The position numbers and the translations under genes were made by a program. 64,000 nucleotides of DNA. Source: Terriglobia bacterium. GTDB lineage: Bacteria; Acidobacteriota; Terriglobia; 20CM-2-55-15. Shown one piece after another: positions 1 through 64,000 of this stretch; the stretch's first letter is position 1, and every line of letters begins with the position of its first letter. The notes beneath the pieces were generated by a model that saw only the letters and a list, made by a program, of their open reading frames with translations, ran no database searches and was not told the DNA's origin. The stretch lies in the NCBI GenBank assembly GCA_963664115.2, contig CAXWPJ010000010.1, positions 256,001 through 320,000 on the forward strand, given 5' to 3'.

Positions 1-186
1 GAAGTCCTTGCTCCACCGGTAATCCAGATTTGACGGAATCCCTTCGCGTCGGCACAGTTCTGCGATGCTCTCTTCGCCTCGCAACCCTTCCAACACGATC
101 CGCACTTTCTCCTCAGACGAGTACTTCTTGCGCGTCTTTCGACGAATCTCTCGTACCCGATTCTCTGCCGACACTTTCTCTTTCAT
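1..186 (-). CDS. IS3-family transposase OrfA (partial; not in ORF track)
   Basis: Manual translation from ATG 186 after a GGAGG RBS: MKEKVSAENRVREIRRKTRKKYSSEEKVRIVLEGLRGEESIAELCRREGIPSNLDYRWSKDF, an HTH_Tnp_1 pattern. Confidence 0.85.
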   Translation of the reverse strand, partial: MKEKVSAENRVREIRRKTRKKYSSEEKVRIVLEGLRGEESIAELCRREGIPSNLDYRWSKDF

Positions 187-271
187 TCGATCCTCCTTCA
201 GATCGTTCTGATTAGAAAAGTGTCTCTTAGTTTTTTAGGGTATTTCGTACGAAATGCTCTGACGGGCTACA
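1..271 (-). mobile_element. IS3-family insertion sequence, left end only (continues beyond window start)
   Basis: Minus strand begins TGTAGCCCGTCAGAGCATTT at 271 (TG terminus typical of IS3) and is followed by an OrfA-like frame. Confidence 0.75.
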
Positions 272-342
272 CTCCCAAGGATATGGCGAGGACAATGATC
301 AGCTTATGCATTCGTACGCCTTTAGCATGCTTTCTTAAAGCC

Positions 343-825
343 TCAGAGAATCAGTTCCCAATACCCGACATCAACCCATCGACCCTGTTTCCAACCCACC
401 TCTTTGAGTTCGGCGACCTTTCTGAAGCCGAATTTTTCGCTCAAGGCCACGCTACCAGGGTTTGGAAGTGAGATACCTGCAATAACACAGTGCAACTTGC
501 GCTCTCTTAGTTCATCCAACAGGGCGCTGAGAAGCTCGGTACCGAGACCCTGCCCTATTCGATCTGGCGCTAAATACAAGCTGCTCTCCACAGTGAACTT
601 ATATGCCGCACGCGTCCGGTAGTGAGTAGCGTATGCATATCCGCAAACCTCACCATCTAACTCCGACACGAGCCAAGGAAGTGACGACGTGACCTGCTTG
701 ATCCGTTGCGACATCTCGGAGGGCGATACGGGTTTCTCCTCAAACGTGACCACGGTCTTCTCGACGTAGTAGTTGTAGATAGCGCAGATTTGCTCGGCGT
801 TGGTCAGTGCAACGGGTCGGATCAC
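343..825 (-). CDS. GNAT N-acetyltransferase, Pat/YncA-like (resembles ArsN1 family B)
   Basis: IYNYYV..TFEE, GYAYA..R.AY..TVE, GQGLG, LPN.GS..L.EKFGF, EVGWK.GRWVDVGYW motifs. Start moved to GTG 825 (AAGGA upstream). Confidence 0.85.
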   Translation of the reverse strand: MIRPVALTNAEQICAIYNYYVEKTVVTFEEKPVSPSEMSQRIKQVTSSLPWLVSELDGEVCGYAYATHYRTRAAYKFTVESSLYLAPDRIGQGLGTELLSALLDELRERKLHCVIAGISLPNPGSVALSEKFGFRKVAELKEVGWKQGRWVDVGYWELIL

Positions 826-835
826 CTGGGTGTCC

Positions 836-1351
836 TTAAGGCAGCCTCTCCACAATACCGCCAGCGGCGTTGAACAATACGAGGGACGAAACAGGCCGTC
901 GCTCGATCGATCCGTCGGCAGACTCAACGTGGGACGCCACCATCGTGGTAGCGCCTAGAATAGCTCTCGCCCCCAAATTCTCGTCATACAGGGTGACGGA
1001 GGTCGTGTATCCAGCATCGATTCCGACCCTCACGTTACCCGCTGCATCGAACAACACTAAGGATGCGCCGTCTGAAGTCGCGGTGAGGACGGCTCGTTCT
1101 TCTCCCGCTGAATCGACTAAAGTGATCGAATCCCGAACAACAAGCGGCGGTCGAGTCTGATCAGGAATCTCGATTCGACTTTCGATGCCCCGATTGCGAA
1201 TCCGCTGTTGCGTGCGATCTTGGCCAAACAGCAGGCCACTCGCAAGGACGATCACAGTAAACGCGACGGTCGTATGTTTGTACCTTGCGATCCGTGTCTC
1301 AAGTATTGTCAGTCTCCGTTCAAGATTTAGCGAAGGGGTGGCCTGTGACAT
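836..1351 (-). CDS. Hypothetical membrane-anchored protein with beta-rich repeats
   Basis: 171-aa ORF, AGGAGGAG RBS, one TM segment, repeated L.L(F/Y)D..G..R motifs. Confidence 0.7.
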   Translation of the reverse strand: MSQATPSLNLERRLTILETRIARYKHTTVAFTVIVLASGLLFGQDRTQQRIRNRGIESRIEIPDQTRPPLVVRDSITLVDSAGEERAVLTATSDGASLVLFDAAGNVRVGIDAGYTTSVTLYDENLGARAILGATTMVASHVESADGSIERRPVSSLVLFNAAGGIVERLP

Positions 1352-1633
1352 TTGCTCCTCCTTTCTCCTAAATTGTGATGGTGTACCAAATAACCGTAGT
1401 CACAGTGTCCGGTGTTTCGGCCCCGGCGGCAAGCAAATCGGGTTTCCACATCCGATAGGAGGTGATTCCAGCCGTTCAGCGTGCGCCGATACTAAGAATT
1501 TCCGCACGCCTATTCTGGGCTCAAATTTTTTTGCGAACCATAGAGCGTCTAATCTAATTAACGATCCGAACCACGAAAGCGCCTATGCGGTTGCAAATAC
1601 GGGTCAGTAGCAGAATGTAACAAACGATTCCAC

Positions 1634-1700
1634 TCCCCAGCGTGCCGCACTGTGGCGACTGTTAACCGGAGGGTCGTAAGTTCGAGTCTTACCTGGGAAG
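1634..1700 (+). pseudogene. Degenerate tRNA-Asn(GTT) or tRNA-derived attachment site
   Basis: TCCCCAG...CTGTTAA CCGGA GGGTC GTAAG TTCGAGT CTTAC CTGGGAA G. Anticodon loop and T arm intact, acceptor 6/7 paired; D arm and 5' anticodon stem broken. Confidence 0.7.
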
Positions 1701-1853
1701 TTTTTTCTTTGTATAAGATTAGAAGGCCAGCCACATCTCCTTCCAGTCTCAGCCGCCTCATTGTGCCTGATTTCCTGACCTGTCGCTTCGAAAACTCTAC
1801 TGGGCGCTGGTGGCGGAAACGATTCAGTTGTATTGTAGAATTCAGTAACCGTC

Positions 1854-2070
1854 ATGCGAAACGAGTTCACAGCCATATTCGAGCGCGATGGAGAATGGCA
1901 TATCGCGTATTGTCCGGAAATACCTGGTGCGAATGGCCAGGGGCAGACCAAGGACGAGGCCCGCCAAAGCCTTGCACAAGCCATTACGCTCATCCTTAGA
2001 GGATCGGCGTGAAGAAGGTCTGCGTGGAGTGCCACCTGACGCCGAACGTGAAACCGTTATTGTAAAATCA
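1854..2070 (+). pseudogene. hicB: HicB-family antitoxin, frameshifted
   Basis: MRNEFTAIFERDGEWHIAYCPEIPGANGQGQTKDEARQSLAQAITLIL, then one extra base near 1998. The shifted frame continues EDRREEGLRGVPPDAERETVIVK. Confidence 0.8.
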
Positions 2071-2267
2071 AGCGTGGCAGCCTGTAACGGCACCTGCGCA
2101 AACACGGTTGTCATCTGAAGCGAGAAGGCGCCTCACATTCGCTCTGGACGAATCCTGCAACTGGCGTCGTTGAAGCCGTACCCCGCCACACTGAAATCCC
2201 CAATAAGCTCGCCCTGAAAATCTGCCGTCGGTTGTCCATTCCGCCCATCGGGTCCGGGTCCGTCTGA
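2067..2267 (+). pseudogene. hicA: HicA-family toxin, start codon lost and early stop
   Basis: (ATC)KRGSL*RHLRKHGCHLKREGASHSLWTNPATGVVEAVPRHTEIPNKLALKICRRLSIP, with HicA-type G.SH and VPRH motifs. TAA at 2085. Confidence 0.8.
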
Positions 2268-2477
2268 CTACTATTGTCCGGTACTCGATCAGTTCACTAT
2301 CACTGCACCGTCGGCCTGATAGTTCAATTCATCAGTGGAAGGCTAAAGGCGTGAATTGGTCCAATTTCGACCCGGAGCGCTCTCCTTAGGATCTTCTAGC
2401 GGCGACATCCTACAGAGGTGGACCCCATACGTTGGACAGCTTGGCAGCCAATTTAAGGTGGATTCCGCGGTTCATGT

Positions 2478-3326
2478 TTATGCTGCCGAGGTCAGTGGCC
2501 GTGTTCCCGCGTAGGCTTCGCTCGGCGTGAGATCGTCGAGTTTGGAATGCGGGCGGTCGTTATTGTAATAGTTCATCCAGACACCTATGTGGTGCCGGGC
2601 ATCTTTGAAGTCACTGAAGGCGTTTAGATAAACGCATTCGTATTTGATCGAGCGCCATAGGCGTTCGATGAAAACGTTGTCGATCCATTGCCCCTTGCCG
2701 TCCATGGAGATCCGGATACCTCGTTCTTTAAGTCGGTCCGTCCAGGCCTTGCTGGTGAACTGGCTGCCCTGATCGGTGTTGAAGATTTCCGGACTGCCGT
2801 ATTCCTCGATCGCCTCGTCGAGGGCTTCAAGGCAAAACGTCGTGTCCTGGGTGTTGGACAGCCGCCAGGACAACACCTTCCGCGTATGCCAGTCCATGAT
2901 CGCGACCAGATATAAGAATCCGTGCGCCATCGGGATATACGTCACGTCGGTAGACCACGCTTGATTCGCCCGCTCCACGGCAATGTCGTTGAGTAGATAT
3001 GGGTACACCGGATGAGCCGGGTTTCTCCGGGACGTCTGCGGTGCCACCGAGCGCAGCCCCATCAACCGCATTAGTCGGCGTACCCGCTTCCGGCCCACAT
3101 CGTAGCCGAGACGTTTCAGATGACGCGTCATCTGCCTGGACCCATACCAGGGCATCTTCAGATACGCCTCGTCGATCACGCGCATCAGGTCCAGATTGCG
3201 ATCACTCTCACCCCGTGGCCGATAGTACCAACTCGAACGGCTCAACCCGATCAAGTCGCATTGCCGGACCACACTGAGCTGCTCATGGCCCGGTTCGACC
3301 ACCTTGCGCCTTCGACCCAAGCTCAT
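2478..3326 (-). CDS. IS3 transposase OrfB (rve integrase, DDE)
   Basis: WSTDVTYI, NTDQGSQF, DNVFIERLWRSIKYE motifs. Confidence 0.95.
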   Translation of the reverse strand: MSLGRRRKVVEPGHEQLSVVRQCDLIGLSRSSWYYRPRGESDRNLDLMRVIDEAYLKMPWYGSRQMTRHLKRLGYDVGRKRVRRLMRLMGLRSVAPQTSRRNPAHPVYPYLLNDIAVERANQAWSTDVTYIPMAHGFLYLVAIMDWHTRKVLSWRLSNTQDTTFCLEALDEAIEEYGSPEIFNTDQGSQFTSKAWTDRLKERGIRISMDGKGQWIDNVFIERLWRSIKYECVYLNAFSDFKDARHHIGVWMNYYNNDRPHSKLDDLTPSEAYAGTRPLTSAA

Positions 3327-3604
3327 CGATTGAAGGCTCGTGCTAAAAAATCCCGTTCCACGACCAGTTCACCGATCTTGGCCTGCAGGTCTTTGATCTC
3401 GTCCTCGTGGTTCCGGGCCGATGGATCCCGGCCTCGCTGGAATCCTTCTTTAACGCTATCAAGCGCATCACGCTTCCACTTCGTGATCATGTTCGGATGG
3501 ATCTTGTACCGCGCCGCCAATTCGGCCATCGTGCCGTCGCCACGCATCGCGGCCAGCGCTACCTTCGCTTTGAAATCTGCTGAAAAATTCCGTCGTTTCG
3601 CCAT
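3323..3604 (-). CDS. IS3 transposase OrfA
   Basis: RRNFSADFKAKVAL HTH; ATGA overlap with OrfB. Confidence 0.95.
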   Translation of the reverse strand: MAKRRNFSADFKAKVALAAMRGDGTMAELAARYKIHPNMITKWKRDALDSVKEGFQRGRDPSARNHEDEIKDLQAKIGELVVERDFLARAFNR

Positions 3605-3823
3605 CGTCGTTAGGTCCTCTCATCTATGCAGAGTCCACCTTATAACGCTGTCCTAATTTTGGGGGCCACTTCTTACATGCAGAGTTCGAAGAACGTTCAA
3701 TATGAGGAGTTTTTCTTTTTCCACTTTATATTGTTGGTTTAATGGAATGAATCGACGGGTTGGTCCGGCAGGATTTAACAGGCGTTGAGAATCGATTTCA
3801 GAGGTAGGCAGGGACGAATCTCT

Positions 3824-4666
3824 TCATTCCAAGGGGGGGGCGTTAGCCGCGGGTCTCAACACCTCGCGGTTGAACCACTCCGCTTCGGTTGGCACGCAGA
3901 AATCTTCCCATAGCTCAGTACCCGGGTTCAGGAGGAACTCGCCCGTGGTCTCCCAAGGCGCTTCGTACATCTCTGGATCGGTGATCGTAAGGGAAACCTC
4001 GAGGTTGTTATGGGCCACACGCCTGTAACGCTCGACCGTCCGCAGTTCTTCGCTGTGCGGAAAGCCATGTGTGCGCTCTCTACGGTCCTCGGAGAGCCAT
4101 GTCCTTTCGTCGAAACCGTAGGACTCTATGACGAAGGTGTCTCCCTCCCACCGGCCAACTGAGTAACCCAGGAACCGGGGGTCCGGGGCCTCGGGAAGCG
4201 GCCGTCCGTCCGTGTAGATCGTGCGCCAGGTATGCCACATCTCAAAGAACTGAATCGTCCTGCCGGGCAGCTGGAGTAACTCGAATCCATAGTTGTATGT
4301 GAAATAACGCGGCCAACCGAGCGGATCACAGCGGAGCATGGGGTCCTTCCAATTGGAAACGGGGGTTCCGTCCGGGGAGTACTCGGTCTCCGTGGCGGCG
4401 TATGCTGCCTGCCCTAAAGGAGTCATAGGAGGCATATTCTCGGTGTCGAGCTGAATGCGGTTTTGGTTATCGCCCCATATTCCCGACAGGTCCCGCGCCT
4501 CAAACGGCAGGTCTGCTGTTTTCGCGCGTTCATCCGCTCTAACCTGCTGATTCCTGCATTGAGCACACATCGGCCAGTTCGGATCATTAGGGTTCTGGGA
4601 AAACGCAATTGACGAGAACGCCATTACTGCCGCCAGAGCCGTTAAGGCTTTGATTGAATTTCGCAT
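3824..4666 (-). CDS. Secreted hypothetical protein of the type that partners DUF6152
   Basis: Signal peptide; DLSGIW, DP..RC.P.G.PR, GYSVGRWEGDT, ERY.R, TITDP..Y..PW, EDFC motifs. Start 4666 has an AGGAG RBS. Confidence 0.75.
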   Translation of the reverse strand: MRNSIKALTALAAVMAFSSIAFSQNPNDPNWPMCAQCRNQQVRADERAKTADLPFEARDLSGIWGDNQNRIQLDTENMPPMTPLGQAAYAATETEYSPDGTPVSNWKDPMLRCDPLGWPRYFTYNYGFELLQLPGRTIQFFEMWHTWRTIYTDGRPLPEAPDPRFLGYSVGRWEGDTFVIESYGFDERTWLSEDRRERTHGFPHSEELRTVERYRRVAHNNLEVSLTITDPEMYEAPWETTGEFLLNPGTELWEDFCVPTEAEWFNREVLRPAANAPPLE

Positions 4667-4701
4667 GGCTCCTAAATTACCTTTTATCATCTGGTTTCTT
4701 C

Positions 4702-5085
4702 TCAATTACGTTCACGATCAAGCACCATATTGCCTTGCGCATCTGCGATCGATATAACCAGAGCTTGAGCATTCGGTGCGGTGTTGCCGACAACCGTAAT
4801 CACGTCTCCGGGCTTTAATGAATTGCGGCTCAAGCCATAACCGGTAACCGAGATCGGGGACTGCAGTTCGCCATACCACCGCACGACGTTCCCACCCGCG
4901 TCCGTCACGTCCCAGATCAGAGTGACGTGGGGATTTCTCCAAACCCATTCGGCGACGGTCCCCTTGAGTTCGACGGTTTTCGAGGTATCGTAGCCCGCGG
5001 TGGAGTGATGTGCTAAAACCAGACCGCCAAGCATTGTGAATATCGAAACAAATACCGCAACTGCCAGTACTTTCTGACTTCTCAT
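4702..5085 (-). CDS. DUF6152 family secreted protein
   Basis: Signal peptide then AHHS..GYD, GTV..W.WRNPH, LKPGD.ITV.G. Start ATG 5085 with GAGGT RBS. Confidence 0.8.
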   Translation of the reverse strand: MRSQKVLAVAVFVSIFTMLGGLVLAHHSTAGYDTSKTVELKGTVAEWVWRNPHVTLIWDVTDAGGNVVRWYGELQSPISVTGYGLSRNSLKPGDVITVVGNTAPNAQALVISIADAQGNMVLDRERN

Positions 5086-5540
5086 TGGCACCTCAACAAT
5101 ATAGAACCGCATCAGTGCTGAAGACTGTGTGGCACCTCATCGATACAAAAAAGTCGTTAGGATCAATTCGTAACGATTTCAGCACGAGAAATAGGGGCAT
5201 GTCAACGAGACTCTCAGAAGAACGTGAGAGGAGTTCAGCCCTCCTGATCAGCGACAAATTAATTGACGCTGAACAGCCTCCGCTAGTTCTTGCCCTCTGC
5301 CAGCGAAAGTGTATAACCTCAAGGAAGTTTCTAGTCACGGATCGCCGATAATTCGGGACAACGAACTGCCCGGATAGTGCAGCCGGGCCGAGAATCATGC
5401 TCGCGGCGGTGGGTGCGCCAAACGCTTCGACGGTTGAACGGACGACGGTCACCGCAAACGCGACCAGAACCGGTATCCTGTGTGGAGGTTTTCTCGGTTC
5501 GCACCAACTGCACCTTAGCTCTCGAGGGTCAGGCCGGCAT

Positions 5541-6575
5541 ATGCATTCACGTCTCCATTTCTTATTAGCCGCAGCGGCGGGGGTTTTCTTTGCCGCTGAT
5601 TGTTCAGGGCCTCGGGAAAGACCCTCTACGGTTGTCGTGTACTCGTCCGTAGACGAAGTGTTCGCTCGGCCAATCGCCGTTCAGTTTCAAGAAGAGACCG
5701 GCATCGAGGTACTACTGGTTCCCGACACCGAGGAAACGAAGAGTACCGGTCTGCTGAACAGGCTGATCGCTGAAAAACAGCGCCCTCAGGCGGATGTCTT
5801 CTGGAGCGGCGACCCGGTGCGTGCCGCCATGTTGAAGTCCCTGGAAATCACTGAATCATACTATTCAACGATGGCGGCAGATCTTCCGTCGGACTACAGC
5901 GATGCCGGGGGCCACTGGACAGGATTCTCGGCGCGCGCTCGCGTGCTGATCTACAATACGAATCTCGTCGAAGAGAGCGAAAAGCCACGATCGGTGATGG
6001 ATCTTCTGGATGCCCGATTCCAGGGTCAGGCGAGCATCGCGAATCCACTGTTTGGGACAACCACCGCGCACGCAGCCGCCCTGTTCGAAGTTCTTGGCGA
6101 GGCGGAAGCGCGGCAGTTTTTTGAAGGGTTTATTCAGAATGGTGGCACGATCGTTTCTTCTAACGGCGAGGTCCGACGGAGGGTCGCGGCGGGGGATTTC
6201 GCGGTCGGAATCACCGACACGGACGACTTCAACGTGGCTTATCAGGAAGGCCGACCCGTTGGCATCGTTTTTCCCGACCAGGAAGGGATGGGAACCTTGA
6301 TTATCCCAAACGCCGTTGTGCTGATCCGGGGAGGACCCAACCCTCAAGCAGGCAGACAGTTCATCGACTATCTTCTGCGCCCGGACACTGAGAGGGCACT
6401 GGCCGAGAGTGAAGCCGCTCAGATACCGCTTCGTCCGGACATCGGCGTTCCTCCATACGTCCGTCCTCTTCAAGACATCAACACTATGCGCGTGGACTAC
6501 CAGAGCCTCGCCGAAGGGCTGGATTCATTGAGCACTGGATTTCTCAGAACCTGGGTCGAGAGCAATGTTCCATGA
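5541..6575 (+). CDS. Fe(III)-type ABC transporter substrate-binding protein (AfuA/FbpA-like)
   Basis: VVVYSSVD, NRLIAEK.RPQADVFWS, ARARVLIYN, IANPLFGTT, TDTDD. Start at 5541 is inferred. Confidence 0.85.
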   Translation: MHSRLHFLLAAAAGVFFAADCSGPRERPSTVVVYSSVDEVFARPIAVQFQEETGIEVLLVPDTEETKSTGLLNRLIAEKQRPQADVFWSGDPVRAAMLKSLEITESYYSTMAADLPSDYSDAGGHWTGFSARARVLIYNTNLVEESEKPRSVMDLLDARFQGQASIANPLFGTTTAHAAALFEVLGEAEARQFFEGFIQNGGTIVSSNGEVRRRVAAGDFAVGITDTDDFNVAYQEGRPVGIVFPDQEGMGTLIIPNAVVLIRGGPNPQAGRQFIDYLLRPDTERALAESEAAQIPLRPDIGVPPYVRPLQDINTMRVDYQSLAEGLDSLSTGFLRTWVESNVP

Positions 6576-8164
6576 TCTCACCGGCGGTTCTGGAAGGCAC
6601 AGGAGCGTGGCGTAGGATCGCGCTGGTTTCGGGCCTGACCCTCGCGTTGGCGCCTACGTTTCCCTTACTCTGGTCCGCAGCTTCCCAAGCGCAATTCTTC
6701 GACGTTGGCAGCGGATTCATGCGAGCCCTAGGCCGGAGCCTTGCCGTCGGGGGTGGGGCCTCCCTCCTGGCTCTGGCTGCTGGCCTTCCTTCGGGTCTGA
6801 TTGCAGCGTTGTACAATTTTCCGTTCAAACATGTCTTTCTGGGAGCATCGGCTCTTCCACTCGTCGTTCCCTCATTCCTATGGGCCATCGGCCTCTCCGC
6901 TTTCCGGATCCGGATGGGTTTCGGGACGGACAGTATTCTCTCTGGGGCATCGGGGTCTGTGTTGGCTTTCGCTGCGTTTGGAACACCTCTAGTCCTATTT
7001 GCAACGTTTCTGGCAGCGGGCAGACTCTCCAACACCCAGGTGGATGCAGCCCGGATCGGGGGGGGCGAATCCACTGTTCTGCGCTATGGGGCAAGAGCAG
7101 TCTTCCCTGTGGCGTCCGCTGTCGCGCTGTTGGCCGGCGTGCTCACACTGTCGGATCCCGGACCTGGCCAAATCCTGGGGTTCACGGGCGTTGGAACCGA
7201 AGTGTTGGTGAGCTTTTCAGCTTTCTATGACTTCGATTTAGCAGCTCGGCAATGTCTCGTTCTTGCGGCAGTGGTCTTCGTCTGCTCCACTCCACTCGCG
7301 TTTGTGGCGAGCGGCCCTCTGGCGGATGCACTCCTGGCGCACAATCCCCATCCCATTCGCCGGCGGCACTGGACACCAGCAAGCTGGGCCGGACCCATGC
7401 TTTTTGCCGCTTTGATTGTGGGCATTTTGTTGGTTCCCCTTCTTGGCCTGACGCTACCTGCCCTGGAACGCTTCGAACTGAATCAGGTCGGGGACACCCT
7501 CCGAAGAACGGTTCTCAATACGGCGGTATACGCATTGTTGGCCGCCCTGTTCGCTATGGTGTTGGGCCTGTGGCTGGCGCTTGCCGCGGGACGGGACAAA
7601 TCTTTGCGGGTCATACTCCTGGCGGGCCTTCTGCTCATCTTCGCTCTGCCGCCAGTCCTCGGGGCACTTGGGACGGTCTACTTCGCCTCCGGAGCTCCGC
7701 CGTGGCTGGATCCAATACTGCGAAGCCGGTTGACGGTCGGCATCGTCCTGGGTCTGAAGTTCGTGCCCGTCACGGCGTTGTTGGCAGCGCGGGCTTTAGG
7801 CGAAGTCCCGCGCTCCTGGGCGCTGGCGGGGGCCGTGCACGGCGTGCCCCTCCGTCTCTATCTCGTTCGAGTCGTCGGCCCCTTCCTGTTACTGACCTGC
7901 ATTCTCAGTGGTGGGCTGGTGGCGTTGCTGGCCACAGCAGAAGTGGGTACGGTCCTGCTGCTGCAGCCGCCGGGAGAATCGTCGCTGCCTGTCGCCATCT
8001 TCACCGTGATGGCAAACGCCCGTGAATCGCTGGTCGCAAGCCTGTGCCTCGCCTACGTTGCTCTGACCGCCGCGACGCTGGGGATCGGCGGGCTCGTTTT
8101 TCGATTCATGCGCGAAACCTCTCCCGTCACCGGGGGATCTGCCCAGGCCGCGCGGAGGGTGTAG
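6572..8164 (+). CDS. Fe(III)-type ABC transporter permease (two-domain)
   Basis: 530-aa hydrophobic protein with an EAA-like loop (DAARIGG) and a C-terminal LL.PPG..SLPVAIF; ATGA overlap with the upstream gene. Confidence 0.85.
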   Translation: MISPAVLEGTGAWRRIALVSGLTLALAPTFPLLWSAASQAQFFDVGSGFMRALGRSLAVGGGASLLALAAGLPSGLIAALYNFPFKHVFLGASALPLVVPSFLWAIGLSAFRIRMGFGTDSILSGASGSVLAFAAFGTPLVLFATFLAAGRLSNTQVDAARIGGGESTVLRYGARAVFPVASAVALLAGVLTLSDPGPGQILGFTGVGTEVLVSFSAFYDFDLAARQCLVLAAVVFVCSTPLAFVASGPLADALLAHNPHPIRRRHWTPASWAGPMLFAALIVGILLVPLLGLTLPALERFELNQVGDTLRRTVLNTAVYALLAALFAMVLGLWLALAAGRDKSLRVILLAGLLLIFALPPVLGALGTVYFASGAPPWLDPILRSRLTVGIVLGLKFVPVTALLAARALGEVPRSWALAGAVHGVPLRLYLVRVVGPFLLLTCILSGGLVALLATAEVGTVLLLQPPGESSLPVAIFTVMANARESLVASLCLAYVALTAATLGIGGLVFRFMRETSPVTGGSAQAARRV

Positions 8165-8169
8165 GGAAC

Positions 8170-8958
8170 GTGGACAGTCGATCAATCCAACCGTCGGCAA
8201 CGAAGACACTCGCCGAACTGAGACAGGTCTCCAAACGCTACGGTTCCACGCTGGTGTTGGACTCTCTGTCTCTTGAAGTTCCAGCAGGGCATCATATGGT
8301 CTTGCTCGGACCCTCGGGCTGCGGCAAGTCGACGCTCCTGCGCCTGATCGCCGGACTTGAAACACCCGACTCCGGGCAGGTGTTTGTCCAGGGTCGGCTC
8401 GCCTCCGGTGGCACCGGTCCGGTTATCCCTCCACATGAACGCGGCATTTCAATGGTCTTTCAGGACCTGGGCTTGTGGCCGAATCTTTCAGTACTCGAAA
8501 ACGTGAAGCTGGGTCTTGCCGGATTGAAAATGGGGCGGGATGAGCGGAAAGAGCGCGCCAGGTCTGCTCTGGCCACATGCCGGATCGAGGACCTCTCGGG
8601 CCGCAAACCCAACGAACTCTCCGGGGGCCAGCAACAACGAGCCGCCTTGGCTCGCGCGCTTGCCGTACGCCCCCGGTCTTTGCTCCTCGACGAACCCTTC
8701 GGAGGACTGGACCTGGAACTGAAGCGACATCTGTCCGAAGAGATCCTTCGCCTGTCGGTCGCTTTCGATGTGACCGTCCTGCTTGTGTCTCACGATCCGT
8801 TGGAGGCCAGGGCTTTCTGTTCTCATGCTGCTGTACTGGAAAAAGGACGGATTTGTGAGGCTGGGGCACTCGATGCGCTCTTAAGAGACCCAGTCTCAGG
8901 GACGCTACGGGAATTTGCGGCACAGCTCCCGCAGCCTGATCCAAGCGCGTCAGCCTGA
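8170..8958 (+). CDS. ABC transporter ATP-binding protein
   Basis: GPSGCGKST, MVFQD, LSGGQQQR, LLLDEP, VSHD. Confidence 0.92.
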   Translation: MDSRSIQPSATKTLAELRQVSKRYGSTLVLDSLSLEVPAGHHMVLLGPSGCGKSTLLRLIAGLETPDSGQVFVQGRLASGGTGPVIPPHERGISMVFQDLGLWPNLSVLENVKLGLAGLKMGRDERKERARSALATCRIEDLSGRKPNELSGGQQQRAALARALAVRPRSLLLDEPFGGLDLELKRHLSEEILRLSVAFDVTVLLVSHDPLEARAFCSHAAVLEKGRICEAGALDALLRDPVSGTLREFAAQLPQPDPSASA

Positions 8959-8974
8959 TTCAAGCGCGTCAGCC
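8932..8974. repeat. 19-bp tandem duplication across the ATPase stop codon
   Basis: CAGCCTGATCCAAGCGCGT CAGCCTGATTCAAGCGCGT CAGCC. Confidence 0.8.
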
Positions 8975-9096
8975 ATCCGCATCGAGAGCACAGAGGACCA
9001 GGCGGCGACGTTCGCGGTTCGGTTCACGATTGAATCTCGTCGCGTGTCGTGATAACAAATTGAGAGCAACTGCACACACAGCAAATAGGAGGCGAC

Positions 9097-11232
9097 TTGC
9101 AGTCCTACAGCGCACTAAAACGATTCTGCCTGGCAGTCTCGCTGATCACCATCGTGGCGATCACGGGAGTGATGCTTGCAGGCCAGAATGCCGCGACCCC
9201 TCAGGCAGGTGGATTTGCAGGCCAGGTCGTCAGCGCCTCTGGCGCGGGGGTCGTGGGCCCCGATGCGGCCGATGCCGGCCATCCCGTTCCCGGCGCAACG
9301 ATCCACCTGGTCCCCGTCACCGCGATCGACACCACGACACAGATGACTGCCAGTGCCATCTATGCCCCACCGTACCCGGCGGAAGCCTACGATGAACCGC
9401 TCGAGGACGCGATTCGCCTGCGCGGTACTGACTTCCCGCAAACCACGACGGACTCCGAGGGCAACTTCCTCATCGCGAATGTACCCGATGGCAGGTTCTT
9501 CATCCATGTCACACCGGGCCCGGACGACAGCGAACACCTGCCCGGCGGGGACCAGAGCAGAGAGAGTTATTCAGCCGGGCAGCTGCGCGGCCGGTCGATG
9601 ACCATCCAGGTTTCGAGCAGTCCCTCGCCCTCTGCCCGGGCCATGGGCAGTTCGACCTGTCTGATGTGCCACGCGGACCAGGAACACTGGCAACAAACCG
9701 CGCACAAGCTCGGATGGACTGTACCGGGCGCTCCAGGGCCGCTGCAGGACTTTTCGAGACACCCGCAGTACTTCGACGCGATCGAGTCGTTTCCCGAAGT
9801 CGAGAACTACGCGGACGGCACTCGCCTCGAGCTCGGAGATTACGACGGAGGCCGGGGTGACGACAAGTTCAAGCTGAGAGTTTCTGGCGATGCTCGGGTG
9901 CCGATCGAGCTCACCTATGCCGATGTCTATCTGTGGAAAAACGCAGCCGACAGCAGGTACTACATCACGCTGGAAAACAGGCTCAACGCCGAGGACCCCA
10001 ACAGCCCGGCGCATCTGGAAGTCAAGCTCCTCTACGGCGGAGCGGTTCACGACCAGCGCTACATTGTCTCGGTTCCACCAGGACTGGGAGATCGGCTGGG
10101 TTGGTATACGGTCTTGCGGTACAACATGACCGGACGTGACAACCGCTTGAACAGAACGCGCCGGGTGTGGCAGGACTACAAGTTCTACCTCTGGTGGTCC
10201 GCCGGCGGAGACGGCCAATACGGATCGGGGGACGATGTGCTCACGGCTCCGCCCGTCAACACGAATACCGTTCAGGCCATGTGCGCCGGCTGTCATCTGA
10301 CGGGCTGGGAACGATATGAAGACCCCGCTTCCGGCCAGTTTCTCGTACGGGCAGTCAATGACCCTGGCGGCGCCATGAACATCGACGATGATCCCGAGCC
10401 CGACGAGATCAACATCGGCTGCGAAAACTGTCACGGTCCCGGATCAGAGCACGTGGCAAACGCCGATGAATCGCGTTTCATCGTCAACCCCAAGTATCTT
10501 TCAGCAGAACGGTCCAGCGTGGTGTGTGGCAGGTGCCACGACCGAAGACAGGGTTATGGCGGACCCACGGTCGGTTACACTCAGGCGCTCAGCGAGGCCG
10601 GCGAGCTCGCAAGGCCCGGCATCAGCCGCCACGAGTTGATTACTGAGTTCACCGACCCGATCAAGAAGGGCCCGACGATGTTAGGACCCGGACGGGCAAA
10701 CAACATCTGGCCCGACGACATCCACTCGAGCAGGCCCCATCAGCAGTATTCGGACTTCCTGAAGTCGACAATGTACCGGAACGATCGACTGCTGGTCACC
10801 TGCTCGGACTGCCATGACCTGCATGGCGACACCCCCTATCCGCGCTGGCTCATTCACGATGCCGACGACGCGGCCTCCCCCTTGTGTCAGAGGTGTCATG
10901 CCATAGACGTGCTGTCGCACATGGAAACGAAACTGAATTCGAAGATGAAGGGTGAGCAGACACGCTGTATCGACTGCCACATGCCGGGAACCGCCAACGG
11001 AGGGGGCACGGCGGGCGATTTTGGCCGGATGATCCGGACGCCTCCCTATGCTGACGCGGCAGACGAGGCAAACAACGCTTACTGGGAAAGCTCTGCAAAC
11101 TCCCACGTGTTCGATGTGCCCTTGAAGACGAACGTCGCAGTCCACGGCGTCGCGCCCGGCAGGGCCATGCCTGTTCCCTACACGGCCGCCTGCGGGACCT
11201 GCCACGAGGTGGACGAGTTGCCGTTCAGGTAA
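9097..11232 (+). CDS. Secreted octaheme cytochrome c with an N-terminal beta-sandwich domain
   Basis: Eight CxxCH motifs (CLMCH, CAGCH, CENCH, CGRCH, CSDCH, CQRCH, CIDCH, CGTCH), signal/TM segment, AGGAGG RBS before a TTG start. Confidence 0.9.
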   Translation: MQSYSALKRFCLAVSLITIVAITGVMLAGQNAATPQAGGFAGQVVSASGAGVVGPDAADAGHPVPGATIHLVPVTAIDTTTQMTASAIYAPPYPAEAYDEPLEDAIRLRGTDFPQTTTDSEGNFLIANVPDGRFFIHVTPGPDDSEHLPGGDQSRESYSAGQLRGRSMTIQVSSSPSPSARAMGSSTCLMCHADQEHWQQTAHKLGWTVPGAPGPLQDFSRHPQYFDAIESFPEVENYADGTRLELGDYDGGRGDDKFKLRVSGDARVPIELTYADVYLWKNAADSRYYITLENRLNAEDPNSPAHLEVKLLYGGAVHDQRYIVSVPPGLGDRLGWYTVLRYNMTGRDNRLNRTRRVWQDYKFYLWWSAGGDGQYGSGDDVLTAPPVNTNTVQAMCAGCHLTGWERYEDPASGQFLVRAVNDPGGAMNIDDDPEPDEINIGCENCHGPGSEHVANADESRFIVNPKYLSAERSSVVCGRCHDRRQGYGGPTVGYTQALSEAGELARPGISRHELITEFTDPIKKGPTMLGPGRANNIWPDDIHSSRPHQQYSDFLKSTMYRNDRLLVTCSDCHDLHGDTPYPRWLIHDADDAASPLCQRCHAIDVLSHMETKLNSKMKGEQTRCIDCHMPGTANGGGTAGDFGRMIRTPPYADAADEANNAYWESSANSHVFDVPLKTNVAVHGVAPGRAMPVPYTAACGTCHEVDELPFR

Positions 11233-11317
11233 AAGGAAGGCGTCTGACTTCCATTCCTCTCAGCAGGGTCCGATTGTTGCTATTTCAGATCGTCGTGCGT
11301 TCCGCACTTGGAGCTAA

Positions 11318-11492
11318 CCCGCATTTCTCACGAGTTGTCTGCTCCAGCGCCGGATCCATCCGCCAGGGCTGCGTTGCGCTTGGTCGGGCTCCTCGACGTA
11401 CTGTCAAGTACGCCTCCGTCGCCCTCCCGGCACGCGCCTTACCCTGACGGCGGCTCCGACGCTTCGCGACGAAAACCCGTGAGAAATGCGGG
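11318..11492. mobile_element. MITE (175 bp, non-autonomous)
   Basis: Terminal IR CCCGCATTTCTCACG (15/15, extends to 20/22), flanked by CTAA on both sides. Confidence 0.8.
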
Positions 11493-11563
11493 CTAAAGTC
11501 GGGCTTAGGGAAGAAGTTTCCCCGGAGACGGCCCCTCACACGGTTCTCATTGCGTTGGATTTG

Positions 11564-12517
11564 TCAGTTGCGTTCGGGGACGGGCTCCAGGTCAAGTTCC
11601 GCTCTGGCCGTAAAGTCCGCCGTCACCTCGACGGGTAGGCCGAAGGTGAGATATTCGGTCTGCGAGACGAAGAGCTTGTACGCACCTTGCGCCACCCGCA
11701 CCTGGGCTACACCTCGCTCGTCGGTAACGGCTTTGTATGGGTGCATGACCACACGAGCTCCCCTGAGGGGCGTTTGACTGACTTTGTCGACGGCGTGGAC
11801 TGTTACGAGGTACTCGGGATGGCTGACGACTCTGACTCCAAAACTGACGGAACCTTCAGCGTGCGGGATCCCGACATCCGATCCCGGAACCCTGGAATCC
11901 CATTCCGGGGCCTTGACGCTCCACGTATAGAGGCCCTCCACGGTCGGGGCTCCAAGTTCGACCTCCGCGAAATACAGGCCGCTCGTGCCGGGCCAGCGGT
12001 CGCCAGGCAGCGTCCCGGTGGCTGCTTGTGCCCCCACGTGGTCGTAGATTCCAAAGTCCCTCTGCGTCAGGTCGCAGTCAATGGAGCACTTGATCCCAAC
12101 CTTGATCCTGAACCTTTCGCCGACCACAATAGCCGACGGTATTTCCCACGCAACCACATTCATCGTGTGAGGCTCGACCGTGAACGATAGCTGTGCGGAC
12201 GCTTCCATGTATGAAATACCTTCCTTCACAACCCCCGGACATACTGCCAACCACGTATATGCCCCTGCTTTTACGGGCGCTATCATGTCGAACTCAACGG
12301 TTTCGCTTGTCTCGCCATCGAATTCGCTGAACTCAACGCTGCCACGGTCGGCGCCGGCCTGGTCTTTGATCAGGAGTGGGTGCCCCCGCAGGTCGCATGC
12401 CGGAGCGCACGACACCTTGCCCCGCAGCGTTATCGCGGCCCCGGCAGCAACAACGTCGGGAAAGACGTAAACCGCGCACGAGGTTCGACCGCGCTTCTCA
12501 TCGCCTTCGGAAGCCAT
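11564..12517 (-). CDS. Hypothetical protein: two CxxxCDL repeats plus a carboxypeptidase-regulatory-like C-terminal domain
   Basis: Internal repeat KVSCAPACDL...AP...G.YTW / GIKCSIDCDL...AP...GLYTW; C-terminal PLRGARV..TDERGVA..G.Y.L.V. Start uncertain. Confidence 0.7.
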   Translation of the reverse strand: MASEGDEKRGRTSCAVYVFPDVVAAGAAITLRGKVSCAPACDLRGHPLLIKDQAGADRGSVEFSEFDGETSETVEFDMIAPVKAGAYTWLAVCPGVVKEGISYMEASAQLSFTVEPHTMNVVAWEIPSAIVVGERFRIKVGIKCSIDCDLTQRDFGIYDHVGAQAATGTLPGDRWPGTSGLYFAEVELGAPTVEGLYTWSVKAPEWDSRVPGSDVGIPHAEGSVSFGVRVVSHPEYLVTVHAVDKVSQTPLRGARVVMHPYKAVTDERGVAQVRVAQGAYKLFVSQTEYLTFGLPVEVTADFTARAELDLEPVPERN

Positions 12518-12606
12518 GTTACCCGTACCGGCCTTGTACCGGCAGAGACTCCGGTGGGGTTCCACCCCCACCGGAGCCTCGCATACTAAGTGCTAGTTGA
12601 GCCGTG

Positions 12607-14685
12607 TCAGGCTTCCTGGGCGGCATTCGTGCCTGCCATGTAACCATGGACGAGGGCTCGCCCCAGACCATGTTGGTTGCCGCCACCACTGGACTCTCCG
12701 CCAGCATAAAGTCCGGCTATGGGTTCGCCCTGCATGTCGATGACCTGGGCCCGCCCGTTGATCCTGAGGCCACCGTAGGAATCGTGCCAGACCGGATAGA
12801 GTGTAGCCGCATAGAACTGCGGCGTAGCTATCCTGTACATGGGTGCATCGGGCCCACGCGCGAACTCCGGATCCTCACCCCTGTCCACGTACGAGTTCCA
12901 CTTGGCCACAGTTTCTGCCAAATAAGTCAGCGGAACCCTCTGGAACTCATGGCCCTCGTAGATTTTAGCGGCCAAGCCCTCGATCGTGTCGGCACTGAAG
13001 AAGAATCCATTATCCGGCGAAGTGAAGGGCGGATCGATGTTCCATCCGTCACGCTCTACGGCGGCCCGGTCGAAAATCGCCCATATCGGTCCAGAGAAGT
13101 AGTCTGGAGCTTTCGAACCCTCGTTCATTGCCAGGGCGGCATGAATGCTGTTGGGCTCCCGGTAGGTCTCCCTGATGTTCTCTGCGCTGGCATTGCGCCA
13201 ATCCATCTGCACGTGGTCGAGGCCCGACCTGGGCTGGCCCTTGCTGGGCCCGGCCGGAAAGGCGGCGCCCCCCGCCCTTTCCGTGACAAGAAGCTCATTG
13301 AAGAATCTCTTCCCCACCTGGTTCACAACGATCAGGTGTTGGAAAGATTCGCCGCCGAGTTTGATGCCCGTGGATCCCCGTAACGAGAAAGTCGGGTGGC
13401 CCGGAAGCATGTCGGTGTAGGGATCCCGCGTGGCAAGGTTTCCCGGGATATGAAACGTACTGCCGTAAGAGAGGTTCTGTTGCATCCCCGCGAGGTTCGC
13501 TCCAACCCTCATTCCGGCGACGATACCGCTGGCGTCCTGACCGCGGGCTCCCAGAAGGGCCCAGCCGCTCGACACGAAAGCGGGCTCTCTCCACCCCGGA
13601 TAGAACATGCTGCGGAACTCGGGATTGCCCACATGCCCTCCGGCACCAATGATGATGGCCTTGCGAGCCCTGATGAACAGCGTCTCGGTGCGGTCGTCGA
13701 TGTTGCCGTTCTGCCAGTAGCTCTCCAAACGCGCACCGGTCTCAGGGTCGAACCTCGGCGAATAGCTGGCACGGATGCCCACAACCCTGCCCGAGAACTG
13801 CTGCTCCCGAATAATCTCGTCCATATGGCGGTTGAGTATGAACTGGACGCCTTTTTCCCGAGCGCTGAACTCCAAGGGCCTGGAGAGTGCGGCGCCATTT
13901 GTGCGAGCACCCGGGCTTGCGATGTCGGTTCCGTCGCCCATCAGCCTTGGTGCGAAGTGACTCGAGCTCACCCCCGCGATTCCGGCATCCCGTGTTGAGA
14001 CCGTTCCCGCTTTGATATCCGTCGTGGCACCTTCCATGAGGAAGGTCACAGCTCGCCTGGCACGCGACATGCCCCCATTGCCGTGTGTGCCGGAGATGCG
14101 GCCCATACGGACGTAATTGGCCATCAGGAATTCCCTGGTGGCGTAGCAGTTGTCGGCATAAGCCCGATGGAGCTCGCGTTCGTTGTAACGGTAAGGGGCC
14201 TGGGCCGCAGCGTCCATCACTGACCAGTCGGTATGGTCCCTGAACAGGAAGTCCGTGTCCTCGGTCAGTTCCTCCACAGTCTGCTGAGGTGGAGCCGTGA
14301 CGAACCCCTCCGGGTCTCCTTCGCCTGCGATGTCCCTCAACTGGAGGGGATCCCCACCGCCAAGAGACACCAGCCCGCCGCTGTGCAGCATCTTGCCGCC
14401 GCAATCGAAGTTCTGGTCGACGATGATCACGGACACACCAAGGTCCCGCGCCCGGATGGCGGCGGGCAGCCCCGTGCACCCTGCTCCGAGGATCACGACA
14501 TCCGCCTCGTAGTCCCATTGAATGGCGGCAGCGGGGGAATCTTGCGCTAAAGCTGTTCCCGACGTCGACAGAACGGCCGCACTGACGCCGGCGGCAGCTC
14601 CCTTCTTGACGAAATCTCTCCGGCTAAGGGGCTTCTGGCCCTGAAGCTTTCGGTCTTTCTGATCGGTTTCTCGTTTCTTGGCCAT
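12607..14685 (-). CDS. Tat-exported FAD-binding oxidoreductase (FAD_binding_2; fumarate reductase/KstD-like)
   Basis: SRRDFVK Tat motif, DVVILGAG.TG, GGLRING.AQV.D..G.PIAGLYAGGE. Confidence 0.9.
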   Translation of the reverse strand: MAKKRETDQKDRKLQGQKPLSRRDFVKKGAAAGVSAAVLSTSGTALAQDSPAAAIQWDYEADVVILGAGCTGLPAAIRARDLGVSVIIVDQNFDCGGKMLHSGGLVSLGGGDPLQLRDIAGEGDPEGFVTAPPQQTVEELTEDTDFLFRDHTDWSVMDAAAQAPYRYNERELHRAYADNCYATREFLMANYVRMGRISGTHGNGGMSRARRAVTFLMEGATTDIKAGTVSTRDAGIAGVSSSHFAPRLMGDGTDIASPGARTNGAALSRPLEFSAREKGVQFILNRHMDEIIREQQFSGRVVGIRASYSPRFDPETGARLESYWQNGNIDDRTETLFIRARKAIIIGAGGHVGNPEFRSMFYPGWREPAFVSSGWALLGARGQDASGIVAGMRVGANLAGMQQNLSYGSTFHIPGNLATRDPYTDMLPGHPTFSLRGSTGIKLGGESFQHLIVVNQVGKRFFNELLVTERAGGAAFPAGPSKGQPRSGLDHVQMDWRNASAENIRETYREPNSIHAALAMNEGSKAPDYFSGPIWAIFDRAAVERDGWNIDPPFTSPDNGFFFSADTIEGLAAKIYEGHEFQRVPLTYLAETVAKWNSYVDRGEDPEFARGPDAPMYRIATPQFYAATLYPVWHDSYGGLRINGRAQVIDMQGEPIAGLYAGGESSGGGNQHGLGRALVHGYMAGTNAAQEA

Positions 14686-14907
14686 GGGTCTACCTCCCTT
14701 GGAGCGCCTGGTCTGTCAGATTAGAGTTTAAATAGCTCCCGGCAGTCTACAAGACGGATGGGCTGGGTGTACACGAATTCAACTGCCAACACGCTGATTT
14801 CTCAGAACTTGACGCGGGCGAACCTGCCCAGGGCTGACCGTGACCACCTCGATCCCAGGGCGGATTAGCCGCGATCCGCTCCTGACAGAGCTATTCTTTC
14901 AGAACAC

Positions 14908-15774
14908 TTACGGCGCCGTATCGGCTGCCGATTCTGTGGGTGCCGGCCTCTTGCCCCACCCTAGCAGGCGATCCAGCGCCCAGGGGCCTCCGCCCACCGC
15001 CGCAAGGTAGAGGAAGGCAAAACTGAAGAAAGCTGCGTCCTCGCCCTGGTTCACGATGGGCCAGAACGCCCGGGGCTGGTGGCTGATGAAGTAGGCGACG
15101 GCCATTTGGCCGGAAAAGATGAAGGCCAGCGGTTTCGACAGAAGGCCGAGGAAGAGTACGGGGCCTGCGATCACCTCCATCACGTGCGCGACGCCATTGA
15201 GCCCTTGGAGCGCTTCCCCGGGTCCCGGAAACACTTCGTCCGCCGGCCACGGCCATCCGAGCAAATCCTCTGTTCCATGAGTGAAGAACAGAAATGTCAC
15301 GACGATCCGGTAAACGCTGAGAAGCTGTGGCTCCCAGGTGGCCAGATAGTCGGTCGGCGGCTTCGTGAGTCCCCGGAACTTCGCGTCGAGGCTCCAGGTA
15401 CCGCTGCCCGCCGCGGCTAGATAGAGGAAAAAGAAGCAGTAAAAGAAAGCCAGGTCGCCGCCGTTGAGCCTCGGATACAGACCCTCCGGCGCAAAGACCG
15501 TCATATAGACGATGGCCTGTTCGATGGCCAGGACCAGGGAGATAGACCGGGTGAAGATCCCGAGGAGAACGGCCAACCCGCCGAACGCTTCCAGCATCCC
15601 ACCCAGCGCTGTCCACGTATACAGGTCGAGTCCATCGAAGCCTCCCCTAGGCGGAGGGTAGCCGAAGACTGTCTGCGTCCCGTGCGCCACGAAAAGAAAG
15701 GCGACGGCGATCCTCATGATACTCAGGATCTGCGGGCTCCATTGGCCGAGTAGCTGATTGAACTTGTTGATCAT
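14908..15774 (-). CDS. DoxX family membrane protein with two tandem DoxX domains
   Basis: Two repeats of LS..RI...FLF..HGT...G...N.G..A.F..F.FLYLAA.G.G.W.LD. Confidence 0.85.
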   Translation of the reverse strand: MINKFNQLLGQWSPQILSIMRIAVAFLFVAHGTQTVFGYPPPRGGFDGLDLYTWTALGGMLEAFGGLAVLLGIFTRSISLVLAIEQAIVYMTVFAPEGLYPRLNGGDLAFFYCFFFLYLAAAGSGTWSLDAKFRGLTKPPTDYLATWEPQLLSVYRIVVTFLFFTHGTEDLLGWPWPADEVFPGPGEALQGLNGVAHVMEVIAGPVLFLGLLSKPLAFIFSGQMAVAYFISHQPRAFWPIVNQGEDAAFFSFAFLYLAAVGGGPWALDRLLGWGKRPAPTESAADTAP

Positions 15775-16102
15775 AAAGAGTTTACTCTCTCGTGAGTTGG
15801 GCGACGGCCGATGTCATGGCGCCAGCCTGAACACAATACCGCGGATTGTGGAGACGTTCTCCATCCCTGAGGTCTTTCCCTAGTGAAGGGATTCTATCGA
15901 TCTTCGGGCGGCAGGTCGAGTCGAATCGGTGCGCTGGGAAATGCCGTATCTTGCAATTCTTCGACCTAAATCGGATCCCCTACCTGTACTTCCATGACAC
16001 CCATTATGGGACCCGAATCGATTCGGAATTCCGCAACCCTTAGCCAGGAATTTGGGCCTATTGCCCGGCCTGGAATTTACTTTTGGAAATTTTCAACGTC
16101 CG

Positions 16103-16700
16103 TATCTGGACTCCTCTGTCAAGTGGGCGCAACTTTCCTGTCTGCTTCCCCACATATTTTTATCAGCTTGACTGATCGGACACCCGGTGTGCGTGGCTGA
16201 TCGACTGCATCCGTATCTCCGGCCTCTTGAGTGGAACGGTATCGTTCCGGGCCATGATGAAAATTCGCGCGCGGGGAGCCATCCAAGAAAGACGGCCTCT
16301 ATGGGCCACGGACTATGACGGCATGTCCCCGCGCCGGTCCGACCGGTGCGCCATCACACGGAAGTCATTGCAGCCGGGCTGATGTGATGTTCCGCTAGCA
16401 GGCCGCTCTGTAGCCGGCCTGATAATCCGAATCGCGTTTCCAGACGGCCCATACGCGTCGGGCCAACTTGTTCGCCAGAGCTACGGTCGCCTTGTTGTAC
16501 CCGCGCTGTTCGTGGATATGCAGTCCCCATCGCTGGAGCGGCGACGGGGTGATGCTCTTGCGGTGCGCCGGCCACAACAGGGAACGTGCGCCGTGGATGA
16601 GCATTGTCCGGAGATACACATCGCCGCGCTTGCTGATCCTTCCCAGTCGTCGGACATTGCCGCTGGAATGTTCCCGCGGTGTCAGTCCGAGATAGCCGGG
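16103..16700 (-). mobile_element. IS110-family (IS1111-type) remnant: transposase C-terminus plus right non-coding end
   Basis: Transposase fragment, then ~290 nt non-coding, ending in TTGACAGAGGAGTCCAGATA, which resembles the ATGGACTCCTCC-type subterminal IR. Confidence 0.75.
16395..16700 (-). pseudogene. IS110 transposase C-terminal fragment (Transposase_20 domain)
   Basis: GYLGLTPREHSSGNVRRLGRISKRGDVYLRTMLIHGARS...KATVALANKLARRVWAVW; the RuvC-like N-terminus is absent. Confidence 0.9.
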
Positions 16701-16992
16701 AATAATAGTTGACGCTGGACACCATTCAAAACTCCCGTCTCAACTCCCCATCGACCCGCGGTTTCGCTCCTCGGCAAGATCTGAAAACCTACTTTATCCA
16801 TAGCTCCACCATCGCGGCTTCACACCGGCCGCTCCCTTCAAATTCTGTTATCGAAATTGTCGCGGTAGAAATTGATCGGCAGGTCCTGCGACATTCGGCG
16901 CCGCTTCAATCCCGATCAACGCTAGGGATTTGTCGTTACCTTGAACTCGGATACTAGCAGCTCGTGGCAGAAGTCTTGAGGGCCACGGGCTG

Positions 16993-17367
16993 CTAGGGCG
17001 TCTTCTCTTCTTTCAGGTAGCCCAGTGTTGAGAAGAGTACGGCCAGGACCCAGAACGCCGGGCCCAATATCGCAGGAGACATGATGGACAGATAGGGCAG
17101 CAGCACAAAGAGGATGAACCCGATATCTACGACGCTCAGGTTGATGACGTTGATCCAGTAACCCGCGCGACTGTTCTTCCAGTTGCGAAATACCCCGATG
17201 ATGATCGCGACAACGCCAAAGAAGAGCAGATGCCAGGAATTCTGAATGAGTCGACCGTGAGCCATACCGGTCTCGAAACTGGAACCGAACTGGTACTGCA
17301 TGTAAGCCGCGTTGACGTGCAACAACCCCCAGATCACATAACACACCGCTCCGATTCGATGCCACAT
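16993..17367 (-). CDS. Hypothetical 4-TM membrane protein
   Basis: MWHRIGAVCYVIWGLLH..., four hydrophobic segments, AGGGGA RBS before ATG 17367. Confidence 0.7.
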   Translation of the reverse strand: MWHRIGAVCYVIWGLLHVNAAYMQYQFGSSFETGMAHGRLIQNSWHLLFFGVVAIIIGVFRNWKNSRAGYWINVINLSVVDIGFILFVLLPYLSIMSPAILGPAFWVLAVLFSTLGYLKEEKTP

Positions 17368-17702
17368 TGCGATTCCCCTTTTCTTCGTTGATCTTTTCCC
17401 TCCGGTTCCAGGTCCTGGTGTGCCCGCATCTGCAGAGGCGGTCTTCCCAGGACTCGGAACGGCCAGGCTGGGTGCCACCTTCCATCATATTGGGGGATCG
17501 CGAACTGAACCGAGAAAACTCAGTAAATGATATTCAATGGGGGATGTACCAGCAATCAAATCTCAGCGGAAACAGGTCAAACTTAGAACTCTGGCTTCAC
17601 CGGGGATCGAAAAGCTAAGGACTGGAGTGATATAACGTACAAACCGTTTTGTAGCGAAACGGCGCTTTTGTCCAAATTTTTATAACGACGTACAGGACAG
17701 CC

Positions 17703-18632
17703 TTGATTCTCACTAATTCATTTGTCCAAAATGCCGACGGACTGGTAGAGAACATCTCGAAAGCGGTCGTCGCCGGACCCGAAGTGGTCCGCCTCAGCGT
17801 GACGAGTCTGCTTGCGGGAGGACATCTTCTGCTGAACGATCTTCCGGGATCCGGAAAGACGCTGCTGGCCCGTTCCATAGCACGATCTCTGGGATCAAGC
17901 TTCAAGCGCATCCAGTTCAACCCGGATCTCCTGCCCACTGACATTACGGGATCGTCTTTATTTAATCGTGAGGAGAATCGATTTGAGTTCGTGGAGGGAC
18001 CAATTTTTGCCAACGTAGTCCTGGCTGACGAAATCAACCGGGCCAGTACACGAACTCAATCCGCGCTCTTAGAGTCGATGGCTGAGGGACAGGTGACGGC
18101 CGACGGCAGGACTTATCCTTTGCCGAACCCGTTCTGGCTGGTCGCCACTCAAAACGACGTTGACGCCTACGGCACTTTTCCCCTACCCCACGCCCAACTC
18201 GACCGCTTCATGATGTCGCTGAAAATAGGTAACCCGAACGAAGATGAACAGGCGGAAATCCTTGAGCGCAACCAGCGTGGCGACCCAATTGTAGAACCCG
18301 TTCTCGATGAGCAAACCATAGCCGCAATGCAGGCTGAGGTTCGCGAAGTAGAAATAGCACAAGCCGTCAGACAGTACCTTGCCAGAATCCTTGTCGCCAC
18401 GCGAAGCCACCCAGGTGTTACGCTGGGCGCAAGCTCACGCGGGGGAGTACATCTGCAGCGATCGGCACAAGCGATCGCCGCGATGCAAGGTGACGGTTTT
18501 CTCGCGCCGGAACACATCAAGGCTGTCGCTGTTCCCGTATTGGCCCACCGTTTCATTGGAACACCGGGAGGGGCCACTTCTTTCGAAGAGGTGATCCGTG
18601 AGGTTCTTGACGGCATACCTGTCCCGATCTAG
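17703..18632 (+). CDS. MoxR-family AAA+ ATPase
   Basis: GHLLL.D.PG.GKT, RIQFNPDLLPTD, LADEINRA, QSALLE.M, ATQN, AQLDRF. Confidence 0.95.
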   Translation: MILTNSFVQNADGLVENISKAVVAGPEVVRLSVTSLLAGGHLLLNDLPGSGKTLLARSIARSLGSSFKRIQFNPDLLPTDITGSSLFNREENRFEFVEGPIFANVVLADEINRASTRTQSALLESMAEGQVTADGRTYPLPNPFWLVATQNDVDAYGTFPLPHAQLDRFMMSLKIGNPNEDEQAEILERNQRGDPIVEPVLDEQTIAAMQAEVREVEIAQAVRQYLARILVATRSHPGVTLGASSRGGVHLQRSAQAIAAMQGDGFLAPEHIKAVAVPVLAHRFIGTPGGATSFEEVIREVLDGIPVPI

Positions 18633-19857
18633 GTGGGCCTGGGTGGCCCCCACCAGACTCGGCTTGTCTTTACTCGTTATCGCTGGCACCTTGTACACCC
18701 TGGCCTACCTCACACGTATTGGCTGGCTTTACATAGCAACCCCGTTGATCCTGGCCATCCTTCTATTGAATTTACTGCTTCCCCCTCTCAACGTTCGTGG
18801 GCTTACCGCTCGGCGTCATTTTAAGGGCTTCAATGACGGGAAACACGTGGAGCTATTCGAGGACGACACGCTGCTTGTGGAAATTCGACTGTCGCACCGG
18901 TCTCTACTCCCAAAAATCGTCCTCACACTCCGGGAATTCTTCCCATGTGCGGCGCCTGGAAAAGAGGAACATGGCTACCTCATCGGTGCCCTGCCACCTC
19001 GAGGCAGTTCTGTAGTGAGTCACGAGCTGACCTGTTACCGTCGAGGACGGTACTCTTTCCCGCCACTTGAGGTAGAGTCGTCAGCGCCCTTCGGATTGTT
19101 TCGATCAGTGCGCGCTATCGATGCGCCGATGGAAATAACGGTTTATCCGAAGGCCTTACCCCTGGAAGTCGCTCCGAACCAAGGCGCTCTAGTAGGCGAT
19201 GCGACCGGATTCAGTCGGCCAAGTTTTTCCGGAGAGGTTCGAAGCTCCCGGGAGTTTCAGCAATCTGACGATCTCCGACACATCCATTGGAGAAATTCGG
19301 CAAGAAGCGGGCAACTGATGGTGAAAGAGTTTGACCAGACACCTCGGGGAGAAGTGAGAATGGCGCTCAATCCGGGAGTGAACCTTGGCTGGGGTCGGGA
19401 GACAACGCTGGAGTACGCGATAAAAATTGGGGCAAGCCTGGCGCGATACTCCTTCAACGAGGGACGACAATTTCGAATGTGGCCCGGGGGTGTAGGAGCA
19501 GACCTCACAACCTGGCACAAGGTATTGGAGCACTTGGCACGCATACGCGCCGAACCGCAACCGTCAGTTAGTGAATCACTCAGCTATAGAGGCCCCCATG
19601 GGATCTCAGTCGTAGCCGTTTCATCGGCCGACGAAGACTCGATTCGACAGCTTCAGCAATTACGCTATCCCAGAGGGATTGTAGTCGTCATCATGGAAGG
19701 GTTCGATTCGCGAGAAGACTTAGAGGCTTCGGACAAGATCGCCCGTCACGGCCTGGACGTGATCGGGTGCAAGGTGAAGGAACTTCCCAAGGCTCTCGGA
19801 ACTCTTGGCAAGCTCTTGGAATTACAAGGGGCATCGATAGCGACGCCCCTGCTGTAG
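18598..19857 (+). CDS. DUF58 domain protein
   Basis: RRGRY, PFGLF, VYP, REF..SDDLRHIHWRNSAR.GQLMVKEF; follows MoxR. Confidence 0.9.
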   Translation: MRFLTAYLSRSRWAWVAPTRLGLSLLVIAGTLYTLAYLTRIGWLYIATPLILAILLLNLLLPPLNVRGLTARRHFKGFNDGKHVELFEDDTLLVEIRLSHRSLLPKIVLTLREFFPCAAPGKEEHGYLIGALPPRGSSVVSHELTCYRRGRYSFPPLEVESSAPFGLFRSVRAIDAPMEITVYPKALPLEVAPNQGALVGDATGFSRPSFSGEVRSSREFQQSDDLRHIHWRNSARSGQLMVKEFDQTPRGEVRMALNPGVNLGWGRETTLEYAIKIGASLARYSFNEGRQFRMWPGGVGADLTTWHKVLEHLARIRAEPQPSVSESLSYRGPHGISVVAVSSADEDSIRQLQQLRYPRGIVVVIMEGFDSREDLEASDKIARHGLDVIGCKVKELPKALGTLGKLLELQGASIATPLL

Positions 19858-19893
19858 AGTCCGGTCATATTTGGATTTCCAGCAAGTGAACAC

Positions 19894-22098
19894 TTGAGAT
19901 CAACGATCTTTACACAGCTTACTGCACCCGCCTCTGACGCAGGCTGGAAGGGGTGTCGGTGGCAAAGCAGATGCTTCCTGCACGTGCTTACCTTCGCCGC
20001 TACAGCCGTGGCTTTCGGCGCAGTCTCGTGGACATCCGGGGGCAATCTTCTCTACGTCCTGCTCATATTTGTCGTAGGCCTGGGGCACCTCATTTCCATC
20101 CGCTTCAAAGAGCGAGAGTTCCGATTCAAACTGGCAATGTACGCAGCAGCGCTATTGCTGATCTGGGCCATGTGGACGGAATTGATTGTAATTGTCACGG
20201 GTGGCTCACTCTTCTTGATGGCGAAGCTACTCGCCGTTTTCCAGGTCATGACGAGCTTCAGCCTACGCTCCTTGCGCAGCCTTTATGACTCTTTCCTCCT
20301 CAGCATGGCAGTGGTCCTTCTGGTAAGTGAGGCCGCCCTCACGCCCTTTTTTCTTGTTTTCATATTTGCGTTTGCCATCGTGGCACTGATCTTTCTCGCA
20401 GCAGCGAACTCCATCAGGGAGTCGATTCGAATTGAGCGTTTGATCTCGACTCGAATGACGGGGCAGGCAATCGCCATCCCGGGACTGATCTTGATAGCGG
20501 TGATAGCGAGTCTCGGAATCTTTCTCGTTGTCCCCCAAGCCTACCTGCTCCGGGACGCGTCGCCACTCCCCAGTCGCCTGGATCTTGCCGTTGGCCGCCC
20601 CACAACACCCGCACCTGTGGCTGACGGCGACGCCACCGAATCCAGCGGATTCCTGCCTTCTCAGGTACAAAACAGTACTCTCGACACGTCGTTGGTTGGC
20701 ATTCTTCCTGCGTCCGATTACACCACATTGGGATACACAGGTGAACGTGAAGACGACATTGTGATGTACGTTCGGAGTCCATTAGCCAGTTTCTGGCGCG
20801 GCCAGGTCCTCGAAGAATATGACGGGAGAGGCTGGAAGAGGTCCGATTCGGTACCGCAGATCGAGGTGGACAGACTTGGAAGACTCAGGTTCAGCGATAC
20901 GGTACCCACAGGGCTGGGCCTTGGACGCTACGTACAAACCTTCGCCCCTCAAGTGACACAAGCGGACGCGGTCTTCACAGGGTATAGCCCGGGATATGTC
21001 GCCCTTTTGAACGCACCGGGAGCCCTGGGATTTTCTGCCGGCGTTCCTCAGAGCATCGAGCAGCTGCGTGAGGCCACCCGTTACAGCGTGACATCCGCCG
21101 TGCCCAACCTGAAGCCGGACCAACTGGTCTTCGATTTCGTCGATTCCGCATACCTAGAAACCCAGGAACCTGTCGTGGTTCCCCAACGGGTCGAGGACCT
21201 AGCCAACGAGATCGTTGCGGGATCCACTTCGGATTTTCAGAAGGCGGCTCGACTTGAGCAGTATCTGCTCGTTAACTTTCGATACGACCTGCGTGTCCCT
21301 CAGCTCTCACCGTTTAACGATGTAGTTGACGAATTTCTCTTTGGACGACAGGCGGGCTATTGCGCGCAGTTCGCAACTACGATGGCGGTGATGGCAAGAC
21401 TGGTTGGTCTGCCGGCTCGCATCGCCACCGGTTACGTCCCCGGCGTTTACAACAGTTTGACTGGTGCCCACACCGTTCGATTTCAAGACGCCCACGCCTG
21501 GGTCGAAATAAAGTTCATCGGACATGGGTGGGTCGCCTTCGATCCAACTCCCCGGCCCGATTCCCCATGGGCTCTGGACGTCGGTTCCATAGGTGCTACG
21601 AGGACTGTCCAGGATGTTATGCGAAGTCAGTTCACGGGCTTTTTTCTGGGAATACCCGGTGCCGCGACTGCCGCGGTTGCTCGATTGACCACCAACAGGC
21701 AACTGCCGGGGATCATAGTGGTCATACTCTCAGCCTGCGTCGTATTTGTAGCGCTCTGGATGTCATTCGCAAGGCTCAGTCTGAGGCGGGCGCGCAACGA
21801 ACACGTTCACGGATACAAATTGCTTGACGGATCTTCTCGTCGTGAGGTGGTGCGAGCCTATTTGAAAGCCTTGAACTTGATGAAACGTAAAGGATATCCC
21901 GGTAGACAGGTACATGAGAGCCCGGCGGATTACGTCACCGAGCTCGAGTCGCAGGACTTTCCAGTGCCGGCTGCGGTTCGTGGAATCACCGAACTGGCGA
22001 CACGGGCCCTGTACGATCCCAGTTCTCCGGACCCGGACAGTGTTGATGCAAGTTGGAAGCTCCTGCATACCCTGAGGGCCTACCCCAAGCTCACGTAA
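19894..22098 (+). CDS. Membrane transglutaminase-like protein (TgpA/DUF3488-type)
   Basis: N-terminal TMs; catalytic triad motifs GYCAQFAT, DAHAWVE, FDPTP. Confidence 0.9.
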   Translation: MRSTIFTQLTAPASDAGWKGCRWQSRCFLHVLTFAATAVAFGAVSWTSGGNLLYVLLIFVVGLGHLISIRFKEREFRFKLAMYAAALLLIWAMWTELIVIVTGGSLFLMAKLLAVFQVMTSFSLRSLRSLYDSFLLSMAVVLLVSEAALTPFFLVFIFAFAIVALIFLAAANSIRESIRIERLISTRMTGQAIAIPGLILIAVIASLGIFLVVPQAYLLRDASPLPSRLDLAVGRPTTPAPVADGDATESSGFLPSQVQNSTLDTSLVGILPASDYTTLGYTGEREDDIVMYVRSPLASFWRGQVLEEYDGRGWKRSDSVPQIEVDRLGRLRFSDTVPTGLGLGRYVQTFAPQVTQADAVFTGYSPGYVALLNAPGALGFSAGVPQSIEQLREATRYSVTSAVPNLKPDQLVFDFVDSAYLETQEPVVVPQRVEDLANEIVAGSTSDFQKAARLEQYLLVNFRYDLRVPQLSPFNDVVDEFLFGRQAGYCAQFATTMAVMARLVGLPARIATGYVPGVYNSLTGAHTVRFQDAHAWVEIKFIGHGWVAFDPTPRPDSPWALDVGSIGATRTVQDVMRSQFTGFFLGIPGAATAAVARLTTNRQLPGIIVVILSACVVFVALWMSFARLSLRRARNEHVHGYKLLDGSSRREVVRAYLKALNLMKRKGYPGRQVHESPADYVTELESQDFPVPAAVRGITELATRALYDPSSPDPDSVDASWKLLHTLRAYPKLT

Positions 22099-22185
22099 GG
22101 CATCATCAATCCGAGACAAGCCTCAGCTTCCCGGTCAATTTGACAGCCGACCATACTGCATCTCTAATCGAACAAGGAGGAATCA

Positions 22186-22530
22186 ATGACTACATCGAAC
22201 CCGCGGGAGGCACTCGGCTACGTAGCGCCGAAGCTGCTTGATCTGACCGAGCAAGTCCTTTATGGCGATGTTTGGGAGCGTTCCGGTCTCTCCAAACGCG
22301 ACCGCAGTCTAATTACGCTCTCAACCTTGATTGCGCTGAATCGAACTGCAGTGATACCTCTCCATCTTGAACGGGCGCTTGAAAACGGAGTGACGAAAGA
22401 TGAAATCGCGGAGCTGATTACGCATCTGGCATTCTACTCGGGATGGCCGACCGCGGTGTCGGCGTCGCTGCTGGCGAAAGAGGTATTCCAGCAGGCCGAG
22501 GGCGAAGACTCGGGCGAATCAGGGAATTAA
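22186..22530 (+). CDS. Carboxymuconolactone decarboxylase family protein
   Basis: LYGDVWER.GLS.RDRSLIT, HL.RAL.NG.T..EI.E.ITHLAFYSGWP. Confidence 0.9.
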   Translation: MTTSNPREALGYVAPKLLDLTEQVLYGDVWERSGLSKRDRSLITLSTLIALNRTAVIPLHLERALENGVTKDEIAELITHLAFYSGWPTAVSASLLAKEVFQQAEGEDSGESGN

Positions 22531-23325
22531 CGGGACGAGCGGAATCACAAAAACCAGAGAGAACGACCACCTGCTGGCATCGTCGAGGAACAGTTCATTG
22601 CCGATTCGATCACCGGCACGAGGGAGTCCTGTAGCCACGTAGTCGAGCGATCCTTCAAGTTCGACGTTCCGCAACCAGTTTCCCGTCGGCAGCCAATTAA
22701 AAATATTCACGCCGGTATCCACCTCGAAGTTCAGCTTATGCGTATAGGCACTCGCATCCATAGGACGCTCAGAGGGGCTGATCTTGTCGATGATGTCAAA
22801 GTGACTTCCGACCCAACCACCCGTAGCTTCACTCGTCAGCCATTCCAGATTCAGTTCAAGCTCTATTTCGGGCGTGTTGTCGCGGATGGAGGTCCGCCCC
22901 AGCTCTGCCGCCGTCCGACCCGAAAACGGGTTTGCTTCGCCCGACGCAAACGGGGCGATAATGGCCTCGAATGTGAATCCGACTCTAGGTATCTCCGTGG
23001 GGATATCCAGGGCCACCACAGTTTCGAAAACCACTTCACGTTCTGCCTGCGCTATCCCTACCTGAACGTCGCCGTTCATCACGGCCACGCGGTGTCTACT
23101 GAAAAGGTTTTCAACCGTAAACGTTGGCTCGATTTTCAACTCGGGTGCACAAAAGAAAAAGCAGTCGTCAGTGTCCTGTGCAGCGAGCGGCATCGCGACA
23201 CACCACATCAGCACGACGACAATGAACGCCCGGCCTATTGGCGTCCCCAACCCAACGCCGCCCCGCAGTTGCCGACGCGCCAGGGGGATACGTTTTCCCA
23301 CCGTGACAACTCCTCCACCGCCCAT
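22519..23325 (-). CDS. Secreted hypothetical protein
   Basis: Signal-like segment ending PLAAQ, then a beta-rich body. Start uncertain; 12-bp convergent overlap with the CMD gene. Confidence 0.6.
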   Translation of the reverse strand: MGGGGVVTVGKRIPLARRQLRGGVGLGTPIGRAFIVVVLMWCVAMPLAAQDTDDCFFFCAPELKIEPTFTVENLFSRHRVAVMNGDVQVGIAQAEREVVFETVVALDIPTEIPRVGFTFEAIIAPFASGEANPFSGRTAAELGRTSIRDNTPEIELELNLEWLTSEATGGWVGSHFDIIDKISPSERPMDASAYTHKLNFEVDTGVNIFNWLPTGNWLRNVELEGSLDYVATGLPRAGDRIGNELFLDDASRWSFSLVFVIPLVPLIP

Positions 23326-23374
23326 TTGTTTGATTCCCCCGAGTGACAGCTAGTGATTTCGCTTCGTCCGGGTC

Positions 23375-23860
23375 CTATTCGGGGCCGGCCTCGGGGTTGA
23401 GTTGAGTGGTTGCCACCGGACCCATGCCGATGATCTCAACAATGACGGCCTCGTCCCGAGCTCCATCGTAGTGAATACCACCGGCAGGGTGCTTTACAAA
23501 GCTGCCAGCCTTCATCGGCACCATCTTCTCCGGGTCGTAGACTGCGGCATCGGGACCGAGCGCAACCCACCATGTCCCTTCAATCACCGTGATGTATCTA
23601 TCCTGGCTGTGAAAATGCGGGCGACTGCTCCCCCCGGGAGCGAATCGATTCCGATAGACATAGATGCCGGGCTCATCGGGGTGGCCGGTGATATACACGC
23701 GGGTAAGCTCTTCTCGAATCTCCGGGCTCACCTCCTCAGGCTGAAGAGCGATAAACCCTTCTTCGTCCGGTTCTCCAACCGGGCTCTGGCCCAAGGCCCA
23801 AGGCCCGGTCACCAGAAACATTCCGAAAACAACGGCCAAGGACTTTCCTCCTATCGACAT
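23375..23860 (-). CDS. Secreted cupin domain protein
   Basis: PHFHSQDRYITVIEGTWW, GSFVKHPAGGIHYDGA; signal peptide from ATG 23860. Confidence 0.85.
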   Translation of the reverse strand: MSIGGKSLAVVFGMFLVTGPWALGQSPVGEPDEEGFIALQPEEVSPEIREELTRVYITGHPDEPGIYVYRNRFAPGGSSRPHFHSQDRYITVIEGTWWVALGPDAAVYDPEKMVPMKAGSFVKHPAGGIHYDGARDEAVIVEIIGMGPVATTQLNPEAGPE

Positions 23861-24137
23861 CGCTCGTACCCCCTCGTCCCGGTGACTCGGTAATAATGTG
23901 ACTACATTCGGAGGCAGGACCGCCTCCTTGATGTTTTCCACAAAGACTCGGGAGATCATATAAAACACGTCCGTTGCGGTCAAAGCATTAAAGCAAAAGA
24001 CCGCGCCTACGCTCCGGGTTTCAGCAGTCTTCCAACCTGAAGTTGGGCATCGGGTCCGACAGCCCCTCGTGGTGTCCACCACTGACGAAACTGATATGAT
24101 TAGAGAGCGGCAATCATCGATTTGAGAGGACGGACCC

Positions 24138-24446
24138 ATGCCTTATTGGTGGCCTGCAGTGGTGTTTGGATGGCCTCCGATTATTTTGTCCCTGGCACTG
24201 GCCGTAACGGGTGTGGCTTTACGCAAACCCAAGCTGGGCCTGGTGTCGGCCGCCCTGGCACTTCCGTTTAGTCACTACCTCACCGGTGCCGCAAACTCGA
24301 TAGCCCTTGCCGGTCTTGCCATGCCGGTCGCGCTGGCCGGGAGCGCATATGCGGTTCACCGCAATGTATTGCGGGTGGCTTGGGGCTTACTTGCTGCACT
24401 GATGTCGATCTTGATCCTGCTGTCTCTAAGTGTCTTTTTTTCGTGA
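24138..24446 (+). CDS. Small hypothetical membrane protein
   Basis: 102 aa, very hydrophobic, GAGGA RBS. Confidence 0.6.
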   Translation: MPYWWPAVVFGWPPIILSLALAVTGVALRKPKLGLVSAALALPFSHYLTGAANSIALAGLAMPVALAGSAYAVHRNVLRVAWGLLAALMSILILLSLSVFFS

Positions 24447-24590
24447 GAGAATCTCGACTGACAACGCGTCTGTCCCGGAAACCCTTGGCCCGAAGGTTTT
24501 CACATCGCTGTTGAACTTCGATCCGTCGATCGCTAGAGTGTTGCCCTTGAACCGAAACAATATCCGTGTACCAACGGGAGGAAACAAGCC

Positions 24591-25262
24591 ATGGGACAGA
24601 TGATTGACCTTGAGACACAAGACGGCCAGACTATTTCCGCTTATCGCGCCGAGCCGGAAGGCGAACCGCGTGGTGGATTGGTCGTGATACAGGAAATATG
24701 GGGAGTCAACAGCCATATCCGCAGTGTGGCGGACGGGTATGCCGCCGAAGGTTATCTGGTCATCGCACCCGCAATATTCGATCGTATCGAGGGCGGCGTA
24801 ACAATGGATGAGTACACTCAGGAGACGATGCAAAAGGGCTTCGGCTACATGGAAAAGGTCGACGAAGACAAAGCCCTTCTTGATATTCGTGCGGCAGTGG
24901 AAACGGCGGCAGGCGCCGGTAATGTGGGTGTCGTGGGCTTCTGTTTCGGCGGGCGTATGACGTGGCTTTCCGCTTCACGCATCGATGGGATCGCGGCAGC
25001 GGTACCCTATTACGGCGGGGGCGTTCCCGATCTGGCCTCTGAACAACCCAAGTGCCCGGTCGTCCTCCATTTCGGCGAACAGGATCAGCACATCCCGGTG
25101 GCCTCGGTCGAGGAATTCAAGAAGGTGCATCCGTCGCTGCCCGTGCATATCTATGATGCGGACCACGGCTTCAATTGCGATCAGCGGGATTCCTACAACG
25201 CTGCCGCCTCCAAGTTGGCGCGCGAACGCACCCTGGAATTATTGCATCAGCATGTGGGCTGA
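24591..25262 (+). CDS. Dienelactone hydrolase family protein
   Basis: VIQEIWGVN.HI, GFCFGG nucleophile, HFGE.D, ADHGFNCD.R. Confidence 0.95.
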   Translation: MGQMIDLETQDGQTISAYRAEPEGEPRGGLVVIQEIWGVNSHIRSVADGYAAEGYLVIAPAIFDRIEGGVTMDEYTQETMQKGFGYMEKVDEDKALLDIRAAVETAAGAGNVGVVGFCFGGRMTWLSASRIDGIAAAVPYYGGGVPDLASEQPKCPVVLHFGEQDQHIPVASVEEFKKVHPSLPVHIYDADHGFNCDQRDSYNAAASKLARERTLELLHQHVG

Positions 25263-25326
25263 CCCCTACGCCTCAGAATGTCTGGCAGCAGAAGACTCCG
25301 GATAGCGCGGAGGATGGGGTCCCTTC

Positions 25327-26220
25327 ATGTCCCCCGCTAACCGCGCCTGGCTGCAGATCCATTTCTGCGTTGTTCTTTGGGGATTCACCGCGATCCTTGG
25401 CAAAGTAATCACCCTGCCTGCCCTACCGATCGTCTGGTGGCGGATGACGCTCGTGACGGTGGCGCTAATGTTTTTCGGGCGCTTCTGGACCGGGATTGGG
25501 AAACTGTCGCCCCGCCTAATGGCGACATACGCCGGCATCGGTGTGCTCGTGGCCATGCATTGGCTCACGTTTTACGGTGCAATCAAGTTGTCCAACGCTT
25601 CGGTTGGCGTTGCTTGTATGGCGCTGGCCCCTCTGTTCGTTGCTTTCGTCGAGCCTATAGTCGTCAGACGCCGCTTCGAAATACGTGAACTGCTGTTCGG
25701 ACTGGCAGTGATCCCGGGCATTGTGCTTGTGGTCGGCGGCACTCCGGTGGGAATGCGAGCGGGGATTTCAGTAGGGATATTATCCGCTTTCCTGGTGGCC
25801 ATCTTCACGTCGCTCAACAAACGCTTTGTCGAAGGCAGTGATGCGTTGAGCATCACGGGTCTGGAAATGGGCGCAGGAACCGTTTTTTTGACGCTGGCGG
25901 CACCGATGTTGCCCATGTTCGGTGCGGTGTTCGTCTTGCCGGCCGTCCAAGATGCCCTACTGCTACTTGTACTGGCAATAGGATGCACGCTGCTACCCTA
26001 CGCGCTGTCGCTGGTCGCGCTACGGCACTTGTCGGCCTTCACGACGACACTGGCGGTCAACATGGAACCGGTGTACGGAATCGGACTGGCCATCATCCTG
26101 CTCGGCGAGCAGAGGGAACTGGACCCCGTTTTTTACGCAGGGGTTGCGATCATTTTCCTCGTCGTTTTCGGTCACCCATTCATAGCACGTCGACTCGAGC
26201 CTCCCCCCGCCGCTCTCTAA
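25327..26220 (+). CDS. DMT/EamA family transporter
   Basis: About 10 TMs; LWGFTAILGK, HWLTFY.AIK, NMEPVYGI. Confidence 0.9.
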   Translation: MSPANRAWLQIHFCVVLWGFTAILGKVITLPALPIVWWRMTLVTVALMFFGRFWTGIGKLSPRLMATYAGIGVLVAMHWLTFYGAIKLSNASVGVACMALAPLFVAFVEPIVVRRRFEIRELLFGLAVIPGIVLVVGGTPVGMRAGISVGILSAFLVAIFTSLNKRFVEGSDALSITGLEMGAGTVFLTLAAPMLPMFGAVFVLPAVQDALLLLVLAIGCTLLPYALSLVALRHLSAFTTTLAVNMEPVYGIGLAIILLGEQRELDPVFYAGVAIIFLVVFGHPFIARRLEPPPAAL

Positions 26221-26269
26221 GTTGCCGTTTTGAGGCAGTCAAAGCCGGCGTCGACGGGCACACATGGTT

Positions 26270-26578
26270 TCAGACTTCGATCTCGATGTCGTCGTCGGTG
26301 ACACGAACTTTGTAGCAAGCGACACTGCCGGATGCCGGAGGCGACAGCGCTTCACCGGTTGTGACATCAAACTTGGCCGCGTGCCATGGGCAAGTGACGA
26401 CGTTCCCGGCAACAGGACCGTCCGACAACGGACCGCCCTGGTGGGTGCACGCGCCGCCAATCGCATAGTAGGCTCCGTCTACATAGAAGACGGCAACCTG
26501 CTTGCCAGCCACATCCACTGCGTTCCCTTGCTCGGGGGCAATCTCCGCTTTGCCTGCCACTTTCATGAACTCTGCCAT
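26270..26578 (-). CDS. Rieske-type [2Fe-2S] ferredoxin
   Basis: CTH and CPWH motifs. Confidence 0.93.
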   Translation of the reverse strand: MAEFMKVAGKAEIAPEQGNAVDVAGKQVAVFYVDGAYYAIGGACTHQGGPLSDGPVAGNVVTCPWHAAKFDVTTGEALSPPASGSVACYKVRVTDDDIEIEV

Positions 26579-26693
26579 TTCAAGCCTCCTTGATCCTCAA
26601 CTGACAATCGTAGGCCTTAACCTTAAAAACGCTCGGCAACGACATACCATAGCATTCCTGTTCATGACTAAATAGTGCTGGATGAGCCCCTAA

Positions 26694-27487
26694 CAGCCCG
26701 TGGTGAAAGTCGGTTTCATAGTATTTAGAAGAAGGACCGGATGCGACCATATCGCGAGGAACATTGAGGTAAGGAGACCGCGCTATGGGAATGGGACGAA
26801 GAAAGGACCGACAGGAGACGTTGTGGGTGGCGACGGCGGAGTTGCCGCGAACCGCGGGCCACGTGTTCTATGAACGGGTGAACCGAATCCTGAATGAGAC
26901 GAATTTCGACCGGTTCGTCGAGGATGCCTGCGAGAAGTTCTACGCCGCAGTGATGGGTCGGCCGAGCCTGGCACCGGGCAGGTATTTTCGGATGCTGCTG
27001 GTCGGCTACTTTGAAGGGATCGATTCGGAGCGGGGAATCGCATGGCGGTGTGCCGATTCTCTGAGCTTGCGGGAATTTCTGGGATTGGGACTGAGCGACG
27101 CGGTGGCGGATCATTCGACGGTGTCGCGAACCCGACGGCTGATCGATCTGGAAACGCATGGAAAGGTTTTTTCGTGGATGTTGGGCGTGTTGGCCAGTGA
27201 GGGCCTGATCGATGGGAAGACGGTGGGCGTGGATGCATCGACGCTGGAGGCGAATGCGGCGATGCGAACGATCGTGAGACGGGATACCGGAGAAGCCTAC
27301 AACGAGTTCCTGACACGGCTGGCGCAGGCGTCGGGCATTGAGACTCCGACCCAGGCCGAGCGGGCCCGGCTGGACCGAAAGCGCACGAAGAAGGGATCGA
27401 ACAAAGAGTGGGAACATCCCCACGACCCGGACGCGCGAATCACGAAGATGAAGGACGGCCGGACTGATCTGGCGCACAAGGTCGCAC
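26694..27487 (+). mobile_element. IS1182/IS5-like element: left end and truncated transposase (26785-27487), cut by IS3 copy 2
   Basis: Left IR CAGCCCGTGGTGAAAGTCG after CTAA; GRPSLAPGRYFRMLLVGYFEGIDSERGIAWR, DHSTVSRTR, VDASTLEANA, DPDARITKMKDGRT. Confidence 0.85.
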
Positions 27488-27551
27488 AGAGGTGGACCCC
27501 ATACGTTGGACAGCTTGGCAGCCAATTTAAGGTGGATTCCGCGGTTCATGT

Positions 27552-28400
27552 TTATGCTGCCGAGGTCAGTGGCCGTGTTCCCGCGTAGGCTTCGCTCGGC
27601 GTGAGATCGTCGAGTTTGGAATGCGGGCGGTCGTTATTGTAATAGTTCATCCAGACACCTATGTGGTGCCGGGCATCTTTGAAGTCACTGAAGGCGTTTA
27701 GATAAACGCATTCGTATTTGATCGAGCGCCATAGGCGTTCGATGAAAACGTTGTCGATCCATTGCCCCTTGCCGTCCATGGAGATCCGGATACCTCGTTC
27801 TTTAAGTCGGTCGGTCCAGGCCTTGCTGGTGAACTGGCTGCCCTGATCGGTGTTGAAGATTTCCGGACTGCCGTATTCCTCGATCGCCTCGTCGAGGGCT
27901 TCAAGGCAAAACGTCGTGTCCTGGGTGTTGGACAGCCGCCAGGACAACACCTTCCGCGTATGCCAGTCCATGATCGCGACCAGATATAAGAATCCGTGCG
28001 CCATCGGGATATACGTCACGTCGGTAGACCACGCTTGATTCGCCCGCTCCACGGCAATGTCGTTGAGTAGATATGGGTACACCGGATGAGCCGGGTTTCT
28101 CCGGGACGTCTGCGGTGCCACCGAGCGCAGCCCCATCAACCGCATTAGTCGGCGTACCCGCTTCCGGCCCACATCGTAGCCGAGACGTTTCAGATGACGC
28201 GTCATCTGCCTGGACCCATACCAGGGCATCTTCAGATACGCCTCGTCGATCACGCGCATCAGGTCCAGATTGCGATCACTCTCACCCCGTGGCCGATAGT
28301 ACCAACTCGAACGGCTCAACCCGATCAAGTCGCATTGCCGGACCACACTGAGCTGCTCATGGCCCGGTTCGACCACCTCGCGCCTTCGACCCAAGCTCAT
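27552..28400 (-). CDS. IS3 transposase OrfB
   Basis: Same as copy 1 except K8E. Confidence 0.95.
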   Translation of the reverse strand: MSLGRRREVVEPGHEQLSVVRQCDLIGLSRSSWYYRPRGESDRNLDLMRVIDEAYLKMPWYGSRQMTRHLKRLGYDVGRKRVRRLMRLMGLRSVAPQTSRRNPAHPVYPYLLNDIAVERANQAWSTDVTYIPMAHGFLYLVAIMDWHTRKVLSWRLSNTQDTTFCLEALDEAIEEYGSPEIFNTDQGSQFTSKAWTDRLKERGIRISMDGKGQWIDNVFIERLWRSIKYECVYLNAFSDFKDARHHIGVWMNYYNNDRPHSKLDDLTPSEAYAGTRPLTSAA

Positions 28401-28678
28401 CGATTGAAGGCTCGTGCTAAAAAATCCCGTTCCACGACCAGTTCACCGATCTTGGCCTGCAGGTCTTTGATCTCGTCCTCGTGGTTCCGGGCCGATGGAT
28501 CCCGGCCTCGCTGGAATCCTTCTTTAACGCTATCAAGCGCATCACGCTTCCACTTCGTGATCATGTTCGGATGGATCTTGTACCGCGCCGCCAATTCGGC
28601 CATCGTGCCGTCGCCACGCATCGCGGCCAGCGCTACCTTCGCTTTGAAATCTGCTGAAAAATTCCGTCGTTTCGCCAT
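28397..28678 (-). CDS. IS3 transposase OrfA
   Basis: Identical protein to copy 1. Confidence 0.95.
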   Translation of the reverse strand: MAKRRNFSADFKAKVALAAMRGDGTMAELAARYKIHPNMITKWKRDALDSVKEGFQRGRDPSARNHEDEIKDLQAKIGELVVERDFLARAFNR

Positions 28679-29159
28679 CGTCGTTAGGTCCTCTCATCTA
28701 TGCAGAGTCCACCTTATAACGCTGTCCTAATTTTGGGGGCCACTTCTGAGCATGCTCCCGCTTCGCGACAGTCAATGCCCAACCGATGGATGCGACGGCC
28801 ATTTGATAGAAATCGAGGAACCCCCGAAACATTTACTGGTCCGTTGCCCATGGTATCGCAAAGAGCGCCCACACCCATTGTCTTTGGGGGAAGAGTTAGA
28901 GGCGCTGGAACGCCTCAGATCAAATTCAAACTGACGCACTATCCTGTTGTTAGAAGGATGTCAGGACAAGTTGCTTCATCAACTCAGGGTTCTGGAAGCT
29001 CAAATTGATCACTTACACTTGTAGCGTCGTCTCGCACGCATCGACAGTTAGATTTCGATTCCTTTGATTTCTACTTAGCGCTTGATCAACCAGCAATCTG
29101 AAGGCAAGCCGGCCCGCAATGCGGGAAGGTTTATTGGCAGGTTCGGAACGCGTGGCTTC

Positions 29160-29375
29160 CTACCGGATGAAGAGCTTTGGGTACAACCACGTGGGAGAAA
29201 AAAAGAGCACCAATGCTGCTCCAGCAGTGACGGCCTGACCCAGTACTTCCCGGAATCCCATGCTTCGATCCACCAATGGAAGCACGAGAATAAAGATCAT
29301 GACTCCGGCAGCAACCCGCGCCAATTCTAGGGCGACGACAACTGTATGTTTCATGTGGTTTCTGCATCGTACCAA
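29160..29375 (-). CDS. Small hypothetical membrane protein
   Basis: Two hydrophobic segments; no family motif recognised. Confidence 0.35.
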   Translation of the reverse strand: MVRCRNHMKHTVVVALELARVAAGVMIFILVLPLVDRSMGFREVLGQAVTAGAALVLFFSPTWLYPKLFIR

Positions 29376-29550
29376 TCAGGCCATGAACCTGCAAGGAAAC
29401 AGAAGCGATAACTCAGCCAGACCTCAGCCCTGCGCTACCCGAAGACGCCCATACAAGTTGTAACCAATTGATTCCCTAAGACTAATTGACTTGAATCCAC
29501 GGACTACCTATCCGTGAAGGTGTTGCGATGACTGATATACGGAGCTTTAC

Positions 29551-29687
29551 CATAGAGTTACTCGACGACGTCGCGCCTCAACACCGCTGTTGCCAACTTT
29601 CCTCAACTATATCCGTGACGGCATAGAGTTACTCGACGACGTCGCGCCCAACACCGTGGCCAACTTCCTCAACTATATCCGTGACGG
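29551..29687. repeat. Imperfect tandem duplication (71 bp + 66 bp) at the 5' end of the cyclophilin gene
   Basis: CATAGAGTTACTCGACGACGTCGCGCC...AACTATATCCGTGACGG occurs twice; the first copy has 5 extra bases. Confidence 0.9.
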
Positions 29688-31863
29688 CGATTATGACGGC
29701 ACGTTTTTCCACCGCGCGATTCCAGATTTTGTTCTTCAAGGAGGCGGTTTCAGTCTGGGGTCCGATGGCGTACTGTCTGAAGTCACCTCAGATCCTCCGG
29801 TTAACAATGAATTCCGTCTCTCGAATATCCGTGGAACCGTTGCAATGGCTAAACTCGGGGGAAATCCCAACAGCGCAACCAATCAATGGTTTATCAACCT
29901 CGTCGATAATTCCGCAATTTTGGACGCTCAGAACGGTGGATTCACCGTGTTCGCTCGCGTGATTGGCGACGGCATGGACGTCGTCGATGCGATCGTGGCA
30001 CAGCCGATATTTGATTTTGGCGACACTTTTACGGACACCCCGACGATTAACTATTCTCAAGGTGATACTGTCCTGCGTGAAAATTTTGTAAACATAAACA
30101 GCATGACGGTCATCGAAACTACTTTGACGTCAACGGGCACAGCCACACCGGCGTCTGTGCGAACCGGAGCATCCGTGCTGTTCACAGTGACCGTCACACC
30201 CGGCACAAACCCTGCAAGCACAGGTATCACCGTCACGGCCGACCTGACTTCGATTGGAGGATCCACCGCACAGGCGCTGTTCGACGACGGCACAAACGGC
30301 GACGTCACAGCGGGAGATAACGTCTTCTCCTTTCTGGCGAACGTGCCAAGTGGCGTCACCTCTGGCGACCAGTCGATCAGTGTCAGCGTGAGCGATGCAA
30401 TTTCCCGCAGCGGAACGACGTCGGTCGCTCTAACGGTGTCGGCGGGTCAGACGTTCTCCATCACCGACAGGGCTGCGGTTTCTCTCTCTTCCGAGGGTGC
30501 GTCAGCAACTCCTGTCTTCGGATATGGGCACGTGGAAGCCGACGACGGGATGACCCCACCGGCGGGGCTGGCGATGTTGAGACTACGTGTTGGAGAAGTG
30601 CTCGTCACCGAGGCTGCCATGTCAGCGGCTCTCCCAATCAAGAGAAGCCGAATCTATGCCGAGGTGGATGGCTCAGAAAACGCCGCGGTGGTCATTAACA
30701 ACCCTAACGACGAGACAGCCTCCGTTTCTTTTTTCTTTACCGACAGCGAGGGTAATGACTTCGGGGGGGGCGACTTTCCGATTGGGGCAAATGAACAGAT
30801 GATCGGGTTGCTCGATCAAGCTCCCTTTAACGGACCTTCATCCTTGAATGGAACCTTGACGCTTGACGCTTCACTCACAGTCTCTGTCATCGCCGTGCGT
30901 GTCCTCGTCAATGAGCGTGAGGAGTTCTTGCTGACGCCCTTGCCAATAGTCGACCTGGACAGCCCCGGCTCCGAAGACGGGATCTTGTTCCCTCTGTTTA
31001 CGGCTAACGGAGGTTGGAGCAGCCAAGTCGTGCTTGTGAATCCAACAGACACTACTTTAACGGGCACCGTTGAGTTCAAGATTCTGGGCGGCGGGGAAAC
31101 GGCCGTCACGGTCGATAGTGTCGCCGGGACTTCTTTTAACTACTCGATCTCTCCGCGATCATCCCAGAACATGGCGGTGTCTAATGTGTCTCCTTCCCTT
31201 ACCCTGGGGTGGGTGGAGGTCACACCTACAGGTAGCAGCACACCTTCTGGAACAACGATAATTTCCTTTAGCGATGGAGCAGTCACGTTGTCAGAGGCAG
31301 GTGTGCCCGCCGTCCCCGCCGGAAACGCATTTCGACTTTATTCGGAGGTGTCGGGGGATTTTTTCGCTGGTGAATTGGGAGCTATTCAAACCTTCCTGAG
31401 CATAGCGAATGTTTCATCGGATACAGCCACGATCACTATTCAGCCCTATGGACTGGACGGGACATCAGTCGGACTAACCGGCACTCTTCTACTTCCCGAA
31501 AACGGTCAGGCGGCGGTGTTCCTGAATCAGGTGCCCGGTCTTGAAGCACTCCCGATACCGTTCCTGGGTGTTCTGCGTGTTTTGAGCACAACATCCATTT
31601 CTGTGACCGGGGTTCAAGCGCGTTTTAACGAACGCTTTGAGTTTTTGTTTACCGCCACTGGGCCTGTGGATGAAACGGCACCCGAAATAACCTCTGATGT
31701 GTTCTTCCCTTTCTTGGCTGACGGCGGCGGTTGGAGCAGCGAGTTCGTCTTATTTAGTGGTGCGGAAGGCCAGGATTCGTCGGGGAGGCTGAGATTCATC
31801 GATTCGAACGGGGACGCTCTCGATCTGTCGGTGTCTTCGACTTCGCCTCAAACAACACCCTGA
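29590..31863 (+). CDS. Cyclophilin-type PPIase fused to beta-rich extracellular domains (5' end disrupted)
   Basis: APNTVANFLNY, FFHR.IPDFVLQGGGF, RGTVAMAK, SATNQWFINL, FTVF; then LFDDGTNGD..AGDNVFS and repeated FP..A.GGGWSS domains. Confidence 0.8.
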   Translation: MPTFLNYIRDGIELLDDVAPNTVANFLNYIRDGDYDGTFFHRAIPDFVLQGGGFSLGSDGVLSEVTSDPPVNNEFRLSNIRGTVAMAKLGGNPNSATNQWFINLVDNSAILDAQNGGFTVFARVIGDGMDVVDAIVAQPIFDFGDTFTDTPTINYSQGDTVLRENFVNINSMTVIETTLTSTGTATPASVRTGASVLFTVTVTPGTNPASTGITVTADLTSIGGSTAQALFDDGTNGDVTAGDNVFSFLANVPSGVTSGDQSISVSVSDAISRSGTTSVALTVSAGQTFSITDRAAVSLSSEGASATPVFGYGHVEADDGMTPPAGLAMLRLRVGEVLVTEAAMSAALPIKRSRIYAEVDGSENAAVVINNPNDETASVSFFFTDSEGNDFGGGDFPIGANEQMIGLLDQAPFNGPSSLNGTLTLDASLTVSVIAVRVLVNEREEFLLTPLPIVDLDSPGSEDGILFPLFTANGGWSSQVVLVNPTDTTLTGTVEFKILGGGETAVTVDSVAGTSFNYSISPRSSQNMAVSNVSPSLTLGWVEVTPTGSSTPSGTTIISFSDGAVTLSEAGVPAVPAGNAFRLYSEVSGDFFAGELGAIQTFLSIANVSSDTATITIQPYGLDGTSVGLTGTLLLPENGQAAVFLNQVPGLEALPIPFLGVLRVLSTTSISVTGVQARFNERFEFLFTATGPVDETAPEITSDVFFPFLADGGGWSSEFVLFSGAEGQDSSGRLRFIDSNGDALDLSVSSTSPQTTP

Positions 31864-31896
31864 ATACTGGTTCCTGCTGCAAATTCCAGCGTGGGA

Positions 31897-31912
31897 GGGG
31901 GCGGCGGCCCCC
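31897..31912. terminator. GC hairpin between convergent genes
   Basis: GGGGGC-GGCG-GCCCCC; no clear U tract. Confidence 0.4.
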
Positions 31913-31918
31913 CCGACG

Positions 31919-32359
31919 CTAATTAACGACCGTGATCGGTCCAGGTGCCGGACGGTCGACGCCCTCGACGACGTCCAGTCCTTCTCCTATCCAATCGCGG
32001 ATTCCGCAGAACTGGCCGGCGTTGTACCCGGCGTCGGTAAACATCTGTGCAGCGCGCGACGCGCGCCCGCCTGAGCCTCAGTAAAAAACCAGTTCGATAT
32101 CCTTCGGGATGTCGGCCATCCGGGCTTCGAGCTCACCCATCGGGATGTGAATCGCGCTTTTGATCGCGCCATTGGCTTCGAGCTCCCAGTCTTCGCGGAC
32201 ATCAATCAGGAGAAAGGTATCCCCGCTTTCGAGCTTGTCTTTGAGAGTGGGGATTGCAATGCGTTCGATATCGGCACTTTGCTGGGCCTGGGCAAGACCG
32301 GCGACACCGACTATCGCGATCCACACCGCCCCAAGGACTCCAATCCATCGCTGCGACAT
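31919..32359 (-). CDS. Secreted rhodanese-domain selenoprotein (Sec at codon 94; 146 aa)
   Basis: GAGGAGG RBS, signal peptide, LLIDVRE..E...GAI..AIHIP; active loop VFY-TGA-GSGGRAS; frame stays open 52 more codons (AAQMFTDAGY...GIRDW..EGL) to TAG 31919-31921. Confidence 0.85.
32049..32070 (-). promoter_or_regulatory. Candidate bacterial SECIS hairpin
   Basis: GCGG-GCGCGC-GUC-GCGCGC-UGC; apical loop starts with GU, 17 nt after the UGA. Confidence 0.6.
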
Positions 32360-32539
32360 TCTTGACCCTCCTCGATTGTTATTCGACACTCTGAACACCG
32401 GCATTATAGCGAGATTCGACGGACCTACAAACAAGTCGTCGACTCCATAGGATATTTGTCTGACAATAACGAGGATCAAAGAAAGACCGATTTCCGGATG
32501 ATCGTTGGCTCGTACTACAGACTCACATTGGACCACACT

Positions 32540-33430
32540 ATGAAACGACACTATGTAGCCACTATTGACGCGAGCCGGTTCCAGACACCGGAACACTACA
32601 AATCCCACTCTTCAGGATATACACGCCTCGCTCTCATTGACCACACGATCGATCCGTCGTCCGTACATATGGAACTGGCTCTTGCCGAAATCGAACCCGG
32701 CGGGCATCTCGATCCTGTCGCGCACGCCTTCGAAAAAGGATTCTATGTGCTGGCTGGGACCGTCATCGCTGAAATAGACGGCCGCACCGCGGCGCTGCCC
32801 CCGGATCATTACGGTCTCATCCCTTTAGGCGTGACGTATGCAATGGTCAACGCGGGATCGGAACCGGCGCGTCTCCTGGAAATGATCGCGCCACAAACGA
32901 AGCCGGCCGATGACATGTTCAAGGACACCTACTTTCACAAGGATGGCGTTGGGCCGACCTCGGGCACGGTAGCTGACCTGTCCGACCCGCGCGTGTCAAA
33001 GTACCTGGGCAAGTTCGAGGAGTCGCAGTTGCCTGAATCGGGAGAAATAGCGGCCGTGGGAGCCCGCAGCGGGTCGATCACCGGCGTCGCCATCAAAGAA
33101 ATGATCGACCGCATGCTGGGCGCCGAGCACATGGCTATGTTCATGGTGCAGTTTCGTCCCGGAGGCATCGGCACCCAGCACGATCATGCGTTTGAGGAAT
33201 CTTACTTCTTCCTCTCAGGTGAGGCAGAAGCGGTATTGAACGGGACAACGTATCGCGTCAAGGCAGGAGACATCGTGTGGACAGGCGTCGGTTGCATGCA
33301 CAGCTTTGAGAATGTCGGAGATAAACCGGTGCGATGGATCGAGACACAGGCGCCCCTGCCGACCCAGACAGAGGCCTTTCGTTTCCGGCGTGAATGGGAA
33401 CCGGTCGCCAGGAAGATTGAGCAGTCTTAA
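32540..33430 (+). CDS. Bicupin domain protein
   Basis: Two cupin motifs: HAFEKGFYVLAG and HDHAFEESYFFLSG...G..H.F.N. Start uncertain (32456 or 32540). Confidence 0.85.
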   Translation: MKRHYVATIDASRFQTPEHYKSHSSGYTRLALIDHTIDPSSVHMELALAEIEPGGHLDPVAHAFEKGFYVLAGTVIAEIDGRTAALPPDHYGLIPLGVTYAMVNAGSEPARLLEMIAPQTKPADDMFKDTYFHKDGVGPTSGTVADLSDPRVSKYLGKFEESQLPESGEIAAVGARSGSITGVAIKEMIDRMLGAEHMAMFMVQFRPGGIGTQHDHAFEESYFFLSGEAEAVLNGTTYRVKAGDIVWTGVGCMHSFENVGDKPVRWIETQAPLPTQTEAFRFRREWEPVARKIEQS

Positions 33431-33541
33431 TCGCTTTTCCACCTGCACATAACACGAGGTCGGGGGGGCCCGTTCCGTACCGTCGTCGCATCAGCAAATC
33501 GGGCCGGCTCGTCGCCGGCTGCGGCGGACCATCAGATACTG

Positions 33542-33970
33542 TCAGCCTTTGTTAACCATCCATGCGGAGAAGCTTTCGAGGAAAGCCCTGAAGCCGTCGA
33601 GGTGCTCGAGGGGGAAGTTGTATTGCTCATGCGCGCGGCTCAGCGTCTTCTCGAAACATGCGAGCCAGACCTCACGTGCCTCCGCATCGATCTCAAACGG
33701 AAGATGTCTCGCTCTCATGCGGGGCGGCCCGTACTTTTCAAAGTAGAGCGGGGGTCCTCCCATGAGCGTCACGAAGAAGGACGCCGATTTCTTCGACGCT
33801 TCCTCCATGTCGTCGGGAAAGAGATGCCGGAGCTCGGACTTCTCCAGTTCTCCGTAGAAGTCGGACATCAACCTGAAGATGTTCCCCTCGCCCATAATAT
33901 TGTAGATGTCCTTGCTGGGTCCGGGTCCCTGAGGCGGCCCACCGGGAGGCGTATAGATGATTCGGTCCAT
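33542..33970 (-). CDS. Group II truncated hemoglobin (HbO-like)
   Basis: FY, GGPPLY, PRMRARHLPFEI with proximal His, W(G8). Confidence 0.88.
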   Translation of the reverse strand: MDRIIYTPPGGPPQGPGPSKDIYNIMGEGNIFRLMSDFYGELEKSELRHLFPDDMEEASKKSASFFVTLMGGPPLYFEKYGPPRMRARHLPFEIDAEAREVWLACFEKTLSRAHEQYNFPLEHLDGFRAFLESFSAWMVNKG

Positions 33971-33993
33971 TTCGACCCTTTTGCAGTGAAGCC

Positions 33994-34024
33994 AAAACGG
34001 GCCCCCGTAGAGGCCCGTTCTTTT
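33994..34024 (-). terminator. Probable intrinsic terminator after the MBL gene
   Basis: AACGGGCC-loop-GGCCCGTT with T runs on both strands. Confidence 0.55.
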
Positions 34025-34067
34025 CTGTCATCGTGAGGCGATCAATCAGCAATCCGCTGACGGCTCT

Positions 34068-35102
34068 TTAATTACCGGAGAGTTCCCTGTACGCTCCGGC
34101 GATATTTTGCGGGCGCTGGGCTGCGAAGAACTCCCAATGGTCGTAGTCTTCGAGCCTGATACTCTCGCGTGCTTCGTCGAGACTCTGTCCCGCGGCTATC
34201 GCGGCAGCGACTTGTGCCCTCACTTCCTCGCGATACTCAAGATTGTTGGTGAAGTCTTCGTGCCGGCCCAGTTTTCCGTGGCTACAAATGAAATGATCGA
34301 AGTCCATGGCGGCCACCTGCTTGACCAATTCAATTTCGCTGGCGGTTGAAACTGCCGGGCCGAAAGGTGTCCGGTCGATCGTGACCCAGTCCGACGCGAA
34401 AAGCACGTTCGTACCGTCAACGAACCGGACGATCGTATTGTCATCGGCGTGAGCGACCGGGAAGGGGATGACCTCGACGAGTTTACCGCCCAAACGAATA
34501 TTGAGGGGTTCCGTATAGGTCAAGTCCGGAGGAACAACGTTCTTGAACGGACCACGCGTCACTTCCGCACCGCTGAGCACGCCATCTTCGTTGTCATCAT
34601 ACAAATCGAACTGTCGCCCCAGGTTTCCCATGGCTTCGGTATATTCGAGGCGGCCATTGCCGTTGGCGTCCTGTTCCCGGAACCGTTCCGGGAGCGCTGT
34701 ATTCGCTGGCGGCATTTCCAGATGCCCGATCATGTTCTCGTGGCCGATCAATCGCGCGGTATCCGCCCATATGGCGGCACCGGAGCCGTGGTCATAGTGG
34801 TGATGGCTGTAAATGACATACTTCACCGGCACATCGAATCTCTCTGTCAATTCGCCCTTGAGCCAGCGCGCCATGTCCAGGCCGATCGGTTCAACGAGAA
34901 TGATGCCGTCGGGGGTGACCATGAAGACCGAGACGTAATCGTCCTGCCGTGCGTAATAAACGTCACCCGTCAAATTCCCGATCTCTCGTCCCTGGTACTG
35001 GGTCTGCTGAACGAGGCGGCGATCCTGAGCGCCGGCCGACGGCGTGAGCAGTGTCAGGGCCAAACACCCGACAAGTAAAACTACTAAGCAACTACCCTTC
35101 AT
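34068..35102 (-). CDS. Secreted metallo-beta-lactamase-fold protein with an EF-hand insertion
   Basis: SHHHYDH, H.DD, ICSHG; DANGNGRLEYTE and DDNEDGVLSGAE loops. Confidence 0.85.
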   Translation of the reverse strand: MKGSCLVVLLVGCLALTLLTPSAGAQDRRLVQQTQYQGREIGNLTGDVYYARQDDYVSVFMVTPDGIILVEPIGLDMARWLKGELTERFDVPVKYVIYSHHHYDHGSGAAIWADTARLIGHENMIGHLEMPPANTALPERFREQDANGNGRLEYTEAMGNLGRQFDLYDDNEDGVLSGAEVTRGPFKNVVPPDLTYTEPLNIRLGGKLVEVIPFPVAHADDNTIVRFVDGTNVLFASDWVTIDRTPFGPAVSTASEIELVKQVAAMDFDHFICSHGKLGRHEDFTNNLEYREEVRAQVAAAIAAGQSLDEARESIRLEDYDHWEFFAAQRPQNIAGAYRELSGN

Positions 35103-35250
35103 ATCGTCTCCTGTTTGAATCGATTGTCTTTGCGCTTCGTCATCCGGCTTCCCCGCCGCAACCTGAGATACTACCTCAATACGCTATGGGCAGCGCCTCT
35201 CCTAATTTCTGATCTGTTTCTTCAGAGCCGTCTGCACCATCACGGCACTC

Positions 35251-36318
35251 TCAAGGAGAACTCCGCATTTCTCTGAGCCGGGCCAACTCCTGTCCATAGG
35301 CAATCGCAGCCTCTATGAGCGTGTCGACGATAGCCAGAGGCTCCGTTTCCCCGGCCCCGTCGGGGAAAACACCCGAAACTTCCTCCATGGCTGGAGCGTA
35401 TTCCCGCATGAAATCGAGCCACCCGTCGAGGGCAGAAAGATTCTCGTTCCGCGGAGTATCACCATCAGCAGACACCGCAAGCGCGTCGATCTCAGCCCTG
35501 GCGGGCTCTCTGCTGCCTGAATCCGCCAGCTGCACGAGGGCAGCTTCGGCGCGCTCCACACTGCCGCGGCCGGCGTAGGCGCGCGCAACCTCACGCAATG
35601 CATCGTCACGAGCGCTTCGGTCAGCATTGATCGCACCGGCCGTATTGAGAGCGTCCTCGAGATCTCCAGCCGCCAGCTGTACCTGCAGAATTCTTTGGAG
35701 CACATCCGTTCTTTCCTGCTCCCCCTGCCCTGGGGCGCAGCGCACACAGAAACCCGGAATTTCGTCTGCGGTCATCAGCGCCTGGGGAGCCATCACCCGG
35801 GACCGCGCTTGAGCTTGAGCGATTCGGTCATACGCTGTCATCCGGTCGTTTGGACCGCCGGAATCCGCCTGGAGTTCTGTGGCACGCTTAGCGCTCTGGA
35901 ACAAGTCCGCCAAGCGAGAGAAGGCCGCACTGTCGAGGTCCCCGATTCGAACCTTCGTCTGCAGGACGTTGGGGGCTTCGGGCGCGGCCGCCACATAAGT
36001 GCTCAGCCAGCCCATCGCCAGGAGTTCGTTGAAAGCTGAGAAATCATAGGAGAGTGCCAGATTATAAACAATGGCCGGAGCTGTGGGTGCAGCCGCCTGG
36101 ACCACAACCAGGTTGCGGATTGCCGCGTCCCAGTCCCCCTGGCGGAAGGCATCGAGCCCTCGATCCCAAGAAGCCCGCGCATCCTCGGGCAAGTCCTCGG
36201 GAATCTGCGCGAAACCGGAGTTCCACCCTAGAAAAACCAGCATGACAAGCGCTCCCAAGCTATACCATCGGCTGGATGCGACAGTCGCGTTCGCGTAACG
36301 AACCGTTTCTAGCTGCAT
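35251..36318 (-). CDS. Secreted TPR-like helical repeat protein
   Basis: Signal segment; G..AF..GDW..A, YNLAL.Y; Ala-rich helical repeats. Confidence 0.65.
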   Translation of the reverse strand: MQLETVRYANATVASSRWYSLGALVMLVFLGWNSGFAQIPEDLPEDARASWDRGLDAFRQGDWDAAIRNLVVVQAAAPTAPAIVYNLALSYDFSAFNELLAMGWLSTYVAAAPEAPNVLQTKVRIGDLDSAAFSRLADLFQSAKRATELQADSGGPNDRMTAYDRIAQAQARSRVMAPQALMTADEIPGFCVRCAPGQGEQERTDVLQRILQVQLAAGDLEDALNTAGAINADRSARDDALREVARAYAGRGSVERAEAALVQLADSGSREPARAEIDALAVSADGDTPRNENLSALDGWLDFMREYAPAMEEVSGVFPDGAGETEPLAIVDTLIEAAIAYGQELARLREMRSSP

Positions 36319-36538
36319 GGCCTCTCTTAACGCCTCGAACTCAGCTGCCGGACGTAGCTGACCTCATGGCTTGCTACCGCGTAGTGGGGTTGTTTCAACC
36401 GTAGATGCAGTCTGAGAGCGCACCCACAACAGTAGGATGGCGATCCATTGTGAAATGACCGACTACGGTTACGGCTATGAATTGTTGAAGGTACCCCCAC
36501 GCGCGCTCGTGGGTCAAGCACTCCAAATTGGGGGAGGG

Positions 36539-36642
36539 GGAAGGGGCGGACACTTCATGCGACATTGTGGCCCGGCAAGTGTATTTCGGCTGAAGTTTCC
36601 GTCCCTTCAGCACTCTGTCGCATGAAGTGTCCGTCCCCTTCC
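36539..36642. repeat. REP-like inverted repeat doublet
   Basis: GGAAGGGG(A)CGGACACTTCATGCGACA arms of 26/27 bp around a 51-bp spacer. Confidence 0.85.
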
Positions 36643-36688
36643 GCGTAATTGACGTCTTCGGCCGGGAACATCGCTGTAAAATGAATTC

Positions 36689-37492
36689 ATGCGCCCAAGC
36701 GCTCGTTCACTCAGATTCCTGGTCGGGGCCGGCCTTCTGCTTGCGCCTGTCGCGTCGGTAGCGCGACAGACCCCGCAGATACGAGAAAAAACGCACCTTG
36801 AGGAAGTCGAACAACTGCTTTTTGACCACGTGAACGCGGAGCGTGTGCGCGAGGGACTTAATCCACTGCGGACCGAACTCATCCTCGTCGAAATTGCCCG
36901 TAGCCACACACTGGACATGTTGGAACGGGAGTTCTTCGATCATGAGAATCCCGACGGTCAAGGGCCGGCGGCGCGCGTTGGCCGCTTACATCGGACGCTT
37001 GTCGGCGAGGTTTCGGAAAATGTCTGGACCGAAATCCGGTCGGAAGCTATAGACCCGGCTGCAATGGCGAAAAACATCATGGAGGGACTGATGAATAGTC
37101 CCGGACATCGAAGAAACATACTGACGCCTGCTCTGACCCATTTGGGGCTCGGGGTTTACTCTTCGAGTGGACTGGCCGTGATGACGACCGAATTCATGGT
37201 GACGCAACTCTTCGGGGCGGTCCGGAGTTATTTAGAGGAACCCCTTCCAGAAAGCCTTTTGCTCAACCAGGTCGTGCGTTTCAGATTGCGGGATCTGGCG
37301 AGCGATCGTACAGACGCTGAGTACTACGACCTGTGGTCCCCGGAGGAGCAGCGCCCGGTCATCGGACCCACCCCTATAGGCCGGTCGAGGTTGGAGGTCT
37401 CTGCTGGAACCTTTCAGTTGCGCTTCCTCTACCCGAGCTCCCAGCAGGGCCAGTTCGATGCCGTCTCCGCACCCTACGTCACGGTTCGTTAG
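36689..37492 (+). CDS. CAP/SCP domain secreted protein
   Basis: VNAER...GL, AR.H..DM...FFDH, EN, MNSPGHRRNIL, TQLF. Confidence 0.9.
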   Translation: MRPSARSLRFLVGAGLLLAPVASVARQTPQIREKTHLEEVEQLLFDHVNAERVREGLNPLRTELILVEIARSHTLDMLEREFFDHENPDGQGPAARVGRLHRTLVGEVSENVWTEIRSEAIDPAAMAKNIMEGLMNSPGHRRNILTPALTHLGLGVYSSSGLAVMTTEFMVTQLFGAVRSYLEEPLPESLLLNQVVRFRLRDLASDRTDAEYYDLWSPEEQRPVIGPTPIGRSRLEVSAGTFQLRFLYPSSQQGQFDAVSAPYVTVR

Positions 37493-37720
37493 TGTCCTCG
37501 GATCGACGTTCTCCATATAAGATTTCGCGCTAGCGGGATTAGTCCCGGTTATCAATAACATCCGGACGTGTTTTCTGAAAAATCATCGGGGCTTTCGAAA
37601 ATTCTAACAACCGGATAGACTCCTATGTTCCGTCCAACACCTCGGACGAGATCCCCATTGGAGATGGAGGCGCCGATCCGGTCGGTTGCTTCTCATAAAA
37701 CAGTTCAAGGAGAAAGTCTG

Positions 37721-38869
37721 GTGAGTGAATCACGACGATTATTTACTTCGGAGTCTGTGACCGAAGGACACCCGGACAAGATGGCCGACCAGATTTCGGA
37801 TGCGATCCTGGATCAGGTGATGGCAGAGGACCCCATGGGTCGCGTCGCCTGCGAAACGATGGTAGCCACCGGATATGCCCTGGTGGCTGGAGAGATTACG
37901 ACGAAGTGCTTTATCGATTATGAACACCTGGTGCGTGACACCGTTGAAAGTATCGGTTACGTAGATGCCGCAACCGGATTCGATTCGAAAACGTGCGCCG
38001 TCATGTCGGCCGTTGGGCGTCAGTCACCGGACATTGCCATGGGCGTGGATACTGGAGGGGCGGGAGACCAGGGGATGATGTTCGGCTATGCCACCGACGA
38101 GTCACCCGAATTGATGCCAACCCCTATTCTCCTGGCCCACAAGCTCACCGCCAAGCTCGCTGAAATTCGAAAGTCCGGCCTGCTTCCCTTCCTGAGACCC
38201 GACGGGAAATCGCAGGTCACTGTGGAATATGACGGCGAAACCCCCAAGCGCGTCGACACCGTCGTTATATCGACCCAGCACAATCCGGAAGCGACGTCGA
38301 ACCAGATTCGGGAAGAAATCATCACACACGTTATTAAGACTGTTATCCCGGCCGAGTTGCTCGATTCGGCGACTACATATCACGTGAATCCCACGGGACG
38401 TTTTGTCGTCGGCGGTCCCCAGGGTGACTGCGGCCTGACGGGGCGCAAGATAATCGTCGACACCTACGGTGGGATGGGCCGGCACGGCGGAGGCGCATTC
38501 TCTGGAAAAGATCCGACGAAAGTTGACCGATCGGCCTGTTACATGTCCCGCTACGTAGCCAAGAACGTCGTCGCGGCAGGACTCGCACGGCGGATAGAAA
38601 TTCAGCTCGCATATGCGATCGGCGTCGCCGAGCCCGTATCTGTCCTCGTGGACTCCTTTGGAACCGGCAAACTACCGGACTCCAAGATCTCCGAACTGGT
38701 CCGGGACAATTTCCAACTGACTCCGCGCGGTATCATCGAGTCGCTCGACCTGCGGCGGCCCATTTACCGGAAAACCGCTTCCTATGGACACTTCGGGCGG
38801 GAAGATGCCGACTTCACATGGGAAGCCCGCGACAGGGCGGACGCTCTAAAGCAGGAAGCGAATCTGTAA
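37721..38869 (+). CDS. metK: S-adenosylmethionine synthetase
   Basis: [37 protein letters not shown] start after AAGGAG. Confidence 0.98.
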
Positions 38870-38870
38870 G

Positions 38871-38901
38871 AGGGGACGGACACGTCCCTTTGCCGTCCCC
38901 T
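38871..38901. terminator. REP-like hairpin/terminator between convergent genes
   Basis: AGGGGACGG...CCGTCCCCT, same end motif as 36539-36642. Confidence 0.6.
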
Positions 38902-38902
38902 T

Positions 38903-40084
38903 TCACCGCAATCCATCCATTATCAGTCTGAAGTGCGTTCCGAGAACACGGCCCTCGCGGGGGGCGCTCATGATGTCGTCGAACGCGGAAGTCAACTCAA
39001 GGATTTCAAATCCCGACTCTCCAAGATCGCGATACCCCCGGACATATCCGTCACGGAACCCCAGAACGTGCCCGAATTCATGCGCGAGTGTCCGCACCGT
39101 GACATCTCCGGGACCCAGCGCGACGTAACGTCCCACAAAACCATGGGTCGCTTCCGCACCGGTCGTCAGCACTGCGCCATCTTCCGGAAAGCGTGAAGCG
39201 TGACTCAGAAGATCGACGGGATCGCCGGGCTCCGGCCCTACAGTCTCCGGATATAGATCAGTGACATCCACCTGCCGAAACTCAATATCAAGCCCATAGA
39301 CGGCCTCGGCCTCCTGAACGCGCCACATGTTCTCGATCGCGTTCTCGACATTTCTCAGAAATGTCACATCCCCAATATCGGTATAGACCGGAACCCGTAA
39401 AACGATAGCGTCGGGCAGATATCCCTCTACACCTACAAACAATGGAACCTCGGGAACCCCGAGGACCGCCTGAATCGCCTCCGTTGTGTCACGATCCCCC
39501 GAGATCATCAGTTCGTAGAGCGTCGTCATTTGATCGAAGCGCGGGCGGTCCCGGGCGATGGCTCGCTGCCAGAGACGGTTGTACTGGATGTATCCGTCAA
39601 TCGTCCGTTGGTTTCTTACGAGCGTGCGATATTCAAGAATGAACTCCTGGATCACATCGGGTGTGACGTTGGGGGCCACCTTTTCGAATTCCTCTGCGAC
39701 ACGTTGAAGCTTTTGAGCTTCGCCATCGACATACTCTCCGGTAATCGGCCAACTGTAAGAGAATGAGGAAACTGGCGCCTCGTTTTCGGAGGAAAAGTCA
39801 TCAACGATTCGTGGTAGCAGCCCATAGCCGAAGACCACAGGCTCCGGCGGTGGATCTTGAAATGTGGCTAAGAGTTCCGGCGCACGGCGGGCTACCGTAG
39901 TCCGAAGGGAAACAAAAAACCGGTCCAGGTTGGCTCGATGGTCGCGGAACTCGGCCTCAACCCTGTCTCCTGCGACGACGTGCGCCGCGGTGATCCCCGC
40001 CTGAGGGGTCCAAAGCAGCCAGAACAAGCCAATTGAACTCAATATCGACATGGCCTCAATTGTAATCGATCGCGCGGCCTGCAC
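38903..40084 (-). CDS. Putative secreted zinc metalloprotease
   Basis: HEFGHVLGFRD zincin motif and a DDIMS Met-turn-like motif near the C-terminus. Confidence 0.65.
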   Translation of the reverse strand: MQAARSITIEAMSILSSIGLFWLLWTPQAGITAAHVVAGDRVEAEFRDHRANLDRFFVSLRTTVARRAPELLATFQDPPPEPVVFGYGLLPRIVDDFSSENEAPVSSFSYSWPITGEYVDGEAQKLQRVAEEFEKVAPNVTPDVIQEFILEYRTLVRNQRTIDGYIQYNRLWQRAIARDRPRFDQMTTLYELMISGDRDTTEAIQAVLGVPEVPLFVGVEGYLPDAIVLRVPVYTDIGDVTFLRNVENAIENMWRVQEAEAVYGLDIEFRQVDVTDLYPETVGPEPGDPVDLLSHASRFPEDGAVLTTGAEATHGFVGRYVALGPGDVTVRTLAHEFGHVLGFRDGYVRGYRDLGESGFEILELTSAFDDIMSAPREGRVLGTHFRLIMDGLR

Positions 40085-40156
40085 TTGCCCGATGCACCGG
40101 CGGTCAATCTGAGATCAGATCGTTCGAAAACGTTTATCCATAAATCCGCTAAGTAC

Positions 40157-40185
40157 TTGCGTGACCTGCCGAGGCTCAGTATATT
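40157..40185 (+). promoter_or_regulatory. Candidate sigma70 promoter for the act operon
   Basis: TTGCGT-N17-TATATT. Confidence 0.4.
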
Positions 40186-40400
40186 GGTCAATTGGCACTG
40201 TCGTGGTGCCGGGTCCGATAACACTCAGGGTGTGATATGGAACACTGCACCGTGTCTAATCAGACCGACAAGATCGATGGAATGAAATTCGAAAAGAGAG
40301 AAGAGTCCCCCGGAAAAATAAAGGTAATCGCACAGGAATTTGCCGAGCCTGGTCGCCGGCAATAACCCGGACCTGATTTTTATTCTTAGCCCTCATAAGA

Positions 40401-41042
40401 GTGAACACGCAAGCTAACAAGAGAATCGGTCGTTGGTGGAAATTCATGCTCGCCGGCGCTGTAATAGCGACCGGCCTTGCGGTGGGGATCATCACCAGTG
40501 ATGGAGTCCTGAGCGGTCAGGAGACCACGCCAACTGAAATCGAATCGCCGGAATCGTCCGTCTTCACGCCTGCGCACCGCTCCCTTGGTGAGGCCGTCCG
40601 GCATTTTCTCGGCATCCGGCCGGAACCGGTACAGCCGATCGCTTACTCGCACCAATTGCATCTGAACGAGGTCGGACTGACGTGTGACTTTTGTCACGAC
40701 AGCGCTGCGCGCGGACCCATTGCGCGCATTCCCAGCGTGGAAACATGCATGTTCTGTCACCTTGGGGTGGCCACTGACAGTCCTGAAATCGAGCTTCTCA
40801 CGTCCTACTACGACAGGGGCGAAGAACCCCCCTGGCAGCGGGTTTACGGATGGACGGAAGAGGCGCACGTCCTGTTCAACCACGCACCCCACATTCGCGC
40901 TGAAGTGGACTGCGCCACCTGTCATGGCGACATGAGGGAAGCGACCGTGACCCAGCGTGTCGTGGATCACTCGATGAGTTTTTGCGTGGACTGTCACAAC
41001 CAGCAGCAGGCCTCCATCGAGTGCTTGACCTGCCACTATTGA
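40401..41042 (+). CDS. Pentaheme cytochrome c (ActA/QrcA-like)
   Basis: N-terminal TM, QPI.YSH..H, five CxxCH, W.RVY, FNH..H. Confidence 0.9.
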   Translation: MNTQANKRIGRWWKFMLAGAVIATGLAVGIITSDGVLSGQETTPTEIESPESSVFTPAHRSLGEAVRHFLGIRPEPVQPIAYSHQLHLNEVGLTCDFCHDSAARGPIARIPSVETCMFCHLGVATDSPEIELLTSYYDRGEEPPWQRVYGWTEEAHVLFNHAPHIRAEVDCATCHGDMREATVTQRVVDHSMSFCVDCHNQQQASIECLTCHY

Positions 41043-41049
41043 GACGAAA

Positions 41050-43308
41050 ATGGATCGCCGACATTTCTTCAAGGTCACAGCCGCAAGCGGAGCCACAGCG
41101 TCGCTGGCCGGTTGCGGCAATCCTGAAAACCAACTGATTCGATTCATTCCCGAAGAACAACTCGTTCCGGGGGTGGCAACCTTGAAACCGAGCGTGTGCC
41201 CCCTCTGCTCGGCCGGTTGCGGCGTTCAGGTCCGCGTCATGGATGGCGATGTCGAGATCGTCCGAAACGGACAGGCAGGAGTGATGAAGAAGGGACTTGC
41301 CAAAAAACTGGAAGGCAACCCGGAGCACCCCATCAATCAGGGGAAGCTGTGTGCACGAGGTCAAGCGGCTATTCAGGTGACCTACCATCCCGACCGCATC
41401 ACAGGGCCGCTGCGGCGCACCGGCCCCCGGGGTTCGGGCCAGTTCGAGACAATCACATGGGATGAGGCGCTCGCCGATCTGGTTTCGCGCCTGGACACCC
41501 TGGCCAACGCGGGCCAATCCAGTGGTCTCGCTTTCTTGACCCGCCCGCTCCGCGGCCAGAAAGACGTCCTGGTACGCGAGTTTCTGAGACGCTTTGGCGC
41601 GCCGGATCCGATAGCGTTTGAGGTGTTTTCCGATTCCGTCCTCCGCCGGGCGAACGAGTTGAGTTTCGGATACCGTCAGTTGCCGACGCTCGATCTGGCG
41701 CGTTCGAATTATGTTCTCTCGCTAGGTGCGGATTTCCTAGGCACATGGAACTCGCCGGTCGCGCAGAACTTCGGATACGGAGAAATGCGCCAGGGCCGTC
41801 CGGGCGAGCGCGCAAAGTTTGTGCAAGTGGAACCGAGGATGTCGCAGACCGGGGCCAACGCAGACGAGTGGATTCCGGCCAAACCTGGAACCGAGGGCGT
41901 CCTGGCCCTGGGCCTGGCTCACGTCATCATGAACGAGGGTCTCGGATCAGAGGAAGACGCAGGCCGCGCCGGTAGCCTGATCGAAGGATGGTCTGAGGGT
42001 CTGCCCGAATACACCCCCGAAGAAGTGGAGGCTCTCACAGGAATCAGCCAGGAGAGGGTCGAACGCCTCGGCCGGGAGTTCGCGGCAGCGACACCCGCCG
42101 TCGCCATCATCGCAGGTGCGCCGCTGGCCCACACGAACAGCCTGTTCCAGGCACTTGCGGTCAACGCCCTGAACGCGCTCGTTGGCAGCGTATCCACAGC
42201 GGGCGGTGTTTTCTTTACTTCACGCCCGAACATGAACCCCGATTTGGACCCAACGGTCAATGCTCCGGGACCGGGACAGCCCATCGATCAGTTCGCGGCC
42301 GACATCCTGGCGGGGGACGATTCCCGGGTGCAGATACTGTTGCTCAACGATGCCAACCCCGTGTTTGGCACACCGGAGGCCTGGCGTGTCCGGGATGCAT
42401 TGTCGGCGGTACCCTTTATTGCCAGTTTTGGACAATTCGTGGACGAGACCAGCATCCTTGCGGATTTGATTCTGCCGGATCACTCTTTCCTGGAATCGTG
42501 GGTCGACGACCTGCCCGAATCAGGTGCGATTGGCTCCATCGCCAGCGTCGCACCCCCGGCTATGAGGCCCCTTCATGAAACCCGGGCCATGGCCGACGTT
42601 CTGCTCGAGGTCGCCCGGACTCTGGCCAACCCGCTGGATCCGGCCTTCGGATGGGACACTTACGAAGACATGCTCGAAGCCGGTTTCCGGACCCTGCCCG
42701 CTCCGGCGGGAGCCACTGTTTTGTGGCGACGGGCACAGGAAGATGGAGGCTGGTTCGGAGAAGCACAAGAACAGACTCCAGTCCCGGCCGAGGCGGAGCG
42801 CGCGCCACTGGTTTATTCCGAGCCTGACTTCGAAGGGGACCCCGGTCAATACCCTTTTCATTTTCTGCCCTACGCCTCTCAGGCTTTTCTCGACGGTTCC
42901 CTGGCCCACTTGCCCTGGCTTCAGGAGTTGCCCGATGTTCTCTCCACTGCTATGTGGAGCAGTTGGGTTGAAATCAACCCCGAAACCGCGGCCGGACTGG
43001 GAATTGCAGATGGCGATATGGTTGAGATCGCTTCCCAACAGGGTTCGATTGAAGCCCCAGCATTGCTGTCTCCCGGCATAGCCCCCGATGTCATCGCCGT
43101 GCCGGTCGGGCAGGGACACGAAACATTCACGCGGTATGCGAGCGGGCGCGGAGCCAATCCGCTCCGGATATTGGCGCCCCTGGCGGAACCGGAGACCGGT
43201 ACCTTAGCCTGGGCCGCAACCCGTGTCAGGATCACGAGAACCGAGGGTGAGGGAAACCTCATTCTTTTTGCAGGCGCGTTGAGAGAAGTAGAAGAGCGAT
43301 CACGATAG
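41050..43308 (+). CDS. Molybdopterin-oxidoreductase-like Tat lipoprotein (ActB1/QrcB-like)
   Basis: DRRHFFK Tat motif, LAGC lipobox, CPLCSAGC...LCARGQ, EGNPEHP, WSSWVEINP, GQGH. Confidence 0.88.
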   Translation: MDRRHFFKVTAASGATASLAGCGNPENQLIRFIPEEQLVPGVATLKPSVCPLCSAGCGVQVRVMDGDVEIVRNGQAGVMKKGLAKKLEGNPEHPINQGKLCARGQAAIQVTYHPDRITGPLRRTGPRGSGQFETITWDEALADLVSRLDTLANAGQSSGLAFLTRPLRGQKDVLVREFLRRFGAPDPIAFEVFSDSVLRRANELSFGYRQLPTLDLARSNYVLSLGADFLGTWNSPVAQNFGYGEMRQGRPGERAKFVQVEPRMSQTGANADEWIPAKPGTEGVLALGLAHVIMNEGLGSEEDAGRAGSLIEGWSEGLPEYTPEEVEALTGISQERVERLGREFAAATPAVAIIAGAPLAHTNSLFQALAVNALNALVGSVSTAGGVFFTSRPNMNPDLDPTVNAPGPGQPIDQFAADILAGDDSRVQILLLNDANPVFGTPEAWRVRDALSAVPFIASFGQFVDETSILADLILPDHSFLESWVDDLPESGAIGSIASVAPPAMRPLHETRAMADVLLEVARTLANPLDPAFGWDTYEDMLEAGFRTLPAPAGATVLWRRAQEDGGWFGEAQEQTPVPAEAERAPLVYSEPDFEGDPGQYPFHFLPYASQAFLDGSLAHLPWLQELPDVLSTAMWSSWVEINPETAAGLGIADGDMVEIASQQGSIEAPALLSPGIAPDVIAVPVGQGHETFTRYASGRGANPLRILAPLAEPETGTLAWAATRVRITRTEGEGNLILFAGALREVEERSR

Positions 43309-43321
43309 GGGACAAGCACAC

Positions 43322-44017
43322 ATGGCCTACAAATGGGGAATGGCAGTCGATCTGGACCGGTGCACGGGCTGTGAAGCCTGCGTTACGGCGTGTCACGCAG
43401 AAAACAACATCGCCACCGTGGGGCCTGAACAGGCCGATGCCGGTCGGGCAAAGCACTGGATTCGAATCGAACGCTACTGGGAAGGCGAGTTCCCGGATGT
43501 CCAGGTGAAGTTTCGGCCAGTGATGTGCCAGCAGTGCGATGAGGCACCGTGTGAACCGGTCTGTCCAACCTATGCCACCTATCACACAGAAGAAGGCCTC
43601 AATGCTCAGGTGTACAACCGGTGCATCGGCACGCGATTCTGCGCCAATGCATGTCCCTACAACGTGCGCTTCTTCAACTTCTACAACCCCGAGTGGGACA
43701 AACCGCTCCACCTCCAGTTGAACCCGGAAGTCTCACTACGTGAAGTCGGGGTCATGGAAAAATGCACCTTCTGCATACAGCGGATCAACCACGCAAAAAT
43801 CGACGCCAAGGCTGAGGGTTTGGAGTCTATCGAAGACGGAACACTCCAGACTGCATGTGTCCAGTCATGCACGGCCAACGCTTTGGTCTTTGGAGACCTG
43901 AACGATCCGGAAAGTCGGGTTTCCCGTTTGTCGGACTCACCGCGCGGCAGCAAACTGCTCGAAGATCTGGGAACCCAACCCTCAGTGACCTATCTGCAGC
44001 GAGATTCTGAAGAATGA
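43322..44017 (+). CDS. 4Fe-4S dicluster protein (ActB2/QrcC-like)
   Basis: CTGCEACVTAC, CQQC..APCEPVCP, QVYNRCIGTRFCANACPY, VMEKCTFCIQRI. Confidence 0.93.
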   Translation: MAYKWGMAVDLDRCTGCEACVTACHAENNIATVGPEQADAGRAKHWIRIERYWEGEFPDVQVKFRPVMCQQCDEAPCEPVCPTYATYHTEEGLNAQVYNRCIGTRFCANACPYNVRFFNFYNPEWDKPLHLQLNPEVSLREVGVMEKCTFCIQRINHAKIDAKAEGLESIEDGTLQTACVQSCTANALVFGDLNDPESRVSRLSDSPRGSKLLEDLGTQPSVTYLQRDSEE

Positions 44018-45375
44018 ATTCTGCCGCCGACAAGCGGATGACAGAGGATCTGCTCCGTCCTCTGTTCCATACCTCGCTAAAGTTCTACGTCGCTGTGGCC
44101 ATCCTGGGATCGGGCGTAATCATGGGCGTCGGGGCCTGGGCTTACCAAGCGTATTACGGAATCGGTGAGACCGGCCTCAACTGGCCTGTCTACTGGGGAT
44201 TCTATCTGGTCAACTTCGTTTTCTGGATCGGCATCAGCCACGCCGGAACGCTGATTTCGGCAATCCTCCGATTGGTCGACGCCGGTTGGAGACGCCCGGT
44301 GACCCGATGCGCGGAAGCGATTACGGCGTTCGCACTGATGATCGGCGGCATATTCCCACTGATTCACCTGGGCCGACCCTGGCTGTTTTTCTACTTGATT
44401 CCCTATCCGAGCGATCGTGGTATATGGCCCAACTTCCGCTCACCATTGGTGTGGGATTTCTTTGCCATCGGCACCTACCTGACGGCCAGCAGTCTTTTCC
44501 TGCTCTTGCCGATGATCCCTGACTTCGCTTTGGTCCGGGATCGCACGAGCGGGTGGCGTCACAGAGTTTACGGGCTTCTGGCGATGGGCTGGCAGGGGAG
44601 CACGAAGCAATGGAGCAGGCTGGAATCGGCCATGCACATCATGGCGATCGCCATCATTCCCATCGCTGTATCGGTCCACACCGTCGTGTCTTTCGATTTT
44701 TCGATGGCCGTCGTACCCGGATGGCACTCGACAATTTTTGGCCCCTACTTCGTGACCGGCGCGATCTTCAGCGGTATTGCAGGACTCATCGTTGCGATGG
44801 CGGTTCTTCGGAGACTATTGCACCTGGAGGACTATCTCCGGCCAATACATTTCCAAAATCTTGGAAAACTCCTGCTGGCGATGAGCCTGCTCTGGGGCTA
44901 CTTCCTCTTTAACGAACGCCTCGTAATCTGGTACGGCAACGAAACGCACGAGATGGGAGTGTTCTGGGCTACTTTGGCCGGCGAGTACGCACCGTTCTTC
45001 TGGACGATGGTCGTTTGTAACTTCGTTATTCCTCTTTCCATCCTGGCATTCAAGAGAACGCGGACGATCACGGGAACCGTGATAGCTTCGGTCGGCGTCG
45101 TTCTGGGCATGTGGCTGGAAAGGTTTCTGATCATCATTCCGTCGCTCTCTTACAAGCAGTTACCTTACTCCTGGGGATCGTACCTGCCCGGATGGCCGGA
45201 GATCACGATCATGGTCGCCTCGTTCGCTGCCATGGGCCTGCTCTACCTGCTATTTTCAAAATTCGTCCCTATCATTTCCATATGGGAACTCAAAGGGGAT
45301 GACCCGACAGTGACTGTTCCTGAAGAACCCGAACCGAGGGCGGCCTCGACCCGCACTGCAGGAGAATTCGTATGA
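44014..45375 (+). CDS. NrfD/PsrC-family quinol-oxidising subunit (ActC-like)
   Basis: FWIGISHAGTLISAIL, HLGRPW, NFRSPLVWD, SVH.VVSFDF, PGWHSTIF.PYFV.GAIFSG. Confidence 0.93.
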   Translation: MNSAADKRMTEDLLRPLFHTSLKFYVAVAILGSGVIMGVGAWAYQAYYGIGETGLNWPVYWGFYLVNFVFWIGISHAGTLISAILRLVDAGWRRPVTRCAEAITAFALMIGGIFPLIHLGRPWLFFYLIPYPSDRGIWPNFRSPLVWDFFAIGTYLTASSLFLLLPMIPDFALVRDRTSGWRHRVYGLLAMGWQGSTKQWSRLESAMHIMAIAIIPIAVSVHTVVSFDFSMAVVPGWHSTIFGPYFVTGAIFSGIAGLIVAMAVLRRLLHLEDYLRPIHFQNLGKLLLAMSLLWGYFLFNERLVIWYGNETHEMGVFWATLAGEYAPFFWTMVVCNFVIPLSILAFKRTRTITGTVIASVGVVLGMWLERFLIIIPSLSYKQLPYSWGSYLPGWPEITIMVASFAAMGLLYLLFSKFVPIISIWELKGDDPTVTVPEEPEPRAASTRTAGEFV

Positions 45376-45872
45376 CAGCGGTCTATGCCCTTTATGAGCG
45401 GCCGGAAGCTGCGCAGAAGGCTGTCGACGGCCTGCGGGCCGCCGGTGTCCAGGACAAAGACATCACAATACTGTCATCCGAGCCTCTGGAAGCGTATGAG
45501 ATGGGACAGAGAGACCACCACACCGTCATGCCGTGGATGGCGTGTCTCGGGGGGCTGACCGGCTTCTCCGCAGGCGTCGCGCTGACGTCGTTGACGCAAC
45601 TGGACTGGCCGCTGGTTACGGGCGGTATGCCTATCGTTTCGATCTGGCCCAACATGATCCCGATCTTTGAGCTGACCATGCTCGGTGCCGTACTCGCCAC
45701 GGTAGCCACACTCATGGTTTCGGCCGGTCTGCCCGGACGGATGGCGGAATTATACGATCCGGCGGTTTCCGACGGTAAGATCCTCGTCGGCGTGGCTGAC
45801 CAAGCGGGCATCACGTTGGCGGACCTGGAACCGACACTCCAGGACGGTGGTGAGGTCAAGTGGATATCTTGA
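45372..45872 (+). CDS. DUF3341 protein (ActD-like)
   Basis: DWPL.TGG.P, IPIFELT.L, YDP..SDG. Confidence 0.88.
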   Translation: MTAVYALYERPEAAQKAVDGLRAAGVQDKDITILSSEPLEAYEMGQRDHHTVMPWMACLGGLTGFSAGVALTSLTQLDWPLVTGGMPIVSIWPNMIPIFELTMLGAVLATVATLMVSAGLPGRMAELYDPAVSDGKILVGVADQAGITLADLEPTLQDGGEVKWIS

Positions 45873-45956
45873 GTGACACCTGGCCGGTTAACAATTGAAC
45901 ATTACAAGTTAAGAGCGGGTCTTTTGGAACCGGAACTCTGGCGCAGGCCCTGAAGA

Positions 45957-45981
45957 ACCCGCAGCGTTCCTCGCTGCGGGT
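45957..45981. terminator. Strong hairpin between convergent actD-like gene and ahcY
   Basis: ACCCGCAGCG-TTCCT-CGCTGCGGGT, a perfect 10-bp stem. Confidence 0.55.
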
Positions 45982-46063
45982 GGACCGCTTTCAGAGTAAA
46001 GACGCGGTAGCCGAGGCGTCAGTCCAATAGGATGATCGGATCAAACGGGAAAAGTCGTTCCTT

Positions 46064-46082
46064 CGACTCTCACCACAGGCTG
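46064..46082 (+). mobile_element. Isolated right-end IR of an IS1182/IS5-like element
   Basis: CGACTCTCACCACAGGCTG followed by CTAG; 17/19 match to the reverse complement of 26694-26712. Confidence 0.6.
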
Positions 46083-46145
46083 CTAGGGAATCCGAAACGC
46101 ATAGCTCTTAACGTGTGACTTCTTCCCGCTGACGGCAAATTACTT

Positions 46146-47572
<1,427 letters not shown>

Positions 47573-47576
<4 letters not shown>

Positions 47577-48595
47577 GATTTCACCTTTCGTTTTATTAAC
47601 TTTTTGGGTGTTATAACAGTTGCATCGCGTGCCCTGCGTACTGCGGATATCAGGAACAGATCCGGGGCCGGCCGCGCTGGGGCCGCCGGACTGCCCGCCT
47701 CCGGCTTTGGAAGCAGCCGGCAGCTTAAAATTGAAAAACCTGAGCGTTCGAGTTCATCTGCAACGTGATCAGGGTCGAGGCCATTGGACGCGTCTCCGAT
47801 TCGCCGCCGAAAGTCTTCCATCGAATGGGGCGCCACGTCGACGACCAGGAGCCGCCCTCCATCGACAACACCGCGAGCCAGTTCTTCCACGGACCGTCCG
47901 ATGTCTGGCGAATGCCTAAGAACAAGGATGGCCAGCGCGCAATCGATCGAGGCATCCTCAACCGGCAAGTCCTCAATGCGTCCCAGCTTGAACCCGACAT
48001 TCGACAACCCTTCGCGCTCGGCCCGTTGGCGAGCGAGTTCCAACATGGCCGAGGAAGCATCGGCCGCGATCACATGAGCAAACTGGCGAGCCAGAAACGG
48101 CAGCATATAGCCGGTGCCGGTTCCGATGTCAAGGACACGCCAATCTGTCGGCAGTAGACTCGCGACGGCCTCCAGATGGAACAATCCGCCAAAGTGCTCA
48201 GAACGCAGTTCGTCCCACTGATGTGCCACTTGCTCAAAGGTATCACCCGAACCAACACGACTCTCCACCATCTGTCGCAGTCGCAGATGAATTGCCGAGG
48301 GCAGGGCCTGCTGACGGAGCCAGGAGTTCAGTATAGCTGGAAGATCCCCTTCTCCGTTGCTACCGCCGCTCGGTTCGACCAACTCGATATAGACACGGTT
48401 GCCTTCACTTCTGTCCACGAGAAGCCCAGTTGAGCGGAGCGTTTTCAGGTGTCGGCTCACCGTAGACTGCGGGAGTCCCAGTACCTCAGCGATCTCCCCC
48501 ACTGTCAGCGGCGTCTCTGCCAGGATCCGGGCGATTTGACGGCGAACGGAGTCGCTCAATGAACGGAAAAGAAGACCAGGGCTATATTGATCCAC
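47573..48595 (-). CDS. ArsR-HTH plus SAM-dependent methyltransferase-domain regulator (SahR-like)
   Basis: [10 protein letters not shown]...[14 protein letters not shown]; overlaps the ahcY start (ATGA). Confidence 0.88.
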
Positions 48596-48631
48596 AAATT
48601 CGAATATACGAATTTAATAAATATATGTCAA
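48596..48631 (-). promoter_or_regulatory. Sigma70 promoter (leaderless) with an overlapping 20-bp palindromic operator candidate
   Basis: TTGACA-N17-TATATT-N7-GTG; AAATTCGAATATACGAATTT (48596-48615) is 18/20 palindromic. Confidence 0.75.
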
Positions 48632-48859
48632 TCCGGATAACAGCAAGCGCACGGACTTGCCCCAGCTATTCGAGGCGCTGAACGAAAAGGGAGGTCCAAG
48701 TATGAATTCTGCGCAAGGGGCGAAATTCGACGGCGTCTCCTAACTGTTCTCCGGTCAAACGAGCCTACCTGAGTATGAGACCGACGCGACGGTCACGGAA
48801 GTTTTCTCCCGGCCCTTCCGATGTGTGGCACAGCATAATGGGACTTTCACCAAGAGCCT

Positions 48860-49870
48860 CTATCTTTCGAAGTCATCTTCCATACGTTTCAAGTCCTTCG
48901 CCTCCCCCATGGCGATCAAGTAGTCGCCGGCTTCCATCCGGATATCGCCGGCCGGGTTGAACAGCATCTCTTCGGACGGCTTCTGAATTGCGAGAACGAT
49001 TACACCGTAACCCTGGCAGATCCTGGATTCCTCCAACGTTTGAGAGACCGTCTTACTGGACGCCCTGATCGGTATCTGCCCGATCTCAAGGTCGTGCCCC
49101 GAGGCTTTGTTGAAAGCGGAGGCTACGTCCAGAAAACTGAGCACGTGCGGGCGAATCAGAGACTGCGCCAGTCTATGACCGATGAACGGATAGGGTGTGA
49201 AAACGGCCGTTGCGCCCGCCGTACGCAACTTGTCTTCCTCCTGCTCGTTCGAAGAGCGGGCCGAAATAAGCAACTCCGGGTTCAGTGAACGACCCGCCAA
49301 TGTCACGTAAACGTTTTCGGCATCGGAACTGACCGCAGCCACGAGACCCCTGGCCCGATCGATTCGGGCTTCCCTCAACGTTTCATCCTGAGTCGCGTCA
49401 GCAACCAATACCGGAATGTCGCGGTCGATCGCCCACTGGGCACGTTTCGGGTCGTTGTCGATGAGCACCATTTACGCTTGACTCCGCAACAGTTCTTCGA
49501 CGACGCCACGGCCCACACGGCCCGCGCCACAAACGATGTAATGGTCCGACAATCCGCTGAGCATACGTTTCCTCCGGAGCAGGCCAAAATGGTCTGCCAA
49601 TTCCAGTTTTATCAGGGTGTCCGCCATGATTCCAATTGAAACGAACACGATCAAGATGCCACTGAGCATCAGCATCGAGTTGAAGATGCGGCCCGGCTGA
49701 CTCAGGGGCGACACCTCGCCGTACCCGACGGTAGTCAGGGTAATCAAAGCCATGTAGAAGCTATCGAACCACAGCCAGCCCTCGATCACATGGAACCCCA
49801 ACGTTCCCAGGCCGAGAACTGTGGTCAGTAGACCCAGTACCAGAAGTAACCGAGATAATGAAGCGCGCAT
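48860..49870 (-). pseudogene. Two-TM K+ channel with TrkA-N/TrkA-C (RCK) domains, interrupted by an in-frame TAA
   Basis: TTVGYG filter, IVCGAGRVG; ...ELLRSQA-TAA-MVLIDND in one frame (TAA at 49472-49474). Confidence 0.75.
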
Positions 49871-50161
49871 GACTATGAAATCCCCGACCTTGTATAGCAG
49901 CTTTTCGAATCCTCGTCCGCCAAAGTTATCTACTCAAGCGTTTCAAAGGAGAACGCCGGCCTGCCACTCAGATTCTAACGGAATTACCCCAGCCCAACAC
50001 CGACACGCCAGTTCAGGCGTTCGAAAACCTCCATCCTCATCATCCTGCTATACTTAGGTAGTCCGCTTCCCGGGTCGATGGCTCAGAGAAACCGCACCGC
50101 TTTCGGACGTCCCGTGAGCGATGGAAAATGGTTGCCGGTCAAAATCAACGATAAGGACACT

Positions 50162-51583
50162 ATGGAATCGATTAAAACCGATCTGGTCGTGCTGGGTGCC
50201 GGTCCTGGCGGCTATGGAGCGGCATTCTACGCTGCGGACCTCGGCAAGAAGGTCATGCTCGTCGAAAAAGACGCCCGGCTGGGTGGCGTCTGTCTCAACC
50301 GTGGATGCATTCCTTCGAAAGCCTTACTGTACGCAACGAAACTCATTTCCGAAGTCGAAGAATCGGCCGGCCGGGGGATCGTTTTCCCGTCCCCTGAAAT
50401 CGACGTGGCCAAACTGGCAGCCTGGAAAAACACTGTAATTGGAAAGCTCTCGCAGGGAGTCGAGCTATTGGCCAGGACACGGGGAGTCGACGTCGTGTCC
50501 GGCCACGGAAGTTTCGAAGATTCGACGCATCTCAACGTAGAGACCGCGGACGGTGAGGTTTCAATCGAGTTCGATCATGCGATCGTCGCCACCGGTTCGC
50601 ATCCGGTCATTCCAAAACCGTGGGACCTGGGCGATCCGGACATCATGACCTCGACCGAGGCATTGGAAGTGGCTGTGGTTCCCGATGACCTGCTGGTGAT
50701 TGGAGGTGGGTACATCGGGATGGAACTGGGAACCGTCTACGCAGCTCTCGGCAGCAAAGTGGTCGTCGTGGAAGCGCTGCCCTCTATCCTTGCAGGAACC
50801 GACGCCGACCTCTTACGCCCGGTCGTCCTGCGTGCACAGGAAACCTTCAGCGAACTTCGACTCGGAACCAAGGTTCAGCGTTTGGCGAGCAAGGGAGACC
50901 AGATCGAAGTCGTCACTGAAAATAACGGCGAAGAAGTGACCGAACTCTACGATCAGGTCCTGGTCGCGGTCGGCCGAGCACCGAACTCGGACGGTATCGG
51001 TCTGGACAAGACCGCTGCGAAGTTGAACTCAAACGGATTCATTCAAGTCGATGAAACTCAGAAAACGACGGATCCGAACATCTACGCGATCGGAGACATC
51101 ACCGGAGGGTTCATGTTGGCCCACAAAGCCTCCAAAGAAGCCCGTGTTGCAGTCGAATCGCTCGTGGGCAAAAAGAGTGTGTTTGAAGCCGTGATACCGG
51201 CAGTCGTTTTCACCGATCCTGAAATCGCATGGTGCGGACTGACCGAATCCGAAGCCAAAGAAAAAGGTATCGCCGTCGAAATTGCGAAGTTCCCGTGGGC
51301 CGCTTCCGGCCGCGCCCTTGCGGTTGACCGACCGGACGGACTCACCAAAATTGTCGTTGAACCCGAAACCGAACGCATTCTGGGCATGGGAATCGTCGGT
51401 GTCGGTGCCGGTGAGTTGATCAGCGAGGGTGTTGTCCTGATGGAGATGGGGGCTACGGTCAGGGACCTGGCCGATTCTGTGCACCCCCACCCGACGCTGT
51501 CGGAAACACTGATGGAGTGCGCGGAGATGTTTTTTGGTCACGCCACCCACGCGGCGCCTCGGCGGCGGCGCGCAAACCCATGA
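50162..51583 (+). CDS. lpdA: Dihydrolipoamide dehydrogenase
   Basis: GAGPGGY, GGVCLNRGCIPSK, GGGYIGME, LAHKA, HPHPTLSE. Confidence 0.96.
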   Translation: MESIKTDLVVLGAGPGGYGAAFYAADLGKKVMLVEKDARLGGVCLNRGCIPSKALLYATKLISEVEESAGRGIVFPSPEIDVAKLAAWKNTVIGKLSQGVELLARTRGVDVVSGHGSFEDSTHLNVETADGEVSIEFDHAIVATGSHPVIPKPWDLGDPDIMTSTEALEVAVVPDDLLVIGGGYIGMELGTVYAALGSKVVVVEALPSILAGTDADLLRPVVLRAQETFSELRLGTKVQRLASKGDQIEVVTENNGEEVTELYDQVLVAVGRAPNSDGIGLDKTAAKLNSNGFIQVDETQKTTDPNIYAIGDITGGFMLAHKASKEARVAVESLVGKKSVFEAVIPAVVFTDPEIAWCGLTESEAKEKGIAVEIAKFPWAASGRALAVDRPDGLTKIVVEPETERILGMGIVGVGAGELISEGVVLMEMGATVRDLADSVHPHPTLSETLMECAEMFFGHATHAAPRRRRANP

Positions 51584-51641
51584 AGGCCGCCCAAGCGAAA
51601 CCGAGGCCCGGAGAAATCCCTCCACTGGCGCCGCCATCGTC

Positions 51642-52262
51642 ATGAACTTTAACCGTGGCTTGCTGGCACTTGGAGCGATAACACTCCTGGCGTCTGTATT
51701 CGTTGCGTTTACACCTCTGGCCAACGTCCTCGGGAATCGATTGGCGATAGCCGAGGCCCTGGCTCCCGCTGATGCCATCGTTGTCCTGGGTTCAGGAATC
51801 TCGACTGAAGGCGAGTTGAGCCGGCCTTCTCTGAAACGTACGATTCGCGGCATAGAGCTCTTCCAGCTGGGCTATTCCCCTGTCCTTTTACTGCTGGGCC
51901 CGGCGCGATTCGAAGGCTACCCCTCAGAAGCCGAGGTCCGACGCCGACTCGCGCGCACGATGGGTCTGGATCCCGGCGGCATCATGACTGAAGCAAACGG
52001 CCTAACCACCCGCGACGAGGCCCGCCTCAGCAGGGAAAGACTCTTCCCTCTCGGGATCGAAACCGTCCTGCTAGTGACGGAAGGACAACATCTCATACGC
52101 GCCGTGCGTTTGTTCGAAAACCAAGGCTTCCAGGTGTACCCGGCGCCCGCCAATGACTATTCGACGCAGCCAACCGGCCCGCGCGGACGGATCGCCTTAA
52201 TGAAAAGAATTCTCGAGGAGCAAGCCGCCCGAATCTACTACCGACTCGCAGGCTATCTGTAG
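51642..52262 (+). CDS. YdcF/DUF218 family protein
   Basis: DAIVVLG, SEAE, E....TT..EA, LLVT...H..RA...F. Confidence 0.88.
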   Translation: MNFNRGLLALGAITLLASVFVAFTPLANVLGNRLAIAEALAPADAIVVLGSGISTEGELSRPSLKRTIRGIELFQLGYSPVLLLLGPARFEGYPSEAEVRRRLARTMGLDPGGIMTEANGLTTRDEARLSRERLFPLGIETVLLVTEGQHLIRAVRLFENQGFQVYPAPANDYSTQPTGPRGRIALMKRILEEQAARIYYRLAGYL

Positions 52263-52570
52263 TGTCTGAGATCTTCCTGCTCTTGCTCCTTGTGTGTACC
52301 TCCGCCGGGGCCTACGGATTTGGACGCCGCTGGCTCGGATTGCAGGTTCCCATCAGCCGGGGAATTCAAAGAACCGTCGAAACCGTGGTTGTCGCGGTCG
52401 CGTTCTTTGTCGTCAACGTCGGCGTCACCGTCGTCGGTATCTTGGCGCTCAGAAGCCTGGGAGTTTTTGTCTCGCTATATATCGCCACGGACTACACGCT
52501 GATCGTTCTGTCGTTCCTGCAGGGAGTCGTCTTTCAGTATTGGCGGTATGGAGGCACCTCGCGAAACTAA
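52262..52570 (+). CDS. Hypothetical membrane protein
   Basis: 102 aa, three hydrophobic segments, tightly packed in the operon. Confidence 0.6.
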   Translation: MSEIFLLLLLVCTSAGAYGFGRRWLGLQVPISRGIQRTVETVVVAVAFFVVNVGVTVVGILALRSLGVFVSLYIATDYTLIVLSFLQGVVFQYWRYGGTSRN

Positions 52571-52572
52571 GC

Positions 52573-53214
52573 GTGAAGCGTCATGCACAGAAGATCCTGG
52601 AGGGAACCTCTCACATCAGCGCCCTCGACCCAGTCATGCGCCGCATGGTGGCCCAGTGCCCGCCCCTGACTTCACTACGATTGCAGTCGAACCGATTTCA
52701 AGCGCTGGTCAACTCCATCCTGTCACAGCAGATTTCGATTCACGCTGCCCGAACCATTCGATTGCGTTTGGCGGAACTCGCTGGCCCCGACGGCGTCACG
52801 GAAAGGAGAATCAGCCAGCTCAGCCTGGTGCAACTCCGGTCCGTCGGCATATCGCGGCCAAAAGCCAACTACCTCAAAGATCTGGCCGACCAAATCCGGT
52901 CCGGCCAACTCCGGCTCAACCAGATCGGCCGTTCCAGCGATTCTGGCGTGATCGAACAACTGACCGCGGTTAAAGGAATCGGGGTCTGGACCGCTCAAAT
53001 GTTCCTGATTTTCTCTTTAGGCCGGCTGGACGTGTTCCCACACGACGACTACGCAATTCGTGCGGCAATCCAAAATCTGTACGGATTGGGGGAACTTCCC
53101 GACAAGAAGACGTCTTACCGGATCGCCGAACCCTGGAGCCCTTACCGAACAGTCGCCACATGGTATTGCTGGCGCAGCCACGAACTGGAAGCGAATAAGA
53201 GCGGAGGGACGTAA
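52573..53214 (+). CDS. DNA-3-methyladenine glycosylase II family (AlkA-like, HhH-GPD)
   Basis: ILSQQIS..AA, KGIGVWTAQMFLIF.LGR.DVFP.DD, W.PYRT. Confidence 0.92.
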   Translation: MKRHAQKILEGTSHISALDPVMRRMVAQCPPLTSLRLQSNRFQALVNSILSQQISIHAARTIRLRLAELAGPDGVTERRISQLSLVQLRSVGISRPKANYLKDLADQIRSGQLRLNQIGRSSDSGVIEQLTAVKGIGVWTAQMFLIFSLGRLDVFPHDDYAIRAAIQNLYGLGELPDKKTSYRIAEPWSPYRTVATWYCWRSHELEANKSGGT

Positions 53215-53224
53215 GAAGGTTCAA

Positions 53225-53403
53225 ACCGCAAAGGCGCAAAGACGCAAGAAACAAGAAAAATTAGGCCGTGTAAGATTCAGCGGTATAGGGTCTTGTGGTT
53301 TCCAACGACTGTCCAGCTAACCCAACTGAGTTCGGTCGAATTAGCCTTAGATCACCTGGTCACCTATCCTGCCTTTTCCTTTGCGCCTTTGCGCCTTTGC
53401 GGT
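53225..53403. repeat. ~178-bp palindromic element, copy A
   Basis: Ends ACCGCAAAGGCGCAAAG / CTTTGCGCCTTTGCGGT; interior similar to copy B. Confidence 0.85.
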
Positions 53404-53412
53404 AAGAAACTC

Positions 53413-54534
53413 TTATGCGGCGGAACGGCGGCCTTTGAATAGGCCTCGCAGACGGGATGGCTTTTTCGCCACTACGCGGTTCTTTCCTGCTCTTTTGGCC
53501 TCGTAAAGTGCTTCGTCCGCCCGTCGAATGACTTCTTCGACAGTTTCGCCCTCGACAAACTCTGCGGCGCCACAGCTGATAGTGAAGCGGATTTGGTCGG
53601 TCGTTTCAGCCAAAGCAAATTCGTACTGCGTTGCGGCGACCTCCGACACGAGACGATTGAAACGCTCCTCGGCACTGTCGATCCCACAGTTGCGGAGCAG
53701 GATGGCAAACTCTTCTCCACCATAGCGCGCCACCATGTCACCGGAACGAATAGACTTGCCGAAGATTTGGGCAGCACCCACAAGTACGCGGTCGGCAATC
53801 TGATGACCGTATTGATCGTTGACCTGCTTGAAGTCGTCCAGGTCAAGCATCCCCAACGTAAAACCGTTTCCGGCGCCGCCGTGGGTCTCAACCCAATCCT
53901 TGATCGTACGATCGAAGCTGCCGCGATTGGGAATTTGAGTCAGAGAATCCAGCATCGCATCCTCCTCGGCACGCTCCAGACGGTTCTGCAGAGTTTCGAT
54001 GCGGCCCGACAACTTTGAATAGCGCTCCAGATCCTTCTCTTGCTTTTCCTCCACCACACGATTCAAGCCCTGCACTTCCTCCGTGATCCGCTGTTTGAGA
54101 ACCTGCAAATCCTCGATATCCAGAAGCATCTGGAACCTCTCGGAGGAACCAAGCACACTCTCGTTGAAGTGTTCGGATTCACCGGCAAGCTTCCGCACGG
54201 TTTCTCTGAGCACATCGATAATGTCTACGAATTCGATTTCTCTGTTCAGAGCATGTTCGCGCGCACGAGTGAAGAAATCTTCGCACGCGGATATGCAGGT
54301 ATCCGCCATGGCCTCAAGCGAAGAAGGTGTCGGCACAGGGCGCCCGCATAACGCCTTCCCGAAGTCGCCGAGTAGGGCACGGAATTCTGGTGTCGTCTTC
54401 AAATGCTCATTGCTTACCGCAACATCAGAGACCAGTTCCAGTAGACGTTCTACGATGGCGATCAACTCACCCGCAGCATCCGATCCTCCACCATCCCTAT
54501 TTCCCAGCTTCAATTCAACTAATTCGTCCGACAT
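53413..54534 (-). CDS. Diguanylate cyclase with an N-terminal coiled coil
   Basis: DSLT..PNR, DLDDFK.VND.YGH, RSGD I-site, RYGGEEF, AD.ALY.AK..GKN. Confidence 0.93.
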   Translation of the reverse strand: MSDELVELKLGNRDGGGSDAAGELIAIVERLLELVSDVAVSNEHLKTTPEFRALLGDFGKALCGRPVPTPSSLEAMADTCISACEDFFTRAREHALNREIEFVDIIDVLRETVRKLAGESEHFNESVLGSSERFQMLLDIEDLQVLKQRITEEVQGLNRVVEEKQEKDLERYSKLSGRIETLQNRLERAEEDAMLDSLTQIPNRGSFDRTIKDWVETHGGAGNGFTLGMLDLDDFKQVNDQYGHQIADRVLVGAAQIFGKSIRSGDMVARYGGEEFAILLRNCGIDSAEERFNRLVSEVAATQYEFALAETTDQIRFTISCGAAEFVEGETVEEVIRRADEALYEAKRAGKNRVVAKKPSRLRGLFKGRRSAA

Positions 54535-54681
54535 GCACTCTCCTGCAATAGATACACTTGAATACTCAATCGGAGTATTGAGTTCAATACTTTAGCCCGC
54601 GGATCCCCTAAAAGCGCTGGGCGCTCTAAGCCATTGATTCATATGGGTCAGCAGGCAAGCTACGACAGGGGAATGACCATC

Positions 54682-54857
54682 ACCGCAAAGGCGCAAAGAC
54701 GCAAAGTAATTCGAAGAGATATGTCGTGTCAGATTTAGCGGGATGAACTCGTGTGGGTTTCCAACAACTGTGTTGCTAACCCAACTGCTGCTGGCTCAAC
54801 TAGACGTTGGCAGCCTATTCGGTCTTTTCTTCCTTCGCGTCTTTGCGCCTTTGCGGT
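54682..54857. repeat. ~178-bp palindromic element, copy B
   Basis: Same terminal IRs and same interior orientation as copy A. Confidence 0.85.
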
Positions 54858-54867
54858 GAAAGCTCTT

Positions 54868-56850
54868 CTAGAGCAAGGAGATGGGGTCGACGTCGATGAC
54901 GACACGGGTCGGGGAGATTTTGTGCTCACTCATGTAGGCCTGAAGCTGCTTCAGGAGGCGGTGCAGAGGCGCCCTCGATGCGGATTTGATCAACAACTGG
55001 TGGCGGAAAGTCCGGTTGATTTTCTCCAGGGGCGCGGCGGCGGGTCCCAGGATGCGCACCGACCGCGTGCGGACACTATCGAAGAAGTCACCGATTTCCC
55101 GAGCGAGCCCGGCGGCTTTCTCCCGGCTCCGCTCCAGAACCATGACACCGGCCAACGCTGTAAACGGTGGATAGAACATGGCCCTTCGGAATTGGACTTC
55201 GCGGGCATAAAACGCTTCAAACTTCTGTGTCGAAGCGAGTTGAAAGGTATAGTGCGCGGGGAAATAGCTTTGAATAATCACTTGTCCGGGCGTGTCCCCG
55301 CGCCCGGACCGACCGGCCACCTGGGTCAAAAGTTGGAAGGTACGTTCGGCCGCCCTGAAATCAGGCAGCGAAAGAGCGCTGTCGGCCCCAACCACTCCGA
55401 CCAGCGTCACCTTGGGAAAATCGTGACCCTTCGCAACCATCTGGGTTCCCACAAGAATGTCGAGTTCTCCGTCTCGAAAAGCCGTGAGGACACGGTCGTA
55501 ATCTCGCAATTGGCGCATCGTGTCACGATCCACCCGCCCGATACGGGCAGTCGGGAATCTCTCCTTCAGCAGAGCTTCCAACTGCTGGGTTCCCTCCCCG
55601 ACATACTGAATGAATTCGCTCCTACACTCCGGGCAGGTGGATTCAGGCTTCCGCGTAAGACCACAATAGTGGCATAGCAACCGCTCGATCGTGCGGTGGT
55701 AGGTCATCGAGACACTGCAGTCCCGGCACTCAAACGAATAGCCGCAGTGACGGCATAGTAAGAACATCGAAAAGCCACGGCGGTTCAAGAGGACAATGGT
55801 TTGTTCCTCACGCTTAAGGCGGTCCTCGATACCGTCCATCAAGGCCCGGCATAATACGACCTGCTCTCCCTGCTGGACGTATTCGTCGCGCATGTTGATG
55901 ATTTCTACCTTTGGAAGAGGTCGCTCCTCGACTCGATCCGGAAGGTGGACATAGACATACCGTTTTGTTTCCGCGTTTCGAAACGACTCCATCGAAGGCG
56001 TGGCTGACCCCAGCACAGTGACGGCACCCGCCATCTTCGCCCGCATCACAGCGCAGTCACGGCCATGGTAGCGTGGCAATTCACCCTGCTTGTAGCTCCC
56101 CTCGTGTTCTTCATCGACAACGATCAAGCCAAGATTCTTAAGGGGGGCGAACAATGCGGAGCGAGTCCCGATCACGATCGACGCGACACCGTTGTAGATC
56201 CTGAGCCATTCGTTGATGCGTTGTTTTGAAGTCAGAGAACTGTGCAGAACCGCAAGTCGCGAACCGAAGCGCTTTATAAAGCGCTCACGTAGCTGCGGAG
56301 TCAGCCCAATCTCGGGAACCATGACAAGTGCGGTCTTTCCCAGGCGTTGGAAGTGCTCCACGCTGCGCATGTAGATTTCGGTTTTGCCACTGCCGGTGAC
56401 GCCATGCAAGAGCACGGTGTTGAACCCGTCCTCTCGTGTGATGGCAGTCAAAGCACTCTCCTGGGCGGATGTCAAAAGAGGAACCGAGGGCAGAATGTGA
56501 GGCCGCGGGGGGGAGGGGTTAAACTGGGCCAAATGTTTCGCAGTGATTGCCGGTGGCAGGGCACTCTTGAGCACTTCGCCGAGCGGGGCCAGGTAGTAGT
56601 CCGCAATCCACCGGCAGAGTTCGAAGATGTCCTCACGGATCAACGGTTCCGGATCAAGAACCTCCAGCACCTGACGAATCTCATTCAATCCCTCAGGTTT
56701 GTCTTTCCTGAATCCAACGACAAATCCCTGCACCTCGCGGTTTTTGAAGGGAACTCTGACACGTGCAGGAAGCGGCGTTTCACCAGTAACCTCATACACG
56801 AAGGTCTGTGGAAATGGGAGGCAGACGGCAACGTCGGCGTACATAGACAA
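54868..56850 (-). CDS. priA: Primosomal protein N'
   Basis: HGVTGSGKTE, DEEHE.SYKQ, GSATPS, four CxxC, GTQMVAKG.DF, QVAGRSGR, DVDP. Confidence 0.97.
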   Translation of the reverse strand: MSMYADVAVCLPFPQTFVYEVTGETPLPARVRVPFKNREVQGFVVGFRKDKPEGLNEIRQVLEVLDPEPLIREDIFELCRWIADYYLAPLGEVLKSALPPAITAKHLAQFNPSPPRPHILPSVPLLTSAQESALTAITREDGFNTVLLHGVTGSGKTEIYMRSVEHFQRLGKTALVMVPEIGLTPQLRERFIKRFGSRLAVLHSSLTSKQRINEWLRIYNGVASIVIGTRSALFAPLKNLGLIVVDEEHEGSYKQGELPRYHGRDCAVMRAKMAGAVTVLGSATPSMESFRNAETKRYVYVHLPDRVEERPLPKVEIINMRDEYVQQGEQVVLCRALMDGIEDRLKREEQTIVLLNRRGFSMFLLCRHCGYSFECRDCSVSMTYHRTIERLLCHYCGLTRKPESTCPECRSEFIQYVGEGTQQLEALLKERFPTARIGRVDRDTMRQLRDYDRVLTAFRDGELDILVGTQMVAKGHDFPKVTLVGVVGADSALSLPDFRAAERTFQLLTQVAGRSGRGDTPGQVIIQSYFPAHYTFQLASTQKFEAFYAREVQFRRAMFYPPFTALAGVMVLERSREKAAGLAREIGDFFDSVRTRSVRILGPAAAPLEKINRTFRHQLLIKSASRAPLHRLLKQLQAYMSEHKISPTRVVIDVDPISLL

Positions 56851-56876
56851 TCCGTGGCTTGAGCGTCCGATTGGAA

Positions 56877-57542
56877 CTAGCCCTCGGCCAGAGAGTTGAG
56901 TGCTTCCCGAATCTGCTTCATGTCTTCCCAGACTTCACGCTTCTTCGCAGGATTGCGCAACAGATAGGCCGGATGGAAGGTAGCAATGAAACGGATGCCT
57001 TCGATGTCATGAAAGCGGCCGCGCAATTTCGATATGGGAACCTTCATGCCGAGCATCGTTTGGGATGCGAACGTTCCCAGGCAACACACGATCTGCGGGC
57101 GCACCGCTTCCAGTTGCTGGCGCAGGAACGGGCTGCAGGTTTCCACTTCATCGGCTTCTGGATTGCGGTTCTTCGGGGGACGGCACTTGAGTACATTGCA
57201 AATATAGACATCGTTTCGTTCAATACCAATGGACTCGATGATCTTCGTCAGGAGTTGTCCGGCCCGTCCTACGAACGGCAGACCCTGGCGGTCCTCCTCC
57301 GAACCCGGCGCCTCGCCGATGAACATGAGCCTCGCATCGGGATTGCCTGAACCGAACACGATCGATGTTCTGGATCCGGAGAGCTTACACCGACTACAAT
57401 CGCCGAGTTCCTCGCGTATATCATCCAGCGTCATCCGGGCCTCAACCTGTGGGTCAGACGAACCAAGCTCTCCAATATCCAGGTGGGAAATGCCGATGTC
57501 TCTAAAAAACTGAAGCTGTGCGACGAGTTCATCTCGATTCAT
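56877..57542 (-). CDS. Uracil-DNA glycosylase family 4 (Fe-S)
   Basis: C..C.L, IGEAPG..ED..G.PFVG.AG, KCRPP.NR, HPAYLLR. Confidence 0.95.
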   Translation of the reverse strand: MNRDELVAQLQFFRDIGISHLDIGELGSSDPQVEARMTLDDIREELGDCSRCKLSGSRTSIVFGSGNPDARLMFIGEAPGSEEDRQGLPFVGRAGQLLTKIIESIGIERNDVYICNVLKCRPPKNRNPEADEVETCSPFLRQQLEAVRPQIVCCLGTFASQTMLGMKVPISKLRGRFHDIEGIRFIATFHPAYLLRNPAKKREVWEDMKQIREALNSLAEG

Positions 57543-57582
57543 TTCGACGATCCCTCACACCTCAACGGCGTCGACCGATTCG

Positions 57583-57665
57583 TTTCAACACGAAGAAACG
57601 AAGCACACGAAGTTTCTTGAATTTTATCGAAACCAATCCGCTTCTTCGTGGCCTTCGTGTTGAAA
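57583..57665. repeat. Palindromic repeat built from CACGAAG-like units
   Basis: TTTCAACACGAAG...CTTCGTGTTGAAA, with three ACGAAG units on the left arm. Confidence 0.75.
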
Positions 57666-57692
57666 ACACACCCTCTTAACTGAGACGGAATT

Positions 57693-58907
57693 CTAGAGGA
57701 ACGGTATGACCCGATCGATAATGCGGTGGGCCACCTCGACCTTCGACATCAGCGGCAAATCTTCTCGGACGCCGTTCGAGTCCACGATGCTCGCTTGACT
57801 AGTATCACCGTCAAAAGCCGAATCCGGTCCCGAAACACCATTGATCACAATGAGGTCCAGGTTCTTCGAGCGCAACTTTTCGAGACCGAATTCGATGTGA
57901 TTTTCTGTCTCGGCTGCAAACCCAACGAGGACTGTACCGTTTTTCGAATTTCCGATTTCACCAAGAATGTCGGAGGTCGGCTCAAACCGGACGTCGAGAC
58001 CGGAACCCTTCTTGATTTTTTGGCGAGCAGTTTCGGCGGGCCGGAAATCCAGAGGCGCAGCCGCTTTTACGACAACGTCTGCACCGGGTAGATGCTCAAG
58101 AACGGCATCTCGCATTTCACCGGTAGTGCGAACCCGGATCGTCCCTGGAAATTCCAGCTCTGTAGGTCCCGAAATCAGTGTAACTTCCCCACCGCGCTCG
58201 GTGACCGCACGAGCCACGGCAAACCCCATTTTGCCTGATGAACGATTGCTGATGAAACGCACCGGGTCGATGTCCTCTACAGTCGGGCCTGCGGTCACCA
58301 GAACGCGTTTGTCTTTTAAATCACGCCGGCGTTCCAGTACAGAAACAACGTATTCAACGATGTGATCAACATCCGCCAGACGACCCGGACCATAGGTCCC
58401 GCAGGCCATTTCTCCGACGTCTGGATCGATGACACGGACTCCGCGCTGTCTGAGTGCACTCAGATTACTCTGCACGGCCGGATGCCTCCACATCTGCGTG
58501 TTCATAGCCGGGGCAATCACAACCGTCGACTCAAAGGCCAGGTGAAAGGTGGTCAGGAAATTATTTGCGATTCCCGACGCCATCCGAGCGATACAGTCGG
58601 CCGTGGCCGGAGCCACGAGAAAGAGATCCACTGACTGCGCCAGGAAGATGTGGTCGAAAGAACCTTCGAATGCTGCGCCCGGGGAAGCCCCTTCGAACAT
58701 GTCGGAATACACCTTGTTTCCGGACAAAGCTGCGAAGGTGAGGGGGGTCACGAAGCGCCGGGCATTCGGAGTCATGATGACTACAACATCAAATCCCCGA
58801 TCCTGGAGTCGGCGAAGAATCTCCGCTGACTTGTAACAAGCGATCCCACCGCTGACTCCGAGCGCGATCTTTTGCTTCTGACGTGTCTTCGCCGTGTCGT
58901 CGGCCAT
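57693..58907 (-). CDS. coaBC: Bifunctional phosphopantothenoylcysteine decarboxylase/synthetase
   Basis: GGIACYK, APAMN, TAGPT.E.IDPVRFISNRSSGKMG, GFAAET. Confidence 0.97.
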   Translation of the reverse strand: MADDTAKTRQKQKIALGVSGGIACYKSAEILRRLQDRGFDVVVIMTPNARRFVTPLTFAALSGNKVYSDMFEGASPGAAFEGSFDHIFLAQSVDLFLVAPATADCIARMASGIANNFLTTFHLAFESTVVIAPAMNTQMWRHPAVQSNLSALRQRGVRVIDPDVGEMACGTYGPGRLADVDHIVEYVVSVLERRRDLKDKRVLVTAGPTVEDIDPVRFISNRSSGKMGFAVARAVTERGGEVTLISGPTELEFPGTIRVRTTGEMRDAVLEHLPGADVVVKAAAPLDFRPAETARQKIKKGSGLDVRFEPTSDILGEIGNSKNGTVLVGFAAETENHIEFGLEKLRSKNLDLIVINGVSGPDSAFDGDTSQASIVDSNGVREDLPLMSKVEVAHRIIDRVIPFL

Positions 58908-58941
58908 GTTCTATGCCATTTAAACCGGCCCTTAGCTCCGG

Positions 58942-59136
58942 CTATTGTTTCTTAATCTTTTTGGGAATCGTAAAAGATATCAGGTCCTCGAGTACTTCCT
59001 GCTGCGCGACCTGCGTCGCCTTGCGACCCTCGTCGTCAATCAACGGACGACTCCCACTTTGTAGCTGCCGCGCACGCAGCGCCGAGATAATTACGAATCG
59101 GTATTTACTGTCAACTGACTCTGGAATCTCTATCAA
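58942..59136 (-). CDS. rpoZ: RNA polymerase omega subunit
   Basis: DSKYRFV....RARQLQ.G; gmk-rpoZ-coaBC synteny. Confidence 0.92.
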   Translation of the reverse strand: MIEIPESVDSKYRFVIISALRARQLQSGSRPLIDDEGRKATQVAQQEVLEDLISFTIPKKIKKQ

Positions 59137-59750
59137 TCCATACCTCCAAAAGAAGCAATGATCTCACGTATTCGTTCCTCCTGGCAGATCGGTCGGGCCG
59201 ACCCCGAACGTACAATCGCCTCCAGGAGTCCGAATGATTCGTCTAACTTGTCGTTGATGACAACGTAATCATAATCGTTGTATCTCAGGATTTCCTTCTT
59301 CGCAATAGCCAGACGTCTTCGAATCGTTTCGTCGTCCTCAAGACGACGTTCCTTCAAACGGCGCTCCAGTTCAGTGAACGAGGGGGGCATCAGGAAAATC
59401 GTTACCGCTCCCTCGATCTGGTCCTTGACCTGCTGCGCTCCCTGGACATCGATATCCAGTATGACTGCATGTCCCGAGGCTATGTTTTCTTCAACAAACT
59501 GCCGCGAAGTCCCGTACAGGTTCCCATGGTATTCGGCCGACTCCAGAAACTCCCGCCGGTCGACCATTCCTTGAAATTCATCCCGGTCGATAAAGAAGTA
59601 CTCAATACCGTCCTCTTCATGTCCCCTCGGAGTCCGAGTCGTGTAGGAAATCGAAAAAAGCAGGTGATCGAACTTCGTGACTAGGTGCTGGAGTAATGTG
59701 GTTTTCCCGGAGCCCGAGGGCGCCGACACGATGTAAAGATTTTCGCGCAT
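59133..59750 (-). CDS. gmk: Guanylate kinase
   Basis: SAPSGSGKTT, SYTTR.PR..E.DG.EYFF, DIDVQGA. Confidence 0.97.
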   Translation of the reverse strand: MRENLYIVSAPSGSGKTTLLQHLVTKFDHLLFSISYTTRTPRGHEEDGIEYFFIDRDEFQGMVDRREFLESAEYHGNLYGTSRQFVEENIASGHAVILDIDVQGAQQVKDQIEGAVTIFLMPPSFTELERRLKERRLEDDETIRRRLAIAKKEILRYNDYDYVVINDKLDESFGLLEAIVRSGSARPICQEERIREIIASFGGMD

Positions 59751-59788
59751 CGGCCAATTAACTAATATAGCTCACTTGGCTCCCGGTT

Positions 59789-59875
59789 AAAAAGGGGTCA
59801 GAGCCCTATATTCCCTATTTCCTACACGATTCCTTCGAACTCAAAAATAGGAATATAGGGCTCTGACCCCTTTTT
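59789..59875. repeat. REP-like inverted repeat doublet between yicC and gmk
   Basis: AAAAAGGGGTCAGAGCCCTATATTCC(C)TATTT arms of about 31 bp. Confidence 0.85.
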
Positions 59876-60773
59876 ATTCGATGTTTTGGACTTGTTCGCG
59901 GAGCTTGTCGATTTCGACTTTAATCTCGATCGCGGCCTCGCCAATGCTGATTCCCGACTGGTTCAAACCCGAGGTCTTCGACAAAATGGTGGTCGCCTCG
60001 CGATTCATCTCCTGCAAAAGAAAGTCCAGCCTCTTGCCGGCCTCGGCCTTGCGCGACGTGATTTCACTGAAATGGTCCAGGTGGCTCGCTAAACGCGTAA
60101 TTTCTTCAGCAATATCGCTCTTTTCGGCATGGATGAGAGCCTCAATTTCGAGTCGATTGCTATCCACGTTCAGGTTCGGTGCCAGCTCCGCGACCCGGCT
60201 TGTCAGAAGCTCCCGGTAATGCTGGAGCAGCACTGTGGCACCCTGACGGATGGTCTCAAGGTGGCCGCGGATAGTCTCGATTCGCTGCTCCAAATCTTTG
60301 ACAAGCGCCTTTCCTTCTTTCTTGCGCATCTCCAATACCTGTTCGATGGCAGCCAGCGAAGCCTTTTCGAGATTCTGGGACACGGACAACTGCTCCTCGG
60401 AAGCCAAATTATTACTGGACACTGTAATGGCGCCTGGCAACTTGGATATGGCCTCCAGGGTCAAGTCTCCGGTGATAGGAAAACGGTGTTGGAGTTCTCG
60501 GACGAGCTCGATGTAGGACTCGATGAGTGCCGGATCGGCCTCAATCTTCACACCCTCTGTCGTCAACTCGATCTTCACGAAGATGTCCACGCGTCCGCGG
60601 CGCAACTTGCCCGATACGGTTTTTCTTACGACAGGCTCCAAACTTTGAAACTCAGCCGGCAGTCGTATATGAAGGTCCAGATGGCGATGGTTAACCGTCT
60701 TGGCGTCCACAGAAATGGTCAGGTTCGGGACTTCAGCGCGGCCCGAGCCGAACCCGGTCATGCTCAATATCAT
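59874..60773 (-). CDS. yicC: YicC/YloC family endoribonuclease
   Basis: SMTGFG, VNHR.LD, RRGRVD, DIAEEITRL.SH, GKRLDFLLQEMNRE, REQVQNIE. Confidence 0.93.
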   Translation of the reverse strand: MILSMTGFGSGRAEVPNLTISVDAKTVNHRHLDLHIRLPAEFQSLEPVVRKTVSGKLRRGRVDIFVKIELTTEGVKIEADPALIESYIELVRELQHRFPITGDLTLEAISKLPGAITVSSNNLASEEQLSVSQNLEKASLAAIEQVLEMRKKEGKALVKDLEQRIETIRGHLETIRQGATVLLQHYRELLTSRVAELAPNLNVDSNRLEIEALIHAEKSDIAEEITRLASHLDHFSEITSRKAEAGKRLDFLLQEMNREATTILSKTSGLNQSGISIGEAAIEIKVEIDKLREQVQNIE

Positions 60774-62557
60774 GAAGGTACATCCTCAAATTGGAGTTGG
60801 TGAAGCTTCCAGTACAGCCCACGGCGTAAGATCAATTCGTCATGGGTTCCCTGCTCGACGACACGGCCATCGGAAAGCGCAAGGATGCGGTCTGCATGCC
60901 TCACCGTGGAGAGGCGGTGGGCGATGACAATCGTTGTCCGGCCCTCCATGAGGTTAGCCAGAGCGCGTTGAACGAGCGCCTCCGACTCGGTATCGAGCGA
61001 AGACGTTGCCTCGTCAAGAATCAGAATCGGCGCATTTTTGAGCAGCGCACGAGCGATGGAAATACGTTGGCGCTCTCCACCGGAGAGCCGCAATCCCCTC
61101 TCTCCGATGACGGTCTCGTATCCTTCAGGCAAACCGGATACAAAATCATCGACAAGAGCGGCACGCGCTGCCGACCGCATGTCCTCTTCAGTGGCCTTCG
61201 GGTTACCATAAGCGATGTTGGTTCGAATCGTATCGTTGAAAAGAATGACATCCTGAGTCACCATGGCGATCTTGTCGCGAAGAGAGCGCAACTTGAATCC
61301 ACGGACATCGGCCCCATCAATCTCAACGCTACCATCGCTGACATCGTAAAAGCGCGGCAGCAGGTTCACCAGCGTTGTTTTTCCGACACCGCTGGGGCCC
61401 ACCAGGGCCAATACCTCCCCGGCCAAAAGAGTGAATGAGATACCGTTAAGAATCGTTTCTCCGGATGAGTACTCGAAGCGGACTTCGCGGAATTCAATCG
61501 CATGGCGAAACTCATCCAGGTCCCGCTGTCCCGGATCGGGCTCCACATCCGAGCGCAGAATCTCGAACAGCTTTTCCGAAGCCCCTATGGCTTGCTGAAA
61601 GGAATTATTGATGCCGCTCATTCTGCGGATAGGGTCATACAATTTGATGACCGCAATAATGAAAGCCAGGAACAAGCCAACGCTCATCCGTCCGGCTTGA
61701 ATCTCGTTTCGAGCGTATAGCAAGAGCCCCACAACCACGAAAATCCCCAGGATTTCCATCAGGGGGGACGAGAGCGCCCACGTCAACCGTTGCCGGATGC
61801 TCAAGCGAAACACCCGGTTTGCAGCCCCCCGGAACTTGGCTAGCTCCGCCGCCTCCATCGTGAAGATTTTTACGATGCGGTTTCCTGAAAATGTCTCGAA
61901 CAGGATATTGGCCATGCCGGCCATTTCCTCCTGGGTGGAGTGGCTCAAGCGCCTCAAACGTCTGCCAAACCATACCGCCGGGTATAAAACCAAGGGCACC
62001 AGAATCAGGGAGCTGATCGCCAGTCTCCAGTCAATCAGGAAGATTGCTGCGAGAAGAAACAGAAGGATGGCCGCTTGCTTCAGGAACTCGGCCAGGGTCT
62101 CCGAGACCGCGCTCTGCACTTTTTCCACGTCAGCAGAAACACGGGAAATCAGTTCTCCCGTCGGATATCGTGCAAAGAACGCTATAGGTTGGGACACGAT
62201 GGAGCTATAGACATCGGTTCGAAGATCCCGGACAACAGATTGCCCGAGGTACGCGGTAGCGGCAATGGAACCATATTCCGCGATGGCTTTCAGAATCGTG
62301 ACAAGCACGAGAGCCGCGAGCAACCAGATCCCGTACTGCTGTGGAATATTCAGCGGGATGTCGAAAAACGGCGTAACCAATGGCGGTGTCTCGGATTGCA
62401 CCAGGACCGTGTCGAACACCATGCCGATCAGGAAGGGCGACACCGCTTCAAGAATACCGACCACGCCAACAAACAGAAGCGCAATGACCAGCGTCCAGGC
62501 GTAAGGCCTCAAGTATTTTCGAAGTTCGGGCAGTGCGGACTGTGCGGTCTCACTCAC
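60770..62557 (-). CDS. MsbA-like ABC exporter (fused TMD-NBD)
   Basis: Six TMs, GPSGVGKT, LSGGERQR, ILDEATSSLD, IAHRLST. Confidence 0.92.
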   Translation of the reverse strand: MSETAQSALPELRKYLRPYAWTLVIALLFVGVVGILEAVSPFLIGMVFDTVLVQSETPPLVTPFFDIPLNIPQQYGIWLLAALVLVTILKAIAEYGSIAATAYLGQSVVRDLRTDVYSSIVSQPIAFFARYPTGELISRVSADVEKVQSAVSETLAEFLKQAAILLFLLAAIFLIDWRLAISSLILVPLVLYPAVWFGRRLRRLSHSTQEEMAGMANILFETFSGNRIVKIFTMEAAELAKFRGAANRVFRLSIRQRLTWALSSPLMEILGIFVVVGLLLYARNEIQAGRMSVGLFLAFIIAVIKLYDPIRRMSGINNSFQQAIGASEKLFEILRSDVEPDPGQRDLDEFRHAIEFREVRFEYSSGETILNGISFTLLAGEVLALVGPSGVGKTTLVNLLPRFYDVSDGSVEIDGADVRGFKLRSLRDKIAMVTQDVILFNDTIRTNIAYGNPKATEEDMRSAARAALVDDFVSGLPEGYETVIGERGLRLSGGERQRISIARALLKNAPILILDEATSSLDTESEALVQRALANLMEGRTTIVIAHRLSTVRHADRILALSDGRVVEQGTHDELILRRGLYWKLHQLQFEDVPS

Positions 62558-64000
62558 TGTTGCAATCGGTCTCCCAACACATCCCGAACGCGCTCTTCAA
62601 TCTTTAAGTGGCTCCGCAACTTCAAGAGTCCATCAGTGAGTTCACGCAGTTCGGCGAGCGAAACCGAACGAATGAAGTTCTTGATACGTCGATATGCTCC
62701 CATATTCACTGATAGAGCCGTAAACCCCATCCCGAGTAAAACCGCCGCCGGAAGAGGATCGGCTGCGATTTCCCCACACACCACGATAGGCTTTCCGGTG
62801 GGAGCAACCAGATCGTGCACTTGCTTCAACTGTCTCAGAACGGCGGGATGGAAAGGATTGTACAGTTCCAGACTCGACTGATCCATACGGTCAATCGCGA
62901 GTTGGTACTGAATCAGGTCGTTCGTTCCCAGACAAAAGAAATCCACTTCCGAAGCCATCAGATCACAGGTTTGTGCCGCCGCGGGAGTCTCAACCATCAC
63001 CCCGACGGGCACGGTTTCATCAAAGTCGATTCCCTTCTGAGTCAGTCTCCGACGGACGTCGGCGATGATGTGATTGGCTTCGGAAAGCTCGTCCAGAGTT
63101 GAAACAAACGGCAGGACGATCCGCGCGTGCCCATTCGGAGAGGAGCGGTAGATGGCTCGAAGCTGCCTACGGAACAGGGATCTGTTCTCCAGCAGGAACC
63201 GCAACCCCCGGGCACGGGACGCTGTAGAGGTGCCGTCCAGGCCCTCCCGCATACCCACATCGATCACCCGAATGTTGATGGGAAGGGTGCTTGCCTCCGA
63301 CAACACATAGGAGTAATCCTCGACCAACTTGTCTTCGGTGAGAGGAGTGCCCTCCCGGAAGAAGTCAAACTCAGTGCGATACAGACCAATGGCCTCACAT
63401 TCGTTGGCCACCACGGACTTCACATCGTCTTTGAAGTTGATGTTAGCGCCCAGCAGGATGGAAATTCTGTCCGTCGTCACACATGGCGCGTTGCTCACCC
63501 GGGCCAAGCTCTGCCGGGATTTTTCCTCCTGCTTGGCGCGTTCCCGATAGTCCTCCAGTGTTTCCTCTGACGGCGCACGTATCACCATGCCCTCGTCGCC
63601 GTCCACAATGATCAATTCTCCAGATATCAGACCCAGGAGCACATCAGCGACGCCGGTCACCGCAGGCACGTCCATCGATCGCGCCATGATCGCGGTATGG
63701 GACAGGGGACCGCCGATTTCGGAGACAAGCCCCACCAAGCGGGGCGATTTCAACTCGAGCAACGTTGACGGCGGTATGGCCCGCCCTACCAGGATGGTGT
63801 TATAGCGAAGCGACCGAAATGTCGGTGGCTGATACGAACGCAGGTTGAACATTAGACGACGGACAACATCCTCGAGGTCGCCACGTCGATCGCGAAGATA
63901 GTCGTCACGAACGCGGTCATAGGCTTCCAGAATCGTCCTGCTGACCGATTGAATCGCCCACTCCGCATTGATTTGATCGCTCTTGATCTTGTCGACTATT
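62554..64000 (-). CDS. ptsI: PEP-protein phosphotransferase, PTS enzyme I (5' end outside window)
   Basis: SHTAIMARS phospho-His, GLYRTEF, MVETPAA, GTNDLIQY, CGE. The frame continues upstream (DDYLRDRRGDLEDV). Confidence 0.9.
   Translation of the reverse strand, partial: IVDKIKSDQINAEWAIQSVSRTILEAYDRVRDDYLRDRRGDLEDVVRRLMFNLRSYQPPTFRSLRYNTILVGRAIPPSTLLELKSPRLVGLVSEIGGPLSHTAIMARSMDVPAVTGVADVLLGLISGELIIVDGDEGMVIRAPSEETLEDYRERAKQEEKSRQSLARVSNAPCVTTDRISILLGANINFKDDVKSVVANECEAIGLYRTEFDFFREGTPLTEDKLVEDYSYVLSEASTLPINIRVIDVGMREGLDGTSTASRARGLRFLLENRSLFRRQLRAIYRSSPNGHARIVLPFVSTLDELSEANHIIADVRRRLTQKGIDFDETVPVGVMVETPAAAQTCDLMASEVDFFCLGTNDLIQYQLAIDRMDQSSLELYNPFHPAVLRQLKQVHDLVAPTGKPIVVCGEIAADPLPAAVLLGMGFTALSVNMGAYRRIKNFIRSVSLAELRELTDGLLKLRSHLKIEERVRDVLGDRLQQ

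What the first reader, a model, noticed from the sequence alone, without database searches (positions are those of the whole stretch)
31919..32359. Hidden secreted rhodanese selenoprotein: catalytic Cys codon is TGA with a SECIS-like hairpin
Seen: the ORF track stops at ...ELVFY*, but this TGA (32078-32080) sits where single-domain rhodaneses carry the catalytic Cys (VxYCxxGxRS). Read-through gives VFY-U-GSGGRASRAAQMFTDAGYNAGQFCGIRDWIGEGL, which completes the fold including the G...W...GL tail. A GC hairpin (GCGCGC-GUC-GCGCGC) follows with its loop 17 nt after the UGA. Established: bacterial Sec insertion uses UGA plus an immediately downstream SECIS with a G in the apical loop, and rhodanese-like selenoproteins are a recognised but poorly characterised class. 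Inference: an exported Sec-sulfurtransferase or selenium carrier, which standard pipelines would annotate as a truncated gene.
Basis: partly seen in the sequence, partly recalled or inferred. Interest (0 to 1): 0.85.

Follow-up and report, generated by a model that had tools for sequence, protein, structure and literature searches.

The report
Exported selenocysteine rhodanese with second cysteine
The apparent stop codon in this small gene sits at the catalytic site of a rhodanese-fold protein and almost certainly encodes selenocysteine, giving a likely exported, predicted sulfur-transfer enzyme that most database entries cut in half; selenium rhodaneses are an already catalogued kind, but this Acidobacteria-wide subfamily also keeps a second cysteine that may work as a redox partner.

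Summary
Observation confirmed (gene is on the minus strand). Read through the TGA at 32078-32080, the ORF gives a 146-aa single-domain rhodanese with a signal-peptide-like N-terminus; the TGA aligns with the catalytic Cys of solved rhodaneses. The genome holds selA, selB, selD and tRNA-Sec. Of 79 distinct family loci in Acidobacteriota-type genomes, 75 have TGA at this site and 4 have Cys codons. The hairpin is unremarkable alone (z about 0.8) but meets the published bSECIS model, and three synonymous positions in it are fixed in 45 of 45 genes while 16 control positions vary. New here: all 75 TGA genes keep a second Cys (C118) on a strand next to the catalytic one in this fold, rare in other rhodanese domains (9 of 394). 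Best reading: a periplasmic PspE-like Sec-sulfurtransferase; 'selenium carrier' is unsupported. Rhodanese-like selenoproteins with UxxG are already catalogued as predictions (PMC13188914), so this is a new member of a known kind.

The parts
31919..32359 (-). Coding sequence of the 146-aa rhodanese selenoprotein (ATG to TAG, one in-frame TGA)
   Evidence: Pfam PF00581 52.4 bits over residues 39-113, across the TGA; AF2 model pLDDT 94.7 and Foldseek rhodanese matches
32366..32373 (-). Shine-Dalgarno-like purine run 6 nt before the ATG
   Evidence: seen in the sequence; function inferred
32285..32359 (-). Predicted Sec-type signal peptide, residues 1-25 (basic residue, hydrophobic core, A-Q-A end; no lipobox, no twin arginine)
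   Evidence: hydropathy up to 2.51 over 11 residues; same anatomy with divergent sequence in 60 of 74 TGA loci by a crude rule; cleavage site inferred
32078..32080 (-). In-frame TGA, codon 94, inferred selenocysteine at the catalytic position
   Evidence: aligns with the Cys that is Ser in the C531S-type mutant entries of the Shewanella persulfide reductase rhodanese domain; TGA in 75 of 79 family loci
32063..32080 (-). Six-residue active-site loop U-G-S-G-G-R (family: U-x-G-G-G-R)
32051..32067 (-). SECIS-type hairpin: 7-bp stem, GUC loop (32058-32060), 17 nt between UGA and loop
   Evidence: model criteria from PMC13188914 section 5
32006..32008 (-). Cys118 codon (F-C-G motif), second conserved cysteine at the end of the last strand
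   Evidence: present in 75 of 75 TGA loci; 9 of 394 other rhodanese domains; strand E85-88 of the mature model

Best explanation
The gene has an in-frame TGA at the catalytic position of a single rhodanese domain and very likely encodes a selenoprotein that is predicted to be exported and likely works as a PspE-like sulfurtransferase. Steps: (1) SelB bound to the hairpin at +11..+27 would deliver Sec-tRNA to the UGA (inferred from machinery, SECIS fit and conservation); (2) the signal peptide would send the protein through Sec to the periplasm (inferred from sequence anatomy); (3) the Sec94 selenolate in the U-x-G-G-G-R loop would take a sulfane sulfur from thiosulfate or polysulfide, hold it as a Se-S intermediate and pass it to a thiol or other thiophilic acceptor, by analogy with the double-displacement mechanism of PspE (PMC2593051 abstract; inferred, not tested); (4) Cys118, on the strand that lies beside the catalytic strand in this fold (topology recalled; distance not measured), may form a Se-S bond with Sec94 that releases the sulfur or protects the enzyme in an oxidising compartment (weakest step). 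Odds: Sec recoding about 0.97; export about 0.9; sulfur transfer as the main activity about 0.65; C118 as redox partner about 0.4.
For: Machinery: selA 522.6 bits, selB 383.6, selD 359.8 (itself with one TGA), all over cut-off, tRNA-Sec with TCA anticodon. The only TCA-anticodon tRNA among 53 is tRNA-Sec and TGA ends 400 of 788 long ORFs, so TGA is not reassigned genome-wide. Cys/TGA pairing: 27 of the 30 best loci from 61 related genomes have TGA, 3 have TGY; 36 of 401 phylum genomes match, all 38 matches with one TGA, at the aligned site in 29 of 29 non-self loci read. Sequence after the TGA is as conserved as before it. SECIS: meets all four criteria of the published model; loops GUC, GGA, GGC all fit G[G/U]; synonymous fixation; the 3 Cys genes lose the 7-bp stem; this genome's selD and three other TGA genes have the same 7-bp stem with a G[G/U]N loop. 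All 30 TGA-form genomes of the 61 have a selA match; 2 of the 3 Cys-form genomes have none. Fold and site. RNA-library contigs of three studies span the TGA unchanged. Tree: Cys forms nest inside TGA clades, so Sec looks ancestral.
Against: No peptide or selenium evidence; RNA contigs show presence, not translation, and may hold DNA. The stem shows no two-sided compensatory change (0 of 7 pairs) and related genes are not independent. selA occurs in 53 of 61 relatives anyway, and the 3 Cys genes are one clade, one of whose genomes has selA and another is 68% complete. Five loci of one family (L128-L132) have only weak hairpins by my scan (4-5 bp in the four scored). No substrate evidence: no conserved neighbourhood; loops vary among rhodaneses and set specificity (PMC11284452 passages). 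C118: no distance could be read from the model; it is also kept in Cys forms (7 of 10 short Cys proteins) and in one protein with Ser at the catalytic site (P0219), which fits a structural role too. One clade of 8 TGA genes has no signal peptide, so export is not essential to the family.
Confidence: 0.62

Rival explanations
1. It is a real exported selenoprotein, but its job is thiol/peroxide redox chemistry through a Sec94-Cys118 couple (a rhodanese fold used as an oxidoreductase or redox buffer), not sulfur transfer.
For: Second Cys in 75 of 75 TGA loci and rare elsewhere; the one Sec-to-Cys lineage among the genomes also lost it; the same genome has several other TGA genes of AhpC/TSA and deiodinase-like type with signal-like N-termini.
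Against: The six-residue loop ending in Arg is of the ordinary sulfurtransferase type; every close fold match is a rhodanese; second Cys is kept in a Ser-site protein.
Confidence: 0.22
2. It is a selenium carrier or Se-transferase that binds selenite-derived selenium and hands it on.
For: Rhodaneses can bind selenium in vitro (recalled, no call); the organism has many Sec genes and so a high selenium demand.
Against: Predicted export separates it from cytoplasmic SelD; no shared neighbour in more than 5 of 49 loci within 1.5-2.5 kb; needing Sec for its own synthesis is awkward for a scavenging role (inference).
Confidence: 0.1
3. The TGA is a true stop (93-aa truncated product, or pseudogene/sequencing error) or is read as Trp or Cys.
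For: 73 of 83 database homologs end there; one database protein has W at the site (P0004).
Against: Those ends are gene-caller output; the frame stays open and conserved for 37-59 codons after the TGA in all family loci; hairpin synonymous sites are fixed; no Trp-type TCA tRNA; the TGA is in independent RNA-library contigs.
Confidence: 0.03

Closest known systems
Rhodanese-like domain-containing selenoprotein form 2 (PF00581, UxxG; representative MBM9537886.1) in Table 1 of PMC13188914; form 4 has the same motif
   Same: Same Pfam domain, Sec at the catalytic position, U-x-x-G motif; status there is 'predicted with high confidence', none experimentally verified.
   Different: Sequence kinship with the representative could not be tested. 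Form 4 traces to COG2897 in PMC1088965. The text of the review has no 'signal peptide', 'periplasm' or 'Acidobacteri', and lists no distal second Cys for these forms.
NCBIfam NF041203 rhodanese_LYCAU (form 3, CxU) and NF045694 TsoB (form 5)
   Same: Sec-containing rhodanese-related proteins; weak sequence similarity.
   Different: 40.3 bits against a cut-off of 115 and 19.1 against 805; no CxU or UxxxxU motif here.
E. coli PspE (periplasmic single-domain thiosulfate sulfurtransferase)
   Same: Single rhodanese domain, exported, six-residue catalytic loop; best functional model (abstracts of PMC2593051, PMC10215317).
   Different: Cys enzyme; 24.4 bits against cut-off 102; this protein has Sec, a glycine-rich loop, a second Cys and a Pro-rich tail.
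Rhodanese domains of CoA-disulfide/persulfide reductases (3nta, 3icr) and stand-alone domains 3gk5, 6mxv
   Same: Nearest solved sequences and folds, about 28-32% identity, rmsd 1.5-1.9 A; catalytic Cys aligns with U94.
   Different: No Sec; an aliphatic or other non-Cys residue at the C118 position and an L-x-G-G turn one residue longer in the alignments shown.

Membership tests
Bacterial selenoprotein gene | In-frame UGA with conserved coding sequence on both sides | tested here: met
Bacterial selenoprotein gene | Cys homologs at the aligned site | tested here: met
   3 TGY genes, P0015, P0126 and others
Bacterial selenoprotein gene | selA, selB, selC, selD in the genome | tested here: met
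Bacterial selenoprotein gene | bSECIS: 3-9 nt loop with G in first two positions, 4-16 bp stem, 16-37 nt spacing, <= -7.5 kcal/mol | tested here: met
   loop 3 nt GUC, 7 bp, 17 nt, -11.2; no two-sided covariation
Bacterial selenoprotein gene | Selenium shown in the protein | not testable with these tools
   needs 75Se or MS
Rhodanese-like domain (PF00581) | Score over gathering cut-off and rhodanese fold | tested here: met
   52.4 vs 22.2 bits
Rhodanese-like domain (PF00581) | Catalytic chalcogen residue opening a six-residue loop | tested here: met
Thiosulfate sulfurtransferase (function) | Sulfur transfer through an enzyme-bound intermediate | not testable with these tools
   needs assay
Rhodanese-like selenoprotein form 2 (PMC13188914) | PF00581 with UxxG motif, one Sec | tested here: met
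   U-G-S-G
Rhodanese-like selenoprotein form 2 (PMC13188914) | Sequence kinship with MBM9537886.1 | not testable with these tools
   no tool fetches that accession; alignments of the source papers are figures, which are not held
NF041203 rhodanese_LYCAU (form 3) | Score over 115 and CxU motif | tested here: not met
   40.3 bits; no Cys two residues before U
NF045694 TsoB (form 5) | Score over 805, DsbD-like fusion, two Sec | tested here: not met
   19.1 bits, 146 aa, one TGA
PspE (NF007627, TIGR02981) | Score over cut-off | tested here: not met
   24.4 vs 102; 23.1 vs 126.3
Exported (Sec-pathway) protein | n-h-c signal peptide with A-x-A end | tested here: inconclusive
   anatomy fits and is conserved, but only a hand-made hydropathy rule was run

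The most novel reading that the evidence does not exclude
This is an undescribed two-centre rhodanese subfamily, ancestrally Sec-containing across Acidobacteriota, in which Sec94 and the cross-strand Cys118 form a reversible selenenylsulfide: the first rhodanese with a built-in resolving cysteine for selenium, acting outside the cytoplasm in soluble, lipoprotein and signal-less forms, and part of a large exported selenoproteome that annotation misses.
Probability: 0.35. Interest if true: 0.65.

Novelty: new member of a known kind. Interest (0 to 1): 0.4.

Why it matters
No rhodanese-like selenoprotein in the 2026 catalogue is experimentally verified. This one is small, single-domain, has natural Cys counterparts and a SECIS close to the consensus, so it is an easy handle on what selenium does in sulfane-sulfur transfer and whether a second cysteine resolves it. 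It also corrects annotation: 73 of 83 database homologs are cut at the codon. Two of the RNA runs holding near-identical sequence are labelled sponge metagenome, which points to sulfur or redox handling at the cell surface of a likely symbiont lineage (inference). The recoding itself is ordinary.

Tried and rejected
Plus-strand translation of the given coordinates: no sensible protein. Hairpin stability as evidence: not significant. Covariation: none on both sides; shuffle control uninformative because the 5' arm is invariant. Two of 39 pattern hits (L073, L074) are not rhodaneses and were dropped; 18 were duplicates. Neighbourhood: nothing conserved beyond genus (largest cluster 5 of 49 loci), so the cupin, globin and cyclophilin-domain neighbours were not used for function. 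Promoter and terminator scans: none found. Curated families NF041203, TsoB, PspE, GlpE, MoeB/MoeZ: all below cut-off. Codon-model scan for other Sec genes missed this gene and selD, so its 16 hits are not a full selenoproteome. Tree is the quick IQ-TREE search on 99 columns with 44 of 83 inner branches open; 'Sec ancestral' is a reading of nesting, not a tested root. The Se-to-S distance could not be read: model coordinates are not given. Literature searches without a describing paper: selenoprotein+Acidobacteri+rhodanese (2 papers), selenoprotein+sponge+symbiont+selenocysteine (4), single-domain rhodanese+resolving cysteine (0), periplasmic+selenoprotein+sulfurtransferase+signal peptide+selenocysteine (3), rhodanese+second cysteine+intramolecular disulfide+persulfide (3), rhodanese+selenocysteine+selenenylsulfide+sulfurtransferase (0); judged from listings only. 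The library lacks most subscription papers and I read no supplements, where selenoprotein lists could include this family.

Full report
Observation. The coordinates are right but the gene is on the minus strand. With TGA read as Sec, window 32359..31919 gives a 146-residue protein with one recoded codon, U94 at 32078-32080, and a TAG stop; a purine-rich ribosome-binding-like run lies 6 nt upstream. Standard ORF calling stops at ...ELVFY. Pfam Rhodanese covers residues 39-113, across the codon, at 52.4 bits against a cut-off of 22.2. An AlphaFold2 model of the mature part (44-row alignment, Cys standing in for Sec) has mean pLDDT 94.7 and its best Foldseek matches are rhodanese domains. In the profile alignment to solved structures U94 falls on the Cys that is Ser in the mutant entries of the Shewanella persulfide reductase rhodanese domain, i.e. 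the catalytic position.

Machinery. The own genome (4.89 Mb, 97% complete) has selA, selB and selD over their curated cut-offs, selD itself with one in-frame TGA, and a tRNA-Sec with anticodon TCA. That is the only TCA tRNA among 53, and TGA ends 400 of 788 ORFs over 500 codons, so TGA is an ordinary stop elsewhere.

Family. Among 61 related genomes the 30 best loci had TGA at the aligned site in 27 and TGC/TGT in 3. A pattern scan of one genome per species that left the codon's third base and all synonymous bases free gave 39 loci: 38 titled as Acidobacteriota or members of it and one as 'Candidatus Binatia'; 2 were chance hits and 18 duplicates. In 401 genomes drawn across the phylum, 36 matched at E <= 1e-22 and all 38 matches held one TGA; in the 29 non-self loci returned it was at the aligned site. 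Pooled, 83 distinct loci went into a tree: 75 TGA, 4 family members with a Cys codon (three short ones and L120) and 4 ordinary rhodaneses as outgroup. The three short Cys genes form one clade inside a TGA clade, and the Cys protein P0015 also nests among TGA genes, so Sec looks ancestral and Cys derived; the tree is a quick search with many open forks. All 30 TGA-form genomes among the 61 have selA, and 2 of the 3 Cys-form genomes lack a match, but selA is in 53 of 61 overall, so this adds little. Databases cut the protein: 73 of 83 hits end right before the codon, including NCBI's MEE8076276.1 at 93 aa; the full-length sequence is not in the collection.

SECIS. The hairpin is a 7-bp stem with a GUC loop, 17 nt after the UGA, -11.2 kcal/mol, meeting the four criteria of the consensus model as given in PMC13188914 section 5. 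On its own it is not unusual (z 0.04-0.89; 3.6% of all TGAs have a comparable stem). The evidence is constraint: in 45 distinct core genes three four-fold-degenerate positions in the 5' arm never vary, the two in the 3' arm vary almost only between C and T, and 16 other four-fold sites of the same genes have a commonest base of 40-75%. Loop codons change between Ser, Glu and Ala yet always give G[G/U]N. The three Cys genes lose the stem. No pair shows a two-sided change, which the protein constraint makes likely but which leaves structure unproven by covariation. selD and three other TGA genes of this genome use the same 7-bp stem with a G[G/U]N loop. A distant, mostly lipoprotein-like clade uses a different hairpin at +21 and one family has only weak ones.

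Transcripts. Contigs from four RNA libraries of three studies lie on the gene; those of X15, X18 and X19 span the TGA with no change there, and X17 and X19 are labelled sponge metagenome. This removes the sequencing-error reading; it does not show translation.

Export. Residues 1-25 have signal-peptide anatomy. By a crude rule 60 of 74 TGA loci have such a segment (11 with a lipobox-like match); 8 of the 14 others form a truly signal-less clade, the rest look like misses or cut loci. No dedicated predictor was available.

Second cysteine. Every TGA locus (75 of 75) has a Cys 21-27 residues after the Sec, here C118 in F-C-G. In a library-wide profile search, 8 of 11 short family-like proteins have it against 9 of 394 other rhodanese domains. 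It sits at the end of strand E85-88 of the mature model, Sec at the end of E58-63, at the x of the L-x-G-G turn; from the recalled rhodanese sheet order these two strands are neighbours, which would put the residues side by side. The distance was not measured. The genomic lineage that changed Sec to Cys also lost C118, but that is one event; and one protein keeps it with Ser at the catalytic site, so a structural role is not excluded.

Mechanism. The best-supported reading is a periplasmic PspE-like sulfurtransferase with Sec as nucleophile. PspE is periplasmic, works by double displacement through its active-site cysteine and turns thiosulfate into cellular sulfane sulfur (abstracts of PMC2593051 and PMC10215317); loop arginines bind the donor in another single-domain rhodanese (passages of PMC11284452). 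Shown: sequence, fold, site, machinery, conservation. Inferred: recoding (0.97), export (0.9), sulfur transfer (0.65), resolving Cys (0.4). The gene has no conserved neighbours, so the partner and substrate are open. Rivals: redox enzyme through the Sec-Cys couple (0.22), selenium carrier (0.10), true stop (0.03).

Comparison. The 2026 catalogue lists five rhodanese-like selenoprotein forms, two with UxxG, all predicted only (PMC13188914, passages, section 5 and parts 1-2 of 3 of section 7; also passages of PMC9312934, PMC1976440, PMC1088965, PMC12013277). By that review's own rule (same domain, same Sec motif) this gene falls under form 2; kinship with its representative could not be tested. 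It fails the curated models NF041203, TsoB and PspE. I found no paper on this Acidobacteriota subfamily or its second Cys in the searches (listings only; supplements not read). The scan had no look-alike on record; e1-923872 concerns the different CxU/UxU family.

Verdict. A correct and well-supported selenoprotein call; a new member (probably a distinct subfamily) of a known, still untested kind. Interest 0.4; 0.65 if the Sec-Cys couple proves real. In passing, the genome carries 13 copies of an exported NHL-type propeller gene with an aligned TGA, which earlier scan reports already describe as an uncatalogued family.

Noticed in passing
G000 outside the window: C9:983170, 985750, 994624 (L151, L157, L158) and ten more, one at C10:254436-254735 just before the window: 13 paralogs of a roughly 700-aa NHL-repeat/propeller protein with a signal-like N-terminus, all with TGA at one aligned site; 16 of 61 relatives carry 1-29 copies, 148 of the 150 listed matches with one TGA. 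No NCBIfam model over cut-off, no such entry in the catalogue table as read, one irrelevant paper. Already noted by earlier scan reports. More novel than the finding in hand.
   Followed up: partly
G000 C9:74840, C2:701068, C2:786105, C12:268903, C5:131175 (L152-L156): Further in-frame-TGA genes with 7-8 bp G-loop hairpins: two AhpC/TSA-type (one fused to a DsbD N-terminal-like domain), one OsmC-like, two deiodinase-like (one with EF-hands); four have signal-like N-termini.
   Followed up: partly
L107, L109, L110, L111, L113 (G045, G053, G030, G039, G055): A different rhodanese selenoprotein candidate in relatives: hydrophobic N-terminal part plus rhodanese domain with a C-T-TGA (CxU) site and a 7-bp hairpin further downstream.
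   Followed up: no
L051, L103-L105, L133-L150: Distant clade of the same family, many with lipobox-like signals, using a different hairpin (loop at +21) for the same UGA: SECIS turnover within one family.
   Followed up: partly
G057 (L038, L116), L060/L082, G168, G062: Some genomes carry two copies of the Sec-rhodanese gene.
   Followed up: no
P0219: Family protein with Ser at the catalytic site that keeps the second Cys.
   Followed up: no
window 29590-31863 (+), 32456-33430 (+), 33542-33970 (-), 34068-35102 (-): Neighbours: cyclophilin-domain protein, bicupin, bacterial-like globin, metallo-beta-lactamase-fold protein with EF-hand; the order is shared only within the genus.
   Followed up: partly
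window 26785-28678: ORFs that look like insertion-sequence transposases by eye; not tested.
   Followed up: no
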